Origin: Mobula hypostoma
Taxonomy: Eukaryota
Assembly: GCF_963921235.1 (NCBI RefSeq)
Contig: NC_086097.1
Coordinates: 43,278,001 to 43,342,000 of the forward strand
Reading direction: 5' to 3'
DNA: 64,000 bases
Below are positions 1 to 64,000 of the stretch, one piece after another. How positions within the stretch are numbered: position 1 is the first letter of the stretch; every line of letters begins with the position of its first letter. The notes under the pieces are model-generated. The model was not told the DNA's origin and made no database searches. It was given only the letters and a program-made list of their open reading frames with translations. Both the position numbers and the translations under genes were made by a program.

Positions 1-392
1 CGCTGATAGAATCGGAGAAAAAGGAGGATATTCGGCCCGTCGTATCCATTCCCGATTAAAATTTCAATTTAAACAGTCCCGTTTCTCCATCAGATCGTTA
101 TAAATTGTGCCAATCAAGTTCTCATTCAGTTTCCTTTCAGACAATAACTTCTTGACGTCTTTTTCAAATATCTTTACCAATTACCTTAAACCTGCACACT
201 ATTCTTACTAATGACAGTTCATTCATTTTCACTTGGCTTCTCAAGTGTAATTACAATTAAACAACCTCAGCCTTCACTGTCCTAAAGAAAACAATTTCTG
301 CTGAACCAGTCTTTAACACAACTAAACTTCAGTTTCTTCTCATACTTCCTCCATACCCTACTTTAGTGATATTACTTCCTTCCTAAAATATC

Positions 393-1505
393 ATGAGTGT
401 CTCCACTTGGCCTTGGATCACCTGGACATAACAATACCTACGCTAGGCTGCTTATTGATTACCACTCAGCATTCAACACAGTCATACTCTCAGTTCAAAT
501 CAACAAGCTCCAAAACATCGGCCTTTGTACCTCACTCTGCAACTGGATCCTTGACTTCCTCATTGGGATACCACAGTCAGTGTGAATCAAAAATAATATC
601 TCCTCTTCACTGACAATCAACAAATGCGCACGTCATGCTTAGCCCCCTACCCTCACTCGCTATGCCCATGACTATGGGCTAGACACAGCTCAAACAACAT
701 CTATAAATTTGCCGATGCCACCACTATTGTTGGTAGAAATTTAGATGGTGATGGGGAGGCAATCAGGAGTGATATAGATCAGCTGACAAGAGTGCCAACA
801 CAACTTTTATTGGCAGAATTTCAGATGGTGAGGAGGTGGCATACAGGAGTGAAGTAGATCAGCTAGTTAAGTGGTGCCGAAACAACAAATTTACATTCAA
901 CTTCAGTAAGACCAAGGAATTGATTGTGAACTTCAGGAAGGGGTGGTCAGGGGAACACAGACCAATCCTCATCCTGATCAACAGTGGAAAGGTTCCAGTG
1001 CCTGGGTGTCAACATCTCTGAAGATCTATCCTGGGCCCAACCTATTGATGTAATTACAGGGAAGGCACAACAGCAGCTATATTTTATTGGTCACCAAAGA
1101 CTCCCGCAAATTTTTACAGATGTACCGGGGAGAGCATTCTAACTGGTTGTATCACTGTCAGGTATGGAGGGACCACTGCACAGGATCAAAAAAATCTGTA
1201 GAAAGTTTCATCATGGGCACGAGCCTCCCCGGCATTGAGGACACCTTCAAAGGGTGTTGCCTCATAAAAGCGGCACCCAACATTAAGGATCTCCATCACC
1301 CAGGATATGCCCTCTTCTCATTGTTACCATCAAGGAGGAGATACAGAAGCCTGAAGATACACTCAACTAACACACTCTCTCTCTCTATATATACACACAT
1401 ACATATATATAATTGTAATTTATTGATTTTATTATGTATTGCAATGTACTGCTACTGCAAAACAACATACTTCACAACATACACCAGTGATTCACTTGAT
1501 TCTGA
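393..1505 (+). mobile_element. Rex/Babar-type non-LTR retrotransposon, degenerate 3' part
   Basis: Frameshifted RT fragments ([65 protein letters not shown]). Confidence 0.8.
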
Positions 1506-1656
1506 CCATAACTGTATGCAGTCTTCAGACTCAACTAGCATCTGTAGTCCAAATGGCTAAATGGAATCAGTTCTGGTTGAAACTGCCTGTCACATGCAGT
1601 ATTACTTAACACAGAATATTTTCGGATTTTTCTTACATTTCTCATGCTTTCCTTTG

Positions 1657-3065
1657 ACATAGAAGATAGCTATTTTGACCCTCCCCCTTCCCACTTACCT
1701 GTAACATATTCACTCTCATATCCAATTCTACACCCCTAATTCTCTGGTCAACTACCTCAACTCTCCTCCTGCACTGCTGGGGGAGAAGCTGACAGTGATG
1801 CAGGTGGATGCTTCCCAGGTATCATGGATTCTTGATTACCTGACTGGCAGACCACAGTATGTGTGCTTGCAACACTGTGTGTCAGACAGAGTAATCAGCA
1901 GCACTGGGGCTCCACAGGGGACTGTCTTGTCTCCCTTTCTCTTCACCATTTACACCTCGGACTTCAACTACTGCACAGAGTCTTGTCATCTTCAGAAGTT
2001 TTCGGATGACTCTGCCATAGTTGGATGCATCAGCAAGGGAGATGAGGCTGAGTACCAGGGCTACGGTAGGAAACTTTGTCACATGGTGTGAGCAGAATTA
2101 TCTGCAGCTTAATGTGAAAAAGACTAAGGAGCTGGTGGTAGACCTGAGGAGAGCTAAGGTACCGGTGACCCCTGTTTCCATCCAGGGGATATGGTGGAGG
2201 ATTACAAATACCTGGGGATACGAATTGACAATAAACTGGACTGGTCAAAGAACACCGAGGCTGTCTACAAGAAGGGTCAGAGCCATCTCTATTTCCTGAG
2301 GAGACTGAGGTCCTTTAACATCTGCCGGACGATGCTGAGGATGTTCTACGAGTCTGTGGTGGTCAGTGCTATCATGTTTGCTGTTGTGTGCTGGGGCAGC
2401 AGACTGAGGGTAGCAGACACCAACAGAATCAACAAACTCATTGTTGGCCAGTAATGTTGTGGGGATGGAACTGGACTCTCTGACAGTGGTGTCTGAAAAG
2501 AGGATGCTGTCCAAGTTGCATGCCATCTTGATCAATGTTTCCCATCCACTACATAATGTACTGGGTGGGCACAGGAGTACATTCAGCCAGAGACTCATTC
2601 CACCGAGATGCAACACTGAGCGTCATAGGAAGTCATGCTTGCCTGTGGCCATCAAACTTTACAACTCCTCCCTTGGAGGGTCAGACACCCTGAGCCAGTA
2701 GGCTGGTCCTGGACTTAATTCATAATTTACTGGCATCATTTACATATTACTATTTAACTATTTATGGTTCTATTACCATTTATTATTTATGGTGCAACTG
2801 TTACGCAAACCAATTTCCCCCGGGATCAATAAAGTATGACTATGACTATGACTAACTATAGATAACTTGCAGTACTTAATTAATCAGATAGCATATCTTA
2901 GGGAGGTTGGAGGAAACCAATGGACTGGGGGTGGGGGGGGGAGCGGAGTACATCGTCACAAGGCGAATATGCAAATTGCACATAGAGCACCCAAGGTCAG
3001 GAGATTGAGCCTAGGTAGCTGGAGTTATGCAGCAACAGCACTAACTGTGGGATCACAATACCATT
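1657..3065 (-). mobile_element. Old tRNA-derived SINE split by the Rex1-like insertion
   Basis: Segments 1657-1761 and 2858-3065 resemble the uninterrupted SINE at 6890-7230 (ggaggaaacc..agcacc..aggtc.gga..). Confidence 0.5.
1762..2857 (+). mobile_element. Rex1-like LINE, 5'-truncated, relatively well preserved
   Basis: WILDYLTGRPQYV..GAPQGTVLSPFLFTIYT..KFSDDSAIVG..YKYLG..LYFLRRLRSF; ends in AATAAA plus a (TATGAC)n tail. Confidence 0.88.
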
Positions 3066-3244
3066 CCATTTGTATTTTTTAATTCCTTTCTGGCTGATTA
3101 AAGTGAATTGACAAGATCTTGCTGATCTGGCAATATCTTTGGGAAATCTACACATTGATGCAATCATGAAGAAAGCATACCAGTGGCTCTACTTCATTCG
3201 GAGTTTGAGAAGACTACGTACTGTATATCATCAAAGACACTTGC

Positions 3245-3555
3245 AGTTTTCTATAACAACATGCAAAATGATAGAGGACCTTAGCATGTCAGACAGCATT
3301 GATAAAGGGAAAAGGAAAGCCAATATTTCAGATTGAAACCCTTCATCATGATTGGAAAGAAACTGGAAAATTTCACTATCAGCCACCAGCACTTGCTCCA
3401 CCTCCTCCTACCACCCTATCTCCCCTCTTTCCTTCCAGTCTTTATGAAGGATCTCGACAACTGTCCCTTTCCCTCCATAGTGGCTGCCTGACTGAGTTTC
3501 TCCACTGTTTTGTGTGTTGCTCCACATTTTCCAGTATCTGCACTCTCTTCTGTGC
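3245..3555. mobile_element. Penelope-like terminal fragments in inverted arrangement
   Basis: A minus-strand tail (caacatgcaaaatg..gaaacccttcatca) is followed by a plus-strand tail (ctgcctgactgagtttctccactgttttgtgtgttgct). Confidence 0.6.
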
Positions 3556-5095
3556 CTATAGTCAATGAACAGCATCCTGACATAGATGTTTGTGTTGTCC
3601 AGGTGGTCTAAAGCTGTAGGAAGAGCCATTGAGATTGCTTCTGCCATTGACCTATTGTGACAATAGGCAAACTGCAGTGGGTCCAGATCATTGCTGAGGC
3701 AGGAGTTCAGTCTAGTCATAACCAACCTCTCCAAGCATTTCATCACTGTAGATGTGAGTGCTACTGGGCGATAGTCATTAAGGCAGCTCACATTTAATCT
3801 TCTTCGGCACCGGTATAATTGTTGTCTTTTTGAAGCAACTGGGAGCTTCCACCCATAGCAGTGAGAGGTTGAAAATGTCCTTGAGTACTTCTGCTAGTTG
3901 GTTGGCACAGGTTTACAGAGCCTTACCAGGTACTCCATCAGGATCTTCCACCTTGCAAAAGGCCTTCCACCTTGTTAGACAGCCTAACATCAGCATCTGA
4001 GACAAGAGATCACAGGGTCATCAGGTGCAGCAGGGATCTTCACAGCTGTAGTTGTATTCTCCCTTTCAAAGCAGGCATAGAAGACATTGAGTTCATCTGG
4101 TAGTGAAACATCACTGCCATTCATGCTATTGGGTTTCACTTTGTAGGAAGTGATGTCTTGCAAACCCTGCCAGAGTTGTTGTGCATCCAATGTTGTCTCC
4201 AACCTCATTCAAAATTGTCTCTTCACCCTTGAAATAGCCCTTGGCAAATCATACCTGGCTTTCTGGTACAGGCCTGGGTCACCAGACTTGAATGTCACAG
4301 ATTTACCCTTCAGCAGACAACGTACCTCCTGGTCATCCATGGCTTTTGGCTTGGGAACGTACAGTAGGTTTTTGTAGGCACACACTCATCCACACAGGTT
4401 TTAATGAAGTAGGTAACAACTACCACATTCTCATCTAGATTCGAAGATGAATCCCTGAATACAGTCCAGTCCACCAATTCAAAGCAGTCCTGTAGGTGCT
4501 CCTGTGCTTCCCCTTTCCATACTTTCTTGGTCCTCACAGCTGGTGCTGCAATCTTCAGTCTCTGCCTATACTCAGGGAGTAGAAGTACAGCTAGGTGATC
4601 AGACTTCCCAAAGTGAGGGCGTGGGATAGCACAGTAGGCATTCTTGATGGTGGTGTAGCAATGGTCCAGTGTGTTGTTTCCTCTGGTATTGCAAGTGATC
4701 GGTTGATGGTAATTGCTTAGTGATTTTTTTCAGACTGGCTTAGTTAAAATCTCCCAAAACAACGGTGAAGGCATTAGGGTGCACTGTTTTCATGCATGTT
4801 GATCCCATTGCTCAGATCATCTAAAGACTGATTGACATTGGCCTGAGGTGGAATGTATACTGCTACCAAAATGATCCCGGAGAACTCTTATGGTAGGTAA
4901 AAAGGATGGCACTTAACTGCTGGATATTCCAGGTCTGGTGAGCAGAATTGGGACAGCACTGATATTTTTGTGCACTAAGAGGAGTTGATCATGAGGCATA
5001 CTCTACCTCTGCTTTTGAGAGGCTCTATAGATCTATCCTGTCGATCTGAATCACTGCATCCGGTACAGAACGGGTTAACCAGGATTCCATGAAGA
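3556..5095 (-). mobile_element. Rex/Babar-type LINE ORF2 fragment (endonuclease to RT N-terminus)
   Basis: [65 protein letters not shown]. Confidence 0.85.
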
Positions 5096-5096
5096 T

Positions 5097-6650
5097 GTAG
5101 AATCCTTGTGGGTAGAGTTAAGAAACTGCAAGGGTAAACAGATCCTGATGGGAGTTATAGACAAGCTTCCGAAAAGCAGCCTTTATGTGGACTACAAATT
5201 ACAATGGGTGTTAGAAAGGGCTTGTTTATAAAAAGCCAGTTGTGAAAATAAATATGCACGTAGATTGGGAAAATCTGGTTAGTTAGGATCCCAAGAGAGG
5301 GAATTTGCAGTATGTCTACAAGGTAGCTTTTTAGAGCAGCCTATGGTTGAGTCCATCAGGGGAACGGCAATTCTGGTATGGGTGTTATGTAATAATACAG
5401 GTTTGACTAAAAAGCTTAAGGTAAAGAAACCCTGAGGAAGCCGTGATCAAAATATGATAGAATTCACCCTGAAGTTTGAGAAGGAGAAGCTAAAATTGGA
5501 TGTATCAGTATTACAATGGTGGAAAGGAAAATTAGAGATGCATGAGAGAGCAGCTGGCCAAAGTTGATTGCAAGGTGACACTGGCAGGGATGACAGCAGA
5601 ACAGCAATGGGTGGTGTTTCTGGGGGAGATACAAAGGGCACAGGAAAGATACATCCTAAAGATGAACAAGTATTCTAAAGGGAGGATGGAGGATGAGGCA
5701 ACTGTGGCTGACAAGGGAAGTCAAAGACAGCATAGAAGCAAATGAGAAAGCATATAATATAGCAAAAAATAATGGGAAGGCAGAGGGTTGAGAAGCTCTT
5801 AAAAACCAACAAAAGGCAACTTACAGATGATAAAGAGAGAAAAGATGAAATATTAAGGTAAGCTAGCCAATAATATAAAAGAGGATACAAAAAGTGGCCA
5901 GTGACTAGTGGTGTGCCACAGGGGTTAGTGTAAGGACCACTTCTTTTCACAAAGTATGTCAATGATTTGAATAAAGGAATTGATGGCCTTGCGGCCAAAT
6001 TTGAGGATGAATCAAACGTAGGTGGAAGGAAGGGTAGTGTTGAGGAAGCAATGTGTCTGCAGAAAGACTGAGACAGATTAGGGGAATGAGCAAAGTATCA
6101 AATGGAATATAATGTAGGGAAATGTACGGTCATGCACTTTTGCAGAAGGAATAAAGGTGTGAACTAAAGGTGTGACAGAAAATTCAAAAATCAGAGGTGC
6201 AGAGGGACTTTGGCATCCTCGTGCAGCATTTCCTGAAGGAACCTAACTTGCAGGTTGAGTCAGTGGTAAGGAAGGCAAATGCAATGTTAAGATTTGCTTC
6301 ACGAGGTCTAGAATACAAAAGCAAGGATGTAATGCTGAGGCTTTAAAAGGCATTACTCAGAGCGCACTTGGAGTATTGTGATAAGTTTTGGGCTCCAGAA
6401 ACGAGGAAATATCTCTTTAGCCAGAGGGTGGTGAATTTCAGGAATTCATTGCCACAGACAACTGTGCAGACCAAGACATTGGGTATACTTAAGGAAGAGG
6501 CTAATAGGTTCTCAATTAATCAGGGCATCAAAGGTTATGGGGAGAAGGCAGGAGAATGGGATTGAGGGGTATAATAAATCAGCCATGATGGAATGGTGGA
6601 GAATACTCAATGGGCCGAATGGCCTAATTCTGCTCCTAGGTCTTATGGAA
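5097..6650 (+). mobile_element. CR1 LINE relic with internal deletions
   Basis: Endonuclease region (VESLWVELRN), [10 protein letters not shown] region, and CR1 tail gggccgaatggcctaattctgctcct..tcttatgg. Confidence 0.85.
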
Positions 6651-6889
6651 AATTTGCCATGCATTCCTAGTTTGTTGGTGTGGTTGAATCTTGATTTCCC
6701 ACAGTTTTATGAATGGCCAGCAATACCGACTTAAGCTTTTCACCTTCTAAAATCTAAACTCATTCATAAGTTGTGTTCTCTAAATCAGGTTATATGTTGA
6801 TTGCAATGCTTAAGATTCCAAATGTTCATTAGAAGTAAGAATCATTCTCTTTTTGGGTCTTACAATCTTATGATATGCTTTGACAACTA

Positions 6890-7230
6890 TAGGACCACAG
6901 AGTTATACAGTTTTAGAGCCATAGAATCAGGAAGCACAGAAATAGGCTCACTGGCCCCAGAGTTCATGCTGTCCAGCAACCACTCACTAATTGTATACAG
7001 TATTCCCCTTAACTCCCTCCAGATTCCACCACTCACCTGGTTAGTAGGGGCAATTGGTAATGACAATTAATCTAGCTCCCTGCATGTGGGAAGAAATCGG
7101 AGCACAAGAAAACCCACACCATCATTGGGACAACATGGAAACTCTACACAATCAGCACCTGAGGTCGGGATTAACCTGGATCTGTGCAGCTTGAGGTAGT
7201 TGCCCTGCAAGCTGTGCTACTGTGCCACTA
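6890..7230 (-). mobile_element. tRNA-derived SINE with CR1-like tail
   Basis: Minus strand begins gtggcacagtagcacagc (A-box-like) with ggttaatcc (B-box-like), followed by a ggttttcttgtgctccgatttcttcccaca core. Confidence 0.6.
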
Positions 7231-8039
7231 TGCGGGACCTTTTTGGGGAGACTAAGGGAAAGAATTATAATTAACAATCAATACCTCAAATTCAATGTCT
7301 AAAATCTGGTATTATTTTGAACACACATGCATTATCCATTATATTTTAGTAAGTAAAAATATATAATTTAATGATAATGTAGTGATAAATATATCAGTGG
7401 CATAATTTCTTGTCACCTTGATACATTTATCATGATAGATAGTTAATTATACTGTACCTTGTTAGTAGAAAATATATCCTTATCTTCATAGTTTACACTG
7501 TTGAAACATGATGCAATAATAAAAGTGGCATGACCTCACGAACTGACAACTGACTGATGTGGATAAATTTAGCAGATTGATATGTGAAAGAAATTTAAAA
7601 ATATGACTTTACATTAAAGACAAGTCAAAGAGATCTACCGGGAAACTGATAATGGAGAGAGGTAGATTAGAATACAGTAAGGAAAAAAGAGTGAGGGGGG
7701 TTGTACACTTTAAATACTTTATTGATATTTATAAACTACCATAAAATCATTTTTAGTAATCAGTGATATTAATTAATTGCATACAAAAGCTTACTTACAG
7801 AACAGAATTATCAGATTGAAATACTGTATTTATCATTAATTAATTGAATTTTGCTACAAATTTATTACAGTTAAATGTTGGATTAATGCTTTTTTTTATC
7901 TCATTGCACATTACATATCATGAGAAAACACAATAAGAAACATTCTTCAGATCTAAATAGAATAATTGTTGATTAAAATATGTCTAATCTGTTCTGAATG
8001 GTATCAAGCTATTAGAGATAAGTAGATTGTATTCTGTAA

Positions 8040-8720
8040 CATTCCAATCTGTGCCTTTTAAATGGTGGAAAGACTTGGAAGTCTCTTCAGGATACCCAGT
8101 TCTTTGACTTAACTGCCGTAACCACAGAAATTGCTTGGTTGACCTGGATAAGTTTCTCATAAATGGTAACTCAACAACTATAATGTCATAAATTATCTAG
8201 GGTAAGTAGTTAGGGCATCATTGTCTGATTAGCAGCAAATACATTCCTTCCACAGTGTGTACTTGTGCAGTACCAAAGTACTTGCTATTATCAGCTTTCA
8301 CCTAAATATCTTTGTCCTACTGCATACAGGCATCAAATACTTCATTTTCTGATGAACTGTGAGTAGAATTAAACATTTTCACTTCTGAACTTAACATGGT
8401 TCAAAGTTTATTAATTGAGACAGCTGTAGGTAGTTGATACTAGGACATTAACTTGAAGCACACCTGCAGTGATGTTCTGTTACTGCGATGATCTTCGAAC
8501 AATCATGACCATTTTCCTTTCTGTGAAGTATAATTCTAAGCATTGGAATGTTATCCATTTGAATCCTATTTACTTCAGTTATATTACGAGTTCTTGATGC
8601 CACACTTGCTCAGATGCTTCCTTGATATTACTTACATCTCACTGCTGAAATTAAAGCTTTTTAGTCCATTTTTGATTCAAGGTTGTGCTGTACGGGTCCT
8701 TTAAACCCCAAACTATGCAT
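8040..8720 (-). mobile_element. Very old LINE RT fragment (related fragment at about 9850-10180)
   Basis: Minus-strand NIKEASEQVWHQ resembles the RT motif DIxxAFDxVWH; about 10120-10150 gives AEAFASVFSQKC. Confidence 0.5.
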
Positions 8721-9004
8721 TAACGAGGGATTATTTGGTAGGAAGTAACTAGGTAATAGAAGCAAGAGAAGGCTTTTCAACTCTTCTCTCCTGCTTTGCC
8801 ATGTAATTAGATCATGGATAATCTCTTAGCCCAGCACAGATTTTCTCTAAAAAGCCCACATCTATTACTCTGTTCAAAAGTAAGGATATGACATGAAATG
8901 TTTTCCCTCTGACATCCATGTTCATCCCCCCCCCCCTTACTTAATCTCCGCCGGACAGATTAGCTAAGATCAGTAAGCATTTATAAATCCCTTTTAGGTG
9001 GTAT

Positions 9005-9420
9005 CATTACCGTCTAGGTAGTCTCCAGCCCATGAACATAGAATTCTCCAACTTCCGGTAATTCCTTCCCCCTCCCTTCCTCTATCCCTATTTCACTCTT
9101 CCCCCTCCCCCAGCTGCCTATCACCTCCCTCATGGTTCCGCCTCCTTCTACTACCCATTGTGTTTTCCCCTGCTGCTTCTTCACCTTTTCTGCCTATCAC
9201 CTCCCTGCTTCCCCTCCCCCAACCCTTTCCCCTTACTGGTTTTTCACCTGGAACCTACCAGCCTTCTCCTTCCCACCATCCCCCCACCTCCTTTATAGGG
9301 CCTCTGCCCCTTCCCTCTATAGTCCTGATGAAGGGTTCCGGCCCGAAATGTCGACCCATCATTTTCACGGATGCTGCCTGACCTGCTGAGTTCCTCCAGT
9401 GTGTTGTGAGTGTTACTTGA
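9005..9420 (+). mobile_element. Penelope-like element 3' end with hammerhead motif
   Basis: End of ORF (RLGSLQP..NIEFSNFR*), pyrimidine-rich UTR, agtcCTGATGAagggttccggcccGAAAtgtcgac, then tail gatgctgcctgacctgctgagttcctccag. Confidence 0.8.
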
Positions 9421-10189
9421 ACTATCTTGATCTCAATCCTAGCATACATATTCCATTTGTTCCTACAATCCACTCCAATTTAAACATGCTTATTTTCTCA
9501 CATGTCCTGCTCTGATAAAAGATTCATGAAAGTTTTATTTCTCTCTCCAAAAATGCTGCCTAACTTACTAAGTATTTCCAGAATTTTTCATTTTTATTTC
9601 AGATTTCCAGTACATGCAGGTTTTGCCTCTGATAAACATAATACTGTGAATTACAACTTCCAGGTATTTTCTTATGTTTTAAGTAAACCGATTGGATGGT
9701 AATCAGAATTAGAATCAAGAGTCAGAATAAGGTTTATGACCATTGACAGATATCATATAATTTGTTGCCTTGTGGCAGCAGTATTGTGCAAGAAATACAA
9801 AAAAAAACTATAAGTTACAATAATAAAATAAATAAATAAATAAAATTAATTATCCAGATTGCATTTGTCCTACCTTCTGTGGACTAGATAATGAGGGATA
9901 GCTTTCAACATTGCTGGGTGGATGCAGGTGTTGTCAACAACTTTGGACAGCAATAGTTCAGATTTCCAGTGCTACTTCTTGGGTGTGGTTTGATGTCATA
10001 TCCTTTGCTGTATCCAGTGCCGTCAGATATTTCTTTACACCATGTATATTGAATCAAATTGACTTAAATTTGGCTTCTGCTATCTCAGCAGGAAGCCGAG
10101 ATACATCATCTACTTTACATTTCTGGCTGAATACAGATGCAAAAGCTTCAGCCTCCTCTTTAGTATTCAGATAATGAACATCAAGGAAC

Positions 10190-10670
10190 ATTCAAAGTTC
10201 AAAGTAAATTTATTATCGAAGTACATATACCACCTTGAGACTCATTTTTTTGCAGGCATTTACAGGAAAAATAAAGAATTACAAAATAATCCTTAAAAAA
10301 ACATACATTATCAAAGACTGACAAACAATCAGTGTGCAAATAAAAAAGAATACTGAGAAAACGAGTTGTAAATAGTCCTTGAAAGTGAGTTTGTAAGTCA
10401 TAGAATCAGTCCAGAGTTGTGGGTGACATTATCCTTCACCAATTCAGAAACCTGATAGTTAAAGGGCATTAACTGTTCTTGAACCTGGTTGTGTGGGACT
10501 GATGGTAGAAGCAACAAGAGAGCATAGCCTGGATGGTGGGGGTCTTTGATAGCGAATGCTTCTTCCTTGTGGCAGCTCTCCATGTAAACGTACTCAATGG
10601 TAGAGAGGGCTTTGCTTGTGATAGACTGGGCTGTATCCACCACTTTCTGGAGTCTTTTCCACTTGTCCAT
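10190..10670 (-). mobile_element. Rex/Babar-type LINE 3' end
   Basis: [34 protein letters not shown]; tail ttcaaagttcaaagtaaatttatt on the + strand. Confidence 0.75.
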
Positions 10671-11686
10671 CACTCGATTGATGTGACCATTTGCTTGTCA
10701 GATCATTTACCTGTTTCTATCGAATGCTCTTATTATACAACTAGCAAATTTTATTTATATTTGCTGTTTCTGTTGCTTCACACTATTTGTGGAGTTGCCC
10801 TGAGCAGTACATCACTGTTAAAATGTAAAATAAACAAAAACATAAAAAGATATGAAGATGAAGCAAGAACATTAGGCCAAACACTTCTTTATAAAACCTG
10901 ATGCTTAAGAATACATATCCTAATTTTGGAAATGTAACTACTTTGTTTATTTCATTCGCTGAAATGTCCACATCTTTTGTCCAGGTATCAAACTCTGTCA
11001 AACATTTGGCCCACAGTTCTATGTGAGCATTCTTAGGTACACTTCTGTCTCGCCAATCTAAGGCTTTGTCAGTCTTTAAGAAGAGAATGCAAAAAGAATT
11101 ATAGTCATCTAAGTATAACTCAATAAATCTCATTTTAAAGAGGCAATTACATGGAGAAAGGAAGATAACGGGGAAAAAATGAAGGAGGAAGGAAGGAAAT
11201 AACATGCGAGAAGAATAATCAAGAATTACTTCCTTTAAGGTTTAACCTGATTGTTCTATGTTGGGTTTTGCTTACAGGGGATGGTCAAATAAGGACACTT
11301 CGTAGTAAAATATCATGCTTTGCGGTTAAAAGCAGATCATATTTGGTGGCTCATCTTACAGTAATCTTATTATTTGATTCGGCTTCATTTAGATGATTTT
11401 TGATGAGATTACTGTTGCTAAGGTGGTGAAATCATTCCTGATGGATGGAGTTTCAGTTGCGTATTTTTATTCGGCGTGTGCTCCGAGTCCACACATGATC
11501 AACCACTTAAAATATTGATTCTTCAGTTTTAGATGCCTCCACCCCAGCTATTAATCTTGAAATGTGAAGCTTTCGAGGGAAGGTGGCAGGCTACATTTCC
11601 ACGCCGGTTGCTGGGGTCCCTCCCAGTTCGCCCCGGCCTTGCTGTACCTGGCCGCCGCCGCCCGCGTCCGAGAGCAGGCGTGCCCG

Positions 11687-11700
11687 GTTTCCAAGGCGAT
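11687..11700 (+). promoter_or_regulatory. Candidate RFX X-box
   Basis: GTTTCCAAGGCGAT matches GTTNCCATGGCAAC at 11 of 14 positions and lies about 150 nt upstream of the ATG. Confidence 0.5.
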
Positions 11701-11845
11701 CAGATGACGAGATGGCAGTGAGCGGCCGGCGCCCTTTCTTCTCGATCGGCTCCTCCTCGCTGCCTGAGCCCCCTTCGAGAGATTTTACACAGAAAACAGC
11801 ATCATACCCCAGAAATGATTTCACGCTTTAAACCGTGAACCGACG

Positions 11846-11852
11846 ATGAACG
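11846..11852 (+). CDS. MOK: MOK coding exon 1 (ATGAACG)
   Basis: acgATGAACG|gtaaga: good donor inside the CpG island; phase 1 fits exon 2. Confidence 0.85.
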
Positions 11853-14800
11853 GTAAGATGATATTGGCACAGAAAGAGAAGAAGAATCAGCCGAGGACGC
11901 GGGTACTGTTATGCCGGCATCGTCTGCCATCTTGTGTACACCTGAGCGTCTGTGTGTGTGCGAAAATAGGCAGTGAAGATTTATTACCTTATGGCCCAAG
12001 GACATAGAGTTGGTGTGAATTAAAAGTCAATTGGCTTACAATTGTTGCAAACTAGTGTTTTGTTTAATGAAGTGCTTTTTCTCCCCAAGACTACCGCCTG
12101 ATAGCAAAGATAGGCGAGGGGACGTTTTCAGAGGTCTGGAAAGCACAAAGCTTAAAAGATGGGACCTACTACGCCTGTAAAAAGATGAAACAGTATTTCG
12201 AAAGGTAAATTCAAATTAATATAGCCACACTGTTACGAAATGTTATTAATTTCGTTTACTTAAACCACCGTGAACCTCAATTGATTATATAAATCTTGGA
12301 GCTGTCGTTGTCGAACTGATATTTGATTCATCTAGTACCTAATTATTTACAAAACAGTATTTGGTATAAGGAAATGTTTACATGTGGATGTTTTTCTTAA
12401 ATCAGAATATATGTTGATGTTAGCAAAGACAAGTTAATAGCAGTAAATTTTAAAATTATTATTACTTGTTAATTACAGACATCATTTGTTTAGCCTGAAG
12501 AAATGTGATTACATGTATTACAGCCTTTTAAAATTTCAAGTGCAATATATGGAGGCATGAATGCCCAGCATCACTTAACTTATACCTAGTTGTTGAGGTA
12601 GTAAAAGAATACAGTACATGAAAAACAAAAAAAAAACCCATGAAGAACAGATACTGCTGGATTTATTTCACAGATCAGCCATCAACTGTGGAAAGAAACG
12701 AAGATCAATAACTCTTTATCACTGTAGTACTGGAAAAGGGTATTTTATTTTACAGAAAGAACAAAAGGAATGTCTCTGATAAACCAAGGTTATCCAGGTG
12801 ACATGGGTGCTTTCAATACTCCCTAGTTAATCATGGCTAAACTATTTGGATGGGTGTAAATAGAGGACAGCCAGAGAAAATAAAATAAACTGGAACAGAT
12901 GAGGAACATGGCAATTACTGAAAATCCAAAATAAAAGAGAATGCTGGAAATATTTTGTATTTGTGGAGAGAGAAAAATCAGTGTTATGGATCAATGATCT
13001 GTCATCAGAACTGGCCAGTCCTGACACAGAAAGGAAAAACTTACCTGAAACATTTGATTCCTTGTTGAGTGTCAAGAGGTGGCTTTATTGCATGATGATT
13101 TTTGCTTTTGTTCAATCTGCAGGTGTGACTTTAAGCTTCCAATTGCCTGGCACCTTAATTTTCAATTCCATTCTCACTCTGATGTATTTCTGGCTTCCTG
13201 TATTGTCTTGACAAGACTCAATGTAGGTTTGATGATCAGCACCTTATCTTCCATCTAAACAAATTGCAGCCTTTATGACTCAATATCAAGTATATTAAAT
13301 TCATATATCACGCTTTTTCTGTGTGTATATGAGTGGGCCATATGATCCACGTGAATTGAATTGACTTTATTTCTTACATCCTTCACAAACATGAGGAGTA
13401 AAAAATCTTTATCTTGCGTCTCCATCTAAATGTGCAATGTATAGTGATTTGTAATAAATACTATGTACAACAGGACAATCAATATAGCATAGAAATGCAA
13501 TTGTATCAGCGTGAATTAATCAGTCTGATGGCCTGGTGGAAGAAGCCGTCCCGGAGCCTGTTGGTCCCGGCTTTTATGCTGTGGTACCGTTTCCTGGACG
13601 GTAGCAGCTGGAATAATTTGTGGTTGGGGTGACTCGGATCCCCAATGATCCTTCGGGCCCTTTTTACGCACCAGTCTCTGTAAATGTCCTGAACAGTGGG
13701 AAGTTCACATCTACAGATGTGCTGGTCTGCCCGCATCACTCTCTGCAGAGTCCAGCGATTGAGGGAAGTACAGTTTCCATACCAGGCAGTGATGCAGCCA
13801 GTCAGGATGCTCAATTGTGCCCCCGTAGGAAGTTCTTAGGATTTGGGGACTCATGCCAACTACTTCAAACGTCTGAGGTGAAAGACGTGCTGTTGTGCTT
13901 TTTTCACCACACAGCATGTGCAGTCTGTGTGAGATCCTCAGTGATGTGTATGCTGAGGAACTTAAAGCTGCTCACCTTCTCAACCCCAGGTCCGTTGATG
14001 TCAATAGGGGTTAGCCTGTCTCCATTTCTCCTGTACTCCACAACCAGCTCCTTTGTTTTTGCGACATTGAGGGAGAGGTTGATTTCTTGACACCACTGTG
14101 TCAGGGTGATGACTTCTGCTCTGTAGGCTGCCTTATTATTATTTGAGATTAGGCTAATCAGTGTAGTATTGTCAGCAAATTTAATTAGCAGATTGGAGCT
14201 GTGGGTGGCGACACAGTGATGGGTATACAGAGAGCAAAGGAAGGGGCTTAGGACTCAACCCTGAGGGGCACCCGTGTTGAGGGTCAGATGGGCAGAGGTG
14301 AGGGAGCCCACTCTAACCACCTGCTGACGATCTGACAGGAAATCCAGGATCCAGCTGCACAAGGCAGGGTGAAGGCCAAGGTCTCTGAGCTCTTGTCAAA
14401 TCTGGAGAGAATGATGGTGTTGAATGCTGAACTCTAATCCAAGAACAGCACTTTAACATAAGCATCCTTCTTCTCCAGATGTGTGAGGACGGTGTGTAGG
14501 GCTGTGGCTATTGTGCTATCTGTTGATTACATAGTTGTGTCAGTAGGCGAATTGTAGGGGGTCTAGTTTGGGTGGTAGCAAGCTGCAGATGTAGTCCTTG
14601 ACTAGCCTCCCAAAGTATTTGCTTATTATTGAGGTGTTATTAATCTGTTATTAATTCAAATTTTCAGTTTCTACAGTCACTGTCAAATTTGCTGGCCCTT
14701 TTTAACATTCTCCACTGATTTTAGTTCTTTGTAACAGCTCTTAGAATTTCACACATTTACATGTCTCTCTCACACTCTTTCTTTCTTTCTTCAATCTTTT

Positions 14801-17800
14801 TATTAGTTTCAACATCAAACACATTACAAAAAGTAAATACAGAGTAATTGGGATTATACTAATTGATAATAATTATTGAAATTTACAGTCGGGTAACACA
14901 TAGTTAGAAACATCCCAAAATCACACAGATTAGCAACAAAATATATAAGGAGTATACATAAAATACAAAAATATCATTAAAAAACAGAAAAAGAAAAAAA
15001 AATCCCCTAAAAAAAAATCTACCCAAACTAAAGAAAATTAAGGAAAAAAAAAGAAAGGGCTATTTTGATACCTCAGATAGAACCAATAGTGTCAGTGTCG
15101 CTGCTTCTGCTCCTCTCCCCATATATTGAAATCACAAAATAGATTTGGCAAGGGTCAAATTACATCATGTGGAAGTATTGAATAAATGATCGCCAAGTCT
15201 CATCAAATTTACTAGATGAGTCAAAAATGACACATAATTTTTTCTAGATTTAAACAAGATATAGTTTGAGAGAACCAATGAAATGTAGTAGGATACACTC
15301 TCTCGCTCTCTCTCACTCTCTCTCGCACACTCTCACTATCCTCATTAAGCTATCTACTAGGCAACTTAATAAACATGTTACCACAGCAAATCTGGCTTGG
15401 CCCTATCAATGATATTTCCTTTGGCCTATCCATCCCTCCTGTACTTTCTTAACAATTTGAAATTAGACTAGGACTCTGATAATCTCACAGTTTAGGGATT
15501 TTGCTGTTGCCAGACTGGCATGTTGGATATTACTAATACTGGATTTTAATTCTTATTAATGAACGAACATATTTAATTTACCCTTTTTAGATGTAACACT
15601 GTAGTATAATAGATTTTCCAGTATACCAAGTGGGTTTAGGGGGAGGAGGGAAAGTGGGGGGGGTGCGGTCAATGAAGTACTGGTATGTTTTTTAAGGGAA
15701 TAGAGCTGTGGTATGTTTATAAGAAGTGCGTAAAAAGGTTTCTGTCTGTTTATAAGTAGCATGAGAATATGGTCCTGGTGTGTTTTATGAGGAGCAGGGA
15801 ATAGCCTCTGGTGTATTTATAAGGTGTGTGGTAATGGGACTCCTGTCACTTTGTAAGGACAATGGGAATGGGAGCCCAGTGAATTTAAGAGGAGTGTGGG
15901 AATGGCTTCTGAGTAGTGCACTCTTGGAGTTTTACTCTAACTTGTTTTCTCGCTTCTGCTGTTTTGACAAAGGGTCTCTGACATGAAATGTTAACTCTGT
16001 TTTACTGTCTATTGCATTAATATAGCAAGTTGGTTACTCCTTTCTGATTTAGTACAGTGGATTCCAGTTAGTCGGGACACAATGGGACCAGTACATTTTG
16101 ACCCAATTAAGTGGCAGTCCTAAGTTTCTTGGAAATGGTTAAGGATGTCTATTTTTTTCAAAAAGACAAATACTGCTTAACTGGGCAACAAATTATGTAT
16201 TTAGATGAAATGCAGAGCAAAGTTGAAAACTAGCAATACTACAGTACTATAAAACTATAGTTTTGCTTAATTAATGATGGAGGAATACATCCACTGTACG
16301 CTGCCGTGATGAAGAAAATCAGCGCAGACACATAGTATAGATAATAGACGGCCTTCATGCAATGCTTTCAATGATTGCATTCTCCGAATCTTCATTCTCA
16401 TTGTAACATTTGAGATGATTGTCGATACCTTCAAACTCTTTGTAGTCCCTAACTTGTTGAAGTAGTGAAATCATTTCATTTTCATTCATGGCCATTTCTA
16501 GCATCTCCAAGCCTGAATGCTTGAAACTGCAGTGATCAAAACAATTCCAAATTATCTTATTACTTATTTCTCACCAACTACCAGTTTCAGAACACAAACA
16601 CGTGACTGATGCTATTCAGAAACTTCACTCTAAGCACTGTATAGTGTTTGACGGCCACACAAATATACGCGACTGACACTAGTTAACAACTTTGGCAACG
16701 TTCTCCTGTCCAAATTAAATGGCATAATGTTCCAAATAAACAAAAGGAATCCTGGCAACGCACATCAAAGTTGCTAGTGAACGCAGCAGGCCAGGCAGCA
16801 TCTCTAGGAAGAGGTAAAGTCGACGTTTCGGGCGGAGACCCTTTGTCAGGACTAACTGAAAGAGGAGCTAGTAAGAGATTTGAAAGTGGGAGGGGGAGGG
16901 GGAGATCCAAAATGATAGGAGAAAACAGGAGGGGGAGGGATGGAGCCAAGAGCTGGACAGGTGATTGGCAAAAGGGATATGAGAGGATCATAGGGCAGGA
17001 GGTCCAGGGGGAGAGGGGGAAAAAACCCAGAGGATGGGCAAGGGGTATAGTGAGAGGGACAGAGGGATAAAAAGGAGAGAGAGAGAAAGAATGTGTGTAT
17101 ATAAATAATGGATGGGGTACAAGGGGGAGGTGGGGCATTAGCAGAAGTTTGAGGAGTCAATGTTCATGCCATCAGGTTGGAGGCTACCCAGACGGAATAT
17201 AAGATGTTGTTCCTCCAACCTGAGTGTGGCTTCATCTTTACAGTAGAGGAAGCCGTGGATAGACATATCAGAATGGGAATGGGACGTCTAATTAAAATGT
17301 GTGGCCACTGGGAGATCCTGCTTTCTCTGGCGGACAGAGCGTAGGTGTTCAGCGAAACGATCTCCCAGTCTGCGTCGGGTCTTGCCAATATATAGAAGGC
17401 CACATCGGGAGCACCAGACGCAGTATATCACCCCAGCCAACTCACAGGTGAATTGTTGCCTCACCTGGAAGGATTGTCTGGGGCCCTGAATGGTGGTAAG
17501 GGAGGAAGTGTAAGGGCATGTGTAGCACTTGTTCCGCTTACACGGATAAGTGCCAGGAGGGAGATCGGTGGGGAGGGATGGGGGAGACAAGTGGACAAGG
17601 GAGTTGCGTAGGGAGCGATCCCTGCGGAATGCAGAGGGGGCGGAGGGAAAGATGTGCTTAGTGGTGGGATCCCGTTGGAGGTGACAGAAGATACGGAGAA
17701 TAATACGTTGGACCCGGAGGCTGGTGGGGTGGTAGGTGAGGACAAGGGGAACCCTATTCCTAGTGGGGTGGCGGGAGGATGGAGTGAGAGCAGATGTGCG

Positions 17801-20800
17801 TGAAATGGGGGAGATGCGTTTGAGAGCAGAGTTGATGGTGGAGGAAGGGAAGTGCTTAGTGGTGGGATCCTGTTGGAGGTGGCGGAAGTTACGGGGAATA
17901 ATATGTTGGACCCGGAGGCTGGTGGGGTGGTAAGTGAGAACAAGGGGAACCCTGTTCCTAGTGGGGTGGCGGGAGGATGGAGTGAGAGCAGATGTGGGTG
18001 AAATTATATTTTGTTCTTTAAGAGTTGACCCAAAGAGGCCGCTGTCCCGATTAACCAATAGCCCAGTTAATCATACAAAGATCCTATGTGACCAACCTCT
18101 CCCTATAACTCCGGCCCTGTAGTCTAGGCAGCATACTCGTGAATTTCTTCTGCACTCTCTCCATTTTGACAATGTCTTTCCTTTAACAGGGTGACCAAAA
18201 CTGCACACAATACTCCAAGTACAACCTTGCCAATAACTTGTATAGTTGCAATAAAGCGCCCTGCTCCTTAACTAGCACGTCGATTGGGAAAATCAGATTG
18301 GTAATGGATCTCAAGAGAGTGAGTTTGTTGAACGCCTATGAGATGGCTTTTTAGAACAGTTTATCTTTGAGCCTACGAGGGGATCAGCTATGCTGGATTG
18401 GGTACCTGTATTTTGTAATGAACCGGACGCAATTAGGGAGCTTAAGGTAAAAGAGCCCTTAAGAGCCAGTGATCACAATGTGGCTGAGCTCAGCTTGAAA
18501 TTTGACAGGGAGAAAGTAAAGTCTGATGTAGTAGTGTCTCAGTGGAGTAAAGGAAATTACAGTGGTATGAGAGGGGAGTTGGCCAAAGTAAATTGGAAGG
18601 AGCTGCTGGTAGGGTTGACAGCAGAGCAGCAATCGTGTAAGTTTTGGTGGAAAAAGATGTATTCCGAAAACGAAGAAATACTTCAATGGCAAAATAGTAC
18701 AACCGTGGTTGACAAGGGAAGTCAAAGCTATCGTAAAAACAAAAGAGAAGTCATACAACAAAGCAAAATTAGCGGGAAGATAGACCATTGGGAAGGTTTT
18801 AAAAACCCCAACGAGCAACTAAATGAACCATTAGAAGGGAGAAGATGAAATATGAAAGCAAGCTAGCAAACAATATCAAAGTGGATAGTAAAAGCTTTTT
18901 CTTTTTTGTAATTTATTTTTTATTGAAGTTCATCATCAAACATTTCCACAAGATGTATTTCAGATACTGTACATATATATGTATTCATATTTGTCACAAA
19001 GCTCCACATAATATTTATCTGAAGTATACACTTATAGAAAGGAGAGGAAAGAAAGAACAATTGAAAGAAGAAAACTATGTACGAAGTAGGGAGTGATTTT
19101 TTTTTTCAACATATTCATTGACTTGTGAGAATAAAATCAGGGCTATGAGGAGTTATGTAGTTAAACCATTTTTCCCTGTATGAATCAAATTGTTCCAACT
19201 TACGATTAACAAATGCTGTTATCTTCTCCATTTTGTAAATGTCCATTGTAATTTCCATCCATACATTTAAAGTTGGGCTCTCCTGTGATAACCATTTCCT
19301 GGTAAGGGTCTTTTTACCAGCCACCAGCAGTATATTCATTAAATAGTTATCTCTTTTTCAACCATTCTTAAGGTATATACCCAAAATATATGGTCTTACA
19401 CATATATTTAAGGGTATTTCACATTTAAAGATGTCTTGTAGGGCATTATGTATCCCACTCCAATAGTCTTTGATAACAGGGCATTCCCAGAAAATATAAT
19501 GGTTTGCATTTTGATTTCCACAATTTCTCCAGCAAACAGGGAGGTTACTATCATAATGGAATTGCCGAGAGGGTGTAATAACATATCTTATCAAATTTTT
19601 CCACTCGAACTCCCTCCATTTCTGTGACCTGGTACACTTCCATTGATACCTCCATATTATTGTCCAGTCTTCCTCAGATATTATTATCCCTCCTTCCTTT
19701 TCCCATTTTGTTTTAATGTATGAAGTCGAATGTGTTTTAAGATTTGACAAACCTTTATACATGCTTGAAATGATTCTACTACCGTTGTCTGAATTATGTG
19801 CTTTTCTAAATAGCTCTATTATCAGACATGTACTTGCCTTGGTTACATTTTTAACCGTCCTATTAACATACGGTCGCATCTGTAAATACTGGCAAAAGTT
19901 TTGTTTTTCTAATAAGTGTTTCTCTTTGAGCATTTCAAAACTGAACAGTGTTCCTTCTTTCATTATATTGCAAGTAGCTGTTATTCCTTTAGCTGTCCAG
20001 TCCTTAATTCTAGCATCCAGTTTATTCGACGTAGAATCCAAGTCATATGCACACCATTTAAGAATTGCAATGTCTCTCTCTAGTTTATATTCTTTTATAA
20101 TAGTTTTCCATATTTTAAGAGTCCATTTCATCCACAGGTTATCAATGGTATTTATGTAACTTTGTAGGTTGTTATCAGCCAAAATTGCCTGTATGGGGAT
20201 GGAAAGTATCCTCTCCTTAATGTTTTTCCATTGAGTGTCATATGATGGGTTGTACCAGCATATCACAGCTCTCAACTGTGCTGCAAAATAATAATCTCTA
20301 ATAGAAGGTAGGCCCCATCCCCGCCCCCTTTTCCTTGGCTAATTGCAAAATTTTGAGATGAACTCTAGACCTTTTACCTTGCCATATATATCTTGATAGC
20401 ATCTTGTTCCAATCATTGAATTGATTTTGGTTAATCTCTATTGGTAGGGTCTGAAAGAGATATAACAGTCTGGGCAGTATCTTCATTTTAATAGATTCAA
20501 TCCTTGAATTGAGACCAAGAAAAGGAATTAGGTTCCATTTTGTTATATCTTCCTTAATTCTTTTTATATATAGGCTGATAATTGCATTCTGATAAATTTG
20601 CCAAATCTTTTGGCATAATGATGCCCAAATATTTGACAGACTCTGTTTGCCATGCCCAAGGATATCTACTTTCAATTTCTCTTGGTGGGCTATAGTTATA
20701 TGAAAGTAGTTGGGTTTTATCTATGTTGATCTTGTATCCTGATAATTGGCCATATTGTTCAAAGGATTGCATCAATTTAGGTTGCCCTAGACAGATCAAA

Positions 20801-23800
20801 ATGTCATCCACGTAACAGGCCAATTTATACTCTGTTGCTTTAATAGTAATTCCCCTGATATCTTCATTTTGTCTGATGTATTGAGCTAATGGTTCCAGAT
20901 ATAATGCGAAGAGTAGCGGTGACCATGCACAACCCTGTCTTGTGCCCCTTTCTAGGGTAAAACTATTTGATAAATATCCATTGATTTTAATCCTAGCAGT
21001 AGGATTGTCATATAGTGCCTGTATAGTTTTAATAATTGTGTCATATAGACCAAATCTATGTAAAACTCTGTAAAGAAAATTCCAATTAACCGAATCAAAT
21101 ACCTTTTCAGCATCCACGCTTATCACTATTGCTTCAATTTCATTTTCTTTTAATGTGATCCATAATGTGAAGTGTCCTTCGTATATTGTCTTGTGTTTGG
21201 CGTTGTTGTATAAAACCTGTCTGATCATTATGTATCAGTGTGGGTAGAAACTCTTCTAATCATTTGGCCATGATGGAGGTAAATTTTCTATAATCCATAT
21301 TAAGAACAGATAGTGGTCTAAATGACCCACATTCCATTTTATCCTTGGCTTTTTTCAGTATAGCTGAGATTATCGCCTCCTTCCAGCTGGGTGACATTTG
21401 CGCCTTTCTTAGGGCCCAGTTCAGTGTGGGGAATAAAACAGGAATTAACTCACTTCTAAATTCTTTATCCCACTCCGCCATATATCCATCTGATCCTGGT
21501 GACTTGCTTAATTTAAGCCTACTAATTGCAGTTTTTAGTTCAGCTTCAGTTATGTCAGCAGTCATTGTTCTTTTTTGTTCTTTGCTTAAAGTGGGTAACT
21601 CTAAAGAATTCAGGAAGGTGTCAATTTGGGTTATGCTTCCCCCGGAACTGTGGAATATAGAGTTTTGTAAAACATTTCAAAAGCTTCTTGAATTTCACTT
21701 AGCTTTTTTTTATCACTTTTGTTCTTGGATCCCTAATTCTATGAGCTGTATTTTCTGCTATCTTTTTTTTTCAGTTTCCACGCGAGTATTTTCATTGATT
21801 TAGATCCGGTTTCATCGTGTCTCTGTTTCAGAAACATTAAATTTTTCCTAATTTCTTGTGTAACCAAACTATTAATTTCATTCCTAATTTTTAAAATTTC
21901 CTCCAGTGTATCCTGTGCCAAACTCAATTTGTGTTTTTTTTCTGGTTCCTTCAGCTTATTTTGTAATTCCTCTAATGTTTTATTCCTTATTTTTTTCTTA
22001 TATGAAGATATCGCTATAATTTTCCCTCTTAAGACAGCCTTCAGAGTATCCCATAGAATGGGAGGTGAAACCTCTCCATTATCATTGAATTCTAAGTAAA
22101 GACCAATTTCTTTTTTAATTTGTTCCTTAAAATAAGGATCATTGAGTAGACTTGAATTTAGTTTCCAAATAGTATTCTTTGGTTGTCGGTCAAAATCAAA
22201 AGATAAATATATAGGTGCATGGTCACTTACATCTGTTGTCCCAATTCCACAGGTGATTATTTTGCCTTTATCTTTTCCAAATGTTATGAAATAGTCTATT
22301 CTTGTATATATGGAATGGGGTGAAGAATAATGAGTGTAATCCCTTCTGTCAGGGAAAAAGTCCCTCCATATATCAATTAGACAAACATCTTCAAAAAGAG
22401 TGTTAACTTTCTTGTGTAAGGACTTTGTTTCATAAGTTTTTCTATTGGAAGAGTCTAACTTTGGTTGTAATTCTAAATTTAAGTCTCCCCCACATATCAA
22501 GAGACCTTCTGTTTCCATTACCATAATATTAGTAATTTTCTGGAAGAAACTAATATCACTTCCTGGGGGTGCGTATATATTCAATAAAGTAACTGGATTT
22601 CCATCTGTATTCCCCCTTACCAGAATATATCTGCCCTCCTTATTTCCCATTTCGAATACTTTTTCAAAATTTAGCTTGCTTGAGCTGAGAATAGCAACTC
22701 CTCTTCTATGTCCTGATTTGTATGAAGAGAAGAACAAATTAGTGAAGCCCATTCTCTTTAATTTTCCATGCTCATTATCACTTAAGTGAGTTTCCTGTAA
22801 ATATACTACATGGGCTTGTTGTTTTTTCATTTTTAATAGAATTTTACTGTGTTTGATTGGACTCAACAGCCCATTGACATTAAAAGAAATGAATTTTACC
22901 TTGTCCTTAGCCATGTGTATTTATCTGTTAGTATATCATTGAAATTTGCAGAATATAACTTAATCGATCTACTCCCTGAACAAATAAGAGCCAAGAAATG
23001 CGAATAATAAAAAAAAAAGGTAACAAAGGTGTGATTCTAAGGCTGGGGTCTCTAGATGACCCTGGATTGAGCTAGAAAAAACATCTAGCTGTGGTGAATA
23101 GCCCCTCCTACCTGTGGGTTGAGGGCCCCCGTTGCAGTACCTATAAAAGTAAGTAAATAAAACTATGTCCATTTTACAGAAATGATTTCCCCGTGTATTC
23201 CTCCCATGTATATATTCTCACTTAGCTGGGGAAAAAGGAGTGAATGAATAAAAAAAATTGAGTAATATAAAATCCACATTATAATGCGTATTTCTCGAGA
23301 TAGGTGTATCACCGTCTATTTTTGCTTCCGTTTAGTTTATCAGCACTTTTAAAATTAGCCAAACCTTATGCTCTTCTGGAGGAGGTGAGAGCTGTCTTCG
23401 GAGAACTCACAGTCTCTTTGTAATATCCTTCTCTCGTCCTCCTCCCATCCCCTGCTTTCTCGGTTCTCTTACTATTTCCCAAACACATTGGGATGTCTGC
23501 TCAGCCAGGCTTTCCTTCGGTCTGACCACGCTAATGGGCAGCGCTCTGTTCTTCATGTCTGTAGTTGCCTCTTCCACCGTCTGATATAGCTGTATCCCTT
23601 CTTTGTAAAACACCCTCAGTTTAGCAGGGTTTGGAATTTAGTCTTTTCTTACTTTAATATTCGTTTCGCTTCGGAATATTTCTTCCATTTCTGTAGGACC
23701 ACCGGGGGATAATCTTGATCGAAGTATATGAACTTCCCATTCCAAAACACCCTCTTCTTACCCCAGGCCCTTCGTAGAATCTCCGCCTTGCTCTTGAATC

Positions 23801-26800
23801 GAAGGAATCTAATTACTATTGAATGCGGCTTACTTTCTCTGTCTCTGGAAGACCTTGGGACGAGCGCGCGATGCGTCCTCTCAATTTCAATTTCCACAGT
23901 CGGGGGAATCTCCAGCGCTTCCCACAGCAGCTTGTCTACAAAGTCCATCATCGACAATCCCTCTACTCCTTCGGGAACATTATAAAGCCTGATATTTTTC
24001 TGTCGCGATCTTCCCTCCTGGTCAAGCAATTTACTTTCCTGTTGATTTAATATTTTTATCGTCTTACTTAGTATCTGTTCCACGTTTTGCAGGCGATCTT
24101 CCACCTTCTCAATTCGTGTCTCTGCCATCGCTATTTTCTGATTGACGTTGGCGAGCTCTGACTTTATATCATTTAGTTGCTGTTTTATATCTTTTTGGAC
24201 TTCCCTTATCTCTTCCAGAATCTTTATCATATATGCCACTTCGCCTGAACGAGGCCCAGTGTCAGCTTCGCCGCCACGCGCTGCACCTCTCTCTTCTATA
24301 GGCTCCGCAGTGATGCTTCTTTTTAATCCCCATTCTTGCCCCCCTTATCAATTCAGATATTTTCGAAAGATCTTGTATTTGATGGATTAATGGGGCAAAA
24401 TATGCGTTTTTCCAGAGGAGCTATTGATTTAAGCTGCCATTCTGGATAATGACATTACCGGAACCAGAAAAAGCTTTTTCAAGTATGTAAAAAATAAAAG
24501 AGAGATGAGAGTGGATATAGGACCACTAGAAAATGAGGCCAGAGAAAAAATAATGGGGGACAAGGAGATAGCAGATGAACTAAATGAGTATTTTGCATCA
24601 GTCTTCACTGTGGAAGACATTAACAGTGTGCCAGATGTTGTAGTGTGTGAAGGAAGAGAAGTGAGTGCAGTTACTGTCACAAGGGAGAAGATGCTCAAAA
24701 AGTTGGAAGACCTAAAGGTACATAAGTTACCTGGACCAGATGAACTGCACCCTAGGGTTCTGAAAGAGGTAGTGGTCGAGATTGTGGTGGCATTAGCAAT
24801 GACCTTTCAAAAATCATTGCACTCTGGCTTGGAAGATGTTGGAGTCAATTGTTAAGGGTGAGGTTATGGAGTACTTGGTGACACAGAACAATATAGGACA
24901 AAGTCCTTAAGGGTTTGTCTTGCCTGACAAACCTGTTAGAATTCTTTGAGGAATTATAAGTAGGATAGATAAAGGATGCAGTGGATGTTATATATTTGGA
25001 CTTTCAGAAGGCCTTTGACAAGATGCCACACATGAGGCTGCTTACCAAGTTAAAAGGCCATGGTATTACAGGACAGTTACTAACATGGTTAGAGCATTGG
25101 CTGATTGGTAGGAGGCAGTGAGTGGGAGTAAAACGATCCTTGTCTGCTTGGCTACCAGTCGGTAGTGGTGTTCCTTCAGGGTCGGTGTTGTGACTGCTTT
25201 TTATGCTGTATATAAATGATTTAGATGATGAAATAGATAGCTCTGTTGTGAAGTTTGCAGATGATACGAAGATTCTTGGAGGGTAGGTAGTGTTGAGGAA
25301 ACAGGAAGGCTGCAGGAGGTCTTAGATTAGAAGAATGGACAAGAAAGTGGCAAATGAAATCCATCGTTGGAAAATGCATGGTTATGAGCTTTGGTAGTAG
25401 AAATAAATGTGCAGACTATTTTCTAAAAGGGGAGAAAATCCAAAAATCTGAGCTGCAAAGAGACTTGGGAGCCCTTGTGCAGAACACCCTAAAGGTTAAC
25501 TTGCAGGTTGAGTCAGTGTTGAGGAAGGCAAATGCCATGTTAGTATTCATTTCAAGAGGTTTTGAATACAAGAGCAGGGATGTGATGCTAAGGCTTTGTA
25601 AGGCACTGGTGAGGCAGCACCTTGAGGATTGTGAACAGTTTTGGGCTCCACATCTAAGAAAAGATGTGCTGGCTTTGGAGAGGGTCCAGAGGCGGTTCAC
25701 AAGGATGATTCTGGGAATGAAAGGGTTATCATACAAGGAACATTTGATGGCTCTGGGTCTGTACTCACTGGAATTTAGAAGGATGGGGAGGAGATCTCAT
25801 TAAAACCTTTCAAATGTCGAAAGGCCTAGACAGAGTAGATGTGGAAAGGATGTTTTCCATGGTGGAGGAGTCTAGGACAAGGGGGCACAGTCTCAGGACT
25901 GAGGGGCATCTATTTCAAACAGAGATGCAGGGAAATTTCTTTATCTAGAGGGTGGTGAATTTGTTAGCTCCGGCAGCTGTGGAGGCCAGGTCATTGGGTG
26001 TATTTAAGGCAGAGATTGATAGGTTCTGGATTGGACACAGCATCAAAGGTTACAGGGAGAAGGCTGGGGAATGGTGTTGAGGAGGGGCAAAAAAGGATCA
26101 GCCATGATCAAATTGCCAAATTGTGCTCCTACGTCTTATGGTCTACAGATCTCCTTAATGTTAAGGCCAGCATGCAAACACTTTCTTCACCACCCTATCT
26201 ACTTCTGCTTTCTACTTTCAGTGAAAATTGCACATGTCCCTTTGTTCCACGACACTTGTCAGTGCCCTGCCAGTCACTGAATTTACAAGTCCTACCTTGT
26301 TTTGACTGTCCAAAATGCATCACTTATCTAAGTTGATGTTCATTTGCTTCACTATAAATAAAACATCTTAATTTTGTGTCATAAGAAAATTGTTAATCAT
26401 GCCATGTCAATTCATAACTAAATCATTTACGTACTGTAAAAAGTATTCACCCCGCCCCCCCGCCATTGTTTTCATGTTTTATTGTTTTACAACATTGAAT
26501 CACAGTGGATTTAATTTGGCTTTTTTTTGACACTGATCAACAGAAAACAGATCTCTACAAAGTGATCTAAATTTATTACAAATATAAAGCACAAAATAAT
26601 TAATTGTGAATTGGAGAAAATCTGCAGTTGTTGGAGATCCCAGCAACATGCAGAAAATGCTGGAGGAACTCCGCAGGTCAGGGAGCATCTTTAGTAAAAG
26701 AGCACAGTCAACATTTCGGGCTGAGACTGCAGTAATTGTTTGCACAAGTACTCACTTCCTTCAAGTCAGTATTTAGTAGATGCACCTTTGGCGCAATTAC

Positions 26801-29800
26801 AGCCTTGAGACTGTTTGGGTAGGTCTCTCCCAGCTTTGTGCATCTGGACATTGTAATTTCTTCCCATTCTACTCTACAAAACTGCCCAAGTCAGATTTCA
26901 TTGGGATTGTGAAATAACAGCCCTTTTCAAGTACAACCACAAATTCTTAATTGGGTTGAGGTCTGGACTCTGACTTGGCCACCCCAGGACATTAACTTTG
27001 TTGTTTTTAAGCCATTCCTGTGTAGCTTTGGCTTTATGCTTGGAATCATTGTCTTGCTGGAAAACAAATCTCCCAAGTGGCAGTTATCTTGCAAACTGCA
27101 TCAGGTTTTCCTCCAGGATTTCCCTGTATTTTGCTGCATTCATTTTACCCTCTACCTTCACAAGCCTTCCACAGCATGATGAAACTACCACCGTGTTTCA
27201 AGGTAGGGATGTTGTGTTTTTGATGATGTGTGGTGTTTGGCTTACGCCAAACATAACATTTAGTCTGATGGCCAAAAAGCTCTTTCAGCTGACTTCAGAG
27301 TCCCCCTCGTGACTGCTGACAAACACTAGCCGAGATTTCATGAGAGATTTTTTCAGCGCTGGCTTTTTCTTTACCACCCTCCCGTAAAGCTGTGACTGGT
27401 AAAGGACCCAGGCAACAGTTGTTGTATGTGCAGTCTCTCTCACCTCAGCCACTGAAGCTTGTAACTCCTCCAGAGTTATTATAGGTCTCTTGGTGGCCTC
27501 CCTCACTAGTCCCCTTCTTATACTGTCACTCAGTTTTTGAGGACGGCTTGCTCTAGGCAGATTTACAGCTGTGCCATATTTTTTCATTAACTGATTGACT
27601 AACTGTACTCCAAGGGATATTCAGTGACTTGGAAATTTTCTTATAGTCATCTCCTGACTTGTGCTTTTCAATAACCTTTTTGCAGAGTTACTTGGAGTGT
27701 TCTTTTGTCACCATTGTGTCATTTTTGCCAGGATAGTGTATCACCAGCACTTCAATATGCATATGATACAAGACCTCACTTGTCCTCATCAGAGTGTCAG
27801 CAGTGGAGAGGGTCAGCAACTTTAAATTCCTCGGTGTTGTCATTTTGGAGGACCTCTCCTGGATCTAGCACGTATGTGCAATTATAAAGAAAACATGGCA
27901 GCGTTTTTACTTCCTTAGAAGTTTGTGAAGATTCGGCATGTAGTCTAAAACTTTTCAAGCTTCTATCAATATGTAGTTGAAGAGCACAGTGGGTGCATCA
28001 CAGCCTGCTATGGAAACACTAATGCCCTTGAACAGAAAATCTTACAAAAGGGGGTGGAGACTGCCTAGTCCATCACAGGTAAAGCACGCCCACCTCTGAC
28101 TGAGGACATTGACACAGAACGTTGTCACAGGAAAGCAGCATCCATAATCAGGGATCCCCTCTTCCTAGGCAATGCTGTCATCTTGCTGCTGCCATTAGGA
28201 AAAACGGTCCAGGAGCGTCAGGACTCATAGCACCAGATCCAGGAACAGTTATTACTCCTCAACCATCAGGTTCTTGAACCAGAGGGGATAGTTTCACTCA
28301 ACTTCATTAACCCCATCACTGAACTGTTCCCAGAAACTATGGACTCACCTTCAAAGACTGTTCATCTCATAGTCTTAATATTTGTTGCTTATTTATTATT
28401 TTTATTATTGTTTCTTCTTTATCTTTCTTTTTGTATTTACACAGTTTGTTACCTTTTTCACACTGGTGGTTCAGTGGTCTTTCATTGATTTTATATTGGT
28501 TATTGGATTTATTGTGTATGCCACAAGAAAATGAATCTCAGGGTTGTATATGGTGACATAGATGTACTTAGATAATACATTTACTTTAAACTACTTATTT
28601 CCATCATTGGTGAACACCAAGGAGAAATAAACATTTAAAATCTCAGTCATTTCTCATAGCTCCATACATAGGCAGTCCTGATGGTCTTTAAGTGGATGTA
28701 GTCTCTCCATAGTCACCCTTGTACTTTTAATATAGCTGAAGAAACTCTTGGCAATATTTTGGAGTAGCATAGTAGTGTAGCGGTTAGTGTAACGCTTTAC
28801 AGCACCAGTGAACAGGGTTCAATTCTCGCCGCTGTCTGTAAGAAGTTTGTATGTTCTCCCAGTGACATCAGAGTGCTCTGGTTTCCCCACTCATTCCAAA
28901 TACCTATGTGTAGTAAGTTGTGGGCAAGGTGTAGCATCTGCTCAGCCATGCCCCCTCCACCCACCCGGATCAGGATCATTTGACCATGCCACCACTCGCA
29001 GGCTGCTCCTAGCACATTCTCAGATTGTGTTGGTTGTTGACTCAAATGGTGCATTTCACTGTATATTTCAATGTGCATGTGACAAGTAAAGCTAATCTGT
29101 TTTCACTTCTTTTTAACCCTGCCTGCCAAATGTATCTCATATCTTTTTTATTTCCCTTTATAGTTTCTCTCTTAAGCCTGGCGCTAAATATTTTATATTT
29201 ATTGAGGGATTCATTTGCACCCAGCTGCTTAAATGTGATATGTCCTCCCTTTTTATTCCTTACCAGAGCTTCACTATATCTTGTCAAAGAGGTTTTCCTG
29301 AACTTGGTATATCTATCCCCATCTTAACAGGAATATGCTGCCCCTGGTCTCTTGATATGATCCTTTTAAAAGCCACGCACTTGGCAAATGTTCCTTTGCC
29401 CTCTTGTGATGATTTAAAAAAATCTGGACTTTCATTTCCCTACCTGAAAATCCTTTGTGCCTTTATTTTTGATGAATTTGATGAATCTAGTCTTCTAGGT
29501 CATGGTAACTTAGTTAGTAATTCAATTCAAATCATTGAAATCTAGTCCACTTCTGTGTATTTTCATTAGACATACATTCAAAACCATTGAAAATGATCAA
29601 TATTAGATTAAATTTACGACATCCTCTAGGGATGCGTAAGAGACTGCAGATAGAGTCATACAGTCACAAAAAGTACAACACAGAAACAAGCCCTTTGGCC
29701 AATCTCATCTGTGCCAATCCACTTAAACTGCCAGCTTCCATCAACCTGCACCAGAACCATAGCCCTCCTTACCCCTACCATCCATGTACCAATCCAAGCT

Positions 29801-32800
29801 TCAATTAAACGTTGAAATCGAGCTCACATGCACCACTTGTGCTGGCAGCTCATTCCACACTCTCACAACCTTCTGAGTGAAGAGGTTTCTCCCTTAAACT
29901 TTTCACCTTTTACCCTTAACCCATGATCTCTAGTTGTAGACCCACCCAACCTCAGTGGAAAAAGCCTGCTTGCATTTACCCTATCCATACCTCTCATAAT
30001 TTTGTATAGCTTTGTCAAATCTCCCCTCAGTCTTCTACGTTCCAAGGAATAAAGACTTAACCTATTCAATCTTTCCTTATAACTTAGGTCATCCAGTCCG
30101 GGCAATATCCATGTAAAGCTTCTCTGTACTCTTTCAATCTTATTTGCATCTTTCCTGTAGGCAGGTGACCAAAACTGCACACAATACTCCAAATTAGGCC
30201 CCACCAACATCTTGTACATCTTCTAGATGCTTGAAATCCAAAGCAACATGCCAAAAACTAGGAACACAGCAGGTTAGGCAGTATTACGGAGGAAAATCAA
30301 CAGTAGAGGTTTTGAACCAAGAGCCTTCAAGGGATTGGAAAGAAAGACTGGATTCTCTGGGGGACTAAATGAACACCTAAACCCACTATGGAAATAGTTT
30401 CTCATTTAAGATGCACAGAATAGCTGTACTATAACTGCCAGTACACCACTGGATAACCATTGTGTACCAGACCCTTACCCTTTTTGGTGATGGGGTGGCA
30501 ATACGTCTCTATCAAAAGAGGTGTGAGTGCTCCTTCTGTCCGTTAGCCTGCAGGTCCCTCTTGGGCAAGATGTAGCATCTGCTCAGCCACACCACCCCCC
30601 CCCCCCTCCAGATCAGGATCATTTGAAGACATGGGAGCAGGTGGTAGATGGTCATATGAGCAGCTGGTGCATATCGCAAGTCCTGGCTATGTGACAACTG
30701 ACACCAGGCAGACAGTCTCTAAAGAGTAGTGCTAATGGCTGGGGTCACCCGTCTTGTAAAGACATTGTCCAGAAGGCAGCAATGGCAAACTATTTCTGTA
30801 GAAATATTTGCCAAAAATAATCATAGTCACCATGATCACCTACAGCATATGATGCGAAACATAATGATGATGACCAAACCCTTAAAATACAAATAAATAG
30901 TTTCACAATTTCTACAGATAAGTCAAGCCATTTTTTTTGTTTAAAACGGTTTGAGAAAATGTCAAAGAAGTTATTGGAATCTTGAAAATTAATTTGATGT
31001 TAATAAACCGTACCGTTCATGATTACAAATGTCTGAACCAGTTTTCTCCCGTTACCATTGTTTTGTGTTCAAATTTTGGAATTAGCTTAGAGGAAGTGAA
31101 CAATCTACGTGAAATTCAAGCTATGCGCAGACTGAGCTTGCATCCTAATATTCTTCAGCTACATGGTGTGGCTTTGTAAGTAGTGCTTCGTTAATGTACT
31201 TTATAATTAAATGGAAAATGTAATATAAATTTGGTTATAGATTTGACTGTTTATACTTTTAGTTAATTTGCATTACTAAGCAAAACACCTGAATCTGGAG
31301 TATATATTGCATTCCATTTAGCATGGTATCTAATACATACCGTTTGTATTTCAACATGGTTTATGCTCAGCAATGCATTCAAATTTTATGAATGTTTTTG
31401 ATCCACATCTAGAATTTGCCCATTGCATCCTTACTGAGAGCTGTGGTGTTATTCCATAGAAGAATTAACCTCATTTTAAATATAACCCTTTATTTTGGAA
31501 GATCTTTAAATGTTGAATACACAATGCTTTCACTATTTCTGTAATGCTAATAACTAAGTATTTCTATATATGATAGAAAATTTGAAGATGCTGGAAATCC
31601 AGAGCAACACTCTCAAAATGCTGGAGGAACTCGGCAGGCCAGGCAGCATCTATGGAAAAGAGTAATCAGTCAATATTTAGGGCTGAGATGACAATTTCTC
31701 AAACTTCGGGTAATTGCCCCCACCCCTTCACCGTTCTCCATTCACATTTCCCTCACTCACCTTATCTCCTTACCTGCCCATCACCTCCCTCTGGTGTTCC
31801 TCCCCTTTCCCTTTCTTTCATGGCCTTCTGTCCTCTCCTACTAGATTCGCCCTTCTCCAGCCCTTTATCTCTTTCAGCAATCAACTTCTCAGCTCTTTAC
31901 TTCACCCCTCCCCTCCCCCACATTCTTGCTCTGAGTTCTCATCTCATTTTTCCAGTCCTGATGAAGGGCCTCTGCCGAAAACATTGACTATTTACTCTTC
32001 TTCTATAGATGCTGCCTGGCCAGCTGAGTTCCTCCAGCATTTTGTGTGTATTTCTATATATGGACATTTTTTCCCCATCTATACATTGTAAAATGTCATT
32101 ACACAGTCATGCCACCCGGAAGGTAGCTATGAAAAGCATGTCATCACAGCTTATCCTAATCTATCCTCATCTGTCCTCAACTTGCATGCACTCTCAAAAT
32201 TAATGATTGATTAAAAATTAGAGTACGATCCATCACTGACTTTTTCCTTCTTAACCCAGAACAATGATGCCAGTTACATTACCAGATGGTTCAGCGCAGA
32301 ATGACTTGATTTTGGAACTTTCTACTTATGTAAAACTCAAGTTTACATTGGAAAATCATTGGACCATAAAGGAAGATTCCAGGAAGAATTTTAAATGTAA
32401 ACAGACTATATTGATGTTGACTTGACAAAGCACAATATTATCAGAAGTATTAAATACTTCTGTATCTGTTCCTGTATCTGTGCTGCTCCTTATTTGTGTA
32501 ATCTAAGTGTTGTTCCACTGGCTGCACTCTTCTCATATTATTTCATATATGGATTTGCCTCATCCATTCCGTGCAGCATTGCATTCCATACTTCCAATAT
32601 GAAGATGCTTCTTTAAGCATTCTCCTTACCTGTTTAGCAATGATTTAAAATTAGTAATGCATCATCATTGGCTCTTCAATCAGAAGAAATTTTATGTTCC
32701 TGTTCTTTTGATTAAAAGTTTTCAAGTATTTTAGAAACCATATTGTCTGTTAAGTATATTCTTGGTCTTCGTTAGGGTACAGATGAGCCTCTTATTTTCT

Positions 32801-35800
32801 TGCGCCACCTAGCCTATTCCTTCCTAGCTTGACTCCATCATTTCTCCCTGATCCAGTCCCTTCCCACTTCTTCTAATATATTCTGCTACTTTGATATTCA
32901 CTAGCTCCAGCTAGCTCATCGTTATCATTGACTTAAAATCCTTTTGCAGCTCCATTGCATGCAAGGATGGTCTGGAGGCTCTCCAGTTCTTCTTTGAACA
33001 GTTCCTCAATCTGCACCATCACACATTTGTCTGGCTGAGCTTGTTCATACTTTGAACAATCTCTATTTCAACTCTATTTGCCTTTCTTCAAATCAAAATT
33101 GTAACAATGGGAATTCTCATGACTTTTTATGGAGTATGTGGAAAAATGTTTGTTTCAATCCTATCCAGGGCTCCCTCCCTCAACTCCTCTGGTACCTCAA
33201 GAACTGTTCTGGTGTTGCTTTCTGTACTCATACAGAACTCAAATTTCATTAGTTTTGCTGCCAGTTTCCACCCTTCTCTCACTTTCATATGGTTCATCTC
33301 TGACTCAATCCTTCGCTGAATCTCTCTGACTTTGGGATAGGTTAGTGACAAATAGCAACTACAACCCCACAGACTCCCACATCTGCCTCCTATAAGGAAT
33401 CCATTCCATTCACTTAGTTCCTCTATATCCTTTGTATGTTTCTGATGTCAAGACTTTCCATGTAGGTGCCTATGAAATGTCTTCCCTCTTTCGTAACTGT
33501 GACTTCTCCTCAACCGTAGAGAGGACCACAGAGCCCTTGATCACTTCTCATCTATTTCTTCCATCTCTGCTGTCCTCTCCTCTCCTCTCCTGGATAAAGT
33601 AGTGATAGCAGTGCCCTAGTTTTCATTTTTCACTCTTTTACAGATCATCCTTTGTAACTACACTACTTTCAACACCTTTCCCTCCCCTTTCAGCAATCAG
33701 AAGGGACCATTCTTTTCACGTCTCCTCAATACACTCTTAAGACATAGGAGCAGAACTAGGCCGTGCAGCCTATCGAGTTTGCTCTGCCATTCCATCAACC
33801 TCTGCTTTAAATATACCTAATTCTTGGCCTCCAAAGCCATCTGTGGCAATGAATTCCACAGATTCAGCACACTCTGGCTGAAGAAATTCCTCCTAATCAC
33901 TGTACTAAAGGGATGTACTTCTGTTCTGTGACTGTTTCCTCTGTGCTCACTCACCAAGTTCACTCTATCTAGACCTTTCAATATTTGATGGGTTTCAATG
34001 AGATCCCCCCTCATCCTTCTAAACTCCAGTGTGCACAGGCCCAGAGACATTAAATACTCCTCATACATTAACCATTTCATTCCCAGGATCACTGTCATGA
34101 ACCTCCTCTACATTCCCTCCATTGTCAGCACATTCTTTCTTAGATAAGGGGCCAAAAACTGCTCACAATACTCTTGAGTGTGGGCTGACCAGTGCCTTAT
34201 AAAACCTTTTTGATCTCCACCAACCACTTCACTTCTCGTGGCACTTTTCCCTCCTACTGTAGTAAATGTTATTCTCCTTCCAGGCAAAGCAGTAATTCAC
34301 TTGCAGTTCAAATTGAGTTCACAATGTGACCACATTTACTCTGGAAAAATCCAAACATGGATTGGTTGATTGTTTTGCAACACTACTACATTCAGTCTGC
34401 AAATGTGATCCTGAGTTATCTGTATTGTTTTCACTTTAATTGTTCATCTCACTCTCAATCTGACCTGCCTCTCTATTACATTTATATTGTTATGATGAGG
34501 ACCAACAAAATCTTGAGTTCTGCATCTGGGCACATTGCAACCTTCCAGACTCGATATCAAATTACCCATCTTCACATAACTCACACTCTCCATTAGTATA
34601 AGACCTGGCCTGTTCTTCATTATTAGTAATATTGGCTCAGTCTTTCTCTGTCCGCTAGCATGGTCTGTCATGATGGAAATTTTCTACGACTCTGCAATTC
34701 ACATTCTTTTGTTTGTATTCCTGGCTTCTGTCATACTCTTATTAATTTATCAATTTGTCAACTTTATCTACGCCTCATCTTCATGGTAACACTGGCCTCA
34801 CCCACAGTCATAGAGCTCCACAGCAGAGAAACAGGTCCTTCAGCCTGGCTAGTCAGTGTCAAACTGTTATTGTGAAATTTCCTTTGTCTGATACATTTCT
34901 TTTTGAACCTCTCTGGAATCTAAAGCTAAGCTAACATTTGTCCATGATCTGATGAAAGATCTTTGATCAAACACCTTAATTCTGCTTCTCTTTCCAAGAT
35001 GTTTCTTGCCTTGCTGTGTGTTTCCAGCATTTTTATGATTTTTTTTCAGATTTCTAGCATTGGCAGCTTTTAAATTTTCTATTATTTTCTCAGTTCTTAA
35101 AACAATGTGTAAGAATCTGATTCATGATGTTGTCAAAGTGAACCTAAATTGCATAATATATTTAATTTTGATAAATTTCTTTAAGTGATTACCCAAAAAT
35201 CCTCTGTTATGATCTAGTTATCATTTGTGTGTTTTTGCATTATTTCCTTATGATTGTACTCAAAGTTATATTGTTCTTTTGATGGCTTTTTCCAGCTGTA
35301 CTTATAAGAAGTTGTGCAGTTCAATTTTTGAGTCTGTCAACTCAAATTTTCTGAGTCTTTCTATTAAATATGTTTTCATTCCTTACTATCTCAGAATCAG
35401 TATCAGGGTAATTATCACCAGCATGTGTCATGAAATTTGTTAATTTAGCAGCAGCAGTTCAATGCAATACAATAAATGAATAAAAGAATAAATAAATAAA
35501 TTGCAGTATGTGTATATTGAATAGATCAAAAATTGTACATAAACAGCAATATAAATATTTTAAAAAGTGAGGTAGTGTTCATAGCTTCAATGTCCATTTA
35601 GGAATCGAATGGCAGAGGGGAAGAAGCTATTCCTGAATCGCTGAGTGTGTGCCCTCAGGCTTCTGTACCTCCTACCTGATGGCAACAATGAGAAAAGGGC
35701 ATGCCCTGGGTGTGGGGGTCCTTAGTAATGGATGCTGCCTTTCTGAGACACCGGTCCTTGAAGATGTCCTGGGTACTTTGTACCCAAGATGGAGCCGAAT

Positions 35801-38800
35801 AAATTTACAACTCTCTTCAGTTTATTTTGGTCCTGTGCAGTAGCACCCCCACCCCCATACCAAACAGTGATGCAGCCTGTCAGAATTCTCTCCATGCTAT
35901 ATCTATAGAAGTTTTTGAGTGTATTTGTTGACATACCAGATATCTTCAAACTCCTAATGAAGTATACTCTAAATTATTGTACAATATTTATCCATATTAA
36001 TTTGTATCTGTTGCATGTCTTAAAATTATTCTAATTTGTTTGCATACTTCTGAAATTTTTGTAGTTCTTGTCAAGCCATCTGTTCCTGTTTTGTCAGATG
36101 AAGGAACACACAATCTCAAAATTGTATGAGTTCTGTTGGATTTGTTTATACTGAACAAAACACACATCCATTATTTTACCACTTATCTTAAATATTTTCT
36201 GCTTTTCAGCTTTGTTGCCAAATTTTAACCAAAATTTTAGACCTGAAATTTTCTAACAAATTTCTGGTTAGACGTTTCTGCATATTTTATTGAATACTTT
36301 TGAAAAATCCACTTTCGAAAAATCCACATATTACATCAATTTAAATATTGGCCAAAGTTTTTCCTTAATGGCAGATTTTAATTAAAAATTGGAGTGAAGG
36401 CAGCAGTAAGATGATACGATCAAGATGATGCGCGACTTCCTTGTCCATTCGTTCCTCCCTACTGATCTCCCTCCTGGTATTTATCCTTGCAAGTGGAACA
36501 AGTGCCATACCTGCCCCTTTGCCTCCTACCTCACTACCATTCAGGACCTCAAACAGTCCTTCCAGGTGAGGTGACACTTTACCTATGAGTCTATTGGGGG
36601 TCATCTACTGTATCTGGTGCTGCTGGTGTGGCCTCCTGTATATCAGTGACACTCGATGTTGATCCGGAGACCACTTTATCAAGCACTTACCCACCATTCA
36701 AAGCGAGATCTCCTGGTGGCCACCCATTTTAATTCTACTTCCCATTACCACTCTGACATGTCAGTCCAAGACCTCCTCTACTGCTGTGATGAAGCCACAC
36801 TCAAATTAGGTAGCTTCCAACCTGATGGCATGAGCATCAATTTCTCAAACTTCTGGTAATTGCCGCCCCCCCCCACTTCACCATTCCCCATTCTCATTTC
36901 CCTCTCTCACCTTATCTTACATGCCCATCACCTCTGTCTGGTGCTCCTCTCCTTTCTCCTTCTTCCATGGCTTTCTGTCCTCTCCTATCAGATTCCCTCT
37001 TCACCAGCCTTTTATCTCTTTCACCAATCAACTTCCCAGCTCTTTACTTCAACCCCTTTCCCCTCCCAGTACCACCTATCACCTACTACCTTGTACTTCT
37101 TCCTCTCCAAACCTCCCCCCCCCGACCTTCTTATTATAATTCTCATCCTTTTTTTTTCTCCAGTCCTGATGAAGAATCTTGGCCCACATTGACGACTGTT
37201 TACTGTTTTCCATAGATACTGCCAGGCCTGCTGAGTTCCTCCAGCACTTTGTGTTTGTTGCTCTGGTCAAGATGGTGCTGAGCTGCGATGTCCGTTGAGA
37301 TCATGGCTCAGACTTAGTTTTTATTAGATTTTTAGGGATGGTTTTGGAGGCAACATGGTGAGTTAGGGGACAGGTTAGGGTTTAGAGACAAAGATGAGGA
37401 CAGAAAGAGGTAAGAGTCAGTGCAGAAGCCATACATAGTCTACACTGAAGGGCTCTGCAGTACAAGGCCAGCGAATCCTGTGGATGGATGTTCAGAAGTC
37501 AGCACATAGATGTAGACCAGCGATCGCCATGGTCAGTGACTGAGATTGGCAGACCCTGTGGATGAGAGCTCGTGCACTCCCACCCGCCATCCCCGGTTGG
37601 TGAGTCCTGATGTCGGAGATCTGTGCCAGTCTGGAGTTCAAGGCCTTGTGATTGATGAGTCCTGAAATCAGTGCTAAAGGTTGAAGACCGAAGATGGCAA
37701 GTCCAGAGGTCAAGGCCCAATAGTTGAAGTCCCTAGGTCTGGAAGTTGGAGGCTCAAGCCAGGGGTAATCTCCAAGATCTGAGTCTGGTGTCGGAGGTCT
37801 TTGAGAGTTCAGAGTTCAAAGTCCTGTGCAAGGTGAGAACTGTGGTTGATACCAAAGCCGAAGCCCGATATTCAAAGACCAAAGTCAACAAGTCCGGAAG
37901 TTGAAGCCACCTGTTCATGGCCCATGGGTCAGCGTGTCTGGAAGTTGGAGGTCCAATGTCTGCAAGTCTGGGCCAGAGACTAGAGGTTCGAGGCCCACAG
38001 GTGGCCTGTTTTGAGGTTGGAGGTGTGTGTGTGGATGGGTGGGAGGGCGAAAAAGGGGCTTGTTTTACTGTTGCCATTGCTTGTGTTATTGTGCTGAACA
38101 TTGTGGACATGCTATGTTGGTGCTCCCGGAATGTGTGGTGACACTTGCAAGCTTCCACTAGTACGTTCTTAGGCTGTGTTAACACAAGCTGTGCATTTCA
38201 GTGAATGTTTCAGTGTTACATGTGATAAACAAGTGGTTCTTTATCTGTAGATTATTTTGCTGCAGTTGTATTTCTCTCATAGGGCTAATCTTCTAAAAGT
38301 AACATTCATTTGCCCTAACCAATATCATTTACTTCAAACTTCAGAACTTCACTAAAGGTGTACAGTCATGACAATATATCAATTTCCTAACCTTTTCCTT
38401 TCATGCTATGGTCCCATAGGTGTTGATTGTGATTGATAATCAGCTAGTTTTTAAGTATGGAACTAAACAGTGCTAACGAACAATTTGACAGTGACAAAGT
38501 AGGAATGTTTTGTCTTTATTTCATTGTATTAAAATTACGATAACGCTGGCTTGAAAATGTGTAGGAATATAAGTGGAAATAAAGTATGAGCTATCAATCT
38601 CTATCAAAACAAGCCAAGGAGCTAAGCACACGTCAGTTGTCTTGTGTTGTTATTTGACCACTGAGTTTAAAATTCTTGCATAAATACAGAAGCTCTGAAC
38701 TTGCTGGCTGCTCTTTGCTGATGATTTGTTGATTATGCTGTAATGTTGAACTCCTCATGGGAAAACCTCATGGCCACCCACACATCTTATTCTGTTAATA

Positions 38801-41800
38801 TCATCAAGTCCAGCTCTAATTTAATAAGGAGCTTTGAAGAACATGTCTTTAACATTAGTGTGTACCACAGGGCTTATACGTAGCCCCTTGCTGTACTTGC
38901 TTTACACCTATGACTGTGTGGCTAAGCACAGCTCCAATACCATATTCAAGTTTGCTGATGACACCACTTTTGTGGGCAAAACCAAAGGTAGTGATGTATC
39001 AGCATAAAAGAGGGAGATTGAAAATTTAGCTGAGTGGTGTCATAACAACAACCTGTCACTCAAAGTCAGCAAGACCGAGGAACTAATTGTAGACTTCCAG
39101 GAGAGGGAAACCAGAGATCCATGAGCCAGTCCTCATCGGAGGATCAGAGATGGAGAGGATTAGCAACTTTAAATTCCTGGGTATTACTATTTTAGAGGAC
39201 CTGTCCTGGACCCAACATGTAAATGCAATTGCAAAGAAACACAACAGCACCTCTACTTCCATAGGAGTCTGCGTGACATCTAAAACTTCGACAAACCTCT
39301 ATAAATGGGTAGTGGAAAGTTTATTGACTGGCTGCATCATGGCCTGGTAAGGAAACATCAATGCCTTTGAACAGAAAATCCTACAAAAGGTAGTGGATTT
39401 GGCCCAGTACATCATAGGTAAAGCCCTCCTAACTATTCACTATATTATGCTTGCCTCTTTTATTTCATTCGTTTTTCTTATATTCTCCTGTTGTTTCCTG
39501 ACAATCACTTTTCCCATATTACCTTTCCACACAAATATTCAATTTTTTTTGGCTTTCTTTTAAATTTTATCCTTCCTATTGTCCATGTTCTCTTTCTCCT
39601 TAATTGCTGTTCATCTTTAATATCCTTCAGTTCTAAGGGTATGAGATCTGATTTCATTTTTATTTTCACAAATAATGCCTGATCATTTGAGTAATTTCTA
39701 GCATTTACTGATTTTGCATATTTTTCTTTTGTATATTGTATATAATTTTACAAATATACATTATTTTCTATCATAACGTCTTGAAGAATGAGCTTTGACT
39801 CTTTTAGGTTAGCCACAATCTCTAACATAAGTTGCACAAAGTTCTTTTAAATTAAGGTAGATCCTGACAAACTCACAATTTTATTATATTTTGTGTTACA
39901 TTGAACAAATACAAATAATTTTATTTTCTTTCTTGTCTTTTTTCTTTCCAGTGATAAAAAATATGGGTCTCTTGCTCTAATATGCGAACTCATGGACATG
40001 AATATCTATGAATTGATACAAGGTCAGCACTGTTAGGTTGTCTGAATTTGAATATCTGTTGCTGACAAATAATGCAGTGAAAGAAAAAATTATATCAGTA
40101 TATTTTCTCAGGACATTTCTTATACTAAATAATGTCAATCTTTACAAGAATCTAACACGGAAGAGTTGCAGTATTGAGAAATCTGTGTATCTTTCTGATT
40201 ATCTGAAAATTAAAAATCTTCCATCTCCACAAACTATTTATATAAACAAAGTTTCCATTGTACATTTGTTTGCCTCTATCTGATATAAATTGTCAGGCTG
40301 AGGCTTTTCATTCTAGGACGAGGGAGATGTCTTCCTTTTTTAAAGAAAGGGGCTTCCCTTCCTCCACTATCAACTCTGCTCTTAAACACATCTCCCCCAT
40401 TTCACGTACATCTGCTCTCACTCCATCCTCCCACCACCCCACTAGGAATAGGGTTCCCCTGGTCCTCACCTACCACCCCACCAGCCTCCGGGTCCAACAT
40501 ATTATTCTCTGTAACTTCCGCCACCTCCAACGGGATCCCACCACTAAGCACATCTTTCCCTCCCCCCCCCCCCCGAGTACAGGGATGCTGGATGAACAAG
40601 AAAATATGCATGTTACAGAACTATGGCAAAATTGTTAATGACCTAGATTAGTATGAGTAGGGAGAAAAAGGATAGCCAAATATCCAGCTAATGTTGACCA
40701 CATTAGAATAGTTTGGATTTAATTGAATTGACTTTATTACTTACATCATTCTTAATGCATGAGGAGTAAAAATCTTTACGTTACGTTGCGTCTCTGTCTA
40801 AATGTGCAATTTATAATAACTTGTAATAAATAGTATGTATAACAGGACAGTCAATATAACATAGAAATACAGTTGTGTCAGCATGAATTAATCAGTCTGA
40901 TGGACTGGTGGAAGAAGCTGCCCCGGAGCCTGTTGGTCCTGGCTTTTATGCTGTGGTACCGTTTCCCTGATGGTAGCAGCTGGAACAGTTTGTGGTTGGG
41001 ATGACTCGGGTTCCCAATGATCCTTCAGGCACTTTTCACATACCTGTCACTGTAAATGTTCTGAATAGTGGGAAGTTCACATCCACAGATGTGCTGGGCT
41101 GTCCATATCACTCTGCAGAGTCCTGCGATTGAGGGAAGTATAGTTCCCATACCAGGCAGTGATGCAGCCAGTTAGGATGCTCTCAATTGTGCCCCTATAG
41201 AAAGTTCTTAGGATTTGGGGGCCTATACCAAACTTCTTCAACCATCTGAGGTGAAAGAGGCACTGTTGTGCTTTCTTCATCACACAGTTGGTATGTACAG
41301 ACCACACCACATGAGATCTTTGGTGATGTTTATGCTAAGGAACTTAAAGCTGTTCACCCTCTCAACACCAGATCCATTGATGTCAATAGGGGTTAGTCTG
41401 TCTCCATTCCTCCTGTAGTCCACAACCAGCTCCTTTGTTTTTGCGACATTGAGGAAGAGGTTGTTTTCTTGACACCACTGTGTCAGGGTGATAACTTCTT
41501 CTCTGTAGGCTGCCTCATTATTGCAAAGGTGGTTATCGTATTAGTACTTTTCCAATAATGGAAATCGGTATAGCACTAAGACAATTTGGAAAATGTCAAT
41601 GGTCCTCAAAAAGTACTGGTATGACAGAGTTTGGTACAGTTGGCTGCATTTTCAAATAATGTATCTAACGGGCACTATGTGGATAAGAAATAGAAGGCCA
41701 AGGAAATATTCTTGATAATATTAGAGATAATCGTGAGAAGTGGAAAAGGATGTAATTGAAGATGACTTTCTAGCCATAACTTGATGGTTTATGATAGAGT

Positions 41801-44800
41801 CAAATAACTGGATTGGCTTTCGAGGAGTCAGGTCATGGCTTCAATCCATTTGTTGATCCTCATATACATAATGAAATACTGTAAAGAAACATAGAAACAT
41901 AGAAAATAGGTGCAGGAGTAGGCCATTTGGCCCTTCGAGCCTGCACCACCATTCAGTACGATCATGGCTGATCATCCAACTCAGAACCCTATAACTGCCC
42001 TCTCTCCATACCCCCTGATCCCTTTAGCCACAAGGACCTTATCTAACTCCCTCTTAAATATAGTGAATGAACTGGCCTCAACTGTTTCCTGTGGCAGAGA
42101 ATTCCACAGATTCACCACTCTCTGTGTGAAGAAGTTTTTCCTCATCTCGGTCCTAAAAGGCTTCTCCTTTATCCTCAAACTGTGACCCCTTGTTCTGGAC
42201 TTCCCCAACAGTGGGAACAATCTTCCTGCATCTAGCCTGTCCAATCCCTTTAGAATTTTATACTTTTCAATCAGATCCCCCCTCAATCTTCTAAATTCCA
42301 GAGAGTATAAGCCTAGTCGATCCAGTCTTTCATCATATGAAAGTCCTGCCATCCCAGGAATCAATCTGGTGAACCTTCTTTGTAGCCCCTCTATAGCAAG
42401 AATGTCTTTCCTCAGATTAGGGGACCAAAACTGCCCACAATACTGTAGGTGTGGTCTCACCAAGGCCTTGTATAACTGCAGTAGTACTTCCCTGCTCCTG
42501 TACTTTAATCCTCTTGCTATGAATGCCAACATACCATTCGCCCTTCATCGCCTGCTGTACCTGCATGCCCACTTTCAATGACTGGTGTATAATGACACCC
42601 AGGTCTCGTTGCACCTCCCCTTTTCCTAATTGGCCACCATTCAGATAATATCTGTTTTCCTGTTCTTGCCACCAAAGTGGATAACCTCACATTTATCCAC
42701 ATTAAATTGCATCTGCCATGAATTTGCCCACTCACCTAACCTATCCAAGTCACCCTGCATCCTCCTCACAGCTAACACTGCCACCCAGCTTCGTGTCATC
42801 CGCAAACTTGGAGATGCTGCATTTAATTTCCTCGTCTAAGTCATTACTATATATTGTAAACAACTGGGGTCCCAGCACTGAGCCTTGCGGCACCCCACTA
42901 GTCACTGCCTGCATGAAGTCAGGCTCTTCAGCCCATGAAATCCACACCTAGCATCAAGCATGCATTTAGTGTAGCCCCACAATAATCCCACTTTATTCTT
43001 TCCACAATCCCATCAATTCCCTTTAGATTCTACCACTTACACACTGTGGGCGTTTACAGTGAACAGTAAAACCTACTAAAGCAACACACGCAAAATGCTG
43101 GAGGAACTCAGTGTGTCAGGCAGTATCTATGGAAAAGCGTAAACAGTTAATGTTTCCGGGCAAGACCCTTCTTCAGGACTGAGAGGGAAGGGGTGAGATG
43201 CCCAAATTAAACTGGGGGGTGGGGGGGGAGAGGCTGTCTGGAAAGTGATAGCTGAAGCCAGGTGGGTGGGAAAGGTCGAGTTACATACCAATCCACATGA
43301 ACTTTGGACATGGGGGGAAAATCAAAGAACCTGGAGGAAACTCATGAAAGAACAATGTTCAATATTTTATGTCCCAGTAGAACTTTGTATAAAATTTTCA
43401 CAGATTATTCACTACTTTGATGTGTGTGGATAATTGCAGTTGTACCACATTTTAGAAATGGTTACTTTACAATTCGATGTTTGTAATGTCAAATAAACAG
43501 GAATGCTCATACATGGATTAAAACATACATAGGTAAATACAGGGAAATAATGAGATAAAGGTAAAAGATGACATTAGAAACTCAAAACTTGTAAGGTCAT
43601 TTCCATCGTAAGACAATGAGGGACATTTCGATAGAGGTATATTAAATTATAAGGGTATAGATAGGGTCAATACAAACAAGCTTTTTTTTAACTGAGTTTG
43701 GGTGGAGACTAGAACTAGAGGTCATAGGTTAAGGGTGAAAGGAGAAATATTTAAAGGGAATCTGAAGGGTTTTTTTTCACTTAGAGAGTGGTGCAAGTGT
43801 GGAACAGGCAGCCGGTGAAAGTGATGGATGTGGTTCAATTGCAACATTTAATGAAAGTACATTGATGGGAATGGTGGGCTGTGGTCCAAATGGAACTAGG
43901 CAGAATAATGCTGTGGCATGGACTAGATGGGCTAAAGTGACTGTTTCTGTGCTGTAGTGCTCTATGACTCTGTAACTATCAGAGACTCTACATTAGACTG
44001 TAATCATCTTAAAATGCAAGGATCGTGAGGCTAAAATATTCTCAAGAAACTAGTGCACTTTTTGCTTTTACTTAAGAACCCTTTGAAAGTGTGTTTGGAA
44101 TTATATATAGTCTTTGAGTATAATTTATAATATTTAGTTGAAGATTTTTAAGAGACAAGTAAACTAGCGTAACATTTACAAAAATACTCTTATTTACAGG
44201 GCGAAGGCATCCTTTACCTGAAAGTAAAATAAAGAATTATATGTATCAGCTATGCAAGTCCCTTGAGTACATGCACAGGTAAGTACAGATTGAAAAAACA
44301 ATGACCATAAATATATTCCAAGTAATTATGGTCCTGGTTTTACTGATAATGGCCACAGCCAATCGTGGGGGAACTTGCGTGATCCAGACACAGATTCTGT
44401 GTACCAGAGCATTACAGCATCCAACAATAAAGCTTGAGTAGTATCAGAATCCTCCAGGTGCACTGGAGATGCTGTATCTCTGAAGGCACCCTGCAAACCG
44501 TCATGTTTAACATTCAAAAATAAAATAAAAGAAAAAATGATGGTTTGAAAACTAAATCAACTAAAATATTTAGTTTAAAACATTAAATAAAACATATAAT
44601 TAAAAAGCAGCTTAACTGCTTGCCTTTCCCATAGTCTGGCAGTCCCCAGTGAAATCACAGACTTGCATATATACAAAGTTCAAAGTAAAATTTATTATCA
44701 GAGTACATTTATGTCACCTCATACAACCCTGAGATTCTGTTTCTGTGGGCATACTTAGTAAATCTATAGAACAGTGACTGTAAACATAATCAATAGGCAA

Positions 44801-47800
44801 CAAACTGTGCGAATGCAAATATAAATAAATAGCAATAAATAAGGAACATGAAATAATAAGATAAAGAGTCCTTAAAGTGAGACAGTTGGTTGTGGGAACA
44901 CCAGAAGTAGAATGAGTGTAGTATCTAATCCAGTAGAATATCTGACAACCAATTTCCTAGCTAGGGAGACTTGCAAGATTGAGGTCAACCACTGGGATTC
45001 CACAGTGAGTTCAGCACTGGACTGTATTAAGATACCAGCAATTGATAAGTAAGTTCAGAAATTCCATGTTTGACTACCTACTCATGCATGGAAATTTTGG
45101 ACTTGCTAACATTTTCCAGCAAAATATGAATTTTTATAAATTATTGAACCATGTTGAGTTAATGGTTATTTGAAAGGATTAGCTTCAGAATTATATTACT
45201 GAATGTAACCTATGACAAATTTTCTTAAATTTCTTTGATATGCTCATAAAAATGTTTTGTTCATACCTTCATTGTATTTTTAGAACTGTTGTTTTAGTAT
45301 TTACAGGGACTAATGATCAATAGTACACTAATTGAAAAATTACTAGAAAATTATAAATATAAGAGAGACTTGGAATGGAAATCACCCTCTCCCCCTTCTT
45401 TTCGGAGATGGATGGCTGACATGATCTCAGTCATACAGATGGAGAGACTTAGGTTCTTGAGAACCAATACAATTAAAAAATTTTTTGCTATCTGGGATCC
45501 ATTTCTTCCCTACCTAGATGAGGCCGGGGGCAGACGAATAATTTCCCCCCAGCTGATTTCTCACTAAAAAGTTTAGTACTTTTGAGCACTTTGTACAATA
45601 GGCATCCCTCTAATGTTATGTTCCTTTTTTTTCCTTATTTTTACATATGTCTGAGCTTATATGTTCTTGTTGATTTCATTGTTTTTTGATAATTTTGAAA
45701 ATAAAGTATTAAAAAAAGAAAGTCATGTTCATTCCATTAGATTATGAAATCTTTTTATTTGATACAGAAATGGAATTTTTCACCGAGATGTAAAACCTGA
45801 AAATATCCTAATTAAGGTATGTTACTTGTACAGTTTTTCAATCACTCAGAAGAATGCTAGTTCATATCAACAATTTTCTAATGCAGAAATTAGCTAATTT
45901 TAGTTATGTTATTAATGCAAAGTGCTCTTGCTACTGACTGACAAGTATAAGAATTCTGGATAAAAACAATAGACTGTAAGTACTCAATAGGTCAAGTAAC
46001 AAATGTGCAAATAGAAATGAGCTGTCTTTCAGGTCAATGACCTTTCATCTGACCTAATCCTTCAATTTCTTGTGTTTATTTCTTATTTCTAGTGTTTGAA
46101 TCTTTTTTGCTATTAAAGTAGAAAATCCACATTGATTTACCATAAAATTAACACCACACAGTAGATGGAAGGTTACTGTATATCTGATTGAAATGTACTT
46201 GACTTGGAAGTGACCAAAATGGAAACTATTTATTTGGCAACTGATGCAACACACACAACATGATGAAGGAACTCAGCAGATCAGGGAGCATCCATGGAGG
46301 GATATAAACTGTTGACGTTTTGGACCAAGATCCTTCATCAGGACTGATAAGAAAGGGGGCAAAAGCTAGAATAAAATGGTGATGAAAGGGAAAAAACATG
46401 AGCTGGCAGTTAATAGATGAATACAGGTGGGAGGTGGAAGGTAGGTAGTTGGGGGAGGGTAAAGTGAGAATGATGTGAAAAGCTGGGAGGTGATAGATTG
46501 AAAAGGCAAAGGCCTGAGGAACATAGAATCTGATAGGTCAGTAGACCGTGGACTAGAAGGAAGGAGGTAGGAACTAGAAGGAGGAGGGTGTGGATGATGG
46601 ACAGGTTGTGAGGGTAGTAGGGGAAAAAGAGAATGGGTAAAGGCCAAAGGAATAAGGAAAAACAAAGGTGCAATGGGGGTGGGGGTGGGGGGGGGGCGGA
46701 GAACAGAGAAGAGTGGTTACTGAAAGTTAGAGAAATCAATGTTTTTGTTGTCAGGCTGGAGACTACCAAGACAGAATATGAGGTGTTGTTCCATTAAGGT
46801 ATGTTGAGCCTCAACTTGGCAGTAGAGTAGAGCACAGATTGGGGGAAATCACTTCATTGAGCAGCTTCACTCTGTCTGCTATAACAGCCAAGCTCTCCTG
46901 GCGGTCAGACACTTTATTGCCATTTTACATTCCCACTTGTCTGTCAGTTCTATTCTTCTAGCATTTTGTGTGTGTTGCTCTAGATTTACATAAGAACCTA
47001 AAAACATAAGAAATACGAGCAGGAATAGGCCATCTGGCTTGCCAAATACAGCATCAGCAGTCCCCCTTTTGTCTCTGTTTGGCACCTGGTGTTCATTGGC
47101 TTCTCTAGCACAATTAACAGCATTATATTTCTGGAAAATTTATAACATATGACATGTAGAGCACATATAGCCCTCTGCAATTAGATCACGTCCTAAAACT
47201 GGATAAAGAGAACCTGATTAAATAAATAACACAACAAAACATTATATTTGTTTACCTATTTATTGAAAAAATGATCCAATATTACATGTATTTGTTGGAA
47301 AAAGTATGTGCTTTCAGTAAGCGGTGTGATCCCCTTATACAGCAATAACTTCAACCAAACATTTCTGGTAACTTGATCAGTCCTGCACATTAGCTTGGAG
47401 GAATTTTGAGCCATTCCTCCTTAGAAAACTGCTTCAGCTCTGAGTTGTTGGTGGGCTCCCTTGCAAGAACTGCTTGCTTCAGGTCCTTCCACAACATTTC
47501 TATAGGATTAAGGTCAAGACTCTTGACTCAGCCATTCGAAAACACAAATTTTCTTTTTAAACCATTCTTGTTGACTTACTCTTGTCTTTCGGATCATTGT
47601 TTTGTTGCGTTATCCAACTTCTATTAGGTGATGGACTGCTACCCTGATATTCTCCTGTAAAAACTTGGAATACAATTTTGAATTCATTGTTTCCTCTATG
47701 ATTGCAAGTTGTCCAGGCCCCTGAGACAACAAAACAGCCCCAAATCATGATGCTCCTTCCACCATGCTTCACAGTTTGGATGAGGTTTTGGTGTTGATGT

Positions 47801-50800
47801 GCAGTGCCCGTTTTTCCTCCAAACATAGCAGCGTGCATTTCTGCCAAAAGGTTCATTTTTTTGTTTTATCTGTCCACAGAACATTGTCCCAGAGGCATTG
47901 TGGATCATCCAGGTGGTCTTGCAAACTTGAGGCGTGCAGCAATGATTTTTTTTTGGAGAGTAGTGGTTTCTTCCGTGGTGTCCTTCCATGTACAGTATGC
48001 TTGTTCAGTGTTTTTCTTATAGTGGACATATAAGCAAGAGACTTTAGCAAGTTCTAGAGCTTTTGCTATTACTTTTTCATCGCCTTCAGCATTGCATGTT
48101 GTGCTGTTGGTGTGATCTTTGCAGGATGCCCATTCCTATGGAGAGTAGCAGCAGTATTGAGTCTCCTTTATTTGTACACAGTTTTTCCATTTGGGCTGAT
48201 GAAAACTCAGGTCTTTAGAAATGCTTTTGTAGCCTTTTCCAGCATCATGGATCTTTACAATTCTTCAATGGTCCTGTGAAAGTTATTTTGATCAAGGCAT
48301 GGTGCACATAAACAGGTCTTTCTTGAGAAGAGCAGGCTCTGCCAGTAACCTGACTTCGTGTGTCTTTTTTATAGGGCAGGCCACCTCTACAACCCACACT
48401 TCCAATCTCATCTCATTAAAAGGAACACCTGACTCCAAGTAGCTTTTGTAGAAGGCATTACCCCAGAAGATCACGTACTTTTTCCAACAAAAATGTTGGA
48501 TCATTTTTCTCAATAGATAAATGAACAAGTATAATTTTTTGTGTTATTTATTTAATTGGGTTCTTTATCTAGTTTTAGGACTTGCATGAAGATCTGATCA
48601 CAGTTTTGGTCATATTTATGCAGAAATGGAGAAAATTCTACAGAATTCTTAAACTTTCTAGCACCACTGTATATCTCTTGGTACAAGATAATACTTGGTA
48701 TCCTCTTATATTTTGGCTAACTTATCTTCATATTTTATCTTTTCTCTCCTTATGGCTTTTTAGTTACCTTCTGTTGGTTTTTAAAAGTTCCGCAATCCTC
48801 TACCTTTCCACTATGTTTTTGCTATATTATATGCCCTCTCTTTTACTTGTGCTGTCTTTGACTTCCCTTGTCAGCCTTAGTTGCCTTGTCCTCCCTTTAG
48901 AATACATCTTCATCTTTGGGGATGTATCGATCCTGCGCCTGCTGAATTGACTCCAGAAATCCCAGCCATCCCTGATGGTGTCCTCTTCCAATCAAGGCTG
49001 TCATGCCTCTGTAATTCCCTTTACTCCGCAGTAATACGTGATACATCTGACTTTCTCCCTCTCAAACTGCAGGGTGAATTGTTCCTTATTATGATTACTA
49101 TCTGTGCTTTTCTGCTGAACAGGTTATTTTTACAGCTGTAAATGTTAACAAGAATGTTTTCTAAATTATTAACAATGTTTTGCATTAGATACCTTTCAGA
49201 AATTAAGATACTTTAAAATGTTATCAATATTTTTGAGGTACAGAATTTAAAACCTTCAAGGTGATTGGCTGCTGGTGGAAGCAATCTCCCTATATTGTTC
49301 ACAGATTACTAACAACCTATAAAAATGGGAATTTTTGAAATTCCTGAATTCATTTGTCTTTGAATGTTCTTCAGATGAGTTGACACTGGCCATGATTGTA
49401 TCTTGATATCTTGTTGCTGACTAGAACATCAGAAAAGTTTATTTGTTCATGAAAAGGTGAAATGTATTTTTGCGAGAGTCATGCAAGTTTATATTGGCAC
49501 TGTTAGTATGCATTATTTTTTCAGGTACCTTGTGCTTGAGCTGTTAGGATTAACACTAACCTTTTAACCAATTTTAACATTCTAACAAAATGAAGTATAT
49601 AAAATTTCTGGAATCCTACATGAAAGTTGAAACTAATCTCTGTCAACTTATGTCATGTCTCCACCTCTTAAAGAAACAGTGAATATTGAATTCAGCTGCT
49701 TTTCAATTCCATTGTACCAGAGAAAGATTTGACAAAAACAATGAAGCACTACCAAGAAACAGCACATCACCACTGGTGACTTTGAAATCCCAATGGAAGA
49801 TCTGGACGTTGTAACAGAGTTCCTGAAACTTATGAAGTAACCAAAAGTTGAAATAAAGCTGCAGTAAGAGGAGTTGCTCAGAGAGAGAAATGCTTGAATG
49901 TTACCCTAGGAATAGGCCCTGTGCAAGAAAATAAAATCAACTCACAAATTGGCTGAGTATAAGAGGAGATGGTAATAAATGCCAGCTATAAACAACTAAC
50001 TACTGCCCTAAACATATACCACTATGCCTATTTTCACTTGCACATCTGATAATTCGTACACAAAACTCACATTTACACCTCATTTCCAGAATGCAACCAT
50101 GACATCATAATCTACTGACATTTGTGCAATGTATGTGTAATGGTCTTCATTTCCTCTTGTAGGAGATGTTAGCAGCAGATCTATAGTACCCACAGGTTCA
50201 GCTCATTGGAAGAAAAGCAACCCATTATCACGAGCCTGGCATTCACTGTGAGTGAAGAATATGCAACCAGATTATATTGTTGTCATGCCTCTGAGATTGT
50301 TACCTCACAGTCATTGGGGGGGTATCTTGGAGGTAGGATCTTCATGTGGTGAGCTATATGCAAGCTTCCTAGGTGGCAGAGTTCCAGAAGACTTGAACGG
50401 GACAGCCAATGGATGAAGGCTGATGAACATGTAAATAGAGATGCTTTGGACAGCCTGAAAGCCTGTATAAGATGACAAGGGGTATAGGGGAACTGCAGTT
50501 TCACCTTCTCCACTGTTCTGTGTGGAATATGGAGACTACCTTTTCCAATTTGGAAGTGAAGTTAGCTTTATGTCAGTATTTATGGACTTGGCTATAGGCA
50601 TTGTTGGCTGGCAGAGGTTACATATTCTCTGCAGCACATACAAAATATATCTACTTTGGAAAGTTGGAGTCCTGCCTTCATAGTTTGGACTTCATTGAAG
50701 AGAGAAGCTCTAAAGGTGAGACAGCTCTCCAACAAACTGTCCTCGGATTGTTTGGATAACCAATATCCCAGGAGATAGCATGACACCATGGAATACAAAT

Positions 50801-53800
50801 TGGCTGTCTCAGATTGATTGAGTGCTTTCTCCAACACTGCATCTCTGACAGTCTTGTCACAGTTGCTCATTAGACACCTAGACCAGATTGGTGAGAACGC
50901 ATAGTCTAAATATGAGACCGAGAATTTATTTTGGAAAATATAAGAATAATAGCAAAGATTCTAAATGATAATTTTGTACTGGGATTCATGCTAGGAGACA
51001 TTAAAAACATTCATACAGCAGTATATAGTCAAAAGGCTATAGGGATGGTGAAGTAAATCTTTTGCTAGATAAAAAAGGTGCTAGGTAAACAAGTGTGGCT
51101 GAAGTCTAACAGGTTCCCTGGATATGATGGCCTACATCCTACAACGTCTAAAGAAGTGCCTGCAGAGGAGGTGGAAGTATTGGCTATAATCTAGCAAAAA
51201 TACCAGGATTCTGAGAGGTCCTAAAGGACCAGAAAAAGCAAATACAATACCATCTGCACATTGATGAGGGCTTCTCGATTGGAGCTGAAACGTCTGCAAA
51301 CATTTTGCCAAGCTCGGCGATCAGCCAAGTTTCCAAATAGTCAATCCGGGCTACCAATATTCTGCACCTTCAACTGCGCGCTGATGACAGCTGCTGGATT
51401 GAAGCCGAAACGTCTGCAAACATTTTGCCAAGCTCGGTGATCAGCCAAGTTTCCAAATAGCCCATCTGAGCTACCAATATTCTGCACCTTCAACTGCGCA
51501 CTGATGATGGCTGCTCAATGGGAGCTGAAACGTCTGCAAACATTTTGCCAAGCTCAGCAATCAGTCAAACTTCCAAATAGCCAACCTGAGCTACCAATAT
51601 TCTGTAATATTTCAATCAATACCACTGTTCAAGAAAGGAGGGTGACAGAAAATAGGCCGGTTAGTCTAAAATCAGTTGCAACTTATTCTCTCACATGGCC
51701 ATCAATTGATGTTTGAGTATTGCTAGCATTTCTTGTTTATCCTGAAATACTATTTGAAGTGCTTCCATTGGGAACCTGACATTACCTCTATGGGAAATGT
51801 TTCAGCATAGTAAATGAGTAAGGACAGAAGAGGGCATTATAGAGTTGTGGCTGAAAGAAAATTACAGTTGGGAGCCAAACATTAGACCATAAGATGATAT
51901 GAAGATAGATGGATGGACAGGTAGTGTTGAGGAAGCAGAGAGGCTGCAGAATAACTTGGACCGGTTTGGAGAATGGGCAAAGAAGTGTTAGATAGAATAC
52001 AGTGTTGAGATGTGTATTGTCGTGCACTTTGGTAGAAGAAATAAAAACATAAACTATTTTCTAAATGGAAAAAAAATTCAAAAATCTGAGGTACAGAGAT
52101 ACTTGGGAGTCTTTCGTACAGGATTCTCTAAAGGTGAACTTGCAGGTTGAGTTGGTGGTAAGGAAAGCAGATGCAGTGTTAGCATTCATTTCGAGAGGAC
52201 TAAAATATAAAAGCAAGGATGAAGTGCTAAGACTTTATAAGATATTGGTCAGACTACACTTGGAGTACAGTGAGTAGTTTTGAGCTCCTTATCTAAGAAA
52301 AGATGTGCTGGCGTTGGAGAGGGTCCAGAGGAGGTTCACAAGAATTATTCTGGGAAACATACGGTATGAAGAGCATTCGATGACTCTGGACCTGCACCCA
52401 CTGGAGTTTAGAATGAGGAGAGAACTTATTGAAGATTGAAGGGTCTGGAGAGAGTGGATGTGTGGAGGATGTTTCCTGTGGTGGGGGAGTCTAGGAGCAA
52501 TGGACACAGCCTCAGAATGGAGGGATGTTCATTTAGAACAGAGACGAGGTGGAATTCCCTTAGCCAGAGGATAGTGTATCTGTGGAATTCATTGCCACAG
52601 ACATTTGTGGAGGCCAAGTCATTGAGTATATTTAAGGCAGAGGTTGATAGATTCCTGATTAATCAGTACATGAAGGGTTATTGGAAGAAGGCAGGAGATT
52701 GAGGTTGAGAGGGAAATGGATCAGTCATGATGAAACAGTGGAGCAGACTCAATGGGCCATATGGCCTAATTCTGGTCCTATATCTTATGGTCTTATAAGA
52801 ATGACTCTTGCAGAACACCACTAGTCACCATCAGCTAACCAGAAAAGACCCTAATTTATTCCCACTCTATGCCTTCTGCTGGTCAGCCAATCTTCTATCC
52901 ATGCTAGTACCTTTCCTGTAAGACCATGAGCTCTTGTTACGCAGCCTCATGTGGGCACTTTGTCAAAGGCCTTCTGAAAATCTAAGTAGACAACATTCAC
53001 TGACTCTCCTTTGTGTCATCTTGCCTGTTATTTCCTCAAAGAACTCCTAAAAATCTGTTAGGCAAGATTTTCCCTTAAGGAAGCCATGCTGACTGACCTA
53101 TTTTATCATGTGCCTTCCATACCCAAAAACCTCATCCTTAATAATAGACTCCATCTTCCTAACCTCTGAAGACAGATTAACTGACCTATAATTTCATTTC
53201 TTCTGCCTCCCTTCCTTTCTAGAGAGTGGAATGACATTTTTAATTATCCATTCCTCTGGAAACTTTCCAGAATCTAGTGATTGTTGAAAGATCATGACCA
53301 ATGCCACCACAATCTCTTCAGCTACCTCTTTCAGAAAGAACCCTGGGGTGTAGTCCATCTGGTCCAGGTAACTTATCTACCTTCAGATCTTTCAGCTTCC
53401 CAAGCACCTTCTCCTTATTAGTAGCAACTACATTCACTTCTCTCCCTTGACACTCTTGAATTTCTGTCATATTGCTAGTGTCTTCCACAGTGATGACTGA
53501 TGCAAAATATTTAAGTTCCTCAACCATTTATTGTCCCCCCCCCACTACCTCTCCAGCATCATTTTCCAGCAGTCCAATATCCACTCTCACTTCTCTTTCA
53601 CTCTATATATCTGAAAAAACTTTTGCTATCCTCTTTTATATTATTGGCTAGCTTACCTTTATATTTCTTTTTTTTCCCCTATGGCTTTTTAAATTGCACT
53701 CTCTTAGTTTTTAAAAGCTTCCAAATCCTCTAATTTCCCACTTGGATTTGCACCCAGGGCACACATCCTCATGAAAAGATGGAATGGGGTGGCTCTTTTG

Positions 53801-56800
53801 GTTGAAACAGTGAAATTGCATTCTTGCAAGAGGTAACATAGGATCAGAAGATCTAGAATACTTATGGTAGAGTTAAGAAAAATTTCTGATAGGAGTAATA
53901 CACAGGGCTCTGAATTATAGCCAGGATATGGGGTACAAATAACAAAAGGTGAATGAGATGGGATGGAAAAAAAGATAATGTTTTTGTGTTCGTGGAGGAC
54001 TTTAATATGCAGGTAGATTGGGAAAATCAGTTTGGCATTGGACATGATATAACTTTTTTAGAGGAGCTTATAGTTGAGCCCACTAGGGAAAAAGCAATTC
54101 TGGATTTGTACAATGAACGAGATTTGATTAGGGAGCTTAAGATAAAGGAATCCTTAGGAAGCAGTGATCATAATATGATCGTATTCACTCTACAGTTTAA
54201 GAGAGGGAAGCTAAAATTGGCTCCATTTCCAAGGAAGGGTATGCTGGCACTGGAACTTTATGAGAATGATTCCAGGGATGAGAGAAAAAACTTGAGTAAC
54301 ATTTGATGGCTTTGGGCATGTACTTACTAGAATTAGGGGAGTGGGGAAGGCGTATAATCTCATGGAAACCTACCAAATATTGAATGGTCTGGATAGAATG
54401 GATGTTCTCACAAGTGTGAGAGTCTAGGACCAGAAGGCATAGCCTCAGAATAGAAGGATGTCCCTTTAGAATAGAGATGAGGAGGATTGTAGCCAGAGTG
54501 TGGTGAATCTGTGGAATTCTTTGCCTCACAATTGTGGAGGTAAAGTCATTGGGTATTATTTACAGCAAAGTTTATGGGGAGGATGCAGGAGAAGGGGATT
54601 GAGAGGGAAAAATAAATCAGCCATGATCCAATAGGGGAGCAGACACACTGGGCCGAATGGCCTGATTTTCTATCTTATGACAATGAAATGAAAGCCTTGA
54701 TGTCAAATTAAGGAAAGATATACCTCAACAGTAAGCCCAAATTGCCTTTCTGCTATTGTCACCATTTTTCTGAAATCTTTCCACTATAGTGGCTAAAATG
54801 TGATAGGCATAGCAAACTTTGCACGTACAGTATCCAAATAAGAAGAAGAAATAAGGCTGCAGAGATTGACCCTGCTGCAGCTATGTGCTTTCTTCTGCAA
54901 GGCCCACTCTCAGTGTTAAATGCAGAAATATGAATCAGTTTTATAGAAGAGATGTACATTGCGGATTAATAATATTCCAGTGCTCTCTTCAAGCTTCATA
55001 TGTGTGTGTATTACTCAAGGGATTTTGTAAAGGTTGTCATGTTCAGAAAACCAGCTTTCATGTTACTAGATAGCTATCTTTGTGGAATTCTGAGTGAGAT
55101 TATCTTTATAAATTGTCAACTCTTATTTGTTGACCCTTCTTCCAACCACTACCTATGAAACCAAGGAAATTAACATAAACAAATGAAGTGTGCGCTAAGA
55201 TTCTTCTCCAAAACTGATTTCTAAAGCAGTATTTTTTTGTTTATGAAGGTGATATTGAAAACTGCTTCATGTTTTAAAAATACTGGATTTACTGTTGCAG
55301 CAAAACTTGCTGAAGTTGGCAGATTTTGGTTCCTGCAGGAGTATGTTCTCAAAGCAGCCATATACAGAATATATTTCCACCCGATGGTATCGAGCCCCAG
55401 AATGCCTACTTACTGATGGGTACTACAGCTTCAAAATGGACATCTGGAGCACAGGCTGTGTTTTCTTTGAAATAACCAGGTGACTTTCAAACTTTTTAGT
55501 CCTGATGCATAACCATCATTAATGGAAAAACATTAGTATTTTTGAACCATTTGATATCTCAGAACGGTGGTAGAACTAGTGAACCAATAGAGTATTAGAA
55601 TGGTCAACTTTAATTCTAAATTTTAACATGTTGTGGCTGTACCTCTACGCAGCTAAATACCAAAGTTCAGTAAAAATTCACCAACCAAAAGTTATAGTAT
55701 TATTAATATGTAACACTAAAATAATGAGATCTATCATAAGTAGGTTACAGGTATTTCAGTGGAGTGCACACTTCATGCTCAGAATTTCAGATTATATGTG
55801 ATGTAAATATAGTTTATTTTGTTTCTTCTCAAATGACGTTGTCAGGCATGATTTCGTTGAATGCACTCTCATTCCAAAGTGGAAAATTTGAATATTGAGG
55901 ATATATTCCAGAGGCTAGTAGACAAAAATCTACAATAGGTTGATTGTTAATGCACAAAATGAATGAATATCATTTCCATGATATTATTTTGAAAGAGACT
56001 GTCCTCGTAAATATTATTCAGTCAACATCACAAACAAAAAAAAAAATCAGCTGGTCATTATTTAACTATTGTTTGGGGAACCTTCCTGTATGCAATTTGT
56101 CCATCATATTTCCTACATTACAAATGTAAGCCTTCATAAAACCTTTGGTAATGGTAACCATATAAATCCCGATTTCCTTTATTTGAGGAAGCAGCCATGG
56201 AACAGAAAAAAATAATTTGACTCAAGAAGAACCCCGTTCATGGTTTGTTTTCCATCTGTGCGGGAAGATTATTAAAAAATCGCAATTCTTTTAGTGAAAC
56301 TGCAAACTCAAAAAACCCCAAAATTATAATAATAAATAAGCAATAAAATTGAAAGCATGAGTTGAGGAGTCCTTGAAAGTGAGTCCAAAGTTTGTGGGAT
56401 CAGTGTTGAAGTTATCCCCTCTGATTTAACAGCCTGATAGCTGAGGGGTAGTAGCTGTTTCTGAACATGGTGGTGTGGGACCTGAGGCTCATGTACCTCC
56501 TTCCTGATGGCAGTAGTAAGAAAAAGCATGGTATGGATGGTGGGGTCCTTGGTAGTGGATGCTGCTTTCCTGCAACAGCACTTCCGAAAGATGTGCTCAA
56601 TGGTGTAGAGGGCTTTACCTGTGATGGCCTGGGCTGACCCACTACTCTTTATGGGCTTTTTCATTCAAGAGCATTGCTGTTTCCATACCAGACTATGATG
56701 TAACCAATCAGTATACTCTCCACCATGCATCTGTAGAATTTGTCAAAGTTTTAGATGACATGCCTAATTATTGCAAACTTTCTTAAGCATTGTACTATTT

Positions 56801-59800
56801 TTTAAAACTTGATGTTTTATGCTTTATATGGAGGCCAAGTCTTTATGTATATTTAAGGCAGAAGTTGATAGATTCTTGATTGATCAGGACATGAAGGGAT
56901 TCAGGGAAAAGGCAGGAGATTAGAGCTGAGAGGGAAAATAGATCAGCCATGATGAAATGGCAGAGGAGACTCGATGGGTCAAATGGTCCAATTCTGCTCC
57001 TATATCATATGGTCTTATGGTGAAAGGTCACTCAGATCTCTGAAGACCAATGTTTTCTAGTTTATTACCATATTAATATTTTCTGTTTTTCTTTTCTTTT
57101 CACTTTATAATATATTTTGTATTTCCTCACATCATGTTCCATTAGCCACATTTATTCTCATTTAACATTGCAGACTCTGAATCCACTTTTACTTGTTTGT
57201 ATATCATTGCTAAACATGGATACCTAATGGGATCCTTTAATTGAACGTTATAGGTTGTAAGTAGTCAAATCACTGTACTTCTGTTTGTGGCACTGCATTA
57301 GTAACAGCCAGCCAATCTTTCTTAGAAGTTTGTGCGGATTCGGCACTTTGACAAACTTCTGTAGATACTCAGTGGAGAATCCTGACTGGTTGCACTGGTT
57401 GGCCTGGTAAGGAAACACTAGTGTCCAAGAATGGAAAAGTCTACAAAAAGAGGTGGATACAGCTCAGTCTATCACAAGAAAAATCTTCCCTAGCATAGAG
57501 CAAATCTACAAGGAGCACTGCCACAAGAAAGCTGCATCATTGTAAAGGACCACCACCAACTAAACCATGCTGCCATCGGGAAGGAGGCACAGGAGTCTTA
57601 GGTCCCAGACGACCCAGTTCAGGAACAGTTATTACCTTTCAACCATCAGGGTCCTTAACCAGCATGGAATACTTCACTCGCCTCAACACAGAACGGATCA
57701 CCGGACACAACCTAATGACTCACTATCAAGGACTCTACAACTCATGTTCTCAGTATTATTTCTTATTATTATTTTTATATTTGCACAGTTTATCTTTTGT
57801 GCATTGGTTGCCTGTCAGTCTTTGTGTGTTATTTTCCATTGATTCTATTGTATTCCTTTGTTCTACAGCAAATGCCTGCAAGAAGATGAATCTCTGGTAC
57901 TTTGATAATAAATTTACTTTGAATTTTGATTCTCATGGACTCAAAAATGAAGTGCTTTCACTCTGGTTTTGTTAACTTTAAAGTCGCTAATGAGCCAACG
58001 TGGTTCAAAATAAACCAGACTCCATAGTGATTAATGGATAATTTGTGAGATAGTAGGACTCAGCTCAGAGCCTCAAGTTCTTTAGTGCATATGTTCCAAC
58101 CCTGAAAGCTATAAATGAACCTAGGAAATAGTTCTGCTCCACTTTTGATAAAATTCTGGCCTGCATCTCAAAGGGATACAAACTGATCTTCCTAGGTAAC
58201 TTCAACACCAGGGTTGTAAACTCTGCCACAGGTGTGACAGGCAAAGGAAGAACTGGAAGCTAACCTTAAGGAGTTAATCACTTGAGAACAAATATCACTT
58301 CAATATCAGTGCAGTACAATACAGGCCCTTCGGCCCACAAAGCTGTACCAAACATGTCCTTCTCCAGCACCACTGCCGGCAGCCCATTCCACGCACTCAC
58401 CACTCTCTGTGTTTATATAAAAAAAAACTTACCCCTTACATCTCCTCTGTACCTACTTCCAAACACCTTAAAACTGTGCCCTCTCGTGCTAGCCATTTCA
58501 GCCTTGCGGGAAAAAACCTCTGACTATCCACATGATCAATGCCTCTCATCATCTTATACACCTCTATCAGGTCACCGCTTATCTTCCGTCGCTCCAAGGA
58601 GAAAGGGCTGAGTTCACTCAACCTATTTTCATAAGGCCTGCCCCCCCAATCCAGGCAACATCCTTGTAAATCTCCTCTGCACCCTCTCTATGGTTTCCTC
58701 CACGTCTTTCCTGTAGTGAGGCAACCAGAATTGAGCACAGTACTCCAAGTGGGCTCTGACCAGGGTCCTATATAGCTGCAACATTACTTCCTGGCTCCTG
58801 AACTCAATCCACAATTGATGAAGGCCAATACACTGTCTGCCTTCTTAACCACAGAGTCAACCTGCGCAGCTGCTTTGAGTGTCCCATGGGTTCAGACCCC
58901 AAGATCCCTCTGATTCTCCACACTGCCAAGAGTCTTACCATTACCAGATCTTGCTGCACTACACCCACCCCTTTCCCCAGAATCATTGCTTCAGTTACAT
59001 TCATCTGGTTGATGAACAGGCCTTGTTATTTATATGACTGACAACAGACTTCCAGACAGGCACTCAACTACAAGTTCTGTCACAGCAAGAGAAGAAATGA
59101 TTCAAGGATGATCTGAATGAGTCCCTGAAAAAAGTGCAAGGTCACTTTCTATTTTTGGAATCCTTGGCCAACAGCTGCTCGAAATGGAGGAACATTGATG
59201 TTTCCACTGAGAACTTTGAGGCACCTACAAACCATGCCAAAGTCCAATGAGAGCAGCAGATGCTGTGCACCATCGACCACACTGCCAATCAATCCAATTC
59301 ATCACGCGCCTCATGCTCCATTGGTGGCGGCGCCTCTGGATCCCACATTAGTTCATCAGCCTCAGAACCAATGGAATAGGAACAGAAGTAAATTAAAGTA
59401 AATTTATCAAGGTACATATATGTCAACGGATGCTACCCTGAGATTCATTTTCTTGCAGCCATACACATTAAATCTAAGAGACATAATAGAATCGATGGAA
59501 GACCCCACCCAACAGGATGGATGAACGACCAATGTGCAAAACACAACAATCTATGCAAATACAATGAAAAGGAGAAATAATAAAATATAAACAATTTAAT
59601 ATAAATATCAAGAACATGAGATGAGGATTCCTTGAAAGTGAGTCCATAGGTTGTGGGAACCTTTCAGTGATGGGGCGGGTGAAGTTATCCACACTGGTTC
59701 AAGAGCCTGATGGATGAGGGGTAATGACTGTTTCTGAATCTGATGGTAAAAGTCTTCAGGCTCCTATATCATCTTCCTGATGGCAGCAGCGAGAAGAAAA

Positions 59801-62245
59801 CATTCCTGAAGGGAGATGATTGCTGCTGCTTTCCTGCAAGAGCGCTCCATGTAGATGTGCGAAGTAATGGGAAGGATTTTACCCCTTGATGGACTGGGCC
59901 ATGGACACTACATTGTGTAGGATTTTCTGTTCAAGGGCATCAGTGTTTCCTTACCAGACCGTGATGAAACCAGTCAGTATACTCTCCACCACACACCTAT
60001 AGAAGTTTGTCATCTGTGTCACCAAGGAACTGCCTAAAGAGTAGGATGGGAAGGATATACAAATGGACACTCAATTTACTGAAGAGGGAGGATCAAGCTT
60101 GAGATAACATCAGAGAGTAGAACAGTTGAGTCATTCTCTAAATTTGGGGTTGGAATTTGAAAAAGCAAAGGCCCTGTCAGTTATGAGTTGAAGGGGAAGT
60201 ATTATAAGCAAATACAAAGACTTTAGTTATGAGAATATGTGTTGGCCCTACAGACTCGCAAGCCTGGCTTCACTATTCAATAAGATCTCGGCCTCTACAC
60301 ACATTACTGCATGTTGCCCAAATCTGTAGACAGATTTTTGGATTATTGGGAATCTTAATCTAGAACATACTCAGACATCCCACCCTGCAAAAACTCATTT
60401 CAGGGAGGTAGCACTATCAATTTGCAGGAGACTTCCGGGAGAGGTGGGATGTCTGCAATAGAGTAGCTCCTTAGCAGCCAGCCAGCTAGTTTAAATAACG
60501 TTAGCTATGCTAATGAACGAATGACACCTGTTAAACTCACCTCAACATGTCTTGTACAGTCTTAACCCACCATGGGCAATAGAAAAGTCACTGTTGCAAA
60601 CAGTGCAGCGAGTAACGCTGTCATTATTTTGACCCCTATTAGGCAGGGGTACACTTTAGGGTAGTCTGAGGTGACGTACGTTTTATTTTTTTTTGGAACA
60701 CTGCCACTCTGACTTTTGTTTTGGAACTCTCTCGCTCTCCCTCTATTGCGTGTGCTCTCTCGCTCGTGGTCGCTCTCACTCGCGCTTGCTTTCTCACTCT
60801 CACGCATGCTCTCTCTCTCTTGTGGTCGCTCTCACCCGCGCTCGCTCTCTCGCGCTTGCTTTCTTGTTCTCTTGTGGTCGCTCTTGCGCACGTGCTCTCT
60901 TGCTCGCGCTCGCTCTCTCACGCTTGCTTTCTTGCTCTTGTGCTCACTCTCTTGCTCTCTCTTGCGTGTTCTCTCTCGCTTGCTCTCAAAAAATTCAATT
61001 TCCGGGACATTGTATATAATTTGCGGGCGTCAGGGAGCCACTATTAATATGCCGGAGACTCCCGGAACTTCCGGGAGAGGTGGGATGTCTGCATACTCAA
61101 TGACACAACCTTATCCTAAGACAACTCTGAACCTTAAATTTGAATTGTCTGAAATGCAACTATCTCTCTTCTTAAATATGGAGACCAGGTCTGTACACAG
61201 TACAGTACTTTAGATACAGGATCACCAACACCCTGAACAGTTGTAACATTGTTCCCAATCACAAGTGCAGCAGCAGTGTGTAAAAGTTTCTGTAATATGG
61301 AAGTATTTAGGCAGGAGGACAGAGAAGTTTAAAGTAATATTTCAAAAGTCAGCTGTCCAGTGGCTCAGAAATCCTGCTGTCTGGCCATCTGTTTCACCAG
61401 GTAATGTTTGCCATGCTCCTTTTCAACTCACTGGAGCCCTATTTCCCACATTTCCTTCCCACTCTCAGGGATGCAGTTCCCATGCTCCCTCTAATAAAAC
61501 AGGGCCACAGTTCCAGCACTGTCTTTCCATTCCCCAAGGCCCAGTTTCCACACTTCCTTTAATATTCCAGGATCCTGCATCCTGAACTACTAATCTCACC
61601 ATGTTCCTGCACTCCCTTTCACCTTCACTGTTTCACTCAAATATATTTTCAAACTATAACATATAAAGCATTTCAATGAAAATAAATAACATCAATAGTA
61701 GCTCCCACTGCACCAGATTGTTTTACTGTAGTCTATTACAGAGAATGCAGTCTTGATGCTTAGAGAAGAGAATGAACTTGGATTCTCAGATGGAAAGGTG
61801 ACCAATCACTTAAAAGTTGCAATAGAGTGGGCATAGCAACTGCATATGTGAAAGCAAATTAGTTTCGTAATCCTGACTTCCAGAAATCTTGAAAAATTTA
61901 AATCCTGGAATTCAGTGCTAGGGTTAAGACTGAGGCATTGGATTGTATTGGTGAAAGAAAGGTAATGAGAACACACTAAGCAAATTGTATTAGAAATATT
62001 GTCTTATTGGAAAATGCTGATATGAACTGGTATAAATATGTACGTCTCTTTAATACTGTAAAAGATTCATCATATAGACCATAGCAATTTTAAAATACAG
62101 TGAAAACAAAATTCATTACTTAATTATTACTTCTCTCCTGTAGCCTACAGCCACTATTTCCTGGTTCTAATGAAGTTGATCAAATTGCAAAAATCCATGA
62201 AGTTGTTGGTACTCCAAAATCTGAAACTCTGAGAAAGTTCAAACA
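11846..62245 (+). CDS. MOK: MAPK/MAK/MRK overlapping kinase, spliced CDS exons 1-8 (3'-partial, continues beyond window)
   Basis: join(11846..11852,12090..12204,31086..31175,39952..40022,44200..44278,45768..45816,55301..55479,62144..62245) is one open 692-nt frame: [230 protein letters not shown]. Glycine-rich loop, Ax[15 protein letters not shown] and APE are all present. Sequence and exon sizes match my recollection of vertebrate MOK. All introns are GT-AG. Confidence 0.96.
12090..12204 (+). CDS. MOK: MOK coding exon 2 (glycine-rich loop, AxK lysine)
   Basis: tttttctccccaag|ACTACCGC...GAAAG|gtaaat; encodes (D)[37 protein letters not shown](S). Confidence 0.96.
13352..14636 (-). mobile_element. 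Rex/Babar-type LINE, 5'-truncated
   Basis: [43 protein letters not shown] plus upstream RT; tail tgaattgaattgactttatt; same family as 40718-41522. Confidence 0.88.
14780..15293 (-). mobile_element. L1 3' end, 5'-truncated
   Basis: Minus-strand [34 protein letters not shown]; poly(A) signal seen as tttatt with a T-rich run at the left end; lies in a CT/CA microsatellite. Confidence 0.7.
16055..18072. mobile_element. Tigger/pogo-like non-autonomous DNA element, interrupted by a Penelope insertion
   Basis: TA + CAGTGGATTCCAGTTAGTCGGGACA at the left end; complementary subterminal motif gtcccgattaacc at about 18045 (right end eroded). Confidence 0.55.
16756..18004 (-). mobile_element. Penelope-like retroelement (GIY-YIG endonuclease region and 3' repeat), CpG-rich and young
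   Basis: ORF 17288..18058: [60 protein letters not shown], a VIY..YIG GIY-YIG signature; hammerhead motif at 16818-16853. Confidence 0.92.
19115..22914 (-). pseudogene. L1 ORF2p (APE endonuclease, RT, Cys-rich C-terminus), disrupted
   Basis: [92 protein letters not shown]. Broken into at least 6 ORFs. Confidence 0.93.
23350..24340 (-). pseudogene. L1 ORF1p (coiled coil, RRM, CTD), disrupted
   Basis: [64 protein letters not shown]; split over ORFs 23649..24239 and 23407..23613. Confidence 0.9.
26431..27750 (-). mobile_element. Tc1-like DNA transposon relic, with a small Penelope-tail insert at about 26610-26730
   Basis: Terminal motif tactgtaaaaagtattcacccc with an inner repeat at about 26746; transposase [36 protein letters not shown]. 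Confidence 0.85.
27775..28590 (+). mobile_element. Rex/Babar-type LINE 3' part
   Basis: [21 protein letters not shown].., 3' UTR atgaatctcagggttgtatatggtgac. Confidence 0.8.
28762..29097 (+). mobile_element. tRNA-derived SINE
   Basis: A box tagtgtagcgg, B box ggttcaattc (28816-28825), LINE-like tail catttcactgtatatttcaatgtgcatgtgacaagtaaagctaatc. Confidence 0.75.
29650..30220 (-). mobile_element. CR1 3' end
   Basis: ORF 29863..30219 [36 protein letters not shown] plus tail. Confidence 0.88.
30455..30873 (+). mobile_element. Non-autonomous retroelement with RTE-like motif and (TGA)n tail
   Basis: gaaggcagcaatggcaaac..tttgccaaaaa resembles the motif shared by RTE-mobilised SINEs; ends taatgatgatga. 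Confidence 0.5.
31086..31175 (+). CDS. MOK: MOK coding exon 3 (alphaC helix)
   Basis: aattag|CTTAGAGG...GCTTT|gtaagt; encodes [29 protein letters not shown](F). Confidence 0.94.
31575..32050. mobile_element. Penelope-like terminal repeat with inverted 5' copy
   Basis: About 31613-31675 (caaaatgctggaggaactcggcaggccaggcagcatctat) is the reverse complement of about 31983-32045. Confidence 0.8.
32860..35080 (+). mobile_element. Old Penelope-like relic (RT to tail), interrupted by a CR1
   Basis: Fragments resembling LAELVx[24 protein letters not shown], IPFTxFL; eroded tail at about 34945-35070. Confidence 0.6.
33735..34210 (-). mobile_element. CR1 3' end
   Basis: ORF 33817..34098 [40 protein letters not shown]. 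Confidence 0.85.
35392..35965 (-). mobile_element. Rex/Babar-type LINE 3' end
   Basis: [21 protein letters not shown]..; tail cagaatcagtatcagg. Confidence 0.8.
36428..37265 (+). mobile_element. Penelope-like element, GIY-YIG region and 3' repeat (degenerate)
   Basis: [49 protein letters not shown]; homologous to 16756-18004. Confidence 0.85.
37266..38245 (+). mobile_element. Unclassified non-coding retroelement with SINE-shared 3' tail
   Basis: Starts caagatgg, has internal degenerate agtcc.gagg repeats, and its 3' end resembles 28990-29097. Confidence 0.45.
38855..39440 (+). mobile_element. Rex/Babar-type RT fragment
   Basis: [49 protein letters not shown]. Confidence 0.85.
39952..40022 (+). 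CDS. MOK: MOK coding exon 4 (hinge)
   Basis: Long polypyrimidine tract, ccag|TGATAAA...CAAG|gtcagc; encodes [23 protein letters not shown](G). Confidence 0.96.
40293..40574 (+). mobile_element. Internal Penelope-like fragment, close to the 16.8-18.0 kb copy
   Basis: [68 protein letters not shown]; ends in poly-C. Confidence 0.88.
40718..41522 (-). mobile_element. Rex/Babar-type LINE 3' part
   Basis: [37 protein letters not shown]; near-copy of 13352-14140. Confidence 0.88.
41886..42911 (-). mobile_element. CR1, 5'-truncated, relatively young
   Basis: [31 protein letters not shown]; 183-aa ORF 41981..42532; (CTATGTTT)n tail seen as aaacatagaaacatag. Confidence 0.92.
44200..44278 (+). CDS. 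MOK: MOK coding exon 5
   Basis: ttacag|GGCGAAGG...CACAG|gtaagt; encodes [25 protein letters not shown](R). Confidence 0.96.
45368..45717 (+). mobile_element. L1 3' end, 5'-truncated, sense to MOK
   Basis: [41 protein letters not shown] at 45700-45705 and an A tail. Confidence 0.75.
45768..45816 (+). CDS. MOK: MOK coding exon 6 (catalytic loop)
   Basis: atacag|AAATGG...ATTAAG|gtatgt; encodes [16 protein letters not shown]. Confidence 0.96.
46245..46985 (-). mobile_element. Penelope-like 3' region with short inverted tail copy
   Basis: Minus-strand tail with hammerhead-like motif at about 46310-46345; plus-strand ttctagcattttgtgtgtgttgct at about 46955-46980. Confidence 0.75.
47183..48669 (-). 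mobile_element. Tc1-like DNA transposon with long TIRs (left TIR truncated)
   Basis: 47185-47310 is the inverted copy of about 48470-48585; right end ..caccactg + TA; transposase [46 protein letters not shown]. Confidence 0.9.
51000..51680 (+). mobile_element. Old CR1 fragment hosting the hammerhead array
   Basis: [11 protein letters not shown] region on the left; gcaaata[caatacca]ctgttcaagaaaggagg..ataggccggttagtct is continuous across the insertion. Confidence 0.75.
51253..51616 (+). ncRNA. Tandem array (3 x 120 nt) of minimal type I hammerhead ribozyme units; retrozyme or Penelope pLTR-like insertion
   Basis: Cores (C/T)TGATGA at 51261, 51381 and 51501; GAAACGTC at 51287, 51407 and 51527; a stem II between them; 8-bp TSD CAATACCA at 51245-51252 and 51617-51624. 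Confidence 0.8.
51895..52797 (+). mobile_element. CR1 3' part
   Basis: [24 protein letters not shown]..; [19 protein letters not shown]; tail tatcttatggtcttat. Confidence 0.88.
52800..53745 (-). mobile_element. CR1 internal fragment
   Basis: [32 protein letters not shown]. Confidence 0.85.
53760..54680 (+). mobile_element. CR1 relic with large internal deletion
   Basis: Endonuclease region ([28 protein letters not shown]) joined directly to the 3' end and tail gggccgaatggcct. Confidence 0.8.
55301..55479 (+). CDS. MOK: MOK coding exon 7 (DFG, TEY activation loop, APE)
   Basis: ttgcag|CAAAAC...ACCAG|gtgact; encodes [59 protein letters not shown](S); overlaps ORF 55295..55483. Confidence 0.97.
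56305..56785 (-). mobile_element. Rex/Babar-type 3' end (similar copies at 57315-57930 + and 59395-60012 -)
   Basis: [40 protein letters not shown]. Confidence 0.8.
58000..59380 (+). mobile_element. RTE-like LINE relic interrupted by a minus-strand CR1 (about 58310-58945)
   Basis: SAYVPTL and [12 protein letters not shown] (RTE-type endonuclease motifs) on the left; eroded RTE-like C-terminus on the right; the CR1 gives [26 protein letters not shown]. Confidence 0.6.
60372..61091. mobile_element. Non-autonomous DNA transposon (MITE-like), 13-bp TIR, 6-bp TSD
   Basis: CAGACATCCCACC...GGTGGGATGTCTG flanked by CATACT at 60366-60371 and 61092-61097. Confidence 0.88.
60727..60987 (+). repeat. 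CT/CG-rich low-complexity repeat inside the MITE
   Basis: Variant units such as ctctctcgctcgtggtcgctctc and cgcttgctttct. Confidence 0.9.
62144..62245 (+). CDS. MOK: MOK coding exon 8
   Basis: ctctcctgtag|CCTACAG...AAACA|gtaagt; encodes [33 protein letters not shown]. Confidence 0.95.
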
Positions 62246-62541
62246 GTAAGTACATCCAAAATTACAATAAAATTAATATCTATGAAGTTTATATCAGGAC
62301 TATTTTCTGCTAATGAGCTTTAATGTCTGCATGATGCACAAACCCGGAGAGACAATAAATGCATGGCCCATATTTTTAACTTTGGGCATCAAAATTTTTC
62401 AACACTGCATAGTGTCTCCTCCTGATAACTTGTTTGAGAGCTAGAAATCATTTCATAACTATATCAACTGTGAACATGAAATTGTGTCATAATGGTACAG
62501 TATTATGGGTCTTCTAACATCCTAATGGGAAATTGCAAGTA

Positions 62542-63110
62542 CAAGTTCAGTATCCCTTATCCAAAATGATTTTTCAGATTTTGGAATATATTATGAGCTT
62601 GGGATCACCATCATTTCCTACTCAGAACTTCTGTGCTACCGGTAAGCAGTCTTTGTCTTACACTTGTTCATTACACATATTTATTAATGCAGCCAGTCAG
62701 CGTGTTAGACTTTCATCAGCAATGATCATGGCAAATTTATCAATAAATTTCACTGCTGCTTCTTGATCAGCAGTCACATTATCATCATAAATATTTAAAA
62801 ATATAATGCCATGCCTTTTCTTAAATTTCTGCAACTAACCTTATGAATTTTCTCAATTATCTTCAATTTTCAGTTTGGTGATAGTTTTTTGCTTGTTTCA
62901 TGATCAGCATACCATTAAGCAGCACATGTTCACTCCAGTGCTGGTGGATCCACTCTTTCAATACGCTATCAAGATCTTCATTCATCATTTCATACAGTGT
63001 TTTTCTATTTTCCATTAAATTTTGTTCATTACATATGTGAGGTCACTTCCCTAAAACTTTATATCTACATCAACTTCACGTTCAAGCTTTATGCATTTAT
63101 CAAATAATAA
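62542..63110 (-). mobile_element. Tigger (pogo/CENP-B-like) transposon relic
   Basis: TA + caagttcagtatcccttatccaaaatg (Tigger4/Zombi-like terminus as I recall it); minus-strand G*LQKFKKRHGI..ADQEAAVKFIDKF transposase HTH fragment. Confidence 0.75.
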
Positions 63111-63329
63111 TTTAAATCCACCGTCGTGATTCACATAGACACAGTTAAAGAGATATGCAATAAGTCATAGAAAAATACAGCATAGAGAGAGAGGCCCTTC
63201 AACCCATCTAGTCCATGCTGAACCATTGAAACTGCCTACTCCCATCGATCTGCACTGGGACCATAGCCCTCAACATCTCTAATGTCCGTGTATCTATCTA
63301 AACTTCTCTTAAATCTCTTATCTCCTTTA

Positions 63330-64000
63330 CCATAGCTTGGAGAGGGATAGGAACAGACAAGTTAGGAAAGCATTTAATTGGAATAAGGGGAAATATGAAG
63401 CTATCAGACAGGAACTTGGAAGCATAAATTGGGAACAGATGTTCTCAGGGAAATGTATGGCAGAAATGTGGCAAATGTTCAAGGGATGCTTGCGTGGTGT
63501 TCTGCAAAGGTATTTTCCAATGAGACAGGGAAAGGATGGTGGGGTACAGGAACCATGATGTACAAAGGCTGTTGTAAACCTAGTCAAGAAGAAAAGAAAA
63601 GCTTATGAAAGGTTCAAAAAACTAGATAATGATAGGGATCTACAAGATTATAAGGCTAGCAGGAAGGAGCTTAAGAATGAAATTAGAAGAGTCAGAAGGG
63701 CCATGAGAAGGCCTTGGCGAGCAGGATTAAAGAAAACTCCAAGGCATTCTACAAGTATGTGAAGAGCAAAAGGATAAGACATGAGAGAATAGGACCAATT
63801 AAGTGTGACAGTGGAAAAGTGTGTATGGAACCGGAGGAGATAGCTGAGGTACTTAATGAATACTTTGCTTCAGTATTCACTACGGAAAAGGATCTTGGCG
63901 ATTGTAGGGATGACTTACAGCAGATTGAAAAGCTTGAGCATATAGACATTAAGAAAGAGGATGTGCTGGAGCTTTTGAAAAGCATCAAGTTGGATAAGTC
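63330..64000 (+). mobile_element. CR1 ORF2 internal fragment, running off the window
   Basis: [42 protein letters not shown]. Confidence 0.88.

Follow-up and report, generated by a model that had tools for sequence, protein, structure and literature searches.

A tandem array of hammerhead-bearing Penelope/Poseidon-type pLTR ends in a protein-kinase intron of Mobula hypostoma

Introduction

Minimal hammerhead ribozymes occur in the Poseidon pLTRs of fish, mostly singly or in opposite-strand pairs, according to the available text of Cervera and De la Pena 2014 (PMC4209133). In PAc, the Poseidon element of Anolis carolinensis, the accessible sections of Frangieh et al. 2024 (PMC11167929) describe a ribozyme that cleaves only with protein, and a reverse transcription that starts internally, at two sites bounding a 30-40 nt tail. 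In the part of PMC8557442 drawn on here, Penelope-like elements (PLEs) are generally marked by partial tandem copies, inverted copies and tails, and a zinc-finger-like linker between reverse transcriptase (RT) and endonuclease (EN) is assigned to Neptune and Nematis. Finally, Li et al. propose, in the portion available of 10.64898/2026.07.22.740005, that retrozymes are born from pLTRs via local tandem amplification.

A sequence-only reading of 64,000 nt of Mobula hypostoma DNA (this whole stretch is called the window) had described a retrozyme-like array of three 120-nt units at 51253..51616, each unit with a minimal hammerhead, and had suggested that it might be an undescribed family. Here we show that the array is built from the terminal pLTR of a Penelope/Poseidon-type retroelement with many copies in the genome.

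Results

Structure of the array and its host intron

Repeat detection in the window returned 2.9 tandem copies with a period of 120 and 87% matches at 51254-51604, which bears out the period and the place that had been read from the letters. The array spans 51254-51615, and its units lie head to tail, each with a minimal hammerhead-like core. The core boxes are present and the GUC ends fall at 51294, 51414 and 51534, as had been said; the proposed minimal type I anatomy also holds, the palindrome ACGU being found in every unit. The 5' strand of stem I had been given as GCA, which is correct for unit 3 only (unit 1 has ACA and unit 2 GCG), and the suggested ancestral stem II, GGCUCC, is not that of the family, which has GGCUUC/GGAGCC with U at position 20 in 68/71 copies.

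All features of the array lie on the plus strand. Unit 1 (51254-51366) is a 5'-truncated pLTR end covering family positions +1 to +113; its core carries C3U, stem II has 6/6 pairs and stem I 2/3, and the putative cleavage is after 51294. Junction 1 follows (51367-51373), where family positions -6 to 0 (CCTTCAA) are joined to the tail at +113 through a 2-nt CA microhomology. Unit 2, which we read as a hybrid, occupies 51374-51493 together with junction 2 (51487-51493); its core is complete, stem II retains 4/6 pairs, the base pair and one further pair being lost, and the putative cleavage is after 51414. Unit 3 (51494-51615) is a pLTR end with the whole family tail, +1 to +122, and has a complete core, 5/6 stem II pairs (with a G-U base pair and a G-G mismatch) and a putative cleavage after 51534.

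A relaxed minimal-hammerhead descriptor found four sites in the window, namely the three units and one at 9325, whereas 40 doublet shuffles gave 0.025 sites on average and never more than one. The CTGATGA..GAAAC pattern by itself was weak, its two window matches being equalled in 9/100 shuffles, and an Rfam scan of the window gave no hammerhead up to E=10, with three chance matches only. The site at 9322-9355 (+) is a second decayed minimal-hammerhead-like motif, whose stems I and II differ from those of the array units; it had no DNA match to the array's family and probably belongs to another Penelope family.

The array sits in a protein-kinase gene on the plus strand (45768..55478 for kinase exons and host intron, limits approximate), whose exon at 55304 matches Pfam Pkinase with E=5.9e-16; an ESM Atlas search with the kinase exon returned 'protein kinase' only. 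From the human exon structure, we take the gene to be MOK and the intron to be intron 6. Upstream of the array is the HRD exon (near 45.8 kb) and downstream of it the DFG exon (near 55.3 kb); the sense orientation claimed for the array is confirmed. Two simple patterns gave no strong splice-site match within the array. A sequencing run presumed to be RNA contained other family copies and one exact intronic flank contig, with no junction-spanning contig among those listed, a result that speaks neither for nor against expression of the array.

The parent family

A 25-letter core pattern had at least 242 genome matches at up to 2 mismatches and none with the reversed control, genome copy numbers being lower bounds throughout. 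Non-self matches to the array each spanned about one unit and at most 140 nt (best 40 of 661 candidates), and family copies had variable 5' starts and a sharp 3' end. Other copies extend upstream, by at most about 1.8 kb, into RT and GIY-YIG-like frames, and colinear pieces of RT followed by a C-terminal GIY-YIG were found in decayed family copies. The RT piece shares 57% identity with protein P0004 (824 aa; E=2e-86). The C-terminal piece matched ten longer proteins at E<=1e-10, seven of which carry RVT_1 and three of which are named GIY-YIG proteins, and an ESM Atlas search gave a score of 0.95 to HTH_animal/GIY-YIG clusters. On the decayed copies, Pfam matches to RT and GIY-YIG were below the curated cut-offs (GIY-YIG E about 0.01-0.02), and a PDB search with the RT piece retrieved nothing relevant.

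The pLTR hammerhead of the family overlaps the start of the ORF. In unit 3, the first 36 codons of a Penelope-type ORF run from an ATG at the foot of stem II (51507-51614, +), and this frame aligns to residues 7-35 of P0004 with 13/29 identities, ungapped and in register (E=3e-5 in a single comparison). Since the frame that opens at stem II aligns without a gap to the N-terminus of P0004, the unit consists of a hammerhead and an ORF start. Our search for longer 5' sequence ended at the start of the RT region and found no full-length copy joining the pLTR to the entire ORF. By eye, the zinc-finger-like linker between RT and EN is absent from the family translations, whereas an unrelated PLE in L064 has a CxxxxCxxC linker. 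A literature search on Poseidon in sharks and hammerhead PLEs in elasmobranchs, with Repbase, Dfam and subscription journals outside its scope, found no paper on the family.

The named close protein relatives P0004, P0008 and P0009 are from flukes (50-61% identity) and are about as close as, or closer than, a shark relative, P0007 (50%). The read-through C-terminal tail of P0007 has, at the protein level, residues compatible with the hammerhead core boxes in another frame.

The sequence-only reading had kept the unit apart from the window's other Penelope tails, and rightly so, since it belongs to a different Penelope family from them. Fragments of another Penelope-like element lie at 17288-18070 on the minus strand (GIY-YIG E=0.00075), and pieces related to these occur around 36.4-37.0 kb and 40.3-40.6 kb; the ORF pieces of the array family gave no tblastn match to the 17288-18070 fragments. 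A long L1-like LINE relic occupies 19358-24344, also on the minus strand, with pieces of a Transposase_22-like ORF1, Exo_endo_phos (E=4e-11) and RVT_1 (E=7e-25).

Ends and arrangement of family copies

The 3' ends of 71 copies, drawn from 52/56 loci, fell at +82..87 in 26 cases, at +120..123 in 38 (+123 being the end of the reference used) and elsewhere in 7; in an ORF-selected subset (n=30) the corresponding numbers were 16, 11 and 3. The two end classes are about 38 nt apart, which matches the published PLE 'tail'. Among 57 distinct loci of 3-3.5 kb each, 29 had a single copy, 23 an inverted pair, 4 no motif and 1 a direct tandem, which is the window array itself. Duplicate or enlarged loci (L031, L034, L054, L061-L070) had been removed before these counts, as had L001 for the family statistics. 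A direct pair 448 nt apart in L070 was rejected as a second tandem, being a local duplication that includes flank. L014 and L015 (G000:C75) share about 1.4 kb of flank, which indicates a segmental duplication and excludes independent insertions. A survey of target duplications at 38 loci yielded mostly matches of 7-8 nt, attainable by chance, and is given no weight here.

We then consider whether the array is a member of a true small non-LTR retrozyme family, whose 120-nt monomers, released by dimeric hammerheads, would form circles and return to the genome as multimers through a Penelope RT. The tandem units do carry type I cores, and units 2 and 3 might satisfy the definition of Li et al., two consecutive complete motifs; the available portion of that study (10.64898/2026.07.22.740005) counts pLTR-derived families of 51-972 bp, including in one chondrichthyan. 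However, in genome searches the head-to-tail junction was seen at no other locus among the candidates scored, no non-self match spanning it in the best 40 of 179 candidates. The exact gap pattern of the junction had three matches, the array, L068 and L069, the last two of which were rejected as further junction loci because each is an unrelated chance repeat. Dispersal of the 120-nt monomer as a family of its own was likewise not seen among the candidates scored. The sequence-only reading had itself named, as speaking against an undescribed retrozyme family, much of what was found, above all a unit that is the end of a Penelope-like element, and that claim is not supported.

Origin of the array

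An 8-bp target duplication, CAATACCA, frames the whole array. Its left copy (51245-51252, +) lies within an old LINE fragment, presumably CR1-like, and its right copy is at 51617-51624 (+); the two flanks read as one LINE frame, interrupted by the insertion. The presence of CAATACCA on either side, together with this single interrupted frame, indicates one insertion. At both junctions +113 is joined to -6 via the CA microhomology, unit 1 begins at +1 and unit 3 reaches +122, and from this arrangement junction 1 is best read as a template switch at insertion.

The distribution of rare non-CpG variants bears on how three units arose. Three of them (positions 76, 77 and 92) are common to units 1 and 2, and a single one (position 20) to units 2 and 3, a degree of sharing reached by 0.7% of 9842 random family triples. 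Such sharing fits gene conversion, or else a later duplication whose breakpoint fell between positions 21 and 75. Over the 5' half, unit 2 matches unit 3 at 42/50 positions and unit 1 matches unit 3 at 44/50; since unit 2 is no nearer to unit 3 overall, the hybrid reading of its 5' half depends on one site. The tail bases +114..+122 end unit 3, and a 120-nt circle would lack them. To judge from these letters, the evidence points to the insertion of a dimer followed by duplication at the DNA level, rather than to rolling-circle copying or three passes round one circle. A variant pattern that is not star-like and a terminal tail missing from the repeat unit add to the junction survey in making a dispersing retrozyme family most improbable.

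We conclude that the array is very probably what remains of an old Penelope/Poseidon-type insertion, heavily truncated at its 5' end, that was reduced to its pLTR ends and duplicated locally, its hammerhead decaying neutrally. The RT and GIY-YIG endonuclease of the element would have cut the LINE relic in the intron, giving rise to the 8-bp duplication, and element RNA would have been copied from the distal start (+122) to -6. After the presumed template switch, +113 to +1 would have been copied in the same orientation, yielding a partial tandem dimer, and a later unequal crossover or slippage would have duplicated one 120-bp period, giving the middle, hybrid unit. The hammerhead would be the ordinary pLTR motif over the ORF start, subject to neutral decay afterwards. 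The place of the unit in the family, the two end classes, the scarcity of tandems, the distribution of variants and the lesions are observed directly, whereas we infer that templates were switched, that the events came in this order and that this copy is inactive.

The array is present in three other organisms besides its source, so that it is old and no assembly error. In organism B, contigs with 1-2 differences run across both junctions, and organisms C and D each have, among the contigs listed, one across the second junction. That of organism C carries three unit-1 letters, again among the contigs listed, and one unit may, from its sequence, have been lost or converted there. An assembly artefact inflating a single copy has on its side only the general risk at tandem repeats; with units that differ by 12-14%, and already refuted by the contigs of organism B, it has a negligible chance of being right.

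Sequence conservation and predicted activity

Identity to the family majority over the 71 copies was 92.7% in the core, 92.0% in the stems and 92.6% at other non-CpG sites, with 65.9% at CpG sites. Thus, the excess conservation of the core across genomic copies to which the sequence-only reading had looked is absent, core, stems and flanks being about equal. The complete hammerhead motif, with the core CUGANGA/GAAA/NUH, helix II, a palindromic helix III and a short helix I, is kept in one of the 71 copies (L016); the family majority also has it, and the array units have it in part. Stem covariation was not seen either, with almost no two-sided changes in the 71 copies and 0/9 pairs in an alignment of nine sequences. 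Such absence is expected from neutrally decaying copies of one master and is uninformative on the activity of the master; equal conservation, on the sequences compared, is likewise what neutral decay of dead copies would leave and no argument against an active master.

For the array itself, the earlier warning of a possibly inactive copy was supported, lesions being found in all three enzyme halves, and the array folded no better than shuffled sequences (z=0.39). In contrast, unit positions 34-62 (29 nt) are identical in the three units (p=0.006, rising to 0.014 once the ascertained core is taken into account), and GAAACGUC is kept in all three units versus 7/71 family copies. This invariance counts against plain neutral decay and is unexplained, but it would be much less surprising if the units had been homogenised, since two of the seven copies with positions 34-41 intact are intact through 62. 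Within this stretch, positions 43-55 (51296-51308 and its repeats) form a family-wide 5-bp hairpin right after the cut site, which in predicted folds sequesters the 3' strand of stem I and could, in such models, be a built-in off state.

These data bear on the idea that the array had the same origin and was then kept or co-opted, its units pairing as a dimeric hammerhead that cuts the kinase pre-mRNA, so tuning output or releasing 120-nt RNAs. The sense orientation of the array to the kinase gene, its presence in three other organisms and the inclusion of the cleavage site in the invariant 29 nt speak for this. However, of the 25 variable sites, 11 fall in the enzyme half (positions 1-33), among them C3U in unit 1 and those that break stem II pairing in units 2 and 3, organism B has an extra stem II change at 51390, and most of the invariant positions (45-62) lie outside the ribozyme. 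Moreover, the constrained dimer folds of the array were 22.8 and 27.3 kcal/mol above the minimum, versus 12.3 for the family majority, in a model that ignores Mg2+ and tertiary contacts, and the minimal PLE hammerheads published so far are, in the sections available of PMC4209133 and PMC11167929, weak or dependent on PLE protein. Co-option is accordingly quite unlikely. We give similarly little credence to a bolder version, in which a retrozyme would have been caught as it arose: a Poseidon pLTR end would have become a 120-nt tandem in the kinase intron, been retained by four or more related organisms with no change at its cleavage sites, and would cut the pre-mRNA in trans between units (for instance with the unit 3 core acting on unit 1 or unit 2), possibly with the help of protein.

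Discussion

As found, the locus matters little, being one further decayed pLTR insertion. It is nonetheless a natural example of the Poseidon layout, with a hammerhead over the ORF start and a tail from two RT start points, and of a pLTR tandem born locally; motif pipelines may count such non-spreading arrays as retrozymes. Cleavage of the host pre-mRNA by the trimer, if it took place, would make this a rare instance of a vertebrate gene acted on by a PLE ribozyme.

The array family resembles the metazoan PLE minimal hammerheads, as the available text of PMC4209133 describes them, in its loopless palindromic helix III, the extra base before a long helix II, the short helix I and the G10.1-C11.1 pair, as well as in occurring mostly as truncated single copies and as pairs on opposite strands with 100-700 bp between them. 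It is unlike them in its stem II of 6 bp and in the direct 120-nt trimer, which is rare in its own family (1/57 loci). General PLE traits are also seen in it, namely 5' truncation, inverted partial copies (23/57 loci) and an optional tail (two end classes).

The likeness to PAc, as far as the accessible sections of PMC11167929 go, is one of published layout, between an intact, assayed element and a decayed family. In both, the ORF starts at stem II, with the cut site 26 nt on in PAc and 28 nt on in the array family. Both have two end classes, separated by a tail of 30-40 nt in PAc and about 38 nt here, and the distal end lies 111-118 nt into the ORF in PAc and about 107-109 nt in the array family.

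With the metazoan non-LTR retrozymes, in the portions used of Cervera and De la Pena 2020 (PMC7229834) and 10.64898/2026.07.22.740005, the array shares head-to-tail units that each have a type I hammerhead. Classical retrozymes differ, according to the same part of PMC7229834, in having canonical hammerheads, multicopy repeats of 150-450 bp and abundant circular RNA, whereas the motif of the array is minimal and the sets tested hold the array at one locus. The local tandem birth from a pLTR set out in the available text of 10.64898/2026.07.22.740005 fits the array locus.
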